DNA of 61,399 nucleotides, counting the filler. It is 5 parts of 5 records of this genome, joined end to end, with 100 filler letters (N's around TTAATTAATTAA, not from the genome) between each part and the next. Parts side by side here need not be neighbours in the genome. Positions count along the whole stretch, not along the records: positions 44,298 to 55,793 come from SRR2962707_1672; 4 more parts are not named here. One strand, given 5' to 3'. Of this stretch, positions 1 to 61,399 are shown in pieces (position 1 is the first letter of the stretch; every line of letters begins with the position of its first letter). The notes under the pieces are model-generated. The model was given only the letters and a program-made list of their open reading frames with translations, searched no databases and was not told the DNA's origin. Position numbers and translations under genes: made by a program.

Positions 1-1
1 C

Positions 2-32
2 AACCCCGGCGTCTTCGGACGTCGGGGTTTCT
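2..32 (+). terminator. Hairpin with cTTCGg loop, probable intrinsic terminator
   Basis: AACCCCGGCGTC-TTCG-GACGTCGGGGTT followed by T-rich bases; lies just past the integrase stop, strand uncertain. Confidence 0.55.
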
Positions 33-35
33 TCC

Positions 36-59
36 ACCGACAGGGTTACCGACAGGGTT
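36..59. repeat. Tandem 12-bp direct repeat, possible integrase arm-type sites
   Basis: ACCGACAGGGTT twice (36-47, 48-59), 20 bp from the integrase stop. Confidence 0.55.
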
Positions 60-78
60 CATTCGGCTGGCTGGTCCG

Positions 79-1257
79 TCAGCCGGCTTCGGCCGCTTTC
101 CTCCGTTTGCCCATCGCGGCCGCAGCCCCCTTGAGGTGGTCCGGATGGTGATGACCATAGACTTCCAGCAGCACCTTGGCGCTCATACCAAAATAGCCGG
201 CTGCCTCCCAGAGCGGGACACCATTCTGCATGGCCCAGGTCACACCAGTGTGGCGCAAAGCGTGCGGAATGACCTCAGCATCCAGACCACAGTCTTCAAC
301 CAGCACGCGAAATGCCTTGCTGATGTTACCGACCTTCTTGCCGTTGAACTCGACTGCAAATGTCTGGCCCGCGCGGTGCCAGCGCCTCAGATGAGCAAGC
401 AAACTTGGCGGTAGAGGGATCGTGGTCTGCCGCTTCTTGGTCGCAACCTTCGAGCTCGGCTTTCTTGCCCAGAGCCCCTTCTCCAAGTCGATGAAGCCGT
501 GATCGGGATGTCTCACGAATGAGGCGTTGAGCACGTCCTGCTTGCGGGATCCGGTGTAGACAGCCAGCAAGATAAACCGGGCAATATGGCGACGCCTGTG
601 CCAACCATCCCCCTTCCCTGACCGGCCGCTAACACCGCGACCGCCACGCCACGCCGCCCACACCAACTTGGCCACTTCCGAGCGCGTGAGCCAGCGCTCG
701 CGCGACAAAGACTTGTGCGGCACAGAAACCTTGATGTTGGCGGCCAGGATACGCTGGCCATGCGCATGGTTGAGGGCGGCGCGCAGAATTTCGAGATCGC
801 GAGCAGCGCTCCGGTTGGCACCGAAATATTCAAAATACGCCCTGCAGTTTGCGTCATTGACGTCGCTTGCAAACCCCGTCAACAACGGTGTGGGCCCCAA
901 GGCTTTACGCCGAGTATTGCCCGGATCACCCCACCAAGACGCAAGCCTAAGGATCTTTGCTCCTGTCTCATCTGGCCGACTGTGGTTCGGTGCCACGTCC
1001 CGAGCATACATGCTGAGGACGTCCGCGATCAGCACGTGGGTAGAGAGGCCGACATTGCGGCGAGGATCGTGCTTGAGAGCAATATATTCCGCTAGGGCCT
1101 TTTCAGCCCTGCCACGGTCGCCTTCAGAGAATCCAGTGCTACGTTTGATTTTGCCGTCGCGGATGGCCCAACGTGCGGCCTCGATGCTTCCATTTCCATT
1201 CTTGCGCTCTGGCTGGAGCCAAAGCCGCGGTCCCTTTCCGGTGGGGCCAACTGACAT
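79..1257 (-). CDS. Phage-type tyrosine integrase
   Basis: YTGSRK, HALRHT and YGHH catalytic motifs; 392 aa, intact. Confidence 0.93.
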   Translation of the reverse strand: MSVGPTGKGPRLWLQPERKNGNGSIEAARWAIRDGKIKRSTGFSEGDRGRAEKALAEYIALKHDPRRNVGLSTHVLIADVLSMYARDVAPNHSRPDETGAKILRLASWWGDPGNTRRKALGPTPLLTGFASDVNDANCRAYFEYFGANRSAARDLEILRAALNHAHGQRILAANIKVSVPHKSLSRERWLTRSEVAKLVWAAWRGGRGVSGRSGKGDGWHRRRHIARFILLAVYTGSRKQDVLNASFVRHPDHGFIDLEKGLWARKPSSKVATKKRQTTIPLPPSLLAHLRRWHRAGQTFAVEFNGKKVGNISKAFRVLVEDCGLDAEVIPHALRHTGVTWAMQNGVPLWEAAGYFGMSAKVLLEVYGHHHPDHLKGAAAAMGKRRKAAEAG

Positions 1258-1490
1258 TTTACGAGCATGTCCTCGATACCTTTGCGTGTGACGAAAAACT
1301 TGCCGCCGACTTTGGCCATAGCCAGGTTCCCCCGCTGGTGCTCTCTCTTCAGGGATGAAGGACTGATCGCGCCGCCAAAAATGTCTTCACATGCCTTCTT
1401 CAAGGTGATGGGAAAGTCATCATTGGCAAGGCGCAAAGTATCGAGCACGGCTAGGTCCACACGCTGACCGGATACAGCTCCGGTCTTCAT
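1092..1490 (-). CDS. Putative excisionase / winged-HTH protein
   Basis: Small basic ORF (ITLKKACEDIFGG..SLKRE..RGNL..KVGGKFFVT) directly upstream of and overlapping the integrase. Confidence 0.6.
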   Translation of the reverse strand: MKTGAVSGQRVDLAVLDTLRLANDDFPITLKKACEDIFGGAISPSSLKREHQRGNLAMAKVGGKFFVTRKGIEDMLVKCQLAPPERDRGFGSSQSARMEMEASRPHVGPSATAKSNVALDSLKATVAGLKRP

Positions 1491-1706
1491 GTTTCACTTT
1501 ATAGCGTTCGGGTCGATGGATTACTGCGGGTCGGCCCTGGCACCCTACCTGCAGGGAATCCCTCTCTGCGCGGCGGCCGCCTGCAGTCGCATTCTGGCCT
1601 GGTCTACTGCGGGGGTCCCCTCGCCTGCCCTCCCTGCTTCGAATTCCTGAAAGTCTCTCGTGGGCTGAAAGGGACGGCAATCCAGCAAGCACACGACGCA
1701 CGGCGC

Positions 1707-2310
1707 TTGACTGCCGACGAGGTCATTTCGTGGCGTGATGCGAAGCTCGAAACCCTGAGCCCCAAGACAGTGAAGGATGTCTGGCTTGCTTCTCTGAAGC
1801 CGGTGCTTTCTGACGCAGTCTCTGACCGGCTGCTGTCGACCAATGTAGCAAAAGGGATAAAGGTGCGGGTGTATGCCGCACCCGTTCTGCGCGAGAGAGG
1901 CTTTACCTACACAGAAGCTCTCGCAATTCTCAAGCGGTGTTTGGAGTACGAGCCTGCCCAGCGCAAGAATCTTGCAACCCGAGAGTCAGAACACGTGACC
2001 GCGGCGAAACGCTGGCGGCCTTGGCTCTTGGCCTTCACCGGTGCGCGCGTCACCGAAATCCTGCAGACACGAAAATCAGACGTTCGGGTCATTGATGGCA
2101 TTACTTACCTTCGCATCACGCCGGAGGCGGGGAGTGTGAAGGCTAAGAAGTATCGAGATGTGCCGCTGCACAAGCAGCTGATCGAAATCGGCTTTCTAAA
2201 ATTTGTCGAGCAATCACCTAGTGGGCCGCTGTTTCACCCGTCCGCTATCGATCCCAAGAAATTACCCGCCCAGAACGCATCCACTAGCCTAGGCAAATGG
2301 CTCCAGGCAT
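1707..2310 (+). pseudogene. Tyrosine recombinase internal fragment
   Basis: FTGARVTEI and GSVK..RDVPLH motifs present, but HxxR and Tyr region missing; abuts an IS110 remnant; ends approximate. Confidence 0.75.
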
Positions 2311-2329
2311 CGGCCAGATTAACAACGGC

Positions 2330-2800
2330 CGTTTCGAAATTCAGCCCCCCAAGTGACGCGTGGCACCTGATATTCCTGCCCTTGACCAACAAAGCCCAGA
2401 TGGTTTGAGCGATCTTATTGGCCAGTGCCACGGCAAAGACTTTGAAAGGCCGGCGGGCCATCAGAGCAGCAATCCACTGAGGCAGCGGGAAGCCGCGCTT
2501 TCCCAGCTTGAGGATCGATGTCGCTCCGACAATCAACAGGGTCCTTAGCTACTTGTTCCCCCGTCTGGAGATCGCGCCGAGCCGCTCTTTGCCGCCGTTC
2601 GAACGAGAGCATGGTGTGAGTCCGATCCAGGCGGCAAAGTCACGTCCAGCTCGAAATCCGGCAGCATCCTGCACGACAGCCTGTGCGGTTGCGGCAATGA
2701 TCAGACCAACTCCTGGAATGCTGGTCAGGCGTCGAGCCTCTTCGTCGCCATTGACGCTGGCGATAATGGTCCGGTCGAGCCTGTCCTCAACAGCCTCTCA
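2330..2800 (-). mobile_element. IS110-family transposase remnant (C-terminal half)
   Basis: LTSIPGVG..FAAWIGLTP..SNGGKERLGAISRRGNK*LRTLL..AVALANKIA; in-frame TAG at 2549-2551; ends approximate. Confidence 0.85.
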
Positions 2801-3220
2801 ACGGCACCTCGATAGTCTCTCGACACCCGCTAGGTGGCAGGGATGTTTTGGCGAAGGTTGGTTCCCCGCAATGGGAAGTCGCGCCTGCTCTTGTGGAGCT
2901 TACTCATGGTGGTCTCCTGGTGATGTTGCGGGGGAATTGCGCGGCGCCCCTGTGGCGGCTTGCCAGTGTTTTGCCGAGTCCTTGGGCTTGAACGGCCGGT
3001 AGACCGGGCGGAGCAGGAACGCCCCTAGCGGCCGGCGCTGTTGTCTCGGTCGGCGGTCCCCGAATCGGCAAGCAGCGCGCCTCAGCCGCGCCCCGGCTGG
3101 GGCGTTCGTTGACTGCGATTCCCTGCTGTGCTTGATCAGGTCGGACAGGCAATTTTACAGCGTTGCTATGGGCGCCGGGCTTGGCAACCGGTTGTAAGCG
3201 TAATCATCAAGGCAGCTAAA

Positions 3221-4315
3221 GTGACCATTTCTCAGAACATGCACTTGCCGACCCTAGATGGCTTGCGGTTTTTTGCCTTTTTGGCTGTTTTCATACACCA
3301 CCTGCCGAAACTGGCTCACGCGCCGGTCTTGAACATTCTGCATTCCTACGGATGGGTAGGGGTCGAAATATTCTTCACGATTTCCGCTTACCTCTTTTTT
3401 CATTTGCTGGATGCGGAGCATAAGAAAACCGGCGGTATTAACATCGCCAGGTTCTATGCGCGGCGCGCACTGAGAATACTTCCGCTGATGTGGATTTTCG
3501 CTATCAGCTCGTATGTTTTTTTTGGGGCGAAGGACCCTTCAGGGCCTCTGAGATTGTCAGCAATCCTGCTCGGGGTCGACAATCTCGCAGTTTGGCTTCG
3601 CGGCTATAACTGGACTATGCAATCTGTGGCGCATCTTTGGACCTTGTCTTTTGAGCTTCAGGTCTACCTGGTGGTGCCATTTGCCTTCCTAGCCTACCGG
3701 AAAATGGGTCGTGACAAGTTTGCCCTCTTGCTTCTAGGGTTCGCGGCTTACGCCACAGCTGCTCGAACTATAGCGGTTCTGTTGGGGGCTGACCCTATAG
3801 CTATCTGGGTGACACCGTTTCTGCGACCCGAGGCCATACTCTTGGGGGTGGCCGCATCAATTAGGTCACCCTCGTGGTCACCTGTTGTTTCTGCCTTCAT
3901 CGCTTTGATAGCGGGCTTAGCATTGGTTCTAATGCCGGATATCGGGACGCCTAAAGGCTCCATCTTGTCCTACCCCGCGTCAGCTGTTTTCTCAGCGGCG
4001 ATACTGGACGTGGCTCTTCGAGCTAAATGGCTGCGGCGGGCAATGCTTTGGCAGCCGTTTCAGCAGCTAGGCAGGATCTCGTATGGGCTCTACGTTTTCC
4101 ATCTGATGAGCATTTGGCAAGTGTCAGAGTGGTTTTCGGATGCCGGAATAGTCACCGACGGCTATCGGACATACGCCATGCTTTTTCTTGGCGCCCTCGG
4201 CTACACAATCGCGCTCGCTGTCGTCAGCTTTTACTTTATCGAACGGCCGTTCCTCAGGCTCAAAGCTGCTCTGTCTCCACTTTCAAAACATCAGGAGCAG
4301 TCGGCCACGAAATAA
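3221..4315 (+). CDS. OafA/YrhL-type membrane O-acyltransferase (acyltransferase 3)
   Basis: LDGLRFFA, GVEIFFTIS, FYARRALRILP, HLWTLSFE, SYGLYVFH, IERP motifs; start uncertain. Confidence 0.9.
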   Translation: MTISQNMHLPTLDGLRFFAFLAVFIHHLPKLAHAPVLNILHSYGWVGVEIFFTISAYLFFHLLDAEHKKTGGINIARFYARRALRILPLMWIFAISSYVFFGAKDPSGPLRLSAILLGVDNLAVWLRGYNWTMQSVAHLWTLSFELQVYLVVPFAFLAYRKMGRDKFALLLLGFAAYATAARTIAVLLGADPIAIWVTPFLRPEAILLGVAASIRSPSWSPVVSAFIALIAGLALVLMPDIGTPKGSILSYPASAVFSAAILDVALRAKWLRRAMLWQPFQQLGRISYGLYVFHLMSIWQVSEWFSDAGIVTDGYRTYAMLFLGALGYTIALAVVSFYFIERPFLRLKAALSPLSKHQEQSATK

Positions 4316-4359
4316 CCGTCGGGTCGTCCACGAGATTGGGCAGATCGCGGAGAGCCTAC

Positions 4360-5478
4360 CTATAGATTCGCCATGGTGACGGGTCGCCGGGCCAGCAAGC
4401 CATTCTCCCTCTGGCGGATGGCCACCTGGGCAGCGAGCCACAGCGTGCGGCGCAGCCGGGCATTGCCATATTTGGAAAGCATGGTGCGGCCGCGGAAGGC
4501 GCCTGACTGGTGCGTTGAGAGATCCAGACCACAGAACTTGAGGAACTGGCGGTGATGGCCGAAGCGGCGGATGTCGCCAGCCTCGGCGATGATGGACAAT
4601 GCGTTGATCGGGCCAATCCCGGGGATTTTGCGCAGGTGCTGATAATCTGCGCTCTGCGCCAGCATGGCGTCTGCCATCTTCTCGATCATATCGCGTTGTC
4701 GGATCAGGCTGCGTGCTTCGGCCAGCACCATGCGGAACATGGTGATCGCTGGCGAATCTAGCGGGATGGGCAGCGCGATGGAGACTCTAGCCGTCTGGTA
4801 GATATCGGCCAACAGCGCGGGCTTGGATACCTTGCGGCCCACCACTTTCCAGGCAGCCTCGATAAACGCCGCCTGGTCCATCGCGGGAATGCTGGCTGGG
4901 GTGGGAAACAGCTCTAGGAAACCAAAGAACCAGTCACTGCGGCTGTTTTGGCGGAAGCGCTCGATCTCAGGAAAATAGAGTGGGAGGTAGTGAGTCTGGA
5001 TCCGGTGCAAAATCTCAGTCTTGGAACGCGAGATCGCTTCATGGGTCTTGGATAGTTCCTGCACGTCATTGATCCCGGCAGCCAGCGGGTCGTGATAGTG
5101 CTGGGTGGCGCCGATCCGCAGCATATGCAGGATTACCTGAGCATCCTTGGGATCGTTCTTGTCCCAGCTGTTGTGCAAGGCCTCCCGCGTGCGCGCGGCC
5201 GCCATTGATGAGACCAATCGTACATCGAACCCCGCCTGGATCAGCCGCCAGGCGATGGGCCGATGATAGTTTCCAGTAGCCTCAAAACCACAGACAACCG
5301 TTTTGCCGGTCTCGGCCAGCAAGCCAATCAGACGATCATGGTCATCGCGAGTGTTGTGGATCGAGAGTTTGCGCCGGCGTACCCGGTCAGGAAACTCAAT
5401 GAGGACTTCGTTGCGTGCCTTGGCGATATCGATCGCTACCAGCACGGCGCCCAATGGCGTAATCTGCTTGGTGGTCAT
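4360..5478 (-). CDS. IS110-family recombinase/transposase, C-terminus probably truncated
   Basis: IDIAK, EATG, KNDPKDA (DEDD domain); IPGIGP; HQSG with catalytic Ser; abrupt atypical end after RQRENG. Confidence 0.85.
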
Positions 5479-5611
5479 GGTCGGTCAGTCTACAAAACGA
5501 GGCGTTGAACACCTCCAGTTTAGAGACCTGCTGGCCGACCATGGCCTCGCAACGCGGCGCGTCTGCGAAACCCTGGCCAGCTTCGCCGCGCCGCTTCCCG
5601 ATGTGCTATGG
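5479..5611 (-). mobile_element. IS110 non-coding left end with two stem-loops
   Basis: Minus strand GCGGCGCG/CGCGCCGC and CATGGTCGGCCAG/CTGACCGACCATG stems between the IS3 junction and the start codon. Confidence 0.6.
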
Positions 5612-6008
5612 GACTGAGTTCACGTCCAATGCCATCCTGGGCTTCGCTGACCGGATGGGGATCGACTGGCACTACATTGCTCCGGGCAAGTCGATCCAGA
5701 ATGCCTTCATCGAGAGCTTCAACGGCCGACTGCGGGACGAACTGCTCAATGAGACGCTGTTCCCATCGCTTGCTCACGTCCGGGCAACCGTGGCGTCCTG
5801 GCGCGCCGATTACAATCTGCACCGACCTCACTCGCGCTTGGGTTGGATGACGCCTGCCGAATACGCCGACACCTTCAACCCGCAACGGGATCTGCCGCTC
5901 TGCTCAATGACCAGCTCCGCGCCAGCCCCCGTCGCTCACCCCGGCCAGATCGGCCAAACCAACCGCCCGAGTCTACTTCGCGCTGGATAGAAGTCGGGGG
6001 CAACGTCA
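5609..6008 (+). mobile_element. IS3-family (IS407-group-like) remnant: 3' integrase core and right IR
   Basis: [36 protein letters not shown]; ends in GGGGCAACGTCA at 6008. Confidence 0.88.
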
Positions 6009-6376
6009 CTCCACGTCCCAGCACTAGCGGGTCGTGGTCCATTTGAGCGGCATTTGAGAAGGGAAGCGGTGGCCGCACTGCGTGCGACACCCTTTAGGAA
6101 CAGCGTGATCAACGATTTTCTCCGGACGAGCTATTGGCACCAAATCCGCGACGACCAATCGCCGACTATGTCACGAAATCACGGGCGTCACTCGAGCGGA
6201 CGGTTGGGATGCCGACCAGTCTCCACTTTCACGAATAGTGCGTTCTGGTTGGCCGTTGCCCCATGTGCGAAAAACAGAAAAAGGCCCGGTGATGGCTGTC
6301 GCGCAAGTGGCCAGCATGCGCCCCAACAAGCATCGCGGGAGAAGAGCGTTGAACTGCACCTTCGCTCTCGCTTGGC

Positions 6377-7222
6377 TCAGGCTTCCATACTCTTGGGCTT
6401 CATCCCAAAGGCGCGACGAATGCGATTTATCTTTTGCATCGAGTCGGGGTCTTGGGACGCGTTGACTAGCCCCGCGCGGATAAAGACCACCATAAGAAGT
6501 AAAAAGCCAGTTCCTAGAACTGCGACTAGCGTCATGATGATGGGGGACCGGCCCAGCCTGCTCGGTTCTGTGGTTTCAATGACAAGTAATTGCATGGTGG
6601 AAGGCGGAGCTGCCGACAGTTCTTCGAGCTCATCCTGCTTTGCATCGCGAGTAAACATGAGCTCATTGAGCGTCGAGGCCAACTGGGCATAGGTTGTGGC
6701 GTCAAATTCTTCGGAGGCCCTGTTGTCCTCAAGCGCCTCGGTCAATCGTTGAATGATGGAGTTTCGTAAAATCACTTCCTGCTCGAGTTCCTGCCGTCTC
6801 GCTAGTGCGCTTTCCGCAGACGAGGGGAGCGCGTCGCGATCTACTGCAGCGACCAACTGCTGGAGTACGAAGGACATGCCAGCTTCCGCAGCCGCAGGCG
6901 TATCGAGAACCAATTCAAGCCGTGAATGATCGGTAGCTCCGCCCCCTGTTGTGGTAAGGCCACTTTCTATCTCGACAATAGACAGCCCGGGCGGAGGTGA
7001 GGTACCCTCAAGTGCCGCTGGCAACATACGGTCTAACTCGAACGATGAGAGGTCTACCGTTGCGAAGGTCCTCCATGATTGCGGCTCGAGATAAAGGAAA
7101 GTGAAAACCGCCGCGCCGACTAACAGCGGCCCTGCGATTATGAGCACCCAATTCTCTGCGATGGTGACCACCAGGTCGATAAGGCTAATTTCTTCGTTAT
7201 CGTGTTCGGGAGCACCCGTCAT
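6377..7222 (-). CDS. Wzz-like polysaccharide chain-length regulator
   Basis: EEISLIDL N-terminal motif, two TM segments flanking a coiled-coil region; divergent from rfbB. Confidence 0.75.
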   Translation of the reverse strand: MTGAPEHDNEEISLIDLVVTIAENWVLIIAGPLLVGAAVFTFLYLEPQSWRTFATVDLSSFELDRMLPAALEGTSPPPGLSIVEIESGLTTTGGGATDHSRLELVLDTPAAAEAGMSFVLQQLVAAVDRDALPSSAESALARRQELEQEVILRNSIIQRLTEALEDNRASEEFDATTYAQLASTLNELMFTRDAKQDELEELSAAPPSTMQLLVIETTEPSRLGRSPIIMTLVAVLGTGFLLLMVVFIRAGLVNASQDPDSMQKINRIRRAFGMKPKSMEA

Positions 7223-7805
7223 CGCACTGGCCTTGAATATTTTCAGTTTGCTTATTGCTGCGTCCAATTGGGGTACGAAGTATGCTGATAGACCGCAACT
7301 TCGCCAGAAGTCTACCTTACCGATTTTTTCCGAGCCGCGACAGCCCTGCGGCATTGGCGCTTCATGAGTTTGAACATGATTGCGCCGCTGCCTGACGCTG
7401 CCCATCTCTTCCAGCTCTCGAGCTTTGGCGCAGAGAGACAGGCACACCGGCGGATGTGTTTTCGGAGACACGTTCTTAAAAAGCTGTGGCCGTACCGATT
7501 CAGAAGACCCGAACTTGCCTTTCTGGCAACACCAACTCCCGCTATTTCGATTTGCGACCCAAAAGCTGCGGCTTCGCTAATTCGATGGTTCACGTGTTAA
7601 TCGCCTACCGCCGACCCACAGAATCTGCGAGAAAAGGCAGCGGCATGGCCGGGCAGAAAAGCCCTGATCAGAAGAGAGCTGGGCTCACCCAATTCCTCGC
7701 TTCGCTTACTGACAACGGCTAGACCTACTTGCAGCATTTGAGGTTTGCAGAAATTTCGTTAAGGCTGAAAAATTGTTGAATGTCGGTTTGCAGAGAGCTT
7801 CGGCG

Positions 7806-8882
7806 ATGAAAGTCTTGGTCACCGGAGGAGCCGGATTCATTGGGTCCGCGGTAGTGCGCGATCTTTTGGCGCGCGATGGGGTGTCGGTGGTCAATCTCGA
7901 TGCGCTCACCTACGCGGCCAATCCCGCTTCGCTCGCCGATTTGGCGCAAGCAGGGAACTATGCCTTCGAAAAAGCCGACATCTGCGACGCTGCAGCGCTG
8001 GCTTCCATTCTCTCGCGCCATCAACCCGACGCCATCATGCATCTAGCAGCCGAGAGCCATGTTGATCGCTCGATCGATGGTCCGGCCGCCTTTGTCGAAA
8101 CGAACTTGGTGGGCACCGCTGTACTGCTCGAAGCTGCGCGAGCCTATTGGCAGCAGCTCGATGTCGATCGCCGCGCGCGCTTCAGGTTTCTCCACATCTC
8201 CACCGACGAGGTATTCGGCGATCTCGGGCCTGCCGATCCGGCCTTTTGCGAAACCAGCAGCTATGACCCTAGCTCGCCCTATTCGGCCAGCAAGGCCGGC
8301 TCGGACCATCTGGTGCGCGCCTGGCACCGCACCTATGGCCTGCCTATCCTGATTACCAATTGCTCGAACAACTATGGCCCCCGCCATTTCCCCGAAAAGC
8401 TCGTGCCGCTGATGATCCTCAACGCCTTGGAGGGAAAGCCCTTGCCGGTCTATGGCGATGGCTCAAACGTGCGCGACTGGCTCTATGTCGAGGACCACGC
8501 CCGGGCGCTGCATGCCGTTCTGACCCGCGGCATGGTAGGAGAGTCCTACATGATTGGAGGCAACAACGAATTGTCCAATATAGATCTCGTGCGGACCCTT
8601 TGCGCCGAACTTGACATTCAGGCCCCCAATAGGCCGGCTGGAGTTTCGCGCTATGCGGATCTCATTACATTTGTCACCGACCGTCCCGGCCATGATCGGC
8701 GCTATGGCGTCAATGCCGAAAAGATCGCGCGCGAACTGGGCTGGACACCCCGCGAAACCGTCGCCAGCGGCCTTGAAAAAACCGTTGCATGGTATCTGGA
8801 CAATCGCGACTGGTGGCAGCGGGTTCTCGATGGCTCTTACCGCCTCGAACGTCTCGGATTGAGCGGAGGGGCAGGCGCGTGA
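7806..8882 (+). CDS. rfbB: dTDP-glucose 4,6-dehydratase
   Basis: [41 protein letters not shown]. Confidence 0.97.
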
Positions 8883-9748
8883 AGGGCATCGTCCTTGCCG
8901 GCGGCTCAGGTACCCGGCTTTACCCCATAACCCAGGGCGTCTCCAAGCAACTCCTGCCGGTCTATGACAAGCCGATGGTTTACTACCCGCTATCGGTACT
9001 GATGCTGGCCGGCATAAAGGATATCCTGTTGATCACGACACCTGAGGATCAAGGGAACTTTTCGCGCCTGCTCGGCGATGGCTCCCAATATGGCATAACG
9101 CTCACCTATGCCGTCCAGGAGAACCCCGACGGACTCGCGCAGGCCTTCGTCATCGGCAAGGATTTCCTCGCCGGTGGCCCGGCAGCTTTGGCTCTCGGCG
9201 ATAATATTTTTTACGGACAGGGCTTCACTCCTCTCTTGCGCAAGGCTGCAGCAAGGACCCAGGGTGCCACCATCTTTGGCTACCGCGTCATGGACCCGCA
9301 GCGCTTCGGCGTCGTGGCGTTCGATGAAAGTGGCAAGGCCATTTCGATCGAGGAAAAGCCCGCCCATCCCAAATCCAATCACGCGGTGACCGGGCTTTAT
9401 TTCTATGGTGGCGAGGTTTGCGAAATCGCCAAAACCATAAAGCCTTCAGAGCGCGGCGAGCTTGAAATCACGGCGATCAACCAAGTCTATCTCGACCGAT
9501 CGAGCCTGCATGTCGAACTTCTGGGGCGCGGCTTTGCCTGGCTCGATACGGGAACCCACGAAAGCCTGCTCGAAGCTGCCCATTTCGTGGCCACCGTCGA
9601 GCGCCGCCAAGGCCTCAAGATCGCCTGTCTTGAAGAAATCGCGCTCTATAATGGCTGGCTGAGCGCGCAGGACGTGCGCCGAACCGGCGAGCGGCTGGCA
9701 AAGACCGGTTATGGCCAGTATCTCATCTCGATTGCGGAAGGTAACTGA
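8879..9748 (+). CDS. rfbA: Glucose-1-phosphate thymidylyltransferase
   Basis: [36 protein letters not shown] start overlaps rfbB stop. Confidence 0.97.
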
Positions 9749-10143
9749 TGCACCCCGACTGGATCGATCTGTCCTCGTTCTCCGATCCGCGCGGACAACT
9801 GGTCGCCGCCGAAGCCGGATCGCACATCCCGTTCGCCATTGCGCGGGTGTTTTACATCCTTGATGTCGACACCAGCAAACCCCGCGGCTTTCACGCACAT
9901 CGCGAGGGCGAACTGGTTGCGGTATGCGTGCGCGGGCATTGCGATTTTGTTCTCGATGACGGCCATGACAAACTCAGCGTTCGGCTGGAAGGCCCGGCGC
10001 GCGGCCTGCTTGTGCGCCCGATGATCTGGCATGAAATGCATGACTTTTCACCGGACTGCATATTGCTTGTGTTTGCCAGCAACACCTATGACGAAGCCGA
10101 CTATATTCGCGACTACGCCCATTTCACCAAAGAAACCCATTAA
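9748..10143 (+). CDS. fdtA: dTDP-4-keto-6-deoxyglucose 3,4-ketoisomerase (FdtA/QdtA cupin)
   Basis: DPRGQL, IPFAIARVFYI, RGFHAH, WHEM, YDEADYIRDY. Confidence 0.9.
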   Translation: MHPDWIDLSSFSDPRGQLVAAEAGSHIPFAIARVFYILDVDTSKPRGFHAHREGELVAVCVRGHCDFVLDDGHDKLSVRLEGPARGLLVRPMIWHEMHDFSPDCILLVFASNTYDEADYIRDYAHFTKETH

Positions 10144-10745
10144 TGGCCATCCACCCCACGGCCATCGTTTTGCACGATGCCAGGATCGCGCCAGGCGCCA
10201 ATGTCGGCCCCTATGCGGTGATCAGAGCCGCCGAAATCGGCGAAGTGTTTGAAATCCAGCCCCCTGTGGTGATCGCCGATGACTGCTCGTTAGGTCCCCA
10301 TTCGACGATCTATTATGATATCGCCATCGGCAATGCGACCTTGATCGGGGGCGGCGCATCCATCCGCGATCGATGCACTATCGGCGCCAACTGCATCGTG
10401 AACCGTTGCGTCACCCTCAACTATGATGCGAAAAACGGCAGTCGCTTAAAGATCATGGATCTAACTCGCAATATGGTAATCAGCGAGGATGTATTCGTCC
10501 CGGTGCTAGTCGGCTCGGCAAACGACAATCTGGTGCGCACGGGATATGGCGATCGCGCTATGGTCGATACCATCGACGATCGCGTGGTCATCGGTGTCGA
10601 CGCCACGGCCCTGCCCAGCATCGCCGTCGGCGCCGACGCCGACGCAACGATTTCCGCCGGCGCCACGGTTACCAAAAGAGTGACCGGCGCAACACTTGTC
10701 GCCGGAACGCCAGCCCGATTCGTCCAATCGCTTGAGCCCAAATGA
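10143..10745 (+). CDS. Hexapeptide-repeat sugar N-acyltransferase, possibly degenerate
   Basis: IHPTAIV, irregular hexapeptide repeats, AGATVTK..VAGTPAR; sits between fdtA and fdtB. Confidence 0.7.
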
Positions 10746-11851
10746 TCCCGTTTCTCGACCTCAAAGCCATCAATCTGCGCGACGCCGACGCCTATCGCAC
10801 AGCGCTCGACCGCGTGCTCGACAGCGGCTGGCTGATTCTTGGCACAGAAGTAGACCAGTTCGAAAAGGCTTTTGCCGCCTATTGCGGCACGTCCCAGGCG
10901 CTGGGCGTCGGCAATGGTCTCGAAGCTTTGCATCTTGTGCTGCGCGGCTGGGGAATCGGGCCCGGTGACGAAGTCATCGTACCCTCAAACACTTATATCG
11001 CCACTTGGTTGGCTGTAACCTATGCTGGCGCGACGCCCGTCCCGGTGGAACCGGTCCCGGCCACCTACAATATCGATCCTGACGCCATCGAGGCGGCGAT
11101 CACGCCTCGCACACGCGCAATCATCCCCGTCCATCTTTACGGCCAGTGCGCCGATATGACCGCCATCATGGCGATCGCGCACAAGCGCGGGCTCAAAGTC
11201 CTTGAAGATGCAGCGCAATCGCATGGCGCGCGCTGGAACGGCTTTGCCTGCGGTGCGTTAGGCGATGCTGCGGGCTTCAGTTTCTATCCCGGCAAAAATC
11301 TCGGCGCTTTAGGTGATGCGGGCGGCATAACGACCAATGACGCCCACCTCGCTCAGACCCTGACCATGTTGCGCAATTACGGTTCGCGCCGCAAATATGA
11401 AAACGAGGTCGCAGGATTTAACAGCCGGCTCGACGAGCTTCAGGCCGCGTTCCTTGCCGCCAAACTTCCCCGGCTCGACGCGGACAACCAGATCCGCCGC
11501 GCAATCGCCGCAGTCTATTCCGAGGGCCTTGCCGGTATTGATGGCCTGACGCGGCCGGTAGTCGCAGACAAAGCCGAGCCGGTCTGGCATCTTTATGTCG
11601 TGCGCACGCCCGAACGTGACCGGCTGCAAGAGTTCTTGAAGGCGCGCGGCATCGGGACCCTCATTCACTATCCTATCCCCCCGCACCTGCAATCGGCCTA
11701 TGCCGATCTGGGCTTTTCCCGGGGTGCCTTCCCGATCGCAGAGGCCATTCACAACGAGGTCTTGAGCCTCCCCATCGGCCCGACCATGGAGCTCGACGCC
11801 GCCGATACGGTCATCGCCGCGGTACGGGACTTTTTCGGAACGGCCCGGTGA
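10742..11851 (+). CDS. fdtB: DegT/DnrJ sugar 3-aminotransferase (FdtB/QdtB)
   Basis: [32 protein letters not shown]. Confidence 0.92.
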
Positions 11852-13125
11852 CCCTGATTCGCACTGGGCTCTTGAACGCCATTGCGGTGGTCGTTCGTAT
11901 CCTGAGCATGGTGGCGCTTAACAAAATTCTGGCCATATATGTCGGCCCGTCCGGCTATGCGCTTGTGGGCCAGTTCCAGAGCCTGGTGCAGATGATAACG
12001 ACTTTTGCCAGCGGCGCGGTGGCAACGGGAGTGACCAAGGGCACGGCCGAACATTTCGACGACCCGGAATACCAGATCCGCATCTGGCGCACAGCAGGCA
12101 CCGTCGCAACCATCGGTGCAGTGGGCATCGGCGCAACGCTGATCGTTTTCAACACGGCGTTCGCGCGATCGCTTTTGGCCGATCCTAATCTTGGGATCGT
12201 CTTTATCGCGCTAGCGCTCTCGCTTTTCCCAATCGTCCTCAATTCCCTTCTGCTCGCCATTCTCAACGGCAAGAAGCAGATCTGGCTCTTTGTTGTCATC
12301 AATATCGCTGGCAGCCTGATCGGGCTGGTGACCACGGGCTGGCTCACCGTATTGTTCGGCCTGCCGGGCGCGCTCATCGCACTCTCGGCCAATGTTGCAG
12401 TCGTTTTCCTCATTTCCGCGCTCGTCTGTGCCCGCCAGCCCTGGTTCCGCCTCTCCATGCTGTTTGGGACAATCGATGCCCGGGTGCTTCGCGACCTATT
12501 GAAATACACGGCCATGGCGCTGACCGCTTCCGCCGTGACGCCGTTTGTGCAAATTTTTATCCGCGACCATCTGATCGCCGATTTCGGTGCCGAAAGCGCT
12601 GGCTATTGGGAAGCGCTGATGCGCATTTCCAACCTCTATCTGATGGTCGTCACGGTGCCGCTCTCGGTCTATTATCTTCCGCGCATCGCCGAAATCCGCG
12701 ACATGGCCGAACTGCGCAGCGAGATTGCTTCGGGCTACGCCATCATCCTGCCGGTCACAATTATCGGGGCGCTGGCGATCTTTTTACTGCGCGATTTTAT
12801 CACGCTCGTCCTGTTTACGCCCGATTTTTTGCCTATGCGCGAGCTGTTTTTGTGGCAGATGGTCGGCGACGTGCTCAAAATAGCCGGTTGGCTCTTAGGG
12901 TACGTGCTGATTGCGCGGGGCATGGTAGTGCCCTACATCGTCACCGAGGTGACGTTCGGCGTCTCCTGGTACATCATGGTGCTTGCGCTCACCGAGGTCA
13001 ACGGCCTCCAGGGCGCGCAGATGGCCTACGCCGCCAATTATTCTGCCTATGCCGTCGTACTCGGAGCATATCTTTGGAACAGATCGAAGAGAAGTCAGGC
13101 CAGCCGACGGACAAACCTCTCATGA
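11848..13125 (+). CDS. wzx: O-unit flippase
   Basis: Multi-TM protein; [30 protein letters not shown] as in WzxE-like flippases. Confidence 0.88.
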
Positions 13126-14030
13126 CCACCGGTGTGCCCCCTCTGGTTACCGTGTGCATCCCGGCCTACAACCACGAGCGCTACATCGGTCAGGCGATAG
13201 AGGCGATCCTGGACCAGACCTATGCAAATATCGAACTGATAATCGTCGACGACGGATCGCGCGACGCGACTTTTGACACCATCGCGCGATATCGCGGACG
13301 CTGTGTTGCGCGCTGCGTGCGATTCGAGGCCTACACGCGTCCTAATAGAGGCTTGAGCGCTACGCTCAACGAGATGGTCGGCTGGGCACAGGGCAAATAT
13401 CTCGCCCCCATCGCGTCGGACGACATCGCCAGTCCCGAAAAAATCGCCCGACTGGTGGGTGAAATGGAAGCGCGCCCCGAAATCGTCGGTGCGTTCGGCG
13501 CCGTCGCCCTGATTGATGATGACGGCAACTCGAAGGGCACGCTGTCGCGGCCGGGCTTATGGACTTTCGAAGACGTGATTCTGGCCCGCGCCATGATGCC
13601 CGCCCCAACCTCGGTCTTGCGCACCGACGCCGTACGCGCCGTAGGCGGATATGACGAAGATACAATGATCGAGGATTTTTCGCTCTGGCTCAAGCTCACC
13701 CATGACGGCACCGCGCGCCTGATCACGGTCGCGGACATTTTGGCTCAATACCGTCTCCACGAAAACAACATGCACAAGCGCGTGATCGCCATGCATGAGG
13801 GCCGAATGGCCATTCTCGAACGTTATCGTGACCACCCCGCTTATGCACAGGCCCGTTCAACGGCTGTTATCACTGCGGCGCACGAATCCACCCGCCATTC
13901 GCTCACCCAAGCCATGGGACTGCTCAATTCGGCGCCCCACGCCAATTGGCGGACCCGGCTCGCCCTTGTCGTCAAATCGTTGCTGCCCAACACGGTGCTC
14001 GACTGGATGAAAAGAGCGCGAGGGTATTGA
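13122..14030 (+). CDS. GT2 glycosyltransferase
   Basis: IPAYN, VDDGSRD, ASDD, IED. Confidence 0.9.
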   Translation: MTTGVPPLVTVCIPAYNHERYIGQAIEAILDQTYANIELIIVDDGSRDATFDTIARYRGRCVARCVRFEAYTRPNRGLSATLNEMVGWAQGKYLAPIASDDIASPEKIARLVGEMEARPEIVGAFGAVALIDDDGNSKGTLSRPGLWTFEDVILARAMMPAPTSVLRTDAVRAVGGYDEDTMIEDFSLWLKLTHDGTARLITVADILAQYRLHENNMHKRVIAMHEGRMAILERYRDHPAYAQARSTAVITAAHESTRHSLTQAMGLLNSAPHANWRTRLALVVKSLLPNTVLDWMKRARGY

Positions 14031-14953
14031 TGGCGCAAATTTCCATCCTAATCCCAGTCTACAATGTCGCGCGCTTCGTTACCGAAACCCTTGAAAGCGT
14101 GAAGGCCCAGACCTTTGCCGATTTCCAGGCGATAGTTGTCGATGACGGATCGATCGACGATACCGCCGCCATTGCGCGCGAGATCTGCGCGACCGATCCC
14201 CGCTTCGTCTTTGCCGCCAATCCTGAAAATCGCGGAATCGCCGATACGCTCAACCACGCCCTCTCGCTGGCCGATGGTCAATTCATCGCGCGCGCCGATG
14301 GCGACGATGTCATGATACCCGATCGCCTCGAACGCGAGATGGCCTTCCTTGACGCCCACCCGGAAATCGCGCTGGTCGGCGCCTCGTTTATCGCCATCGA
14401 CGAGGAGGGCAACGAACTGCGCCGCGAAGTCAAGGCGAACGGTCCCAAAACCATTCGCGACCTTTTGCGCTTCACATCTCCCATTGCCCATATCTGGCTG
14501 GCCCGCCGCGCTGTCTACGACGCGCTGGGCGGCTATCGCATGTCGAGCGTTGAAGACTATGATTTCCTCCTACGCGCCGACCGCGCCGGGTTAGCCATGG
14601 ACAATATCGCCGATTATTTCTCCATGAAGGTGCGCGTGCGGCGCGGCAATACGCTCACTACAAAAGGCTATGCTCAAGCCCGGCTGCATGAATACGCCTG
14701 GCACTTGCACAAAAACGCGCAGCCGGGTGAGCCTGATGCCTATGATCAAGACAAGGTCGAGGCTATTCTGGCCGACGACGGGTCATCGTTCATGGCGCGC
14801 ATGCACAATCACTCGTCTCAATTGGCAATGGCAGCTTCAGGGTCGCAGAACCGTTGGGCGCGCCTTCTGCTTTATGCCGGAGCGGCGGGCCTGTCTCCCT
14901 ATCGCGCCCGATATTTTTTGCGCCGCTTCTTGGAAAAATCGGGCCTGAGATGA
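14030..14953 (+). CDS. GT2 glycosyltransferase
   Basis: IPVYN, VDDGS, RADGDD, EDYD. Confidence 0.9.
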   Translation: MAQISILIPVYNVARFVTETLESVKAQTFADFQAIVVDDGSIDDTAAIAREICATDPRFVFAANPENRGIADTLNHALSLADGQFIARADGDDVMIPDRLEREMAFLDAHPEIALVGASFIAIDEEGNELRREVKANGPKTIRDLLRFTSPIAHIWLARRAVYDALGGYRMSSVEDYDFLLRADRAGLAMDNIADYFSMKVRVRRGNTLTTKGYAQARLHEYAWHLHKNAQPGEPDAYDQDKVEAILADDGSSFMARMHNHSSQLAMAASGSQNRWARLLLYAGAAGLSPYRARYFLRRFLEKSGLR

Positions 14954-15429
14954 ACACCATGACGAAAATTTTCGAGGTGTCGGCCACGCATCTCGTGGTC
15001 CTGCCGATGATCGGCCAAGATTCCAGTTTCCTCTGCAAATTCTATGTGTTCGATGTGTATTGGCAATATCGCGGCGACACCGGACTTGTCCTTAATCTAG
15101 TCGGAGACGGTTTCAGTTCGACCGTGGAAATCATGGGCGTGGGCGCCCACAACATTGTTGTGACCTACGGCCTGGAGACCGGCTGGCTGCTGCGGGGGGG
15201 GGGTGTTCTTTTTTGGCTCTCGCATACCGGCCGCGTGCCCGTCGCCTGGATGATGATGCCGGGATGGCTGGTCAACGGCGTTTCGCTGACAAGGTTTGCC
15301 ATGTCCCATCTCTGTGTCGCTGCGGCTCTGCTTGCTGTCTTGCCCGTAATCAGGATGCCCCGACACGAAACAGCGCCCCTCAAAACGCTGCCACAACAGC
15401 ACCGGGATTCAGTATCAGCCTATGGCTAA
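14950..15429 (+). pseudogene. Internally deleted Wzy-like polymerase (C-terminal remnant)
   Basis: 159 aa, overlapping both neighbours; DSSFLCK..W..GDG..AHNIVVTYGLETG matches the C-terminus of ORF 18971-20107. Confidence 0.65.
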
Positions 15430-16549
15430 TGTGCTCTATCTCGCATCCACGCTCGAGCGCTGTGGCCCTGTCAACCAGCTCTACGACCTCATCGCCAGTC
15501 TCGATAGGACGCGTTTCGCCCCGCTCGTGGTAACGCTTTCACCCGAGCCGGCAACGACGCGCGCGCCCGATTTCGAGGCCTTAGGGGTCAAGGTGCTCAG
15601 CCTTGGACTATCCAGGATAAAAGGCCTTTCGCGCGCCAGACCTGCTATTCAAAGTATCATCAGGCACCACAACATCGCTCTTGTGCACAGTCAGGGCTTT
15701 CGCAGCGATATACTGACATCGCGCCTTGCAGGGCCTGTGCGCGTAGCGACGATCCACAATTATCCGTCAGAGGACTATCGGCGCACCTATGGCGTCCTCA
15801 AAGGGTTCCTGATGGCGCTTATGCACCTTCGCGCCGCCCGACACCTTGACGCCGTCATCGGCGTCTCAACCGCGGTGAGCGAAAATTTGATCACAGCCCA
15901 CGGTCTGTCCGATGCGCAGCCTATCGCCAATGGTGTCGACACAAGGGCTTTTACACCTGCCGACCGGGAGGAAAAACATGCGCTGCGCCAAACGCTGGGC
16001 CTGCCGCAATTGACTACCCTTTGGGTTTCGGCCGGGCACCTGTCCCAGCGGAAGGACCCGCTAACGCTTATCAGGGCCTGGCGCGCCGCATCGACATCGG
16101 GCGATGACCGCTGCCTCCTGATGCTGGGCGACGGCCCCCTGATGGCGGACTGTAAGGCAGCAGCCGGCGCCGACCCCTCGATCCGGTTTGCCGGCAATCT
16201 GCCCTCTATCACCGATCATCTGCGCGCTTCGGATATCTTTGTCTCCGCGTCGCGGGCAGAGGGCCTACCGCTCGCCACACTAGAAGCCATGGCATGCGGA
16301 TTGACCCTGCGTCTCTCAGAGATTGCTCCGCATCGCGAGGTGTGGGAAACAGATTCAACGATGGGCGTTCTATTTCCGGTCGGTAACGAGACTGCACTGG
16401 CTGGCTTGATTGCCGAGGCCTGCGCTGAGAAGATTGCGACCGCCGCCGCCGCTGCACGACAAATGGCTGAAACACGGTTTAGCGCACAGACGATGACAAA
16501 CGGCTACATGAATTTCTATGACAGGCTGCTTCGGGGACGTCGCGTTTGA
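15422..16549 (+). CDS. GT4 glycosyltransferase
   Basis: IANGVD, RKD, SRAEGLPLATLEAMACG. Confidence 0.92.
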   Translation: MANVLYLASTLERCGPVNQLYDLIASLDRTRFAPLVVTLSPEPATTRAPDFEALGVKVLSLGLSRIKGLSRARPAIQSIIRHHNIALVHSQGFRSDILTSRLAGPVRVATIHNYPSEDYRRTYGVLKGFLMALMHLRAARHLDAVIGVSTAVSENLITAHGLSDAQPIANGVDTRAFTPADREEKHALRQTLGLPQLTTLWVSAGHLSQRKDPLTLIRAWRAASTSGDDRCLLMLGDGPLMADCKAAAGADPSIRFAGNLPSITDHLRASDIFVSASRAEGLPLATLEAMACGLTLRLSEIAPHREVWETDSTMGVLFPVGNETALAGLIAEACAEKIATAAAAARQMAETRFSAQTMTNGYMNFYDRLLRGRRV

Positions 16550-17361
16550 AGCTCTCGGTTCTCATGTCGGTCTACGCTAAGGAACGGCCCAATTATTTGG
16601 CCGAAGCACTTGAAAGCCTCCTGCATCAGACCCGGCCGCCCGACGAGATTGTATTGGTCGAAGATGGCCCGATACCCGAGTCCCTGACTGAAGTGATCGA
16701 CGGCTTTCGCGACAGGCTGCCCATCTGTTCGGTTCCAATGGCCCGCAACATGGGCCTGGGCGCCGCGTTGACGTCTGGCCTTACGGCCGCCAGCGGCGAT
16801 CTTGTCGCGCGTCTCGATACCGACGATCATGCCATGCCCGAACGGTTCGCGCGCCAGCTGGCCGCCTTCGCATCTCAGCCTGAGCTGGACGTCGTGGGCA
16901 GCTATGCCACCGAAATGGACGCCGAGGGCGTGCTAGGCAAGGTTCGCGTCATGCCGCTCGATCACGAACAGATCTATCGCACCCTGTGGGCCAACCCCAT
17001 CATCCATCCCTCGGTCATGTTCAGGCGCGAATCGATCATTGCAATAGGCGGCTACTCGGCAGAAGCGCCGCGCTGCGAAGATTATGAACTATGGATCCGC
17101 GCTGCGGCAACCGGGTTAAAGTTTGCAAACATTGCTGAACCGCTTATCGAATACAGGTTTACCCCGGAAACCCACAGACGCCACTCGCGGCAAAACTTGT
17201 GGCAACAAGGCATCATCGGTATGTGCGGGTCGCGCCGGCTCGGTCTGCCCGTTTGGAAACAGCTTGCCTGCTTTGTCCCCTTTGCACGCAGCCTTCTACC
17301 CATAGCCTTCCAGCACCGGGTTTATCGGATGTTGGAACACGTGGATCCGAGGCGCAGTTAG
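16546..17361 (+). CDS. GT2 glycosyltransferase (AmsE/WbbD-like)
   Basis: SVLMSVYAKE, VEDGP, RLDTDD, HPSVMFR, EDYELW. Confidence 0.9.
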   Translation: MKLSVLMSVYAKERPNYLAEALESLLHQTRPPDEIVLVEDGPIPESLTEVIDGFRDRLPICSVPMARNMGLGAALTSGLTAASGDLVARLDTDDHAMPERFARQLAAFASQPELDVVGSYATEMDAEGVLGKVRVMPLDHEQIYRTLWANPIIHPSVMFRRESIIAIGGYSAEAPRCEDYELWIRAAATGLKFANIAEPLIEYRFTPETHRRHSRQNLWQQGIIGMCGSRRLGLPVWKQLACFVPFARSLLPIAFQHRVYRMLEHVDPRRS

Positions 17362-17456
17362 CGGGCCGGTCACATCGTCCATCTGCGGGAGTTGACAATC
17401 TTTGGACCATACCCGCATGAGACTCCAGTATAACATACAATCGGCAGTTGAAATCC

Positions 17457-18782
17457 ATGGCTCCCAAACAGCGCCGTCACGGCCAGACCATCGACAGTAT
17501 TTATCGCAGCGATAATCTGGCCCAGTTGATGAGCATGGGCGCCAAGACAAGCCGGCACAGATATCTGCAGGATTTCAAGAGCTTTGGCTTTGCCTTGGTT
17601 CTGGCGCTGATCGCGCAAACAGCGATCTATGTTACCCTTGGCACGCGCTATGGCGACCCTCACTGGCCAGCTGTCATCGTCGTGTGCCTAGTAATGATCG
17701 GCGTTCCGCTTCTGAGCGCCTTTACGCTAACAGCCTTCCGGCGGACGGCTGCGCCGATCGTTACGACGGTTCTGGTCACCGCCATATATTTCAGCTTTGC
17801 GGTGACATTTCTCTCAGCCTTCCGCGTCTCGGTCAGCTATCTAGCGCTCGCCGTCGTATTCCCGGTGACTGCCGCCATCGTGTCTCTAGGCAATATCCGG
17901 TTTCAAAGCGCAATTTTTTCCCATGTCGCTTTGATCAGGTTCGAAGGGGATGCAGCCGTTAGGCAGTTGCTCACCTCCGCGCATGTTACCTCCATCACCG
18001 ATCCCAAAGCCGACATCTCCAATTTCGACGTGGTGGTCATTGATCCCGTCCAGCATCACAGCGAGGAATGGTCAGCGCTGCTGGCCCGGTGCTATCTGAG
18101 CGGTGTGGAGATCATGCCCTGGTCGAAGTTTCTCGAAGTGCGCTTCGGGCGGGTCGACATCGCCCAGTTCGACCTGACGAGGCTCAATTATGATCCGAGC
18201 CAACGGCTATACGCCCGCATCAAGCGGATCCTCGATATTTTAGCTGTCCTTGTCACCTTGCCATTGACATTGCTCCTGGCCGCCGTCGTTGCGGCTTATG
18301 TCTTCCTGCGCGATGGCGGCCCGGTGATGTTTGTCCAGCACCGCCGCGGTCAGGGCGGATGCACGTTCCGTCTCTATAAGTTCCGGACGATGTACAAGGG
18401 CACCGGCGGAGGATCGACAGCGTCGGGCGACAACCGCATCATTCCCGGCTGCGGATTTTTTCGCCGGACGCGCCTTGATGAATTGCCGCAGATCTACAAC
18501 ATCCTGCGCGGGGAAATGACATTGATCGGCCCCCGTCCGGTTGCGATGTATGTCGCCAAGGCCGCAGAAACTCTGGAACCGCGGTACAATCTACGCACAC
18601 TTGTACTTCCTGGCATTACAGGATGGGCACAGGTCAATTCCGGTTACGCGGAGACTGCCGAAGAAGAGATTACAAAACTCGCCTACGATCTCTATTATAT
18701 TAAGCACTTTTCCCTCGACCTCGATATGCAAATTCTATTTCGGACCGTCAAAACTGTGGTTTTTGGTTTCGGTGCCCGCTGA
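17457..18782 (+). CDS. Priming polyprenyl-phosphate sugar phosphotransferase
   Basis: N-terminal TMs; KFRTM, LDELPQ, IGPRP, PGITGWAQV, YDLYYI. Confidence 0.93.
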   Translation: MAPKQRRHGQTIDSIYRSDNLAQLMSMGAKTSRHRYLQDFKSFGFALVLALIAQTAIYVTLGTRYGDPHWPAVIVVCLVMIGVPLLSAFTLTAFRRTAAPIVTTVLVTAIYFSFAVTFLSAFRVSVSYLALAVVFPVTAAIVSLGNIRFQSAIFSHVALIRFEGDAAVRQLLTSAHVTSITDPKADISNFDVVVIDPVQHHSEEWSALLARCYLSGVEIMPWSKFLEVRFGRVDIAQFDLTRLNYDPSQRLYARIKRILDILAVLVTLPLTLLLAAVVAAYVFLRDGGPVMFVQHRRGQGGCTFRLYKFRTMYKGTGGGSTASGDNRIIPGCGFFRRTRLDELPQIYNILRGEMTLIGPRPVAMYVAKAAETLEPRYNLRTLVLPGITGWAQVNSGYAETAEEEITKLAYDLYYIKHFSLDLDMQILFRTVKTVVFGFGAR

Positions 18783-18970
18783 CATTGGTGTAATCCGTCA
18801 GATAATTCCTTGCAACGATGCGCTTTTTTGAACCTGACGCAAGGCGTGTCCTAGGGCCCACTCCGCAAAAGAACGTTCAGATGGATGCCGTCTGTCATGA
18901 GCACTGGGCTTGCGCTCCGCCCATATTCCAGCGATAAACTATATCTTGTCCCTAACATTGAAGCACTCGC

Positions 18971-20107
18971 GTGAAAATTAGCTTCAGCACTTTCATATTG
19001 CTGTTCCTCCTATCTGCAAGCTTCGCGTACACGACTAAGTTGTTTCTTAGCCCAGTCTACATCCTCCTCCCTCTCGGGGCCGGCTTGGCATTTCTGGTGA
19101 TTATCGCTCGGGGCGATAGCTTTCGTGCTCCTTTTCCTTCTGACGTCACCTTTCCCTTATTACTCGCTGCCTACGCCATCGTCGCAAACGAGGCGAAGTT
19201 TGGTCCGGAGCTGACTAACTTTTCGTTGGCGATGGTGGGATACGTCACAGCCAGGATGCTGGCGGTTAACGCTTCGTCGGCACAACTCAATGCCGCCTTC
19301 AAAATTGGCGGCTGGATATGCGTGGCGGCCCTCGCACTTGATACAGTCTATCGCCTACAGCATCCGCAGGCTCCAAATGAGGCGATGTATACCGAGCTAA
19401 TCGGGACCAACTTGGAGTTTTACCTCTACAAATTCGGTTCGTTAATGTTTGCGGACTCAAACACGGTGGCGCTGGTCGCGCTCTGCTTCATTGGGCTTGG
19501 GACTTACATTAGAGCTATCGGTGGCCCACGGAATACCATCTTGCTAATGGCGTTTGCTGCGATCGTGCTGTCGACATTCTCGCGATCTGCTTACGTAGCT
19601 CTAGCTGCCTTGGCAGTGGTCGCGATCCTATCTCAGTTCACGCGTGTCGCTCGGACAGTGCTTGTGTGTTTAGCTGGCGCAGCGAGTTGCCTCATTTTAA
19701 TGACTGTCGTGCCCTCATCTCTGGACGGCAGCCTTCTCACAAAGATCGGGATATTGAACAACGCTTGGGAAATTGCGGGGCAGGTTAGCCTAAACGAGTG
19801 GTTGTTCGGCATCGGACTTGGACAAACCGAAAGCTACACTTATACACCTGCACACGTGCTCCCCGTGACCTATGTCTCCGAAATGGGAGTGGTGGGATCG
19901 CTTCTCGTTCTGATGTGGCTAGCGCAACTGATTGCTAAGAACAGGACCATTCTTCTATTTCTATTGCCCATCACGGTCGCCAGCATGTCTTATTTCCTTT
20001 ATGCTGGAACAGCATTCTTCACCGTTCCTTTGGCCTTGGCTGTAGCATTTTCTCGATCCAGCAACGGCACATGTGTAACGGCACTGCCACAGAATCGACC
20101 ATCCTGA
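18971..20107 (+). CDS. Putative Wzy O-antigen polymerase
   Basis: About 10 TM segments, TFSRSA, FGIGLG..AH..SEMG pattern of Wzy/O-antigen ligase-like proteins. Confidence 0.7.
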   Translation: MKISFSTFILLFLLSASFAYTTKLFLSPVYILLPLGAGLAFLVIIARGDSFRAPFPSDVTFPLLLAAYAIVANEAKFGPELTNFSLAMVGYVTARMLAVNASSAQLNAAFKIGGWICVAALALDTVYRLQHPQAPNEAMYTELIGTNLEFYLYKFGSLMFADSNTVALVALCFIGLGTYIRAIGGPRNTILLMAFAAIVLSTFSRSAYVALAALAVVAILSQFTRVARTVLVCLAGAASCLILMTVVPSSLDGSLLTKIGILNNAWEIAGQVSLNEWLFGIGLGQTESYTYTPAHVLPVTYVSEMGVVGSLLVLMWLAQLIAKNRTILLFLLPITVASMSYFLYAGTAFFTVPLALAVAFSRSSNGTCVTALPQNRPS

Positions 20108-20264
20108 TCAGCCCTCTCCTCTAGCTGACGGCAATGCTTGGTCTTGAAGTCGGCTTCGCTCGATCTTTTTTGCGGCCGTTGAGCTAGCATACGGCCCAGC
20201 CCTTCGATAAGGTGAAATAATCGTTGTGACTAAAAATTGACATCGGGCAATAGAAGCAGATGAT

Positions 20265-21623
20265 ATGCTAGAATCAACAGTTCGAACTCTGATGTTCAGA
20301 AGCGCCATCATCCTTGCGTTTTTGTTAACGACTGCACTTATATTTTCGTTGGGGTCAAGCGGCTTTCCAGTTGTTGACGATTTTTGTAATATGTTCCTAA
20401 TTTCTGACAGCGAAAATCTGCTGGCGTGGATTGGCCACACATATTTCAATTGGACTGGCCGCCTGCTTACGACCAGCTTGGCGGGCCTACTGCTCTCGGT
20501 TCCCCTGCCTTTCTTGCCTTTCATAATGGCGTCTTTAGGCTTACTAGCCTTAGCGGTAGCGATCTTGACGATTTCAGTTTTGCGTCCGCAACTGCCTCCG
20601 GATCAAGTGATTGCGCTTGGTTTGGCTCTTTTGGCTTTGTGGTGGGGCATTTCGGGCAGCTCAGTTGGGGAGACAGTCTTCTGGGTGACCGGCGGAACGG
20701 TTTACTTGATACCCCTGTTTCTGCTCATGGGGTCAGCTTGGGTGGTCCCTGCCATCTCAAACTCTCCAACATCGCTTCTTATCAGAGCGGGCACGTTGTT
20801 TATCTGGGGGGCAGTTGTTGGAAATGGGCACGAGCTGCTGATTATACCATCAGCTGTCTGTCTGAGCATTTTCGCTTGGAAAGCAAAGCAGCAGCGGAAC
20901 ATTCTCACGACAGCCGTAGTTTTCGGTGTTTTTATAGGTGCGATCATCCTGATAGTTGCGCCGGGTAATTTTGAAAGAGGAGCGGCAACACCTGGGTCGA
21001 TGTCTCTCGACCCGGTGGTGATGGCAGTTGCATTTTTCTGGCTACTGGTCAGCTTGGTCGCGCAGCTGGGCCCAGTTGGGTGGCTCAGTCTCTTGGCCCT
21101 GATAGGTACTACCGCTGTCGATGCATTGCGCGTTTGGCGGAACACTGGACACTTATTTGGCGCTGGCTGGATGCGGTTCCTGCCTGCAGGACTGGTGTTG
21201 TTAGGAGCTACTGCTTACTTGCCAATGGCTGCTGCGGCAGGACTAACTTCCGAACGAGTGTATGTGTATTTTGAGTTTACCCTAGCAGCAGCGGTCGTAC
21301 TCATGCTGTCTGACAAGCTAATAAACGGCAGAGGCGCCTCGACTGTTGCAACTATCATTGGTGCGCTAAGCGGGGTCGCTTTTGCCGTGATGGTTTGGCC
21401 ACAGCTTGCTGTGGCGGCAACGGCTTCAGCCAAATTTTGGGATCGTCATGAGCGGTTGCTTTTGTCAGCGGAGCGGGAAATTCAAGTTACACCCCTAATA
21501 GAAGGCGAATCGCCGATGTTTCTTCACACGAGAGATATCACCTCTGACCCGTCAAATTGGACAAATATGTGCATATCGCTATACTATAAAATAGATGCAG
21601 TCGAGCTTAGAAGCGGAGCGTAG
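20265..21623 (+). CDS. Polytopic membrane protein, DUF6056-like / putative GT-C
   Basis: Early DD motif, YFNWTGRL, FWVTGG..Y, APGNFER; many TMs. Confidence 0.6.
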   Translation: MLESTVRTLMFRSAIILAFLLTTALIFSLGSSGFPVVDDFCNMFLISDSENLLAWIGHTYFNWTGRLLTTSLAGLLLSVPLPFLPFIMASLGLLALAVAILTISVLRPQLPPDQVIALGLALLALWWGISGSSVGETVFWVTGGTVYLIPLFLLMGSAWVVPAISNSPTSLLIRAGTLFIWGAVVGNGHELLIIPSAVCLSIFAWKAKQQRNILTTAVVFGVFIGAIILIVAPGNFERGAATPGSMSLDPVVMAVAFFWLLVSLVAQLGPVGWLSLLALIGTTAVDALRVWRNTGHLFGAGWMRFLPAGLVLLGATAYLPMAAAAGLTSERVYVYFEFTLAAAVVLMLSDKLINGRGASTVATIIGALSGVAFAVMVWPQLAVAATASAKFWDRHERLLLSAEREIQVTPLIEGESPMFLHTRDITSDPSNWTNMCISLYYKIDAVELRSGA

Positions 21624-21653
21624 AGGCAGCCAGTCAGTCATCGATAGTTCGGG

Positions 21654-22340
21654 TGACGTTGCCCAGGTTCTATCCAGTGTGAAGTAGACTCCGACAGCTG
21701 GCGAGCGGGTTTGTTCCCGATAGCGCTATGTGCGCGGATCTCGTTGCTGTCACTTCTCCACCTTCATCCTGGCGTCGTCAAGGCTGAGGAGCCAGTGGAC
21801 GTTCAGGCACTCGGCTCGGAACCTGCCGTTGAAAGACTCGACAAAGGCATTATCCAGGGCCTTGCCCGACCGGCTGAAGTCAAGCACGACGCCCTTCTGG
21901 TGGGCCCATAAGTCAAGGTCACGCGAGATGAACTCGAAACCCCCTATCAACCCATATCGACTGCGGATAACCGACTTGGCGGCATACCCTTTCTAATGCC
22001 AGAACCACGTCCTCGCCACAGTTGCTGCAGTTCGGATCAACCGCCGGCGAGAAACGCGAGAAGGTGTCCACGATTGCAGGATGCGCAGCGTTCGCCCGTC
22101 GCCAGTTGGTCGTGAACGAAGTCCACGGCCCAGACCTGATTGGTCATTGTTGCTGTCGTCCGGCCGTCGCGGAGCTTGGCTTTAACCCCTCGCTTGCGCA
22201 CGTTGTTTCGCAACTGCGGACCCATTTCCTTGTACAGACGATAGATACTCTTGGGGTCTACGTCCCAGCCCCCCCCCGGCAACAGCACGTGCATCCGAGA
22301 CGACATCATGGGCGCCGAGGCAGGCCTCCTCCTACTTGAT
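21654..22340 (-). mobile_element. IS3-family remnant, frameshifted, with right IR
   Basis: WAVDFVHDQLATG; EFISRDLDLWA..DNAFVESFNGRFRAECLN; terminal TGACGTTGCCC at 21654; far end approximate. Confidence 0.85.
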
Positions 22341-22442
22341 GGACCGCCAGAGCCGCTCCACGACGGCTTTGTCGCGCCATGACCCTCCGCCGTCCAGGCT
22401 AGTGACGATGCAATGTCGCGCAGCAGGCCGGTGAAGGCCGCG

Positions 22443-22805
22443 CTAGGGCCGTGGCCAGCGGGCGATAGTCCTCGCGAAAATGAACGTCAACACAGACGAG
22501 CAGGCGATCGCAAAGAAAACGCCCAGCCGCTCACAGCCAAAGCGCGATGAGACGTCAACTACCACCAAGCCTACGGCAAAAGAAGCGACATATGACAGCA
22601 CCACTAGAAGACGGACGCTGAAGCCCTGGCTTCCCCCAGGGAAAACTTTGCTCGGATAAACCCATGCGACAAAAGCTAGCCCAATAGCCCAAGACGAGGC
22701 GTAGGCAAGGGTCGAGGGAGCAAAAAACAATAAGATTTGGTATATCGCCAGCGTAAGGCCTGTGTTGGCGACTCCCGCTATCAAAAAACGTTTGGCGTCC
22801 GCCAT
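22443..22805 (-). CDS. GtrA-family small membrane protein
   Basis: 120 aa, 4 TMs, RFLIAGVANT start; follows a GtrB-like gene. Confidence 0.8.
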   Translation of the reverse strand: MADAKRFLIAGVANTGLTLAIYQILLFFAPSTLAYASSWAIGLAFVAWVYPSKVFPGGSQGFSVRLLVVLSYVASFAVGLVVVDVSSRFGCERLGVFFAIACSSVLTFIFARTIARWPRP

Positions 22806-22810
22806 AATAC

Positions 22811-23755
22811 CTATTTTAATGGCGCACCTAATGACTTGGCTTCGCTCACGATTGTTAGGGGTCTACGCTTCGTATTTTCAGAAATTCTCCAGATATAACA
22901 GCCAAGAACGCCTTGAACGAGCAAGGTGGCTGAACCAAATAACAATATCAATACTACGATTGTAGTGTATCCATCATACTCAATTTTACCGGTAATTCTA
23001 GAAATAGTAGTTATAATCCCCAGTATTATACTTAGAACGCTTCCTATTGAGCCGACCCACAGAATAATCATAATTGGTAGGTCTGTATATCCAAATATGC
23101 TATCGAGCATGTAACGCAAACGCTTTGTAAAAGTCCACGCGCTTTCCCCTTGCTGCCGGAGCCGGCGCTCGTATTGTACAAATTTTCGTCTGTAGCCTAC
23201 CCAAAAAAGCTGAGCAATCAGAGATCCGTTCGGCTCTTCAATTGACAGAACTGCCTGCGCAACTTGGCGACTGCAGGCGAAAATGTCGACGCCTCCAGAT
23301 GGGATACCCTCAAGAACCAGTCGTCGGTACGCGCCCCAATATGCTGTTGATGCGATTGACGACAATAGGCCGTCATGTCGCTTCGTCCGTTGACCGAAAA
23401 CAACGTCAGCATCTCCGACCTCTAGTATTTTCAACATTTCGGAAATGAGCTCGGGAGGCTCCTGTAAGTCTGCGGCCATAACAGCAATGTGGTCGCCTTG
23501 CGCAGCCTGTAGTCCCGTCCTCACGGCTTGGAACGCTCCGAAATTCCGGCTGTGATATAGCACACGCCATGGTAGAGCGGCGTCGACGCCGGCTGCTTCC
23601 AACATCTCACCTGAGCGATCTGGTGACCCGTCGATGACGAAAATGACCTCGAACGCTCCTGGGAAAATGGCGGCGATGTGGATAACCGCCAACACTAGGT
23701 CAGGGATGTTCGCCTCGTTTCGATAGACGGGGACCACCAAAGACTTCATGTGCAT
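22811..23755 (-). CDS. GtrB/ArnC-like polyprenyl-phosphate glycosyltransferase (GT2)
   Basis: VIDGSPD, SRNFG, MAADLQEPP, two C-terminal TMs, KRRP. Confidence 0.9.
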   Translation of the reverse strand: MHMKSLVVPVYRNEANIPDLVLAVIHIAAIFPGAFEVIFVIDGSPDRSGEMLEAAGVDAALPWRVLYHSRNFGAFQAVRTGLQAAQGDHIAVMAADLQEPPELISEMLKILEVGDADVVFGQRTKRHDGLLSSIASTAYWGAYRRLVLEGIPSGGVDIFACSRQVAQAVLSIEEPNGSLIAQLFWVGYRRKFVQYERRLRQQGESAWTFTKRLRYMLDSIFGYTDLPIMIILWVGSIGSVLSIILGIITTISRITGKIEYDGYTTIVVLILLFGSATLLVQGVLGCYIWRISENTKRRPLTIVSEAKSLGAPLK

Positions 23756-23864
23756 GTGTTGGCCTTTCTTTGCCGGATGTGCTCGTTCGAGCTCTACACT
23801 GGAATTCCGGATAAAGCATAGAATCTCACTTTTAGCCCATGCGGATTTATCGTCAGCGTATCTG

Positions 23865-23940
23865 TGACCTGCCCCCGAAGCTTGGACCGCCCGGCAGGGG
23901 ATTAACAGTGAGTTGCCGGTGGTGGCTTCCAGCCCGTAGG
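23865..23940 (-). mobile_element. Isolated IS3-type terminal fragment
   Basis: TGACCTGCCCCC terminus resembling the other IS3 ends. Confidence 0.4.
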
Positions 23941-23959
23941 ATGCAGCTCAGAAGCAGTG

Positions 23960-24526
23960 ATGACGGAGAATCAGGAATTGCTGGCCAAATCGAGCTCAGA
24001 AGTTGCGCCGCTGCTAGGGCGTAGAATAGTGATGCGCCTCATTGAGGTGGAGGACGCGGCTTTCGTCGCCGATCTTCGTGCCGACGCTAGGCGCAACGAG
24101 CACCTGTCACAGGCCTCGGTAAATGTGGCCGCACAAGCTGCATGGATTAGTAAATACAAGCTCCGCGAGCAGGCCAGCGAAGAGTTCTACTTCGTCATTG
24201 AGGACGAAAAGATACCCGTTGGGCTAGTGCGCATATACGGCATCGAAGGCGGCTCATTCACATGGGGCAGCTGGATCATGAAGGCCGATGCACCGGCACA
24301 TTGTGCAATTGAATCTGCGTTGCAGGTTTATGAGTTCGCCTATGGCGTGCTGGGCCTTACTCACTGCCATTTTGAAGTGAGGAAGGGTAATGAGCGGGTC
24401 TGGGCTTTTCACGAACGCATGGGCGCCACCAGGGTCGGTGAAGATGACCAGCAGTTCTTCTACCATATGCCTCGAGAAGCATATCTCACGGCGCGGAAGC
24501 GCTACGCCAAGTTCCTCCCTTCCTAG
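23960..24526 (+). CDS. GNAT N-acetyltransferase (FdtC-like)
   Basis: FYFVIE..VGLVRIY..FTWGSWI..FEVRKGNERVWAFHERMGA; start uncertain. Confidence 0.8.
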   Translation: MTENQELLAKSSSEVAPLLGRRIVMRLIEVEDAAFVADLRADARRNEHLSQASVNVAAQAAWISKYKLREQASEEFYFVIEDEKIPVGLVRIYGIEGGSFTWGSWIMKADAPAHCAIESALQVYEFAYGVLGLTHCHFEVRKGNERVWAFHERMGATRVGEDDQQFFYHMPREAYLTARKRYAKFLPS

Positions 24527-24708
24527 ATCACGACGGCGCGTCGTCGCTCAAATCTGACGGAGCCGGCCGCTCCGCATCTCCATGACGACGCCCTTCTTGC
24601 TTTAACACCCATGCGCCTACTGCTTCTTCCCAGTTCTGGAAATCCAAACCCACAGCTTCTCATTTGTCGAATAAGATGGGCTCCACCCAATCGGGTAAGA
24701 TGCTCTTT

Positions 24709-25019
24709 CCCTATTTCCGGATGCGCCTCAGGCGGTTCCGGAAATAGGGCCTGTTGGGTAAAATCGACGAGCAAAGCGAGCTTGCGCCCCTGATCCAGCA
24801 TGGATCGAGGGGGCGTCGGTTTTGGCCAGCAGGCAGGCAGGAGATCGTCTTTGATCTCATGCCACGGATGCTCCTTACGGCGACCGAAGAGAGCTTGTCC
24901 CCCTGCCCCATATCATGGGGCGAAGGGGGGGCCGGAAGGAGCATCCGTCGCTTTGAATGGCCATGGGTCGCCAGACCTGCCGCCCTGCTGGCTTTAGCCA
25001 GCGAGGGGTGGCCATGGCC
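24709..25019 (+). other. Array of long inverted repeats / structured non-coding region
   Basis: 13-bp perfect IR 24709-24721/24737-24749; 17/18-bp IR 24864-24881/24931-24948 with nested stem; further stems at 24841-24858 and 24959-25019. Confidence 0.7.
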
Positions 25020-25136
25020 AGGCACGCACTAAAGAGCATCTCGACCTACAAGGCCATCTGACCCCTCTCGACGCTAGCCTTTCCCGATTTTCATGCACTC
25101 CGCTTAGCTTGGCTGGGAAGAACGCGGAGAAGCAAA

Positions 25137-26099
25137 ATGGCACACGACATCAAGCCGATTTTTAGAGAAGCGAGAGACTTCCTGGCCAAGCCTAAAAAGC
25201 CCAACACCTTCGACCGCTATGGGAGGATATGGAACTCGATCAACCATTCCGGACTGGGCATCGTAGATTATGTTGACTATGTCGCGTCCACTACGCCCGG
25301 ACAGTTTGTGCTGACGCGGTCTGCCGCCGTCCACGGATTGTGGAAGCTTATCATACAGAAAATTCTCAATGCCGCTCGGAAGATGACCGCTGGGCGGAAG
25401 CAAGCATCAGCTGACGAGCTGACCGAAGTGGTTGGCGTGCGCATGGTGATCAACATGTTGCGCGATAAGAAGCCGCCCAAGGACGCTTTCACTCGCAAAG
25501 GTCAATCCAAACGTGTGAGCATCGGAAAGCTCCCTGAGGGTTGGCAGAAGCGCCTTGCTGACAATACGATCACGGCCGCGCTTCCAGCGGTTTTGGTGTC
25601 GCTGCTGTCTGGATGTCGCCCCGAGGAGCTAGGCATGGGTGTCACCGTGAGTGTCGTCGATGATCGGCGCCTGAGCATCTTCATTAATGGTGCGAAGACC
25701 ACCGACACCAATGGCCAGCCGTGGCGCAAGCTGAACTATGATATCGAGATGTCCCCTCTTGCAGGTCAGCTTTGGAGAATAGCGTCGCGAAAGGGCGGAG
25801 TCCTGCAGGTCAAGCGTCAGCCACGCACGCTTCACGCGAATATGGCAGCGGCATCGAAGAAAGCTGGTTTACCGCCGATCTGCGCGTACATCGCAAGGCA
25901 CTATTTGGCTTCTCAACTGAAGCATCTCTGGAGCGATGCGAAAGTTGCCATCGCGATGGTGCTCGGTCATGCCAGCACCGCGACGCAAAAGGCCTATGGC
26001 TCATGTTCGGGCACCGCACACGGATCGAGGAGATCGTCGCCACCAGCCAGACCGTCAACCGGCGCGACATTTCCTTCCATGTCGCCGAATATGGCATGA
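25137..26099 (+). CDS. Atypical tyrosine recombinase; C-terminus probably disrupted near 26000
   Basis: SGCRPEEL, GAK, YIARH, LGH, AYG catalytic set; sequence after AYG belongs to another gene remnant. Confidence 0.75.
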   Translation: MAHDIKPIFREARDFLAKPKKPNTFDRYGRIWNSINHSGLGIVDYVDYVASTTPGQFVLTRSAAVHGLWKLIIQKILNAARKMTAGRKQASADELTEVVGVRMVINMLRDKKPPKDAFTRKGQSKRVSIGKLPEGWQKRLADNTITAALPAVLVSLLSGCRPEELGMGVTVSVVDDRRLSIFINGAKTTDTNGQPWRKLNYDIEMSPLAGQLWRIASRKGGVLQVKRQPRTLHANMAAASKKAGLPPICAYIARHYLASQLKHLWSDAKVAIAMVLGHASTATQKAYGSCSGTAHGSRRSSPPARPSTGATFPSMSPNMA

Positions 26100-26714
26100 T
26101 CGTCATGTCCAAGCTCGAGCTGATGAAGCGTGCGGCCGGCGAAACCGACGCCGACTATTTGATCTGGATCGATGCCGGGCATTGCCGGATGATCCCCGAC
26201 CTGGGTGACGGTACGTTGACGGTGACGGCGGCCGATCTCGAAGGGATCAAGTTCGGTCTCTACACCACCTATCACCTGGCCCAGCGTATGCGAATCGGCA
26301 AGTTCCCGCGCCGCATGGTGGGGACCACCCTGGCCATGATGAGCGCGGCAGATTTCATCGTGGCTCGCGACTATGCAGAAGAGCTCTCTGACCGGATGGA
26401 TTTCATGGTCGAGCAGGAATGGTTGCCGGCGGGCCTGTGGGACAATGAGCAGGTCGCTCGGCACCCTGCTGTTCCGTGGCGGCCTGCCCGGCGCACGCGT
26501 GCTGCGCACCCATGTCGGTGGCGGCTCCAATGCCGCCAGCTGGCTGTTTGGCGTGCCGCTCGACGGGCGCAAGGCGCCGCTTTACGTGCGCTGGCTGCTG
26601 TTGCGCGATGAAGTGCGAACCCGGCTTGTTCCGCCAGAGGAGTGCTATCTGCCCGGGGACTTCTCCGAAGCGGCATTCCAGGCTTGGAGGGCGAGCAGGC
26701 GACAAGGCGAGTGA
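26000..26714 (+). pseudogene. HtrL/WlaTC-like glycosyltransferase remnant
   Basis: Y....SK....RAA....DYLIWIDAG and DNEQ motifs; no start; frameshift near 26457. Confidence 0.55.
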
Positions 26715-27118
26715 CCGGTAAGCGGGGCGGCAAGAGAAGGTCGCCGGTCGTGGTCTCAGGCCAGCGCGGAGCCGAGTGCGAAGGTGGTGCAGCCAAGCTG
26801 CGCCTTTTTCGCTGGTCCGACCGGAGTTGCGCTCGGCCGATTAAGGGTCGCGCAAACTCGCAGGTCTGGTTGTGGACTCCACCACCAGCACGCCTTTCCT
26901 GGCTGCTGCGCCAGGATTGAGACAGACGCACTGAGCTTTATACGGCTGCGAGGCGCTGTAGCGCGAGCGATTCCGTGCCGCGTCTCACCGGTCGGCCGTC
27001 CTTCATAAGAGAAGCTGTCCGCAACCACCCGGCTCGAAACGCACGTGCCGTTAGTGTCTCTGTGTTGACTCCGCCGCAGGGCGAAACCAGAGAAAATCGG
27101 TTAACAGCTTGATTTTAT

Positions 27119-27145
27119 TGGCGCACCCGACACGATTCGAACGTG
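27119..27145 (-). tRNA. 3' part of a tRNA, probably Arg(CCG); cut by contig end or an att duplication
   Basis: Minus strand CACG-TTCGAAT-CGTG T-arm then TCGGGTGC-G-CCA; anticodon not visible. Confidence 0.75.
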
Positions 27146-27245
27146 NNNNNNNNNNNNNNNNNNNNNNNNNNNNNNNNNNNNNNNNNNNNTTAATTAATTA
27201 ANNNNNNNNNNNNNNNNNNNNNNNNNNNNNNNNNNNNNNNNNNNN
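27146..27245. other. Artificial contig spacer
   Basis: N run containing TTAATTAATTAA. Confidence 0.99.
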
Positions 27246-27523
27246 GGACGCTCGGCCTGCCGTACGGCGATCAGGGGTTGCTGATCTCCATGGACTATTA
27301 CGATCACCTGGGCGGCTTCAGACCGATCCCGATCATGGAAGACGTCGACATCGTCCGGCGCATCGGGCCGCAGCGCCTGCATCAGCTGCACACCGCCGCC
27401 GTTACATCGGCGAAACGATACCGGCAGGACGGCTGGTGGTTCCGGCCCATCAAAAATCTCATCTGTCTGGGGATGTTCTTTCTCGGCCTACCGGTGGACA
27501 TGATCTGGAAGTTCTACCGGTGA
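27246..27523 (+). CDS. TIGR04283-like GT2 glycosyltransferase, 3' part
   Basis: LPYGDQGL, LGGF..IPIMEDV, TSAKRY; upstream of a DUF2064 gene. Confidence 0.82.
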
Positions 27524-28134
27524 AAGCAAAAGGCGCATGGCGCCCGCGGCTCGTGATCTTTGCCAAGGCGCCCCGGCTGGGCCGGGTCAAAACAAGGCTC
27601 GGCCGCGACATCGGCCACGTCCGGGCGTGGCAGTTCTATCGCCGCATGCTGTTCGCCCTGGCACGAAAGCTGGGCCGCGATCCGCGCTGGGAAACCGTGA
27701 TCGCCTGCGCGCCGGACACCGCGCTTTACGATGATGCGGCCTGGCCGGCGGGCGTGCGCCGGTTGGCACAGGGCCGGGGGGATCTCGGCCAGCGCATGCA
27801 ACGCTGCTTCGATACCCTGCCGCCCGGACCGGTGCTGATCATCGGCGCCGACATCCCCGGCATTTCGTCCGCCGACATCGCCGCAGGGTTTCGCGCCCTC
27901 GGTCCCAGGGGGGCGGTATTCGGCCCCGCCGATGACGGCGGGTACTGGCTGGTCGGGCTCAGGCGCCGGCCGACTGTTCCACGTCTTTTCGCCGGGGTGC
28001 GATGGTCCGGCCCGCACGCGCTGGCGGACACTTTGGCCAATCTCGGTAAAACGCCTTATTCGGCCTTAAAAACGCTTAATGACGTCGACAACGGCGCGGA
28101 TTTTGCCCGGATTTCGGAATTCAGACAGGTTTAA
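27520..28134 (+). CDS. TIGR04282/DUF2064 nucleotidyl/glycosyltransferase-like protein
   Basis: IFAKAP..GRVKTRL, QGRGDLGQRM, IGADIP, GPADDGGYWLVG, DVD. Confidence 0.88.
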   Translation: MKAKGAWRPRLVIFAKAPRLGRVKTRLGRDIGHVRAWQFYRRMLFALARKLGRDPRWETVIACAPDTALYDDAAWPAGVRRLAQGRGDLGQRMQRCFDTLPPGPVLIIGADIPGISSADIAAGFRALGPRGAVFGPADDGGYWLVGLRRRPTVPRLFAGVRWSGPHALADTLANLGKTPYSALKTLNDVDNGADFARISEFRQV

Positions 28135-28914
28135 TCAGGAAAATGCAAAGGCATCCATGGCCAGCACGCCATAGGTATAGCTCTTGTGCAGGTGCCGTCC
28201 CGGCACCCCCGGCGATCCCGCGCCCATGGCCACGAACAACGGCAAAAGATGCTCGTCCGTGGGGTGGTTGCGGACCGCTTCCGGGGCTTGGCGTCGATAG
28301 TCCAACAGCGCCTCGACGCGGCCTTCGGCGATCGCCCAGCCGGCCCATTCATCGAACGCGCGGGCCCAGGATTCCGGTTCGGAATCAATGGCATGGCCCC
28401 TGAATTCCCGCAGGTTATGGGTCAGGTTCCCCGACGCCATGATCAGCACGTTGTCGTCCCTGAGCGGCCTTAACGCCTCGCCCAGCCGGTAATGCCATGC
28501 CGGGTCGCGGGCGGGCTGGATCGACAGCTGCGTGACCGGAATATCGGCGTCCGGCCAACCCAGCATCAGCGGCACCCAGGCCCCATGATCGAGCCCGCGC
28601 TCGTCCATATCAACCGGCCCAAGATCGGCTTCCAGCAACAGCTTCCGGGTTTTTTCAGCAAGCTCGGGCGCCCCCGGGGCGGGATATCTGAGCTGATACA
28701 TCGCTTCCGGAAATCCAAAAAAGTCATGGATCGTTTCCGGCGCTTCGGCACTGCTGAGCTTCGGTGTTTCGCTCTCCCAATGTGCCGAGACGGCAAGGAT
28801 CGCGTCGGGCTTGTCCACGGTTTCGGCAAGCTTCGTCAGGAAGGTCCGGACCGGGCTTTCATCGAGAACAACCGTCGGCGCACCGTGCGATACGAAAAGG
28901 GCTGGGATGGTCAT
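28135..28914 (-). CDS. DODA/LigB-type extradiol dioxygenase
   Basis: FVSHGAP, SAHW, TIHDFFGFP, GLDHGAWVP, HPTDEHLLPL. Confidence 0.92.
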   Translation of the reverse strand: MTIPALFVSHGAPTVVLDESPVRTFLTKLAETVDKPDAILAVSAHWESETPKLSSAEAPETIHDFFGFPEAMYQLRYPAPGAPELAEKTRKLLLEADLGPVDMDERGLDHGAWVPLMLGWPDADIPVTQLSIQPARDPAWHYRLGEALRPLRDDNVLIMASGNLTHNLREFRGHAIDSEPESWARAFDEWAGWAIAEGRVEALLDYRRQAPEAVRNHPTDEHLLPLFVAMGAGSPGVPGRHLHKSYTYGVLAMDAFAFS

Positions 28915-28988
28915 CTACTTGATCCTTCTGCGTTAAAAGCAGGTCGGCAGGCGCATCAACACGCCTGCCGCCTATTCTACAGATCACC

Positions 28989-29447
28989 TCAACGGCTGGT
29001 CACGGCGTCATTGCCGGCAGGCAGCAAAGGCAGCGGGAACTCCCGTTTGGTGAGCGCGAACGCACCGCCGCCCAAAAACCCCTGCACTGCGGACGCGATG
29101 ATCAGAAACAGCGGATATTCCCAGCCGCCGCCCTGGGCACTGAACACCCAGCCGTTGCCGACATGCTCCAGCATCGCGCCGATCAGAAGCGGGATCAGGG
29201 CAAAGGCCACGAGCCGGGTCTGGAAGCCGAGCAACAGTGCGATCCCGCCCAGGGTTTCCGCCGCGAATACGACATAGGCCAGTACCCCCGGATAGCCGAT
29301 GCTTTCAAAATATTGTGCCGTCCCGGCCAGGGTGTAGGTGAAGTATTTCAGGATCAGCCCGTGCGCGATGAACATCACGCCCAGCGACACCCGGAGAAGA
29401 AAAGCGCCGTAGGGCGCGGTCTGCGAATTGATATTGTTGTCCGACAT
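28989..29447 (-). CDS. DoxX-family membrane protein
   Basis: LLRVSLGVMFIAHG..E..GG..GWEYP. Confidence 0.88.
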   Translation of the reverse strand: MSDNNINSQTAPYGAFLLRVSLGVMFIAHGLILKYFTYTLAGTAQYFESIGYPGVLAYVVFAAETLGGIALLLGFQTRLVAFALIPLLIGAMLEHVGNGWVFSAQGGGWEYPLFLIIASAVQGFLGGGAFALTKREFPLPLLPAGNDAVTSR

Positions 29448-29591
29448 AGGTCCGTCCTCATCTTTGATCTGGATGCGCCCGGCACCTCGCCCGACGCGTT
29501 GAGACGGACCTTATGCCTTTCCGTATTGCAATGATATTGGCAAATATTGCAGAATATATTTGCATTTTTGCAAACATCTGTGAGGGGCCTG

Positions 29592-30479
29592 ATGAGCTTT
29601 GCCTGGGATGATCTGCGGGTGTTTCTGGAGATCGCCCGCACCGGTTCGCTGAGCGGCGCGGCGAAGGCGCTCGGCGTCAATCATTCGACCGTATTCCGCC
29701 GCATCAATGCGTTCGAGGACCAGCTTGGCGTACGGTTGTTCGAGCGTCTGCAAAGCGGTTACGTGCTGACCCTGGCGGGCGAGGAAATGCGGGCATCGGC
29801 ACTTCGTGTCGAGCACGAGATTGAACGCGTCGACCTGCGGATCAGCGGGCAGGACCTGAAGCTCGAAGGCTCACTTGTCGTCACCACCACGGACACGTTG
29901 GCGGAGAACCTGCTGGGGCAGCATCTGGCGGCATTCAACCGGGCGTATCCCGGCATCCGCCTCGAACTCGTGCTCGACAACCAGCACGTCAATCTGTCGA
30001 AACGCCAAGCCGACGTCGCGGTGCGTCCGACCACCAGCCCGCCGGAAACGCTGGTCGGCCGCCGCCTGTGCGGTCTCGCCTTCGCGCCCTATGCGGCGAA
30101 ATCCTACGCGAAGAAACATGCCGGTGACCTCGCCGCCATGGACTGGCTTTCGGTCGACGAGAGCCTCGCCCATCTGGCCGCCGACAAATGGTTTCGCAGG
30201 CAATTCCCCGATGCCCGGATTGCGCTCCGCTCGAACAGCCTGCTCGGTTTGCTGCATACCTGCGAAGCGGGCATGGGGGTTGCGCTGCTGGCCTGCTTCA
30301 TGGCCGACCGGCGAAAAAATCTTGTCCGCCTCGGCGCGCCCATCGAAGACGCCGCAAGTGCCTTGTGGCTGCTGACCCATGAAGACCTGCGCCATACCGG
30401 GCGGGTACGGGCCTTCATGGATTTCATGGCCAATGCCCTCACCGCCGAGATCGACCTTATCGAGGGGCGGGCCGTTTAA
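29592..30479 (+). CDS. LysR-family regulator
   Basis: WDDLRVFL..GSLSGAAKALGVNHSTVFRRI; divergent from DoxX. Confidence 0.93.
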   Translation: MSFAWDDLRVFLEIARTGSLSGAAKALGVNHSTVFRRINAFEDQLGVRLFERLQSGYVLTLAGEEMRASALRVEHEIERVDLRISGQDLKLEGSLVVTTTDTLAENLLGQHLAAFNRAYPGIRLELVLDNQHVNLSKRQADVAVRPTTSPPETLVGRRLCGLAFAPYAAKSYAKKHAGDLAAMDWLSVDESLAHLAADKWFRRQFPDARIALRSNSLLGLLHTCEAGMGVALLACFMADRRKNLVRLGAPIEDAASALWLLTHEDLRHTGRVRAFMDFMANALTAEIDLIEGRAV

Positions 30480-30539
30480 GGTTCAGGACAAACGGTTGAT
30501 ACTGTAGGCTTGCTTTTGAATCCCGAGACAGGAGACCGC

Positions 30540-31442
30540 ATGACCACGCCACCCGGCATTGCCTATATCAACGGCGACTTCACCCCAATGGCCGAGGCAA
30601 AAATCTCGGTCCTCGACTGGGGGTTTCTGCGCTCCGATGCCACCTATGACGTGGTACATGTCTGGCAGAACCGCTTCTTTCGTCTCGACAAACATATCGA
30701 GCGGTTTTTGACCTCGATCGCGCGGATGCATATGACGCTGCCGGTCAGCCGGTCCGAACTGGAAGGCATCCTTGCCGAATGCGTCCGCCGTGCCGGTCAT
30801 CAGGACGCCTACGTCGAGATGATCCTGACCCGGGGCGTATCGCCGACATTTTCCCGCGATCCCCGCGATGCGGTGAACAACCTGATCTGCTTCGCCATTC
30901 CGTTCGGCTGGATCGTGAGGCCGGAGAACCGCGACACCGGGATGAACGTGGCGATCTCCGACATCACCCGGATTCCACCCACCGCCGTCGATCCGCGCGT
31001 GAAGAACTATCACTGGCTGGATTTCGTGATGGCGCTTTATGGTGCCTATGAGCGGGATGCGGAAAACGTGATTCTGCTGGATGCCGGCGGCAACGTTACC
31101 GAAGGTCCCGGTTTCAACATCTTCGTGGTCAAGGACGGCCGGGTCCGGACACCGGACAGCGGCGTGCTCGAAGGGATCACCCGCCAGACGACCATCGAGC
31201 TTGCACGCGAACTGCAGATCCCCGTTGAAGCCTGCCCCCTTTCGGGCGATGCGCTTCGTGATGCGGACGAAGTGTTTGCGACATCAACCGCCGGTGGCCT
31301 GATGGCGGTGACGACCATTGATGGAATCGCCATCGGGGACGGCCGGGCCGGACCATTGACCCGGCGGCTGACCGATCTCTACTGGGCCAGTCACACCGAC
31401 CCCGCCTGGTCGACGGCGGTCAGCGAGATCCCCTTCGGCTGA
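30540..31442 (+). CDS. PLP fold-type IV aminotransferase
   Basis: DWGFLRSDATYDV, VKNYHW (catalytic Lys), EGPGFN, LEGITR, STAGG. Confidence 0.92.
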   Translation: MTTPPGIAYINGDFTPMAEAKISVLDWGFLRSDATYDVVHVWQNRFFRLDKHIERFLTSIARMHMTLPVSRSELEGILAECVRRAGHQDAYVEMILTRGVSPTFSRDPRDAVNNLICFAIPFGWIVRPENRDTGMNVAISDITRIPPTAVDPRVKNYHWLDFVMALYGAYERDAENVILLDAGGNVTEGPGFNIFVVKDGRVRTPDSGVLEGITRQTTIELARELQIPVEACPLSGDALRDADEVFATSTAGGLMAVTTIDGIAIGDGRAGPLTRRLTDLYWASHTDPAWSTAVSEIPFG

Positions 31443-31450
31443 AGTCCTGC

Positions 31451-31488
31451 ACCCGGCGCTTCGCACCACCCTCTCCCCAGGGAGAGGG
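31451..31488. repeat. REP-like palindrome
   Basis: ACCCGGCGCTTCGCACCA then CCCTCTCCC-CA-GGGAGAGGG between convergent genes. Confidence 0.6.
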
Positions 31489-31489
31489 A

Positions 31490-31969
31490 TCAGAAAACCA
31501 GCGGTGCCTGATCGATGACTTCTTTCATCACGAAAAACGACCGGGTCTGGCGGACGCCGGGCAGGGTCAGCAGTTGTGTCCCATGCAGACGGCTGAAATC
31601 GTTCATATCCCGGACCCGGATTTTAAGGAAATAGTCGAAGTCACCGGCCACCAGATGGCAGTCGATGATGAACGGCATTTCCTGTGCCGCACTTTCGAAC
31701 GCTGCGAAGCTCTCGGGGGTTGAGCGGTCCAGCACCACCCCGACAATAACCAGCGCCCCCAGCCCGACCCCGTCCGGGGTGACGGCCGCCCGGGTGCCGG
31801 TGATATAGCCTTCATCGAACAGGCGCTGGGTGCGGCGGTGGCAGGTCGCCGGGCTGGCATTGATCTTTTTCGCCAGATCGGCGTTGGATATCCGTGAATC
31901 CGCCTGCAAGGCGCGGAGAATCCTGAGATCGGCGCGATCCAGTTTGGATAAATCGGTCATTTCTCTCAT
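31490..31969 (-). CDS. acdR: Lrp/AsnC regulator of ACC deaminase
   Basis: LDRADLRIL HTH, CHLVAGDFDYFLK; divergent from acdS. Confidence 0.88.
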   Translation of the reverse strand: MREMTDLSKLDRADLRILRALQADSRISNADLAKKINASPATCHRRTQRLFDEGYITGTRAAVTPDGVGLGALVIVGVVLDRSTPESFAAFESAAQEMPFIIDCHLVAGDFDYFLKIRVRDMNDFSRLHGTQLLTLPGVRQTRSFFVMKEVIDQAPLVF

Positions 31970-32109
31970 ATTCTATAATTATATTTATATAATCGTTCTT
32001 ATATTACTACTTTTTTTGAATAATCGATAGATTTTATTATGCATTATGAAAGCACATTTTTCCGGGTTTCGGTTACTGTTCAGACCACTGGCAATGAGGA
32101 ACCCTGATC
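31970..32109. promoter_or_regulatory. AT-rich divergent acdR/acdS promoter region
   Basis: Abrupt AT-rich tract in GC-rich DNA; GAGGA RBS before acdS. Confidence 0.65.
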
Positions 32110-33123
32110 ATGCTTGAGAAATTTGAACGCTATCCCCTGACCTTCGGTCCGACCCCGATCGAGAAACTGAACCGCCTGTCCGAACATCTGGGCGGCAAGG
32201 TCGATATCTATGCCAAACGTGAGGACTGCAACTCCGGGCTCGCTTTCGGTGGCAACAAACTCCGCAAGCTCGAATACATCGTCCCCGATGCGCTGGCATC
32301 CAACGCCGACACTTTGGTCTCCATCGGTGGCGTCCAGTCCAACCACACCCGACTGGTGGCTGCCGTCGCTGCCAAGATCGGCATGAAGTGCCGGCTGGTG
32401 CAGGAAAGCTGGGTACCGTTTCATGACGCTGTTTATGACCGCGTCGGCAACATTCTGCTGAGCCGTGTCATGGGTGCCGAGATTGAACTGGTCGACGAGG
32501 GCTTCGATATCGGCATTCGTGAAAGCTGGGAAAACGCACTGGAAGACGTCAAAGCGAAGGGCGGCAAGCCCTATGCGATCCCGGCAGGCGCCTCCGTTCA
32601 CAAATACGGCGGGCTGGGTTATGTCGGCTTTGCCGAGGAAGTTCGGGCGCAGGAAGCGGAAATGGGCATCAAGTTCGATTACGTCATCGTCTGCACGGTG
32701 ACCGGCTCGACCCACGCCGGCATGCTGGTCGGCTTCGCCAAGGACGGCCGCGCCGACAAGGTCATCGGCATCGACGCCTCGTTCACGGCGGACCAGACCC
32801 GTGCCCAGGTCATGCAGATCGCAAAGTGGACAGCGAAACTGGTCGAACTCGGCCGCGACATCACCGACGACGATCTGGTGCTGATCGAAGATTACGCCTA
32901 CCCCGCATACGGCATTCCCTCAGAGGAGACCAACGACGCGATCCGGCTCTGTGCCCGGCTTGAGGGCATGATGACCGACCCGGTCTATGAAGGGAAATCC
33001 ATGCAGGGACTGATCGACCTGGTGAAGAAGGATTACTTCCCGGCAGGCTCGAAAATTCTCTATGCCCACCTCGGTGGGGTGCCGGCGATCAACGGTTACA
33101 GCTACACGTACAGAAACGGCTGA
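32110..33123 (+). CDS. acdS: 1-aminocyclopropane-1-carboxylate deaminase
   Basis: [33 protein letters not shown] (Glu295-equivalent), YAHLGG (Leu322-equivalent). Confidence 0.96.
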
Positions 33124-33148
33124 CATCTATTCCTGTCGACTCCCCCTG

Positions 33149-33199
33149 ACGCCATCCCGGCCGATCCACTGCAAACCGGTCGGGATGGCGTTCTTTTTT
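33149..33199 (+). terminator. Intrinsic terminator after acdS
   Basis: ACGCCATCCCGGCCG/CGGTCGGGATGGCGT stem followed by TCTTTTTT. Confidence 0.75.
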
Positions 33200-33220
33200 G
33201 CGCAAAACATATTCGGAAAG

Positions 33221-33263
33221 CCTCACCGGCTGCACTGCCCGCCCCTCTCCCTTGGAGAGAGTG
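33221..33263. repeat. Degenerate REP-like palindrome
   Basis: CCTCACCGG...CCCTCTCCC-TT-GGAGAGAGTG, similar to 31451-31488. Confidence 0.45.
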
Positions 33264-33389
33264 AGAGAAATTCAGTAACGACATGCCCTGTTTCCCGGCC
33301 GAAGTGCCGGGATCCATTATTGAGAGATTCTCGATGATCGCCGGTAGGTCCCGGATCGGCCACAAAGGCCGTCCGGGAAACGGGCGATC

Positions 33390-34001
33390 TTATAAAACGC
33401 CGAGGTTCCGTAGCCGATCCCGCAATCCCTCGATCCCCTCGAAAAGATGCGTGACCAGACCCGCTTCGTCGGCGGCGGCGATGTAGCGCGGGCTGTCGTC
33501 GATGAACAGCGTTGTATCCGCATCCCACCCCAGATGATCGAGAATCCCGGTAAAGCCCGAAGCGCGTTCCTTGTTGAAGCCATGCACCCCCGAGACAAAC
33601 AACCGCTCCCCGAACAGGGGCGATAGTTCGGGTGCGAGTTCATCGATATGTCGGTATAGAAACTCACCGTTGTTGGTCAGCAGGGCAATATCGAAACTCT
33701 CGGACAACTGCCGCGCCAGATCGATCATCATCGGCTCCGGGGCCATGGCCCACTTGCGCGCCGCCACCCACTGTCCCAGCCGCACCTCGACCCCGAGACG
33801 TTCCCCGATCCCGGCTATGTAGTCATCCAGAGTGATGTCGCCGTTGTCGGATTTATCTTCCCAGTCCTGATCGAATATCTTCTCTTTGATGACGGCGGCG
33901 GGCACGCCAAGCGCATCGGACAGCAGGTTCAGCCGGTTTTTGAAGTCATAGGCATAGAGAACCCCGTCCATATCGAACAGGACGGCGCGGATGTCGCTCA
34001 C
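33390..34001 (-). CDS. HAD-family hydrolase
   Basis: FDMDGV, LTNN, K, FIDD motifs. Confidence 0.9.
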   Translation of the reverse strand: MSDIRAVLFDMDGVLYAYDFKNRLNLLSDALGVPAAVIKEKIFDQDWEDKSDNGDITLDDYIAGIGERLGVEVRLGQWVAARKWAMAPEPMMIDLARQLSESFDIALLTNNGEFLYRHIDELAPELSPLFGERLFVSGVHGFNKERASGFTGILDHLGWDADTTLFIDDSPRYIAAADEAGLVTHLFEGIEGLRDRLRNLGVL

Positions 34002-34003
34002 GC

Positions 34004-34546
34004 TCAGCTCTTATGCTCGTTGAGACGCGGCATCAGTTCGACGAAGTTGCACGGCATGTGCCGGTAGTCGAACTGATGGACGAGAATGTCGTCCCAGGCG
34101 TCCTTGCAGGCACCCGTCGATCCCGGCAACACAAAGATATAGGTGCCGTCGGCAACCGCCGCCGTGGCCCGGGACTGCACCGTCGAGGTGGCGATTTTCT
34201 GATAGCTGAGCCAGCGGAACAGTTCACCGAAGCCGGGGATTTCCTTATCGGTGACCTGTTTCAGGGCCTCCGGCGTCACATCGCGGCCGGTAACACCGGT
34301 CCCGCCCGTGGAAATCACCACGTCGACCGTGCTGTCGGCAATCCAGGCCCGGAACTGATCGGCGATGATACCGGCGTCGTCCTTGCAGATCTTCCGGTCG
34401 GCAACGATATGCCCGGCGCCTTCGATCCTGGCCACCAGCGTATCGCCGGACCGGTCGTCGGCCAGCGTCCGGGTATCAGATACGGTCAGGACGGCAATGT
34501 TGACGGGTTTGAATTCGCGGTCAGTCGAGAGGGGCATTTGCGGCAA
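34004..34546 (-). CDS. moaB: Molybdenum cofactor biosynthesis protein B
   Basis: [37 protein letters not shown]. Confidence 0.93.
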
Positions 34547-34575
34547 TCTCCGAATCTCCGGGTCCCATGGCCTCA

Positions 34576-34675
34576 NNNNNNNNNNNNNNNNNNNNNNNNN
34601 NNNNNNNNNNNNNNNNNNNTTAATTAATTAANNNNNNNNNNNNNNNNNNNNNNNNNNNNNNNNNNNNNNNNNNNN
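34576..34675. other. Artificial contig spacer
   Basis: N run containing TTAATTAATTAA. Confidence 0.99.
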
Positions 34676-35468
34676 CGAGATCGTCACGCTGATCGGACCC
34701 AACGGCTCGGGCAAATCCACCACCGCCAAGATTGCGCTCGGAGTGATCAAACCCGACGAGGGCAGCGCACACCGTAAACCCGGCCTGCGCGTCGGCTATG
34801 TACCGCAGAAGCTTTCGGTCGACTGGACCTTGCCGCTGACCGTGGCGCGCTTCATGCGGCTGACAGGCGGCGTATCGGCTCAGGCCACCGAGCAGGCGCT
34901 GGAAGCCACCGGCATATCGCATCTGATGGGCTCGGAAGTGCGCAATCTTTCCGGCGGCGAATTCCAGCGCGCCATGCTGGCCCGCGCCATCGCCCGCAAG
35001 CCCGATCTGCTGGTTCTCGACGAACCGGTGCAGGGCGTCGACTACTCGGGCGAGATCGCACTTTACAATCTCATCAAGCAGATCCGCGACGACATCGGCT
35101 GCGGCGTCCTGCTGATTTCGCATGATTTGCATGTGGTGATGGCGGCCACCGACCGGGTGATCTGCCTCAATGGCCATGTCTGCTGTCAGGGCACACCGGT
35201 CGCCGTGGCCTCGAGCGATGTCTACCGCCGGATGTTCGGTGACCGGGTTGATGCAACGCTGGCTGTCTATGAGCACGATCACGATCACACCCATCTGCCC
35301 GATGGCACGGTGCGTCACGCCGACGGATCGGTGACGGCCAGCTGCCACCCCGATGACGGCCACCATGATGAAGATCATGCCGCTCATGGCCACGATCACG
35401 ATCATCATCATGCGCCCAGCCACAGCACTGTTTCCAAATCAGGGGAGGGCACGCGCGATGCTGGATGA
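34676..35468 (+). CDS. znuC: Zinc ABC transporter ATPase (5' partial)
   Basis: GPNGSGKST, LSGGE, LDEP, ICLNGHVCC, His-rich tail. Confidence 0.92.
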
Positions 35469-36303
35469 TTTCTTCACCCGCGCAATTCTCGCAGGCCTTG
35501 GCGTTGCGCTGGTTGCCGGACCGCTGGGCTGTTTCATCATCTGGCGAAGGCTTGCCTATTTCGGCGATACGCTGTCCCATGCTGCCCTTCTCGGCGTTGC
35601 ACTGGCGTTCCTGTTGGAGGTCAACATCACGCTCGCCGTCTTTGCTGTTTCGGTGCTGATCTCGCTGGCTTTGCTCCTGCTGCAAAAACGCGCCACGCTG
35701 TCATCCGATGCTCTGCTTGGCCTGCTGTCACATTCGGCGCTGGCCCTGGGCCTCGTGGCGCTGGCCTTCATGACCTGGGTGCGCATGGACCTGATGGGCC
35801 TGCTGTTCGGCGATATTCTTGCTGTCTCCAAGACCGACATCGCCGTCATCTGGGCTGGCGGCATCGCCGTGCTGGTGGTGCTGGCGCTGATCTGGCGGCC
35901 GCTGTTTGCCGCCACCGTCAGCGCCGAACTGGCCGAAGCCGAAGGCATGCACCCCGACCGCGCCAATCTGGTGTTCATGATCCTGATGGCCACCGTCATT
36001 GCCATGTCGATCAAGATCGTCGGTGTGCTGCTGATCACCGCCATGCTGATCATTCCAGCCGCCACCGCCCGGCGCTTTGCCTCCGGGCCGGAACAGATGG
36101 CAATCTTTGCCTCGCTTGCCGGAATGGCGGCGATCGTGCTCGGTCTTGAAAGTTCGCTGAGATGGGACACACCATCCGGCCCGAGCATCGTGGTTGCGGC
36201 CCTTGTGTTGTTCCTGGTTGCCATGTCCCCCATCGGCGCACTCATCATGCGGCTCGTGCGTGGCCGCACGCCTCCGGCCAAAGCAGGCGGAACCTCATCA
36301 TGA
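35458..36303 (+). CDS. znuB: Zinc ABC transporter permease
   Basis: MLDDFFTRA..AYFGDTLSHAALLG..LFGDIL..DTPSGPSIV. Confidence 0.93.
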   Translation: MLDDFFTRAILAGLGVALVAGPLGCFIIWRRLAYFGDTLSHAALLGVALAFLLEVNITLAVFAVSVLISLALLLLQKRATLSSDALLGLLSHSALALGLVALAFMTWVRMDLMGLLFGDILAVSKTDIAVIWAGGIAVLVVLALIWRPLFAATVSAELAEAEGMHPDRANLVFMILMATVIAMSIKIVGVLLITAMLIIPAATARRFASGPEQMAIFASLAGMAAIVLGLESSLRWDTPSGPSIVVAALVLFLVAMSPIGALIMRLVRGRTPPAKAGGTSS

Positions 36304-36722
36304 ACCAGAACACCCATACCCACGATCGTGGGCGCGCTCCTTCCGGCCTGACCAAGAACCAGTCGCTGGTGTTTGGCGCGCTGTCGCGCGCCGAAGGTCC
36401 ATTGTCGGCCTACACCATTCTCGATCAGCTTCGCGACGATGGTTTCCGCGCGCCGCTGCAGGTCTACCGGGCGCTCGACAAGCTGGTCGAGACCGGCATG
36501 GTCCACCGCCTCGAAAGCCTCAACGCCTTCGTCGCCTGCAGCCACCCCGGCTGCGACAGCCACGAAACCATCGCCTTTGCGATCTGCGAGACCTGCGGCA
36601 AGGTCACGGAAATTTCCGACGAAGCTCTGGAGACCAGGCTGCGAGACCTGGCCCGCGAGGATGGGTTTACCGTCAAACGCGCGGTGGTCGAACTGCGCGG
36701 GTTATGCGCCGGTTGCAGTTAG
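36300..36722 (+). CDS. zur: Zinc uptake regulator (Fur family)
   Basis: VYRALDKL, VHRLES, CETC and CAGC; follows znuB. Confidence 0.9.
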   Translation: MNQNTHTHDRGRAPSGLTKNQSLVFGALSRAEGPLSAYTILDQLRDDGFRAPLQVYRALDKLVETGMVHRLESLNAFVACSHPGCDSHETIAFAICETCGKVTEISDEALETRLRDLAREDGFTVKRAVVELRGLCAGCS

Positions 36723-36759
36723 GCGCAAAAGCAGTCGCCATTCTCACAGCCAGCAACTC

Positions 36760-38169
36760 TCATTCTGAAGCATCAGGAAGTGGTGGCATGCGGTTCCATG
36801 CATCCAGTGCCGCAATCTTGTAGGCCTCTGCAAGTGTCGGATAATTGAACGCGTTCTCGACGAAATACTCGAGCGTTCCTTTGAGATTGAGCACCGCCTG
36901 GCCAATGTGGATCAGTTCCGTCGCACCTTCGCCGACGATGTGGCAGCCCAGCAGCCTGCGGGTCTTGAGCGAGAAGATCATCTTCAGCATCCCGGTGCTC
37001 AGTCCCATGATGTGGCCGCGCGATGTTTCCCGGAAACGGGCGATCCCGCATTCATAGGAAATTCCACGTTCGATGACTTCCTCTTCGGTCATGCCGATGG
37101 TCGACATTTCCGGCACCGAGTAGATTCCGTAGGGAAAGAATTTTGGCGGCTCATGCGCCCGCATGCCCAGCGCATGGCAGGCCGCGATCCGGCCCTGTTC
37201 CATCGAGGTCGAGGCAAGGCTCGGAAACCCGATAACGTCGCCAGCTGCATAAATGCTCGGCACGTCGGTCACGAATGTGGTCGGATCGACCTTGATCCGC
37301 CCGCGGCTGTCGCTCTCAAGTCCGCAAGCCTCCAGGTTGAGAGTGGATGTGGCGCCCATCCTGCCTGCTGCGAACAGCACCATTTCCGCACGGACGTTGC
37401 GGCCGCCCTCCATCTGGATCTCGCACATGCCGTTGTCGAGCTTGCTGATCTTTTCCGCCTTCTTGCCAAAGCGCAGCACCATGCCGCGGTCTTTCAGCTG
37501 ATGGGTAAAATCGTCGATCAGCTCCCTGTCGATGAAGTCGAGCATGGTGTCACGCGGCTCAATCAGCGTCACATGCACATCGAGCGAGCTGAAGATCGTG
37601 GCATATTCAATGCCGATGACGCCGGCGCCGATCACCGCGATCGAACGCGGCAGGTGATCGAGCGTCAGGATCCCGTCACTGTCGAATACGCTCTTGCCAT
37701 CAAACGGCACATAATCGGGACGGAACGGAACCGTGCCGACAGCCAGCAGAATCGACCCGGCAGCGAATTCGAAGGTCTCGCCCTGCTCGCCCTCAACCTC
37801 GATGGTGGTCTTGTCCTTGAACCGCGCATCGCCGCGCAAGGTGGTCACCTGGTTGCGGGCGAACTGGTGCTCGAGCACCTCGATCTCATGGTTCAGCGTG
37901 ATGTCGAGCCGCGCGCGCAGATCATTGGCTGTCAGATCCTGCTTGACCCGGTAGGAGCGCCCGTAGAATCCGCGTTCGCGCCAGCCCGAAAGGTTTAGCG
38001 CCGTTTCGCGCAGGGTTTTCGAAGGGATGGTGCCGGTATGAACCGAAACTCCGCCAACCCGTCCGCCGCGCTCCACAACCAGAACCTTCTTGCCGAATTT
38101 CGCCGCCTGAATGGCTGCACGCCGTCCGGCAGGGCCGCTGCCGATGACGATAAAGTCGTAATGTTCCAT
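36760..38169 (-). CDS. sthA: Soluble pyridine nucleotide transhydrogenase
   Basis: GSGPAG, HTGTIPSKTLRE lacking the redox Cys pair, GDVIGFPSLAS, FNYPTLAEAYK. Confidence 0.93.
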   Translation of the reverse strand: MEHYDFIVIGSGPAGRRAAIQAAKFGKKVLVVERGGRVGGVSVHTGTIPSKTLRETALNLSGWRERGFYGRSYRVKQDLTANDLRARLDITLNHEIEVLEHQFARNQVTTLRGDARFKDKTTIEVEGEQGETFEFAAGSILLAVGTVPFRPDYVPFDGKSVFDSDGILTLDHLPRSIAVIGAGVIGIEYATIFSSLDVHVTLIEPRDTMLDFIDRELIDDFTHQLKDRGMVLRFGKKAEKISKLDNGMCEIQMEGGRNVRAEMVLFAAGRMGATSTLNLEACGLESDSRGRIKVDPTTFVTDVPSIYAAGDVIGFPSLASTSMEQGRIAACHALGMRAHEPPKFFPYGIYSVPEMSTIGMTEEEVIERGISYECGIARFRETSRGHIMGLSTGMLKMIFSLKTRRLLGCHIVGEGATELIHIGQAVLNLKGTLEYFVENAFNYPTLAEAYKIAALDAWNRMPPLPDASE

Positions 38170-38517
38170 AGGCCGAGCATCCAGGTTGGGATTTGTGTAA
38201 AACTTTCATCAATTTGAACACGAAGTTTCTAATGAAACCTTGCTGCGCTGCGGCGAAATCTCTCGGGGTCATCTCCAGCCCAATTGGCGCCCGAGCGGTA
38301 GAGCCAGCCCGGTTCGGAGTTGGCGCTTCAGCAAAGGCCGGTCAATACTGCATTGCCTTGTACTGAGTGCTGCCAATCGGTGCTTGAACGGCACGCTTTC
38401 GCTCGCGCCGCACTTGGCTTTCTAAATGGATCCAAATGCGTTATGCCGCATCACCTGTTGGTCAAAACAGCGCCGGATCGGGCGCATTTGATGTGATAAT
38501 TTGCTGGGGTTCTGGGT

Positions 38518-39330
38518 ATGTCGTTGCTGGGTCGGTGGTTCTACAAGTCGCGGAAATTTTACGATGATGATTTTGACTGGGACACCTACACCGCCGATTC
38601 TTATGAGCGCAGGCTGGTTGGGGTTGTCGAGCGTGAACACCAGGCTGTGGCCAAAACGGGCGAGCTGAGCTTTGACGGTGCGACCGGGCATGTAACCTCT
38701 GCGGTCCGCCCAATTCACCCCAATCAACAGGCAATCCTGGAGGCAATCGGGCAGTTGAAGCCTTTGTCAGTCCATGAGGTCGGATGCGGCGGCGGCGATC
38801 ATCTGGCCAATGGCAAGGGATTGTATCCCGATGTTGCCTTTTCAGGTGCCGACAGGGGACAGACCCAGCTTGATCTTGCTGCCAAACGGCACCCGGAGCT
38901 CGCCAGCGAACTGTCTTTGCAAGACATTACGATGCCTTTCTCCCGGCACTGGCCGCGCGCGGATATGGTCTACAGCCAGACCGTATTGATGCACATCCAC
39001 ACAGCTGTGAGCCATTTTGTCGGCTTGGCCAATATGGTCAATACCGCGAACAGGTTTGTCCTGATCATGGAAAACCAGCAATGCCACAATTTCGTGCGCG
39101 ATATTGAAAACCTCTGGAACGGCGGTCATTTCAATTGGGACACCATGCACATGTACCGTTTTGATGGGTCCACCGGTGCGCGGACCATTTTGCTGTCCAA
39201 GGAGCCACTGGATTTTCCTGTTCTGACCAGCGACGCACAGTTGCGGGAGGGCGTCAAACCATCGCAACGGCGTCTCAAACGCGCGGACGAGGACAGTGTG
39301 CGGGGCTCGTTCGGCATCCCTCTAGGCTGA
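38518..39330 (+). CDS. Class I SAM-dependent methyltransferase
   Basis: HEVGCGGG motif I, SGAD, VLMHI. Confidence 0.8.
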   Translation: MSLLGRWFYKSRKFYDDDFDWDTYTADSYERRLVGVVEREHQAVAKTGELSFDGATGHVTSAVRPIHPNQQAILEAIGQLKPLSVHEVGCGGGDHLANGKGLYPDVAFSGADRGQTQLDLAAKRHPELASELSLQDITMPFSRHWPRADMVYSQTVLMHIHTAVSHFVGLANMVNTANRFVLIMENQQCHNFVRDIENLWNGGHFNWDTMHMYRFDGSTGARTILLSKEPLDFPVLTSDAQLREGVKPSQRRLKRADEDSVRGSFGIPLG

Positions 39331-39474
39331 ATTCGGTTTTTGAGACCAGTTCACCGAAGCGTCGGGGTTCGTGGGCCGATTTGCTGGCAGCGTTCATCGG
39401 TGGTCAAGCCGCTAACGATCATGTAGTTTTGCAAACGATAGTTGCATTGAGGGCTTTGCCGGGGTGATCAAATA

Positions 39475-41658
39475 ATGAGCCAGCGCATTTCGTGGTCAGA
39501 TGCGCCCGCACTGCAGGCACTGATCGATGCCATGCGCGACGGCGTTGCCGTCATGTCGCAAGATGGAACGATCGAATGTGTCAATCATGCCTGGCGGCAG
39601 TTCGCTGTCGACAACGGCGGTGATCCCAAAGGCCATTATGTCGGCGAAAACTACCTTTTGATCTGTCGCAAAAGTGCTCAGCAGGGCGATGCGCTGGCCG
39701 CAAAAGTCGAGGCCGGGCTCAAGCAGATGCTTGAGACTGGTGTCGATTTTCGGGTTCAGTACCCGTGCCACTCCGATACAGAACAGCGCTGGTTCGAGTT
39801 GCTGGCAGCGCCGCTTGAGCTCAACGCAGCGCGCTACGCACTGATCACCCACCGCAATATTACCACACAGGAACTTGCCCGGATCGAACTGACCGATGCC
39901 GAGCAGAACACCCGAAACCTCTCCGCCATCGTCGCCACCATGCCCGACGCGGTCATAGCCTTTGATCTTCAGGGGCTGATTACCAGCTGGAATGCGGCTG
40001 CGGACAAGCTCTACGGCTATCAAAGTGGCGGCATGGTCGGCCAGTCCATCGAAATGCTCTATCCCTCTGACTGGCCACAGGGCGCCAGCGATTACATTGC
40101 CGAGATCATTAAGAGCGAGATCAAGTATTTTGACGTTGTCCGCCAGACCAAATCAGCGGACCTGCGCACCATTGCGGTTACCGCCGCTCCGGTCAGATCC
40201 GCCACCGGCGAGGTGGTCGGTGTCTCAACCGTTCATCGGGACGTGACTGATGAACGCCTGGCCGAGCAGCGGCTGCGCAGCGTTCTCGACAATCTCTTCG
40301 CCTTCGTCGGTGTGCTCGAGCCGGACGGCACGCTGGTGGAAGCCAACCGCGCTCCGCTGGAAGCCGCCGGGATCGAGGCGAAGGACGTTGTTGGCAAGAA
40401 ATTCTGGGATTGCTACTGGTGGAATTACGCGCCCGAAATCCAGAGCCAGTTGCAGCAATCGTGTGAACGCGCCCTCGCTGGTGAAATCATCCGCTATGAT
40501 GTTCCGGTCCGGGTTGCGGGCGAGCATCTGCTTTGGATCGATTTTCAGCTGGCGCCGCTTCTTGATGCCGATGGTGTGGTCGTCAACCTGATACCGTCAG
40601 GCATCGATATCTCCGAGCGCAAGGCAATGATGCAGGCGCTCAAGACCTCCCACGACACGTTCAAGGACATGGTGGCAGGATCCCCCTTCGGCATCTACAC
40701 GGTCGACGCCGATTTCCGTCTCGCCCACGTCAGCAATGGCGCACAATCGGTCTTCGAGAATGTCCGTCCTTTGATCGGTCGTGATTTTTCCGAGGCGCTG
40801 AAGATAATCTGGCCCGATCCTTTTGCCTCAGAGGCGATCAAACTGTTCCGGCACACGCTGCAAACCGGTGAGCCCTATCATGCACCCTCGACCATCGAGC
40901 GCCGGCAAGACAGCAACGAGCTCGAGGCCTACGACTGGAAGATCGAGCGCATCACCATGCCGGATGGCCGGTTGGGTGTTGTCTGCAATTTCTATGATTT
41001 GTCCGAGCGTCAGAGGTATGACGAGCACATCCGTTACCTGATGCGCGAGGTCAACCATCGCTCCAAGAATCTGCTGACCGTGGTTCTGTCCATGGCCCGC
41101 CAGACAGCCCGCAACAGCCCGCCGGCGGAGTTCATAGACCGCTTTTCCCAGCGGCTCTATGCCTTGTCGAGCTCTCAGGACCTTATCGTCCAGGGAAACT
41201 GGGGCGGCGTCAGCATCAAGGGATTGGTGGAATCCCAACTTCAGCACCTGGGCGAGGAGGTCAAGGCCAACCGGATCAGGATCGAAGGCCCCGAGATGGT
41301 GGTCACACCCACTGCCGCGCAGGGCATCGGCATGGCGCTGCATGAGCTGTCGACCAATGCGCTGAAATACGGTTCGCTGTCAGGAACTGCGGGAACAGTC
41401 CTGGTTGACTGGGAGACCACAGCAGACGGCAAGTCATTCGCGATCCGGTGGACCGAAAAGGGTGGCCCACTGGTCAGTCCTCCTGAACACAAGGGCTTCG
41501 GACGAACCGTCATCGAGCGGATGGCAGCACTGTCGGTCGGTGGCACAGTGGAGCTGGATTATGCGCCCGAAGGTGTGCAATGGAAGCTGACAGCCCCGTT
41601 TGAAGAGGTCGCTTTGGCCGGTGGCGCCGAGCTGATCAAGACGCCCGGTGAAGTTTGA
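39475..41658 (+). CDS. Multi-PAS HWE-family histidine kinase
   Basis: About four PAS repeats; EVNHRSKNLL, HELSTNALKYG, WTEKGGP, GFG. Confidence 0.92.
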   Translation: MSQRISWSDAPALQALIDAMRDGVAVMSQDGTIECVNHAWRQFAVDNGGDPKGHYVGENYLLICRKSAQQGDALAAKVEAGLKQMLETGVDFRVQYPCHSDTEQRWFELLAAPLELNAARYALITHRNITTQELARIELTDAEQNTRNLSAIVATMPDAVIAFDLQGLITSWNAAADKLYGYQSGGMVGQSIEMLYPSDWPQGASDYIAEIIKSEIKYFDVVRQTKSADLRTIAVTAAPVRSATGEVVGVSTVHRDVTDERLAEQRLRSVLDNLFAFVGVLEPDGTLVEANRAPLEAAGIEAKDVVGKKFWDCYWWNYAPEIQSQLQQSCERALAGEIIRYDVPVRVAGEHLLWIDFQLAPLLDADGVVVNLIPSGIDISERKAMMQALKTSHDTFKDMVAGSPFGIYTVDADFRLAHVSNGAQSVFENVRPLIGRDFSEALKIIWPDPFASEAIKLFRHTLQTGEPYHAPSTIERRQDSNELEAYDWKIERITMPDGRLGVVCNFYDLSERQRYDEHIRYLMREVNHRSKNLLTVVLSMARQTARNSPPAEFIDRFSQRLYALSSSQDLIVQGNWGGVSIKGLVESQLQHLGEEVKANRIRIEGPEMVVTPTAAQGIGMALHELSTNALKYGSLSGTAGTVLVDWETTADGKSFAIRWTEKGGPLVSPPEHKGFGRTVIERMAALSVGGTVELDYAPEGVQWKLTAPFEEVALAGGAELIKTPGEV

Positions 41659-41845
41659 GTGTCCAGGTGCAGTTTTTCGGGCTGTTCTGGCCCTTGCCTG
41701 ACGGGGCCCTGCAAGACATCAATCCGAGTGAACACCAGAAATCCTGAGCCTGACCCATGTCGCGGAAAATCGCTACGCACTTTTGCGCGACATGGCGAAA
41801 CGAAGAGGGAGGGTGCGTCACCCGGATCCGGTTTGATGCAATGCT

Positions 41846-42616
41846 TTAGAAGAAGTAGCGGATGGTCTGATAGGTTGCGATGCAGCATATGAGAGAGCCA
41901 ACCATTCGCAAAAGCCAGTCTTCGCGAATGTGCCTGACAAAAAAAGCCGCCAGTGGTGCAGCGAAAACACCGCCCACAATCAATCCTGCAACAGGTACAA
42001 GGGTTGCACCCAGACCGTCAGCGTCGCTCCAGTGGCCTGTAAACAGGGCGACCAGGAAAGTAAGCGACACCGAGAGCGTGACCAGAAACTCTGCTGCATT
42101 GACTGTGCCGATGACGTATCGCGGTGTACCGCCTGCACCCAGAAGACCTGTCGTCACCACAGGACCCCAACCCCCACCACCCGCGGCATCAAGGAAACCA
42201 CCCGTGAAGCCAAGGGGCGCAACAACGGTCGCAGGCACCGGCTTGGACGGGATTTTCTTGAATGAGCGGATCAGCAGATAAATACCGATAAGTGCAAGAT
42301 AGGTGGTCACAAACGGTTTGGCGGCGGATGCGTCAATCGATGTCAGAACATAGGCGCCAAGGCAGCCACCCAGGACACCAAAGGGCGCGAGGTGCCAGAA
42401 CAGTTTCCAGTCGATATTCTTGTTATACAAATGCGAGCTGCCGGATGCGGCTGTTGTAAAAAGTTCTGCGGAATGGATGGCAGCCGACGCCTGCGCGGGC
42501 GAAACCCCGGTTGCGATCAAGACTGTTGACGAAATCACTCCGTAAGCCATGCCCAGCGCGCCGTCGACCGCCTGGGCGAAGAAACCAATCACAAGGAACA
42601 ACAGGAATTCAGTCAC
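41846..42616 (-). CDS. TauE/SafE sulfite exporter family protein
   Basis: VDGALGMAYG, DAAGGGGWGP; GGAG before GTG at 42616. Confidence 0.88.
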   Translation of the reverse strand: MTEFLLFLVIGFFAQAVDGALGMAYGVISSTVLIATGVSPAQASAAIHSAELFTTAASGSSHLYNKNIDWKLFWHLAPFGVLGGCLGAYVLTSIDASAAKPFVTTYLALIGIYLLIRSFKKIPSKPVPATVVAPLGFTGGFLDAAGGGGWGPVVTTGLLGAGGTPRYVIGTVNAAEFLVTLSVSLTFLVALFTGHWSDADGLGATLVPVAGLIVGGVFAAPLAAFFVRHIREDWLLRMVGSLICCIATYQTIRYFF

Positions 42617-43056
42617 GCTCAGTCTCCATAAATGAACACCGTTAAACAACAAATCCATGGAAGCACGCCGGAGCCAGATTCTGTCCTGGGGCCAGCATTG
42701 GCCGCCCCGAGATTGCGCTCGGGATGGCAAAGTGGCCGCCTTGAAGCAGACCGTCAGCGAGGCAGTCCACTAGGGAGCCTACATTGCCTCTACAGCGGCT
42801 TGCCGCAGGACGAAATGAATGGACATCCGGTTCGTTTCAGGCCTGGCAGGCCCGGTCGGTTTGTCTGCACTCCAGCCAGACGACTGCAGCTTCCATCAAG
42901 CAGCCATGATTGGCCGCTTCAGCGAGGATGCGCTGCGATAAGAACAGTCGGCTGAAGGTCAGCAAAGGGTCGGTTGCAGTCTGTGCATCGATGAGCGCTC
43001 TCGGCGCTATCCAGGCATGTACAGGCGTCCAACCATCCCACCAAACCGCACTAGCG

Positions 43057-44197
43057 TTACTCGCCCTCAACCTCCTCGGGCGCCGTCACCCGGATCTCGC
43101 CGGCATGCGACCTCGCAAACTCCGTTTTCAGGAACGCTTCGAGCAGCCGTGCGGGCAGGGTGATGCTGGCGCGGTCGGCATCGGGCAGCGCGTCGAAGCG
43201 GCCGGATTTCGAGCGCTTCCCGTCGATCATGCCGCCGGCAACCGTGTTGAGCGTTTCAGGATCGATCAGAATGAAGGCGCCGGTCTCGCGGTTGGTCTCG
43301 TAGGCATCGAAGATCGCCGTGTCTTCGAAATCGAGCTCCACCACGCCGATGCCATTGACCGGCAGGAAAGTTGCGTCGTCCCAGTTGCCGGTCGAAAGAT
43401 CGAGCGCCGAAGTCGGGCGAACCATCACCCGTTGCCGCCGCGCCCCGGCCTTCAGCCAGTAGCGCTTGCCTGGCACGATGCCGTCCTGTGACAGAGCCAC
43501 CAGCCGGGCGCTGAACGCACGTCCGATCTGCGGGCGCTGGTCAATGGCTGCGATCATGTCGCCGCGCGCCACATCGACCGGACGGTCGAGCACCAGCGTA
43601 ATGGCGTCGCCGTTCACCGCCGCGTTGCGAACCAGGTCATAGGTGACGATGGCTTTGACGTTGGCCTCGATACCGGAAGGCAGCACCACGACGCTGTCGC
43701 CCGGTTTGATCGACCCGCCCGCAACGGTGCCCTGATAACCGCGAAAACCTTCGCCGGGGCGTGACACGCGCTGTACAGGGAGCCGGAAGCCGGTGGTCTG
43801 GCCGGTGCGCTGGGTGGCTTTTTCCAATACCTCGACCAGCGTCGGACCTGTATACCACGGCATGAATTCATCACCGCGCAGCACGATGTTCTCGCCTTTC
43901 AGCGCCGACACCGGAATGGCGGTGACCTGACGCACACCGAGCGACAGGGCGATTTCCTTGAAGTCGCGGGAAATGGCTTTGAACCCGGCCTCGTCATAAT
44001 GCGCGAGATCGATCTTGTTGACCGCCAGCACGAATTGCCGGATGCCCATCAGCGCCGCGATTGTTGCGTGCCGCCGGGTCTGTTCGAGAATGCCGGATCG
44101 CGCATCAACCAGCAGCACCGCCAGATCAGCCGTCGAGGCGCCGGTCGCCATGTTGCGGGTGTATTGCACATGGCCGGGCGTGTCGGCGACGATGAAC
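43057..44197 (-). CDS. cysN: Sulfate adenylyltransferase subunit 1 (5' partial)
   Basis: DTPGH.QYTRNMATGAS, NKID, SALKGEN, FRGYQG, TVAGGMI; no APS-kinase domain. Confidence 0.92.
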
Positions 44198-44297
44198 NNN
44201 NNNNNNNNNNNNNNNNNNNNNNNNNNNNNNNNNNNNNNNNNTTAATTAATTAANNNNNNNNNNNNNNNNNNNNNNNNNNNNNNNNNNNNNNNNNNNN
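44198..44297. other. Artificial contig spacer
   Basis: N run containing TTAATTAATTAA. Confidence 0.99.
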
Positions 44298-44373
44298 ATG
44301 GATTAAATTATTTTCCTTTAAATACCTGTAGGTTTTGCCTCGAGGTAGTTGATTTCTGTGTAACTTTTTAAAT

Positions 44374-44408
44374 AAAAAAAAGGCTTGTCGTGATTGACAA
44401 GCCTTTTT
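44374..44408 (-). terminator. Attenuator terminator hairpin
   Basis: Minus strand AAAAAGGCTTGTC-AATCAC-GACAAGCC-T8. Confidence 0.88.
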
Positions 44409-44440
44409 GTATATTTTAAAAATATCACAGCAATGCTACC

Positions 44441-44497
44441 TCACGACGTTTTACGTAAGTTAGACCACCACCAAGTATTTCTTCTAATTGTTCTCAT
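44441..44497 (-). CDS. trpL: Tryptophan attenuator leader peptide MRTIRRNTWWWSNLRKTS
   Basis: Three tandem TGG codons; GTCGTGA at the leader end is complementary to TCACGAC in the terminator. Confidence 0.88.
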   Translation of the reverse strand: MRTIRRNTWWWSNLRKTS

Positions 44498-44586
44498 TGA
44501 TGAACCAAATATAGAAATCAATTTTCATTTATCAAACTAAAAAGAGTATTTACAACTAAATTCTTTTTGAATGTTAGAAAGTTGCC

Positions 44587-44617
44587 AAAAAAAAAGCTGC
44601 CCAGAGGCAGCTTTTTT
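44587..44617 (-). terminator. Intrinsic terminator after the YceI gene
   Basis: AGCTGCC/GGCAGCT stem flanked by A and T tracts. Confidence 0.85.
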
Positions 44618-44638
44618 AAGGTTTGGGAATGAATTGAT

Positions 44639-45211
44639 TTAGAATACTAAATCTACCACTAAATCAAATTCATCATATATTGTTTTGTCTCCAAGGTTGT
44701 CAAAGAAACTTCCAGAACCGTAACGAACATCGTATTTTGTTCTGTCTATTTTTAAATTTGCTGTAGCTTTACTTCCGTATACAGACATTTCAAAAGTTAT
44801 AGGATTTGTCTTACCTTTAATAGTTAGGTCTCCAGTAACTTCGTAAGAATTTTTACCAGTAGGATTTACCTTTGTAATTACTAAAGTAGCTGTAGGATGA
44901 TTCTCAACACCAAAGAAATCATTAGATTTTAAATGACCATCTAGTTTTGTTTTGTATTCTCCACTTAAATCGGTAGCACCAATTGTAGTCATATCTACTG
45001 CAAATTCTCCTCCTATAAGTTTATCTCCATCAAATTTTAACTCTCCGCTTTTTAAAGCAATAGTACCTTCATGAGATCCTGTTACTTTATACCCTTTCCA
45101 AGTAATTTCACTCTTTTCGGTATCTACTTTTTTGGTATCTGGTTCTGTAAAAGATGATGTTCCTAATACTACTGCGAATATTGTTACTGATTTTAATATT
45201 TTATTTTTCAT
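44639..45211 (-). CDS. YceI-family protein
   Basis: Signal peptide, WKGYKVTGSHEG, LDGHLKSNDFF, IDRTKY. Confidence 0.92.
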   Translation of the reverse strand: MKNKILKSVTIFAVVLGTSSFTEPDTKKVDTEKSEITWKGYKVTGSHEGTIALKSGELKFDGDKLIGGEFAVDMTTIGATDLSGEYKTKLDGHLKSNDFFGVENHPTATLVITKVNPTGKNSYEVTGDLTIKGKTNPITFEMSVYGSKATANLKIDRTKYDVRYGSGSFFDNLGDKTIYDEFDLVVDLVF

Positions 45212-45265
45212 ATGTTTATTTTTTTAATAATTCTTTATAATAATATAGTACGTATTCTGTTGTTT

Positions 45266-45898
45266 TTAAATATTGATAAATAATTCTTCTGTAGATTTTC
45301 TAACTTTTTTATAGTGTTGTGTTTCATCTTCTTCAGAACGGTACCCTATAGGTGCAATTACAGAAGGAGTTAAGCCAAGCTCTTTTAAACCTAAAATGTC
45401 TGCAAATTTATCAGCTTCAAAACCTTCCATCGGGCAAGTGTCAATTTTTAAATCTGCTGCTGCAGACAATAAATTTCCAAGCGCAATATAGGTTTGCTTT
45501 GCAGACCATATATTTCTAATGTCTTCTGGAAGAGGCATTAATGAGTTTTTCATTAAATCTGAATAGCCTTGAAGATTTTCAATAGCTAAATCTCTTGTTT
45601 CACTTACATTTTTTATAAAATCATTGATATGATCTTCTCCAAAGTTGTTAATGCTAGCAAAAATAACGATGTGTGAAGCATCTGTAATTTGCGACTGGTT
45701 CCAAGCTACTGGCTTTAATTTCTCTTTAGTTTCTTGGTCGGAAACTATAATTACTTTATAAGGTTGTAATCCATAAGAAGAAGCAGATAATTGGATAGCT
45801 TCTTTTAAAGCTTCTAGGTCTTTTTCTGATACTTTTTTGGTGGCATCAAATTTTTTGGTGGCATAACGCCAATTTAAATTATTGTTATAAGTACTCAT
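45266..45898 (-). CDS. NAD(P)H nitroreductase
   Basis: WRYATKKFD, SSYGLQP, CPMEGF, IGYRS. Confidence 0.93.
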   Translation of the reverse strand: MSTYNNNLNWRYATKKFDATKKVSEKDLEALKEAIQLSASSYGLQPYKVIIVSDQETKEKLKPVAWNQSQITDASHIVIFASINNFGEDHINDFIKNVSETRDLAIENLQGYSDLMKNSLMPLPEDIRNIWSAKQTYIALGNLLSAAADLKIDTCPMEGFEADKFADILGLKELGLTPSVIAPIGYRSEEDETQHYKKVRKSTEELFINI

Positions 45899-45918
45899 GA
45901 TTGTTGTTTTTACATTAG

Positions 45919-45930
45919 TTGTATGTACAA
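45919..45930. promoter_or_regulatory. Putative MarR operator
   Basis: TTGTA-TG-TACAA palindrome upstream of the nitroreductase; identical copy at 46414. Confidence 0.65.
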
Positions 45931-45948
45931 TTGTTGTTTTAAATTTTT

Positions 45949-46398
45949 TTAACCTCTTATTTTTTCAAGTATATTATTTAATTGTTCTATTTCTTCTGAA
46001 GATAGATTTTTTATAATATTTTCATTTTGAAGATCAATAGGCTCATCTATTTCAGAAAGTAATTTTAGTCCTTTCTCTGTGATACTAATTTCTACTTTCC
46101 GCCTATTTTCTTCACAAGTAACTCTATTTACCAGTCCTTTAGTAATTAACTTATCAACTAAACGAGTAGTATTACTCATTTTGCTAATCATTCGTTCTTG
46201 AATGGTACAAAGGTTGGCAGGCTTCCCTTTTTGGCCTCTTAAAATGCGCAATACATTAAATTGCGGGGGTGTAATTCCAAATGGCTTTAGAATCTCTGCC
46301 GATTTATCCTGAATGGCATTGGCTGTATACATAATATGTATAGCAGTTTTTCTACCATCTGGCATAGCATTAGATTTTATAGCGTCTTCAATTTTCAT
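45949..46398 (-). CDS. MarR-family regulator
   Basis: QFNVLRILRG, TRLVDKL, NRRKVEISITEKG. Confidence 0.93.
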   Translation of the reverse strand: MKIEDAIKSNAMPDGRKTAIHIMYTANAIQDKSAEILKPFGITPPQFNVLRILRGQKGKPANLCTIQERMISKMSNTTRLVDKLITKGLVNRVTCEENRRKVEISITEKGLKLLSEIDEPIDLQNENIIKNLSSEEIEQLNNILEKIRG

Positions 46399-46411
46399 TT
46401 GTTATTACAAT

Positions 46412-46427
46412 ATTTGTATGTACAAAT
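46412..46427. promoter_or_regulatory. Putative MarR autoregulatory operator
   Basis: ATTTGTA-TG-TACAAAT palindrome 14 bp upstream of the marR start. Confidence 0.7.
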
Positions 46428-46535
46428 GTAATATGATTTGAATGAAGTGCAAAACATTTAACTTATAAAATATTGTTAAAACTTATTGAGATGTCTTTCC
46501 TATTGATACATTTATAAGATGCTAATTAATGAATA

Positions 46536-47096
46536 ATGAGAATGAAAACGATAGTAACAATAGTATTTATAGTGGTGTTATTTGGTTGTAAAGAGTCCAA
46601 TTCGGAACGTAAAGTAGTAGCCATAAATAATTTTAATAAGGTAGAACCAATAGATATTATTAAGGCTAAGGATATTACAATACCTGTGTATGATTATGAC
46701 AGTTTTGAAAAGTTAATAGCAACAAACGATACTAAAACTTATGTAGTTAATTTTTGGGCTACTTGGTGTAAACCTTGTGTTGAAGAGCTTCCAAGTTTTG
46801 AAAAAATTTATGATAAATATAAAGGACAAAATGTAGAAGTTATTTTAGTAAGCCTAGACTTTCCCAAAAAAGTGGATGATGTATTGGTTCCATTTATAGA
46901 GAAGAACAAATTAAAAAGTAATGTTATTCTTTTAGATGATCCTAAACAGAATCGTTGGATTCCAAAAGTAGATAAAGATTGGTCGGGGGCAATTCCAGCA
47001 ACAATAATAATTAATGAAAATAACCGTTCTTTTTATGAAAAATCTTTTACCTTTATAGAATTAGAAGATCAACTAAAGGGTTTTATTACTAACTAA
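46536..47096 (+). CDS. TlpA-like thiol-disulfide redoxin lipoprotein
   Basis: Lipobox LFGC, NFWATWCKPC. Confidence 0.9.
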   Translation: MRMKTIVTIVFIVVLFGCKESNSERKVVAINNFNKVEPIDIIKAKDITIPVYDYDSFEKLIATNDTKTYVVNFWATWCKPCVEELPSFEKIYDKYKGQNVEVILVSLDFPKKVDDVLVPFIEKNKLKSNVILLDDPKQNRWIPKVDKDWSGAIPATIIINENNRSFYEKSFTFIELEDQLKGFITN

Positions 47097-47111
47097 ACTA
47101 ACCTACATAAA

Positions 47112-47726
47112 ATGAAACCGTTAAAAATAATATTCCTCATTGTGGTGGTTATCACTAACAGTGCGTTTACATTTCCTAGTTCAATAGGGGATGGGTATGA
47201 AATAGGAGATAAGGCAGCAGATTTTAAGTTAAAAAATATTGACGGAAAGACCGTTTCTTTATCCGACTATAAAGACGCAAAAGGATTCTTAGTTGTATTT
47301 ACATGTAATACGTGTCCGTATGCAAATGCCTACGAAGAAAGGATTATTGCTTTGGATAAAAAGTATAAACTAAAAGGGGTTCCTGTAATAGCTATAAACC
47401 CTAATAATCCTTCAAAAAGTCCTGAGGAAAGTTTCGAACAAATGCAGGAACGAGCTGCCAATAAGGGGTATACATTTCCTTATTTAGTAGACAAAGGTCA
47501 AAATATATCGCCACTTTATGGAGCTCAGCGCACCCCTCATTGCTTTCTGCTTGAAAAAACAAGCAATGGTAATATTGTAAAATATATTGGTGCAATAGAC
47601 GATAATTATCAAGACGAAGCAGCAGTGGAAAAGGCTTATGTGGCAAATGCAATAGACGCCATGCTGGTAGGAGAGGAAATTCAAATAAAAAATACAAAAG
47701 CTATAGGGTGTTCTATTAAGCTTTAA
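47112..47726 (+). CDS. Thioredoxin/peroxiredoxin-like protein
   Basis: FTCNTCPY, YIGAIDD, AIGCSIK. Confidence 0.88.
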   Translation: MKPLKIIFLIVVVITNSAFTFPSSIGDGYEIGDKAADFKLKNIDGKTVSLSDYKDAKGFLVVFTCNTCPYANAYEERIIALDKKYKLKGVPVIAINPNNPSKSPEESFEQMQERAANKGYTFPYLVDKGQNISPLYGAQRTPHCFLLEKTSNGNIVKYIGAIDDNYQDEAAVEKAYVANAIDAMLVGEEIQIKNTKAIGCSIKL

Positions 47727-47792
47727 ACCCTCTGGGATTTAATTTTTAAAGATATCTAAAGCTTTAATTCTACAAGATTTATATAAATTTGT

Positions 47793-47821
47793 AATCCGAA
47801 GTAATTGCTTCGGATTTTTTT
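47793..47821 (+). terminator. Intrinsic terminator
   Basis: AATCCGAAG-TAATTG-CTTCGGATT plus T tract. Confidence 0.75.
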
Positions 47822-47844
47822 CATATTAATTTTAAAAAATAATT

Positions 47845-48159
47845 ATGGCAGATTTAACTCAAGAAGAGTGGGCAGAGGAATTAGCACAAGATAGCAATGC
47901 TGTTATTTTGGATGTACGTACAGAAGAAGAGGTGGAAGATGGATATATCCCAAATGCAATAAATATTGATATATATAAAGGACAAGGTTTTTTAGACGAA
48001 GTTGAAAAATTAGACAAGTCAAAAAACTATTATGTCTATTGTCGTTCTGGAGCGCGTAGTGCTCAAGCGTGTACTTTAATGAATCAACTTGGGTTTGAAA
48101 ATACTAGTAATTTATTAGGAGGTTTTTCAAACTGGGAAGGTGAAGTAGTTGAAGAGTAA
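47845..48159 (+). CDS. Rhodanese-like protein
   Basis: LDVRT, YCRSGARS, LLGG. Confidence 0.92.
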   Translation: MADLTQEEWAEELAQDSNAVILDVRTEEEVEDGYIPNAINIDIYKGQGFLDEVEKLDKSKNYYVYCRSGARSAQACTLMNQLGFENTSNLLGGFSNWEGEVVEE

Positions 48160-48328
48160 TTTATTTTATAGTAAACTACATCTGGGATAAGCCCATAAGG
48201 CATATAAACAGGGAGCACATTTTGATTTCGAGGCTAGGCTCGGAGTTAAAACCTCGATTATCGAGTAAATAAGTTCTATTTGTATAAATTTTCAGTATCT
48301 TCTTTCAAAATTTTGAGGTGTCACTATT

Positions 48329-49600
48329 TTGAAAGAAGATTTTTTGCATTATATATGGAAGTTTAAAAAGTTTTCGACTAACAATTTGAAAACTGAAAGC
48401 GGGGAAACGTTAGAGGTTATTTCTTTAGGGACTCATAACTTACTGGCTGGTCCAGACTTTTTAAATGCCCAACTTAGAATAGATGGGCAGCATTGGGCTG
48501 GAAATGTTGAAATTCATGAAAAATCATCATTTTGGTATGCACACCACCATGAAAAAGATGAAGCTTATACTAATGTAATTCTTCATGTAGTTTGGGAACA
48601 TAATACAGAAGTGTTCAGTAAAAACAATTCTCCAATTGCTACATTGGTTTTAAAAAACATTCTTCAGAAAGAAACACTTATCTCGTATCAAGCTTTAATA
48701 AATAAGTGTTCTAGTTTTGTAAATTGTGAAAGTGAGGTAACGGAAATTGATTCATTTTTTAGAAACCGCTGGTTAGAGCGTTTGTATGTAGAACGGTTAA
48801 ATGATAAATCAAAATTGATCCTCCAAAAACTTCAAGAATCTAAAAATGATTGGGAAGCTGTATTGTATAAAATGCTTCTGAAAAATTTTGGATTAAAAAT
48901 AAATGGAGAAGCTTTTTTTGAGCTTTCCGAAGAATTACCTTTTTCGATCCTTAGAAAAAATAGAGATTCCGTTTTAACAGTAGAAGCACTGTTATTTGGA
49001 GTTTCAAATATGTTAGAAGTAGAATGTGCCGATCAATATTTTATTGATTTAAAAGAAGAATATAAATACCTAGAAAGTAAATACGCATTAAAAAAGTCTC
49101 ATTTAACCCCTGCATATTTTAAATTACGTCCCTATAATTTTCCTACAATTAGATTGTCTCAAATAGCTTCGTTATACAATAAGGAAGTTAACCTTTTTCA
49201 GCAATTGGTATCTTGTAATGAGCTGGAAAACTATTATACTATTTTTGATGTTTCAGCTAGTAATTATTGGGAGCAACATTATACTTTTGGGAAAGAAACA
49301 ACTTCATCTAAAATAAAAAAACTCAGTAAAAGTTTTATAGATTTACTTATTGTTAACACCATTCTTCCACTAAAATTCTGTTATTTAAAAGCAACAGGAG
49401 AAGATGCAAGTGAAAGTATTTTTTTAATGATTGAAAAAATTAAAAAAGAAGATAATAGAATTATTAATAGCTTTGATAAAATTGGTTTTAAAACTAATAC
49501 GGCTTTAGGGAGTCAGGCTCAACTACAACTCTATAATAATTATTGTAGTAAAAATAAATGTTTGCAATGCGAAATAGGAGTTAAATTAATGAATCGATAA
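48329..49600 (+). CDS. DUF2851-family protein
   Basis: EDFLHYIW, GPDF, WAGNVEIH, LRPYNFPTIRL, C..C..C.IG terminus; TTG start. Confidence 0.85.
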   Translation: MKEDFLHYIWKFKKFSTNNLKTESGETLEVISLGTHNLLAGPDFLNAQLRIDGQHWAGNVEIHEKSSFWYAHHHEKDEAYTNVILHVVWEHNTEVFSKNNSPIATLVLKNILQKETLISYQALINKCSSFVNCESEVTEIDSFFRNRWLERLYVERLNDKSKLILQKLQESKNDWEAVLYKMLLKNFGLKINGEAFFELSEELPFSILRKNRDSVLTVEALLFGVSNMLEVECADQYFIDLKEEYKYLESKYALKKSHLTPAYFKLRPYNFPTIRLSQIASLYNKEVNLFQQLVSCNELENYYTIFDVSASNYWEQHYTFGKETTSSKIKKLSKSFIDLLIVNTILPLKFCYLKATGEDASESIFLMIEKIKKEDNRIINSFDKIGFKTNTALGSQAQLQLYNNYCSKNKCLQCEIGVKLMNR

Positions 49601-49615
49601 TTCTATATTTGTACT

Positions 49616-49843
49616 ATGAATACTTTTCAAGACATTCGATATTATTTTGAAAAAAATGGCTATGCTGTTTCTTCAAGATTGGCTGATAGGCTAGGAATGA
49701 AAACAAAAAATGTGAGGTTATTTTTTATATATGCTTCTTTTTTTACGTTGGGGATTTGGTTTTTAGTGTATTTGACTTTAGCTTTTTGGTTAAAACTAAA
49801 AGATTTGGTGTACACAAAACGAACTTCTGTGTTTGATTTGTAA
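49616..49843 (+). CDS. PspC-domain membrane protein
   Basis: 75 aa, VSSRLADRLG..VRLFFIY, one TM. Confidence 0.75.
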   Translation: MNTFQDIRYYFEKNGYAVSSRLADRLGMKTKNVRLFFIYASFFTLGIWFLVYLTLAFWLKLKDLVYTKRTSVFDL

Positions 49844-49900
49844 ACCCGTTTAATTGAGTAGAAACACATATTTAGTTGTAAGAAATCCAAAGTTTAAAAG

Positions 49901-50926
49901 ATGTTCAAATTATTTAAATCCAAGTTTTACATTGCAGTAGCTTTATTACTCTTTATTTTTTCTTTTGGAATTATTGGGTATCGATTGCTTGGGAATTATA
50001 GTTGGGTGGAGGCCGCATATATGACGGTGATTACTATTACAACTGTTGGTTTTAGTGAAGTAAGACCAACGGACGATATCACCAAAATATTTACAATTGT
50101 ACTTATTACTTCGAGTGTTTTTATTGTAGCATATGCTATTTCTGTAGTTACAGAATATGTTTTATCTAGAAGTACGCTTCAGAATATAAAATTTAGGAAA
50201 ATGAAAAAACAAGTTGATAGTCTTAATAACCATATCATTATTTGTGGTTATGGTAGAAATGGAATGCAAGCAGCAAAGAAACTCAATGCCTATAGAAAAT
50301 CATTTGTTGTTATTGAGCAAGATGAAGAATTGGTTAATAAACATAATGATGAAGTCTTGTTTGTTATTGGAAATGCAAATGAAGACGAAACTCTTGAAGC
50401 AGCAGGAATCCAAAGAGCAGAATGTTTAATTACAACCCTTCCTAATGATGCCGATAATTTATTTGTTGTACTTTCTTCAAGACAATTAAATAAAGAAATA
50501 GTTATAATTAGTAGAGCTTCTCAAGAAACTTCTCAAAGAAAACTAAAATTAGCAGGAGCCAACAAAACAATAATGCCAGATAAAATAGGAGGAGATCATA
50601 TGGCTTCCTTAGTGGTTTTACCAGATTTAATAGAATTTATGGATCAGCTTTCTATTGATGATGAAACTACAATTAATTTAGAAGAAGTGGCAGTAGATAA
50701 TTTGCCAGATGGCTATCTGTATAAAACATTAGTAGATTTAGACTTAAGAAGACAAACAGGATGTACTGCTATTGGTTATAAACAGCCAGATGGAAAATAT
50801 ATAATCAACCCAGATGCGAGTGTGCAATTGTTGCCAAATTCTAAGTTAATGGTACTTGGTCAACCAGAACAAATAAAGAAGCTAAATACGCTTTTTCAGA
50901 TTGCAGAAAGTACATTTAACGGGTAA
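49901..50926 (+). CDS. Potassium channel with RCK (TrkA-N/C) domains
   Basis: TITTVGFSE filter, ICGYGRNG. Confidence 0.92.
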   Translation: MFKLFKSKFYIAVALLLFIFSFGIIGYRLLGNYSWVEAAYMTVITITTVGFSEVRPTDDITKIFTIVLITSSVFIVAYAISVVTEYVLSRSTLQNIKFRKMKKQVDSLNNHIIICGYGRNGMQAAKKLNAYRKSFVVIEQDEELVNKHNDEVLFVIGNANEDETLEAAGIQRAECLITTLPNDADNLFVVLSSRQLNKEIVIISRASQETSQRKLKLAGANKTIMPDKIGGDHMASLVVLPDLIEFMDQLSIDDETTINLEEVAVDNLPDGYLYKTLVDLDLRRQTGCTAIGYKQPDGKYIINPDASVQLLPNSKLMVLGQPEQIKKLNTLFQIAESTFNG

Positions 50927-51012
50927 AATTTGAATAAACGCCTTTTTTTTATGATATTGCCCCGTCAGTTTTAAGAATTCTTAATTTAAATATAACCTAA
51001 ACATAATTCTTT

Positions 51013-53094
51013 ATGAGAAAACAATTTCTCTCGATTTTTATAATGCTTTGTTCTGTTGCAGTTTTTGCACAAGAACTTACAGTAAAAGAAACTTTAATTA
51101 ACCCGTCAAATAAAATTAATGACGGACAAGTAGAGTTAGAAGTTACTGGTGGAACTCCCCCATACACATATAAGTGGAGCAGTCAAGAAACTTCACTTAA
51201 ATCTAATACGGCAATTAATTTAACAGAAGGAGTAGATTATTCGGTATTAGTTAAAGACGCCACAGGAAAGTCGGTCGAAAAAACATTTAATATTGATACC
51301 GAGTCAATAACAGAGATATTCAACGGAACCATGACCCCAGCAGTAGCAGGATTAGGTTCCGTTTTATTTTGGGATCCATTTGCTGCAACAGGGATATATG
51401 ATCCAGTTGTATATGCAGATGTAAAGTTGATTTCAATTCCAGAATGGAATGCAGATACAGAAGGTAAATTCTCTTTACAGCAATGGTTAAAGCCAGAAGG
51501 ATCTCATGTTAATAAAGGAGATAAAATAGCTGTTATTTCAAAATCAACAGGAGGAACCGTAGATGCTTTTGCGCAAGCAAACGGGGAGCTAAAATATTTG
51601 GTAAAAGAAGGTGGAGTAATTTACAATTCCGACAATAAAAAGCATGTTATTGAGCAAGGCGCTCAATATTTAGCAGAAATTAAATATGATGAGCCTATCC
51701 CATTAGTACATCCAAACGGAGATCCTCAAACAAAAAACATTCCATTTATTGTTGTTTGGTTGTTATTAGGAGCAACATTCTTTACGCTTAGAATGGGCTT
51801 TATTAATATTCGTGGATTTAGACATTCGTTAGATTTAGCAAAAGGAAAATATGACGATCCAGATGCTCCAGGTCAAGTAACACATTTCCAAGCATTGGCT
51901 ACAGCAGTTTCTGGAACTGTAGGTCTAGGAAATATTGCTGGGGTTGCAGTGGCAGTTTCATTAGGAGGAGCTGGTGCAACAATGTGGATGATTCTAGCAG
52001 GACTTTTAGGAATGTCTTCAAAATTTGTGGAGTGTACTTTAGGAGTAAAATATAGAGATATTCTTCCTGATGGACGTGTTTTTGGAGGTCCGATGAATTA
52101 CTTGCGTTATGGTTTAGAAAAAAGAAACCTTAAAGGAGTTGGTAAATTCTTAGCTGTATTCTTTGCTATTTTAGCAGTAGGAGCTTCTTTTGGAGGAGGT
52201 AATATGTTCCAAGCAAATCAATCTTTTGAGCAGTTAGCGGGTCAGTTTCCAGTACTTGCAGGTCATGGATTTTGGTTTGGGGTTATCACCGCAATTCTAG
52301 TAGGAACTGTAATTTTAGGAGGTATTAGTAGTATTGCTAAAGTAACAGAAAAGATTGTACCATTTATGGCTGGAATCTATGTATTAGCAGCTTTAATTGT
52401 TATTGGAGTAAATATAGAAAATATAGGGCCAGCTTTTTCTGCAATTATAGATGGAGCTTTTAGTCCAAGTGCATTAAAAGGTGGTGTAATTGGAGTATTG
52501 ATTGTAGGTTTCCAAAGAGCAGCATTCTCTAATGAGGCTGGAGTAGGATCTGCAGCAATTGCCCATAGTGCGGCAAAAACAAATCATCCGCCATCAGAAG
52601 GGTTTGTGGCTTTATTAGAGCCTTTTATAGATACGGTAGTAGTTTGTACTTTAACAGCATTGGTATTAATTTTTACAGGAATGCATGAAGTAGAAGGAAT
52701 TGCTGGAGCGCAGTTAACATCAGATGCTTTTGGGAGTGTAATTAGTTGGTTCCCTTATGTGCTAGCAGTTGCAGTTTTCTTATTTGCATTTTCAACTATG
52801 ATTTCTTGGTCCTACTACGGAATGAGAGCTTGGACATTCTTATTCGGAAAGAGTAGAAAAACCGAGATAGTTTACAAAATATTCTTCATGATCTTTATTG
52901 TTATTGGAGCTTCTGTAAGTTTAGGCGCAGTGTTAGACTTTTCGGATATGATGATTTTAGCAATGTCGTTCCCTAATATTATAGGTCTTTATATAATGAG
53001 TGGAGAAGTTAGAGAAGACCTTCGTGAGTATTTTAGAAAGTTAAAAGCTGGCGAATTATTTAAAAAGCAAAAAGCAGCAAAAGAGACTGCTTAA
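51013..53094 (+). CDS. AGCS alanine/glycine:cation symporter with N-terminal soluble extensions
   Basis: [38 protein letters not shown]; about 240 extra N-terminal residues. Confidence 0.92.
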
Positions 53095-53106
53095 TATACT
53101 ACATTA

Positions 53107-53961
53107 ATGAAATTTTTATCCCACTTCAGGTTTTCTAAAAGCCAAAGAAGTGGGATATTTTTTTTAATATTAATTGTAGTTGGGATTCAATTTCTAACAG
53201 TAGGTTGGGGTGTTTTTAAAATAGAAAGAAGTATTTCTGCTAAAAAGGTGTCGATTGTTACTGAAAATAACGTTGAGCAAAAGTTTCAACATTATAAGTT
53301 TAATCCAAATTATTTAACCGATTTTAAAGGATATTCTTTAGGTTTATCTACTGAAGAAATAAATGCTTTGTTTGAATATAGAGAAGCTGGAGATTTTGTA
53401 AACTCTTCATTAGAATTTCAAAAAGTAACTGGTGTGTCAGATTCTTTGTTGAAAACCATCGATCCTTATTTTAAATTTCCTGAGTTTAAAACCCTTCCGC
53501 AGAAAACAATAATTAAAAAACATTTTGAAAAGGCAGATGTTAATCTAGCTAATCCTAAAGATTTTGAGAATGTATATGGGATAGGAGAAAAATTGGGGTT
53601 GAGAATTGTAAAATACCGAGATTTATTAGGAGGATTTTACTTTAAAGACCAACTTAATGAGGTTTATGGTTTAGATGAAGCAACTGTAAAGCAAGTATGG
53701 AAATTATTTGACATTAAAAAGTTGCCCAATTTTAAAAAACTAGATGTAAATCAGGCTACTGTTAAGGAGTTAAATAATCTCCCATATATAGACTGGGAGT
53801 TAGCTAAAAAAATTGTATCTTATAGAAGCGCCCATTTAAAAATCAATTCAATTGATGAATTAACAAAAATTGAGGATTTTCCTTCAGATAAATTAAATAG
53901 AATTGAATTATATTTGGCAGCTGAATCTACTCTCTCGAGACAAATTCAACAGAACAAGTAA
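53107..53961 (+). CDS. ComEA-like helix-hairpin-helix protein
   Basis: One TM, DVNLAN..VYGIGEKLGLRIVKYR, LDVNQAT. Confidence 0.85.
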   Translation: MKFLSHFRFSKSQRSGIFFLILIVVGIQFLTVGWGVFKIERSISAKKVSIVTENNVEQKFQHYKFNPNYLTDFKGYSLGLSTEEINALFEYREAGDFVNSSLEFQKVTGVSDSLLKTIDPYFKFPEFKTLPQKTIIKKHFEKADVNLANPKDFENVYGIGEKLGLRIVKYRDLLGGFYFKDQLNEVYGLDEATVKQVWKLFDIKKLPNFKKLDVNQATVKELNNLPYIDWELAKKIVSYRSAHLKINSIDELTKIEDFPSDKLNRIELYLAAESTLSRQIQQNK

Positions 53962-54024
53962 TACTAATAACTATCTCGGTACTCCTGAGAAATTAAACCC
54001 AACTATTGGGATTAGAACGAACGA

Positions 54025-55188
54025 ATGGAATTGGACATAGCGGCACAAATGAATTTTGATTATACAGAAACACAGCAATTAGTTGCAAATTCGGCTAAAG
54101 AGTTTGCGGAGCAATACATAAGACCTTATGTAATGGAATGGGATGAATCTCAAACTTTTCCAATTGAAGTTTTTAAAAAAGCTGGAGAATTAGGTTTTAT
54201 GGGGGTTTTAGTACCAGAAACTTATGGAGGTTCTGGACTTGGATACCATGAATATATTGCTATTCTAGATGAAATTTCTAAGGTGGATCCTTCTATTGGT
54301 TTATCGGTTGCTGCACACAATTCGCTTTGTACTAATCATATTTTAACTTTTGGGAATGAAGAACAGAAGCAAAGATGGTTGCCTAAATTGGCTACAGCCG
54401 AATGGATTGGCGCTTGGGGGCTTACTGAGCACAATACAGGTTCGGATGCTGGGGGGATGAGTACTACGGCAGTAAAGGATGGAGATGAATGGGTTATTAA
54501 TGGCGCAAAAAACTTTATTACCCATGGAAAAAGCGGAGATGTAGCTGTAGTTATTGTGAGAACTGGAGAAAAAGGAGATTCTCATGGAATGACAGCTTTT
54601 GTGGTGGAAAAAGGAACTCCAGGTTTTTCTAGTGGAAAAAAAGAAGATAAATTAGGAATGAGAGCCAGTGAAACTGCTGAACTTGTATTTTCTGATTGTA
54701 GAATTCCAGATGCAAATCGTTTAGGAGAAGTAGGAGATGGATTTATTCAGTCCATGAAGATTCTAGATGGCGGTCGTATTTCTATTGGAGCACTTTCCTT
54801 AGGAGTTGCAAAAGGAGCTTATGAAGCAGCTTTGAAATATTCAAAAGAAAGAGTTCAGTTTGGAAAGCCAATTTCGGAGTTTCAGGGAATTTCTTTTAAA
54901 CTGGCAGATATGGCTACCGATATTGAAGCGTCTGAATTATTATTGCACAAAGCAGCCTTCGAAAAAAATGCAGGTAGAAAAATGACCAAGTTAAGCGCAA
55001 TGTGTAAAATGTTTGCGTCAGAAGCTTGTGTTAGAATAGCTAATGAAGCAGTTCAGATTCATGGTGGATATGGATATACAAAAGATTTTCCTGTAGAGAA
55101 GTTTTACAGAGATTCTAAGTTGTGTACTATAGGAGAAGGAACCACCGAGATTCAAAAAGTAGTTATTTCCCGTCATCTTTTAAAATAA
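54025..55188 (+). CDS. Acyl-CoA dehydrogenase
   Basis: GLTEHNTGSDA, KLGMRAS, QIHGGYGY, IGEGTTEIQ; start may be 54049. Confidence 0.95.
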   Translation: MELDIAAQMNFDYTETQQLVANSAKEFAEQYIRPYVMEWDESQTFPIEVFKKAGELGFMGVLVPETYGGSGLGYHEYIAILDEISKVDPSIGLSVAAHNSLCTNHILTFGNEEQKQRWLPKLATAEWIGAWGLTEHNTGSDAGGMSTTAVKDGDEWVINGAKNFITHGKSGDVAVVIVRTGEKGDSHGMTAFVVEKGTPGFSSGKKEDKLGMRASETAELVFSDCRIPDANRLGEVGDGFIQSMKILDGGRISIGALSLGVAKGAYEAALKYSKERVQFGKPISEFQGISFKLADMATDIEASELLLHKAAFEKNAGRKMTKLSAMCKMFASEACVRIANEAVQIHGGYGYTKDFPVEKFYRDSKLCTIGEGTTEIQKVVISRHLLK

Positions 55189-55260
55189 GTTTTTGTTTAA
55201 CTCCGTCCTAAACGTTTGTCATAAATCTTTTAGAAGCTTTCTATAGTTATGTTTAGAGCG

Positions 55261-55768
55261 TTGTTACCATTAATTTGAAAAAATGAACAAACTAACAATA
55301 ATTATACTTCTGATTTTAGTAATTTCTAGTTGTACAGATATTAATCAAACTGAAAATAGGATTGCGGAAATGGAAAATTTGCGTACTGAAAATGATAGTC
55401 TGAAGAAAATTGTAGCGGAAATTAAAAATAAATATGTTTTTGACAGTATCTGTATGAGAGATATTCCTTCTTATAAAAACTCATATGAAGTTAATTCAAA
55501 TTTTAAAGGAGAAATAGTTTTTGTTGGTTACAACAATGATATTCAAAATACAAATGTTATAATTATTGATAGTATTACATATAACCCAAAGAAACTCTTT
55601 AATCCTGATACGCTTAAATTAAAAAATGGTGGATTTCATTACGAATTGAAAATGGATTCTGAAAGAGTTTATTGGAAAGCTGCAATTCAGACTAAACACA
55701 AATACGGAAAAGAGTATCAAGGAATTTTAATGAACGCTGTCCAAGCGAAAAAAAACTAATGGTAACAA
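55261..55768. repeat. 12-bp perfect inverted repeat framing one ORF
   Basis: TTGTTACCATTA (55261-55272) and TAATGGTAACAA (55757-55768). Confidence 0.75.
55283..55759 (+). CDS. Hypothetical lipoprotein
   Basis: Signal peptide with ISSC lipobox, short coiled coil; no recognised family. Confidence 0.75.
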   Translation: MNKLTIIILLILVISSCTDINQTENRIAEMENLRTENDSLKKIVAEIKNKYVFDSICMRDIPSYKNSYEVNSNFKGEIVFVGYNNDIQNTNVIIIDSITYNPKKLFNPDTLKLKNGGFHYELKMDSERVYWKAAIQTKHKYGKEYQGILMNAVQAKKN

Positions 55769-55793
55769 AGAACTGAGTTAAAAAACAAGTTTT

Positions 55794-55893
55794 NNNNNNN
55801 NNNNNNNNNNNNNNNNNNNNNNNNNNNNNNNNNNNNNTTAATTAATTAANNNNNNNNNNNNNNNNNNNNNNNNNNNNNNNNNNNNNNNNNNNN
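55794..55893. other. Artificial contig spacer
   Basis: N run containing TTAATTAATTAA. Confidence 0.99.
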
Positions 55894-55902
55894 TACGTAC
55901 AT

Positions 55903-55922
55903 TACATACATACATACATACA
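55903..55922. repeat. (TACA)5 microsatellite
   Basis: Read directly at the contig start. Confidence 0.85.
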
Positions 55923-56056
55923 TTACATGCGTACGGTTGCGAACGAAACAAAACCGAGGAGCGAGAGAGTGAAAATACGATAATCCGTTTGAAAGAAAAG
56001 TGCCGTTTTGGGCGGGCATCGTTCGATTATTCAGAAGCACCCGAAAGCCCGTTGCC

Positions 56057-58520
56057 ATGTCTTCTGCTGCTGCAGATCAGCCGGTCGCTAGGGAAGCTCC
56101 TTTTGGAGAGTGGGAAAGCCCGATCACTGCAGAGCTGATTACAGCGTCGGCAGTTGGTATTCGCACGCTTGCGTCCGCCGCAGGGCGGCTGTTCTGGTTG
56201 GAGTCGCGGCCGGAGGAAGGAGGTCGCTATGTTGTGGTTTCTTATGACCCGTCGTCACCAAACGCAAGCGAGCGAGGTGGAGTCGATGTCATTCCCGCAG
56301 ATCATAATGCCAGGACGCGTGTGCACGAGTATGGAGGCGGGGAATTTCTCGTTGCCCCTGACGGCAGTGTAATCTACAGCAACTTCAAAGACCAGCGATT
56401 GTACCGGGCACGGAGTGCAACGGAAGTCCAAGAACTCACGCCAAAGTCGGCTTTTGAGCCAGATGGCCTGTTCCGCTTTGCCGACGCCGTTCTTGATCTA
56501 CCGCGCAATCGGTTGATATGCGTGCGGGAAGACCACACGAAACCAAGGCCTGCCGAGGTTCAAAATACAATCGTAGCTATTGCTCTTGACGGCACAGGTG
56601 CAACAACCGTAATCGCTGAGGGATCCGACTTCTATAGTGCACCACGCCTTTCGCCAGATGGGTCAACGCTTGCTTTTGTGTCGTGGAACCACCCACATAT
56701 GCCATGGGATGCGACGGCACTGAATGTTGTACGTCTCGATGAGACCGGTATTCCAACGAGTGAGCCCGTGACTGTTGCCGGCGGCTGCGAGGCTGAAATT
56801 GAGGAGGTTTCCGTCATGCAGCCCGCTTGGTCTCCAGCTGGCGAGTTATACTTCGTGTCAGACGAAAGTGGATGGTGGAATATTTTCAAAGTCCCAAAGA
56901 TGCTGTCAGCACAACCAGAATCCAATCTCCATGATTGGCGGGCAGCGGCAGCGAATATTCTGCGCCGAGATGCTGACTTCTGTGGCTGGTCGGCTGGATG
57001 GCTGTTAGGTCAGCAAGGATACGCGTTTACAAACGAAGGACATATCGTCACTGCCCAGGGTGGGCACACGCTCATGATACTTGCGCCTGATGGGAAAATT
57101 GTAAGCGAAGCAACGCATTCCAATGGGTTACCACCCGCTTTTGGATCTCTGACAGTCGGTCGCGGAGACGAACTTTTCTTCATTGGGACGAGTCCCACAG
57201 CACCCACTGCGATTTTCAGTTGGTCTGTCGCCGGGGATACTCCTGCAAAGAAACTTGCCAGTTGCATGAAAGCCTCTTCGTTGATACCTCGCCGGTACGT
57301 GTCGTATCCAAAAGCTATTACCTTCCCGACAAAGGCTTTACCTGGTTCCGACATCGATATTGCACACGGGAATCTGTATGAACCCTGCAATGGGGACTAT
57401 ACTGCCCCAAAAGGCACACTACCTCCGTTGTTAGTGAAAGCTCACGGCGGTCCTACATCCCGAGCGCGCACTTCTTTTAATCCTGGAATTCAAGTGCGTA
57501 GTGTTGCCATGCGATTCTGTTTTTTTTATGTGTGCGCTTGCGCGCTTGCGCGTTTCGCCTAGCGCAAGGCTGAATCACTATCAGCGAACGTCGTTTTTTG
57601 CCGTGGCCACTGTGACGTTGTCTAAAATGTAATGAGTGTGTCTGCTGGATGAACTACGGCATTCATGCTAGTTTTGGACAAGTCGCGGCTTTGCGGTTTT
57701 GGATGTTGACTATCGGGGCTCGAGTGGCTACGGCACTGCATACCGCCGCGAACTTCGTGGGCATTGGGGAATTTGTGACATTGACGATGTCTGTTTTGGA
57801 GCTAAATATCTTGTCGACCAGCGTCTTGTTGACGGTGCTCGTCTCGCCATCGATGGTGGCTCTGCTGGTGGGTACACAACACTTGGCGCCCTTGCGTTCC
57901 GAAACGTCTTTTCTGCTGGTTGCAGTTTGTACGGTGTTGCGGATCTCGGAGCACTTGCTGCTGACACCCACAAATTCGAATCACGGTATTTGGACAAGCT
58001 GGTGGGACGCTGGCCTGAAGACAAGGGGATCTATGATGAGCGGGCTCCAATCAATTCCTGCGATACTCTTTCATGTCCAGTGTTGCTATTGCAGGTTTGT
58101 TGCGAGATCTTTTCCCTTTTTGAACAAAAATGGCTCTTTGTCCTCGTATTTTGAACCGCTCACGAATCCAGTTTTCTTGGTGCATAGGGTGACGAGGACA
58201 AAATTGTCCCTCCGAATCAAGCAGAACGCATGTATGCTGCACTGAAAGCGAAACGTATTCCTTGTGCTCTGAAAGTGTATGTCGGTGAACAGCATGGGTT
58301 TCGCAAAGCCGAAAATATTCAGGTGCGTACCGGCAGTTGCACTCTATTGCTTGCTGTCGCTGTCTCCATCTATGACGCAGCAGGGACCATGATTCACTGA
58401 TGCATTGCACTTGCTACCGCGAAGGATGCGCTGAATGCGGAACTCTACTTTTACGGACGTGTGTTTGGGTTTTCACCACCTGGTGACTACGAAGGGTTCT
58501 CAATCGACAACCTGGATTGA
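56057..58520 (+). CDS. Eukaryotic S9-family serine peptidase; exons 56057-57493, 57672-58094, 58188-58322, 58425-58520
   Basis: HGGPT, GGSAGG, DKIVPP, HGFR triad restored in frame by three GT-AG introns; GCCATG start. Confidence 0.88.
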
Positions 58521-58622
58521 CGCCTGACTCAACACGACCCAACGGAAAGACACTCTTCCGTGTGCAGAAAGTGTGTGAGAGGCGAACATGCCACTTCAAC
58601 TGATTTTACTACAATTATTATT

Positions 58623-60970
58623 TTAAAATTGAAAGTGTTTTGGAGGATGTTCGCGCTTTCCGCGTCTGGATCCGGGAGGCGACTAGTGTCGATGATATCA
58701 ATACAACAACATCCATACATGTGTTCATAAAACAGGCAGAGAAATTTTGAACGTAATTTCTGTGGCACACGCAAGTAGGCACCATTTCGTCTCCACAAAT
58801 TTGACTTCCGGCACCCCCAAAACGTACGTGGGTAACCTCGCCCCGAGTCGCAGACACTTTGCTTGCAGGAGAGTTTTTGTTGAAATTTGCGGATGACGCC
58901 GCTGCCGCCCTCTGCGCAGCAGGCGAGATTGGATGCACCAGCCCACGTGCACGCTCTGCGCTACGTGGTCTTGCAACACGATCCATGGACAAGTTCCTGT
59001 ACACACAGGCAAGGTTGGCTCCCAATCAGACACGTGTGACGACACAACAACCGCATTCGACGCTGGCAATTCTTCCAAAATTTCAATACGTACTGCGGCC
59101 GTTGGGGTCTGTGAGAAGCCCGGCTTTGATTCGCTCCATTGGTGGATGCCATGTCATACTCCACCATATCATCGTCCTTGGGAGTCGCTGAACGAAGAAG
59201 CTGGGCATGCTTGACGGCCTCTGGAAAGTCTTTAGTGCCAGGCAATGCCCCCTGCGTTGGGATTTGTGCAGGATTGGAAAGCCGGTCAACCGATAGCCTG
59301 GAATGAAGTGAGTCAGTCACGTCCGTGCGAGTATTGGATTGCGACACAGATTGTAGATGGTGGAGATGAGGGTTTTTCTCGATATATCCTCGCGAAGAAG
59401 TAGCTGCTTGTGATGAAGTTGCTTCCACTTGACGTCGTATCGCGTTGGAGGCATCGGCGAGCGTCTGTAGGTGTTCATCATTAACTGTTCTTTGTGAAGT
59501 GGAAACATCAGTCGTAATCGCAGCGCCGGAGGATGCCTCCAAGGGAAGGTAGGTTCGAGCAAGCGGCTTTTGTCGAACTGGTCTGGCACTTGGACGCTTA
59601 GTCCTTTGCCGTCGTTGTGCCGCAGATCTGTGAAGTAATGCTTTCGCGTTTTGAGCTTCGTCGTCAATTTCCGCATCCGACGACGATGTTGACCACATTC
59701 CATCGCTTTCATCCCCCATGGAGGAAAACGAAGCGTCTAAGGACGAGAGGCTCCCAACACCTTTCGTGTGCAGTGAACTCAGTGGTGGCAGCTTTTTAGG
59801 CGGTGGGCGTGCTCGGACACCTCTATTTCGGGAAACAGCTGCGGCAAGCGCACCTGTGCGCTGATGCTGACGTGCGTCACCAACAGGCGCGGAAACTAGC
59901 TGACTTGACCCCGCTGTGCCGACTGGACGGATACATTGACGTGAGCTTGCTGCTGCACTGGTGGCAGCTTGTTCAAGTCGACGCGGTTGACCGTGAGGTC
60001 TTGATGGCACTGCAGAATTTGAAGCGTTCGTGTTTTGGGACAAGCGCCGCCGTGCCGGCTGAGCCGAATATTTGGTGACCTGGTCATGCACAGCGGTTGG
60101 GGTTGGTCGCGACAGCTGTTGAACTTGATGCGCTGGAATACGAGCGCCAAGCGCAGGTTTGGGAACTTGGTAAACCGAGCCGAGATTCGCAGATTTGCTT
60201 TCTACGTGATTTCGAAGAGCGCGCAGCCGTTGAGCTTGCAGTTCCTGCTCTTGCTGTTGTTTCTTGGCAAGCTCCATTTCATGGCGTGCAACTATATGAG
60301 GGGGTGGGGGTGCTGCTGGCGGTCTTGGCGCTCGCCTGACACGCGATTCTGTATTCGACGCTCGTGGCGGAGCCCGCAGTCCATTCCCTACGGATTTGGA
60401 ATGTCGATGCCGAGCAAGTTCGAGTGACGCACTTGCAGACATCGTGGGCTGACTGTATTTTCGCCGCAGGTTTGAACCGCCCATCGATTGGGCATGTTGG
60501 TGCTGGTGAAATTGCCTTTGCATGTCAGCGAGATTCGTCCCAGCGAAGTCGCCATCAGAGACATCCTCCTGTGAATCACCACCTGTTTTCTGCGCTTGCG
60601 ATTGCACCTGTTTTTGAGAGTCAAAATCCAGGTTGCGGGCGCTCGACATCATGCTCTTGTTCTTGAACTGCCGTAGATCGTCAATCGAGCCGGCTTGGAG
60701 ACTCAGCCCTGCCATCCCACCCACGCTCGATTGGGCGACAGCTGTGGATAGCAGCATCATCGACTCTCGCATGTTGCGCAATTCATTTTCCAGCTGCTGT
60801 CGGTGCTGTTGCTCGTCTTCCAATTTTTGTAGAATGAGGTTCAGGGACTTTTCTTCGCGGGTGGACGAACGGGTCCCAGCTTTACGCCCTGAGGACTTCA
60901 TGGCGGTCCACACTGGGTTCAGTTTAAGTGATCGCCATTCGTGCCTGCTCCATTTGAACTGACTTGCAGT
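58623..60970 (-). CDS. Eukaryotic low-complexity/coiled-coil hypothetical protein; 5' exons unresolved
   Basis: About 1.9-kb open frame rich in S/Q/R/A/P; GTACGT..AG introns at 59093-58997 and probably 58827-58683 join frames. Confidence 0.55.
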
Positions 60971-61373
60971 CTGTTGGGTCAGAAGCTGGCCTTCCTACTT
61001 CTCAGTGTTTTCGTTTCGTCTTGTTGTTTTGTTTTCCTGCTCCCACTGCCCAGAAAGAGACTCACCCACCCAAGATCCACCTGCTTCAACACGTCCAACG
61101 CACTTCAAAACAAAAATTACCCAGCTCCCACCACACCACGAAGAAGCCGCGAGGGTACTTCTCGATCACCGCACCTGATTCACAGTGAGTGCCGGGTGAA
61201 AGGGCCCACCTGCCGTCACTTTCAAAATTAATTAGCGTTGAGACGGCGTAATAAGCCGCAGCTGCATACGCACACGCACACGAGCTACGTACTCCCGAGA
61301 CTGCTCAAGTAACTAAGTGCTCTCTGCGTTCGTGCGTGTGTGTTGTGGGTGTGCGTTTCGTGTGCCTACAAGC

Positions 61374-61399
61374 TGTGTGTGTGTGTGTGTGTGTGTGTG
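61374..61399. repeat. (TG)13 microsatellite
   Basis: Read directly at the window end. Confidence 0.95.

Follow-up and report, generated by a model that had tools for sequence, protein, structure and literature searches.

A short gene at the end of an AT-rich contig raises the question of whether it is a mobile cassette and, if so, what moves it. The gene lies in a stretch of DNA of 61,399 nucleotides, filler included (the window), that joins five unrelated records; the contig occupies positions 44298-55793, and the record after it (part of window 55850-61399 and 1-44197) is GC-richer, with introns apparent. A sequence-only reading had proposed that the gene is an orphan framed by an inverted repeat and forms a single-gene mobile cassette of an integron-like or Xer-like system. 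We compared the locus with a genome of the same species (G409), with eight sequencing runs (X1 and so on), and with further genomes (G) and loci (L), and resolve it into six features:

54025-55188, plus strand: acyl-CoA dehydrogenase gene, conserved left anchor of the slot (Pfam PF00441, PF02771 and PF02770 over cut-off)
55199-55265, plus strand: receiving site, that is, a weak hairpin (CTAAAC...GTTTAG), 6 nt and GTT; common to the window, G409, X9, X12 and X13 up to 55265
55263-55272, plus strand: left core, GTTACCATTA; occupants diverge right after GTT, with loose ends at 55265 in X9, X12 and X13
55283-55759, plus strand: cargo gene, encoding a 158-aa predicted lipoprotein (115 homologues, alignment)
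55757-55767, plus strand: right core, TAATGGTAAC, plus A; start of an attC-like hairpin site, the remainder of which is cut off by the IS
55768-55793, minus strand: IS110-family element, last 26 nt (non-coding right end; matches to a 23-nt pattern), in opposite orientation to the cassette

The cargo gene, its cores and the slot

The inverted repeat is as the sequence-only reading had described it. The sequence TTGTTACCATTA at 55261-55272 has its exact inverse at 55757-55768; the left arm lies 10 nt ahead of the ATG, the right arm opens with, and so overlaps, the TAA stop codon of the 158-aa ORF, the match extends to 15/16, the contig ends close 3' of the right arm, at 55793, and a conserved gene, that for acyl-CoA dehydrogenase, lies just upstream. 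Exact inverted repeats of at least 12 bp within 3 kb occur nine times in the contig, the cassette's own counted, so that repeat length by itself proves little, and we rejected the 12-bp repeat as stand-alone evidence. The best ORF-framing inverted repeat at the contig's other 12 ORFs is 4-7 nt, and the expectation for an ORF-framing 12-nt repeat is about 6e-4 per ORF. The part of the repeat that belongs to the cassette is 10 bp, GTTACCATTA/TAATGGTAAC, rather than 12 bp, because G409 has TA, not TT, ahead of GTT and because 55768 is the first base of the IS.

The gene is not an orphan: we found 115 homologues, mostly from Flavobacteriaceae where named and many on short contigs, the closest of which (99%) carries the name Galbibacter orientalis in its source. 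Cys17 is invariant across the protein alignment, and the modelled structure comprises a long helix and an Ig/FN3-like beta-sandwich (mean pLDDT 86.6). The protein gave no Pfam match over cut-off, no family in the ESM Atlas and no Foldseek match at E<=0.001, and a search of G409 for the gene found no copy.

The ends of homologous cassettes covary, as the sequence-only reading had anticipated. We fetched 36 genome loci with a cargo-gene homologue; in the gene maps inspected, drawn from 20 of these loci, the neighbours are unrelated. With the best pair picked at each locus, 21 of the 36 have a 10-mer led by GTT ahead of the gene that matches, exactly inverted, the AAC-ended 10-mer behind it; three further loci pair over 9 nt, six over 3-5 nt and six not at all. 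Paired cores of 9-10 nt are thus present at 24/36 loci and short or no pairing at 12/36, and six distinct core sequences pair. Under a fixed picking rule that takes the final GTT 18-30 nt ahead of the ATG and the earliest AAC beyond the stop, applied to 30 rows including the window, the four variable core positions give 98 matches versus 78.8+-2.9, with 0 of 20,000 permutations as high, in a test whose rows share ancestry, so that independence is overstated. In homologous cassettes the GTT lies mostly 20-23 nt before the ATG, and after the right core comes a long palindromic site that closes with GTT. DNA similarity to G121, G247, G364 and G003 starts at query base 564 (55263), and similarity to G121 and G247 stops at query base 1068 (55767), the base after AAC. 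The core GTTACCA does deviate from GTTRRRY, as had been pointed out. We read 55263-55767 as the gene-bearing part of a swappable cassette.

The results at the slot itself show exchange of occupants at a fixed base. The acyl-CoA dehydrogenase gene is 99% identical in DNA to that of G409 and 78-83% identical to those of the next relatives. G409 matches the window up to the GTT and then carries a different, 189-aa gene with 9-nt paired ends, followed by a full 123-nt hairpin site and a truncated second cassette; downstream of the slot are a small ribosomal-protein-like gene, which we take to be rpsU, and a 297-aa XerC-like gene. Among the eight sequencing runs, X9 departs from the window at 55265 with the sequence of G409 (the two are identical at the junction and are counted once), X12 departs at 55265 with a third occupant, and two contigs of X13 with a mixed consensus at 55265 (agreement 0.78) suggest a fourth. 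The window's allele is present in X1, X14 and X7, of which X1 and X14 span the stretch without differences and are not independent of the window; X5 contains the cargo gene without bridging the left junction, and X11 stops short. None of the eight runs shows the window's cassette with an uninterrupted site at the slot. At least three different occupants, then, diverge right after the GTT at 55263-55265, and every occupant begins with GTT and a purine. In 6/7 other relatives the dehydrogenase gene is followed by the ribosomal-protein gene within about 150 nt, that is, the locus is empty; the seventh has a longer spacer. Both the swapped genes and the empty sites that a mobile cassette predicts are therefore found, and strain comparison shows occupants exchanged at a fixed GTT, as in integrons.

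No integrase is visible at the window locus, as had been noted: the slot is without a recombinase. Folding gives the left receiving site z = -1.35, and the TATA arms of other sites are absent from it; a significant hairpin is not supported there. Its geometry resembles the recombinase-proximal arrangement described below (hairpin, 5-7 nt, GTT), from which we infer an attI/attG-like secondary site.

Hairpin sites and a probable dedicated tyrosine recombinase

To describe the sites that follow such genes we used a site finder that required AAC, GTT and a TATA-like stem, and obtained 96 sites after filtering from 15 stretches of six genomes. Three features that the finder did not require are present in 96/96 sites each: C or T before AAC, C before GTT, and a purine after GTT. 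Sites run from AAC through a 3-nt spacer to the first stem arm, and from the second arm through 6 nt (5 in some) to GTT; their lengths span 44-221 nt and peak at 119-128 and 182-199. Complementarity between a cassette's own ends reaches at least 8 nt in 44 of 56 distinct adjacent cassettes shorter than 1.9 kb (null mean 1.6, maximum 7) and goes no further than 10 nt; between neighbouring ends across a site it reaches at least 8 nt in 8/96. Forty sites were folded, with a mean z of -2.4 for the top strand and -3.5 for the bottom strand, the bottom strand being the more stable in 38. Like integron cassettes, these have an imperfect palindrome after the gene and complementary own ends; the canonical core, by comparison, is largely absent, with GTTRRRY in 6/96 sites, the inverse RYYYAAC in 10/96 and GTTR in 96/96.

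These sites are widespread. A pattern for one length class, that of roughly 123 nt (120-128 nt), matched 95 of 151 sampled Flavobacteriaceae genomes, with 920 matches versus 2 for a reversed control. Sites within one genome are similar to each other. Site counts are lower bounds, because on the sense strand the finder detected none of the sites in the G004 array, which read AACAACGGTTCAT. That G409 carries many solitary sites is not supported, since 10/11 dispersed motif matches look like chance and one (L208) is a degenerate site; of three dispersed matches fetched in G337, one is a full site. Rfam, applied to five loci, returned tRNA and group II intron matches only.

Several arrays show further features. 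A different and longer repeat, beginning ACCGGTAACCGTTGCAC, lies between cassettes with proper GTT/AAC cores in L028:4001-6300. The same cassette occurs twice or more per array in L008, L018, L197 and L210, and a 609-nt unit occurs four times in the G337 array. Going by guesses from translation, the G409 array (L197:11520-12701 and neighbours) includes a gene whose start is like that of a restriction endonuclease, and a pair of small genes similar to a toxin-antitoxin module. The two G409 arrays contain three group II introns (L197, L198, L218): two stop just short of the GTT of a hairpin site, one begins immediately behind GTTG, and one of the three has an unrelated IS110 nested in its 3' domain.

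Arrays begin directly behind the gene for a tyrosine recombinase of about 370 aa. Each of five examined genomes has this additional recombinase, besides XerC/XerD, with a co-oriented gene array behind it, and so does L008; in G409, G337 and G001 site motifs cluster immediately downstream of it. The same-species genome has two copies, both away from the slot, a result obtained for G409 rather than for the window's strain; an intact recombinase gene lies at C1:3880345-3881451 of G409. Each G409 platform copy (C1:2764330, C1:3880626; near-identical) is about 6-10 kb from another tyrosine integrase, which suggests that the two ride on a mobile island. Directly after the recombinase stop codon most copies have a short hairpin, 5-7 nt and GTT; one Aequorivita copy (L046) is without such a hairpin site or an array.

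The recombinase family, delimited by an E-value gap between 1e-57 and 1e-83, is present in 106/151 genomes. Five or more sites are found in 49/106 genomes with the recombinase versus 5/45 without it (p 3e-5), and, for genomes of at least 2.8 Mb, in 47/92 versus 5/25 (p 0.006), both tests ignoring kinship and assembly gaps. For the presence of any site in genomes of at least 2.8 Mb, the difference (71/92 versus 15/25) is not significant (p = 0.12, kinship ignored). Sites occur in 18/45 genomes without a recombinase match, and 29/106 genomes with the recombinase have no match to the 120-128-nt pattern.

The recombinase differs from XerC/D and from canonical integron integrases. Its catalytic motifs are conserved, and the IntI insertion, about 40 residues, is absent in alignments against IntI1 and IntI4 (2a3v). 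No protein in G409, G001 or G337 passes the TIGR02249 cut-off, model positions about 180-240 being skipped. In a 34-protein tree the recombinases form a group separate from XerC/D (support 100/99) and lie in neither the XerC nor the XerD clade, the placement expected for dif modules; the group also holds, on long, unplaced branches, two IS91-associated recombinases and IntI1, for which we draw no position.

An IS110-family element in the downstream site

The contig break had been tentatively attributed to a repeated site. We reject a repeated recombination site: the repeated sequence at the contig end belongs to an IS110 terminus lying within the site downstream of the cassette, and its repetition explains the break. 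The 23 nt from the right AAC onward match at least 122 metagenome stretches, 80 of which we fetched. The matches follow gene ends, with C or T before AAC in 80/81 matches of the 23-nt pattern, and 54 of 72 distinct matches with at least 90 nt downstream encode a transposase C-terminus on the opposite strand; many matches without one look like copies that have lost internal parts. In full copies the encoded protein is 321-337 aa long and contains PF01548 and PF02371; the copy in L088, for example, has both IS110 domains, PF01548 (DEDD_Tnp_IS110) at 80.5 bits and PF02371 (Transposase_20) at 76.1 bits. At the other end of full copies the remainder of the hairpin site follows, so the IS lies between AACA and the stem. 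A full IS and the remaining part of the site would be located past the contig end, so the element at this locus may be no more than a remnant.

We fetched 30 IS loci and parsed 23, of which 16 have AACA and then the IS end, one has a changed core and six are cut by contig ends; no common core dinucleotide was found at the junctions. The lineage is present in 26/121 genomes, and a search of G409 allowing up to 3 mismatches did not find the IS end. Contigs sharing the IS end occur also in X14, X11, X1 and X5; in X14 a 1,208-nt contig of higher depth shares it, consistent with a repeated element, depth not being copy number. None of the runs that contain the stretch is an RNA run.

The element carries a putative guide. 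About 200 nt upstream of the transposase gene are a 9-nt copy of the flank and a copy of the element's own end. Across 18 elements, guide and own flank agree at 144/162 positions versus a null of 122+-4 (0 of 20,000), and across 15 genome rows, 3 of them truncated, the value is 99 versus 67.6+-6.2. Candidate upstream guides that covary with the site, as IS110 bridge RNAs do, are thus apparent, and we conclude that the IS110 element is likely RNA-guided to the hairpin site. Guides agree with the site variants specific to their hosts: the copy in G004 (L217) has a guide that reads ACGGTTCAT, like that genome's sites. The copies in G032 (L267, L283) target a second, different site family.

Proposed mechanism, alternatives and known systems

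On evidence that is comparative throughout, we propose that the cassette was inserted at the GTT by the dedicated recombinase, encoded elsewhere, and that its downstream site is interrupted by the likely RNA-guided IS110; we put the probability of this reading, with the dedicated recombinase as the probable mover, at about 80%. The recombinase would cut at the GTT/AAC core, as IntI does, and would act on the folded bottom strand, the own ends of the circular cassette rebuilding the 10-bp stem; the weak hairpin after the acyl-CoA dehydrogenase gene would serve as a secondary landing site, and new cassettes would enter ahead of older residents. The IS would part core from stem by about 1.25 kb, so that the cassette would be immobile until the IS excises. 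In integrons cleavage falls in the AAC triplet of the folded bottom strand, according to the available part of 10.1101/2022.09.11.507474, and the IntI insertion is described as essential for integron function in the accessible text of PMC8138268. Since the present recombinase is without an insertion called essential, single-strand hairpin chemistry remains a proposal, to which, given the dedicated recombinase as mover, we would assign slightly better than an even chance. The single-gene mobile cassette of a non-canonical integron-like system thus stands, on covariation, swaps and the empty locus, with a dedicated recombinase as the likely mover rather than the Xer-like one offered with it.

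Movement of a real cassette by host XerC/XerD, in the manner of dif-like modules, is unlikely. In G409 and relatives a 297-aa XerC-like gene does follow the slot at a distance of a few kb, and sites occur in genomes without a dedicated-recombinase match (18/45), but the XerC-like gene is present also in relatives with an empty locus, and arrays start behind the roughly 370-aa enzyme of a separate clade (100/99), not behind XerC/D. A dif site is a fixed 28 bp, whereas the sites here vary from 44 to 221 nt and conserve pairing rather than sequence. We consider it similarly improbable that the swaps arose without any cassette recombinase, from IS110 activity or from homologous recombination between repeated sites or IS copies. 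An IS end abuts the cassette and is shared by several contigs in X14, X11, X1 and X5, and sites within a genome are alike, as that explanation would have it; however, the G409 slot is free of IS and holds a swapped cassette whose site is intact, in a genome without the IS end, the left breakpoint is one base in all occupants without IS or long repeat, and IS junctions fall at AACA rather than at GTT.

An ordinary integron cassette that a canonical IntI had placed in a secondary attG site (a SALIN, that is, a single attC site lacking an integrase) would share the AAC/GTT triplet, the bottom-strand bias and the gene-then-site layout, and isolated cassettes at attG sites are described in the part of 10.1101/2022.09.11.507474 available to us. 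We nevertheless regard this as very unlikely, given that the TIGR02249 cut-off goes unpassed in G409, G001 and G337, that only 6/96 sites have GTTRRRY and 10/96 RYYYAAC, and that IntegronFinder 2.0, in the portion of PMC9024848 seen, reports one complete integron in Bacteroidetes proper, in Salinibacter. That the inverted repeat is due to chance and the gene is an ordinary accessory gene has almost no probability left: 12-bp inverted repeats do occur nine times in the contig, but covariation, base-exact swaps and homology limits at both cores oppose it, and occupants swapped at 55265 refute it.

Relatives of the recombinase are found next to resistance genes. Immediately upstream of tet(X3) in L219:4001-6100 and L220 (Acinetobacter, soil plasmids) is a 5'-truncated 'TnpF' recombinase that shares 49% identity with the G409 enzyme; a hairpin, 7 nt and GTT separate the two, and the tet(X3) gene ends in an AAC core, 7/10 of which is paired with the left core. 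On a Klebsiella plasmid (L223:3001-4760), a hairpin, 6 nt and GTTAGCGGTA lie between a truncated relative and blaVEB-3; the available text of PMC8928778 names the blaVEB-3-linked relative a TnpF-like integrase, and that of PMC11194056 has XerD adjoining tetX-catB11. A Chryseobacterium plasmid (L221:7920-16975) carries the complete platform of recombinase, hairpin-GTT and cassettes, and two reverse-oriented insertions, another IS110 and a group II intron, each sit right at a cassette's right core. These relatives upstream of tet(X3) and blaVEB-3 bear on the origin of both resistance genes.

Our search, with most subscription papers outside it, found no published description of the Flavobacteriaceae sites, crossover or IS110 lineage, and the accessible parts of PMC13616975, PMC7046756 and PMC11194056 contain no description of the system. 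As far as the available text of the reports goes, the closest described system is rAID-1, arrays for recombinase-associated acquired interbacterial defence that occur in gut Bacteroidales (Ross et al., 10.1101/471110, 10.1101/2025.05.03.651265), which likewise has an XerD-like recombinase with short co-oriented genes behind it and motifs repeated in the intergenic stretches. Two or more co-directional genes behind the recombinase, as in rAID-1, are present at the G409, G337, G001, G003, G004 and G005 loci; the window locus, without a recombinase, has no such arrangement. The rAID-1 recombinase is defined by >44% identity to BF9343_RS08045; here we compared instead with a rAID-type proxy, the 368-aa recombinase of a Parabacteroides plasmid (L224; Tdi1 and SMI1/KNR4 genes) that fits the rAID-1 description. 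This enzyme is 35-43% identical to the four Flavobacteriaceae enzymes compared (40.5% to that of G409), falls in the same clade with weak inner support and is without the IntI insertion, and L224 cassettes pair their own ends over 9-11 nt, in 3 cases recovered by exact match. The systems differ in that Flavobacteriaceae sites have a GTT core and are long, mostly 119-128 or 182-221 nt, whereas those of L224 are about 45-60 nt with ATT; in that rAID-1 cargo consists of predicted immunity genes, whereas the window's cargo has no family match; and in that the window's cassette is at a solitary locus away from the recombinase, unlike rAID-1 arrays. The portions seen of the rAID-1 papers define no cassette borders, crossover point or excision.

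Two further systems bear comparison. In Riemerella anatipestifer, as reported in the accessible part of PMC13148043, aph(3')-IVb is captured independently of homology with a 27-bp 5' flank and a 140-bp hairpin-forming 3' flank, the recombinase being unnamed and the mechanism left open there; compared by description, these flanks have the dimensions of Flavobacteriaceae cassettes (sites about 123 nt). The IS resembles the IS1111-attC elements (ISKpn4, ISPst6) and the IS110 bridge/seekRNA elements, by the available text of PMC11187229 and PMC11208160, in its DEDD recombinase, in a predicted non-coding RNA with target and donor guides, and in having one insertion position and orientation in cassette sites. 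It differs in that its non-coding region is upstream (IS110 type, not IS1111 type), in that its target is a Bacteroidota hairpin site, and in that no constant duplicated core is visible at its junctions, unlike those described for IS110/IS1111-attC elements.

Taken jointly, the observations may mean that Bacteroidota have an integron of their own on folded sites, of which rAID-1 is one branch; that a recombinase without the IntI insertion writes cassettes behind its own gene and into solitary housekeeping-gene hairpins; that a cassette-locking, RNA-guided IS110 parasite has a guide that tracks each host's site variant; and that 'TnpF' gave Proteobacteria tet(X3)/blaVEB. We hold this joint reading tentatively, at a little under even odds. 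The presence of one length class of sites in 95/151 Flavobacteriaceae genomes contrasts with integron surveys that, by the part of PMC9024848 available, find almost nothing in Bacteroidetes. A natural strain comparison at the slot fixes the exchange point to a single base, and the slot offers a small testable system of recombinase, landing hairpin, cassette and site. The IS110 lineage provides, ready-made in nature, a range of guides programmed differently against a single conserved target. Should the enzyme prove to recombine hairpins in the absence of the IntI insertion, integron integrases would need a broader definition than the accepted one, and direct tests would open up for the mechanisms by which rAID-1 captures genes and Riemerella takes them up independently of homology.

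The likenesses to integrons are gene-then-site cassettes, the AAC/GTT core, complementary own ends, a bottom-strand folding bias, entry at a fixed GTT and the use of secondary chromosomal sites (Loot et al., 10.1101/2022.09.11.507474, in the part available). The differences are that the recombinase here is without the IntI insertion and is co-oriented with its array, whereas the two are divergent in a class 1 control (L239); that core pairing extends over 10 nt with a GTTR consensus only, and the spacer is asymmetric, 3 versus 6 nt; and that the recombinase-proximal site is itself a hairpin. We conclude that the system works like an integron but departs from two of its defining features, the integrase insertion and the canonical core, and that it is not a canonical integron.
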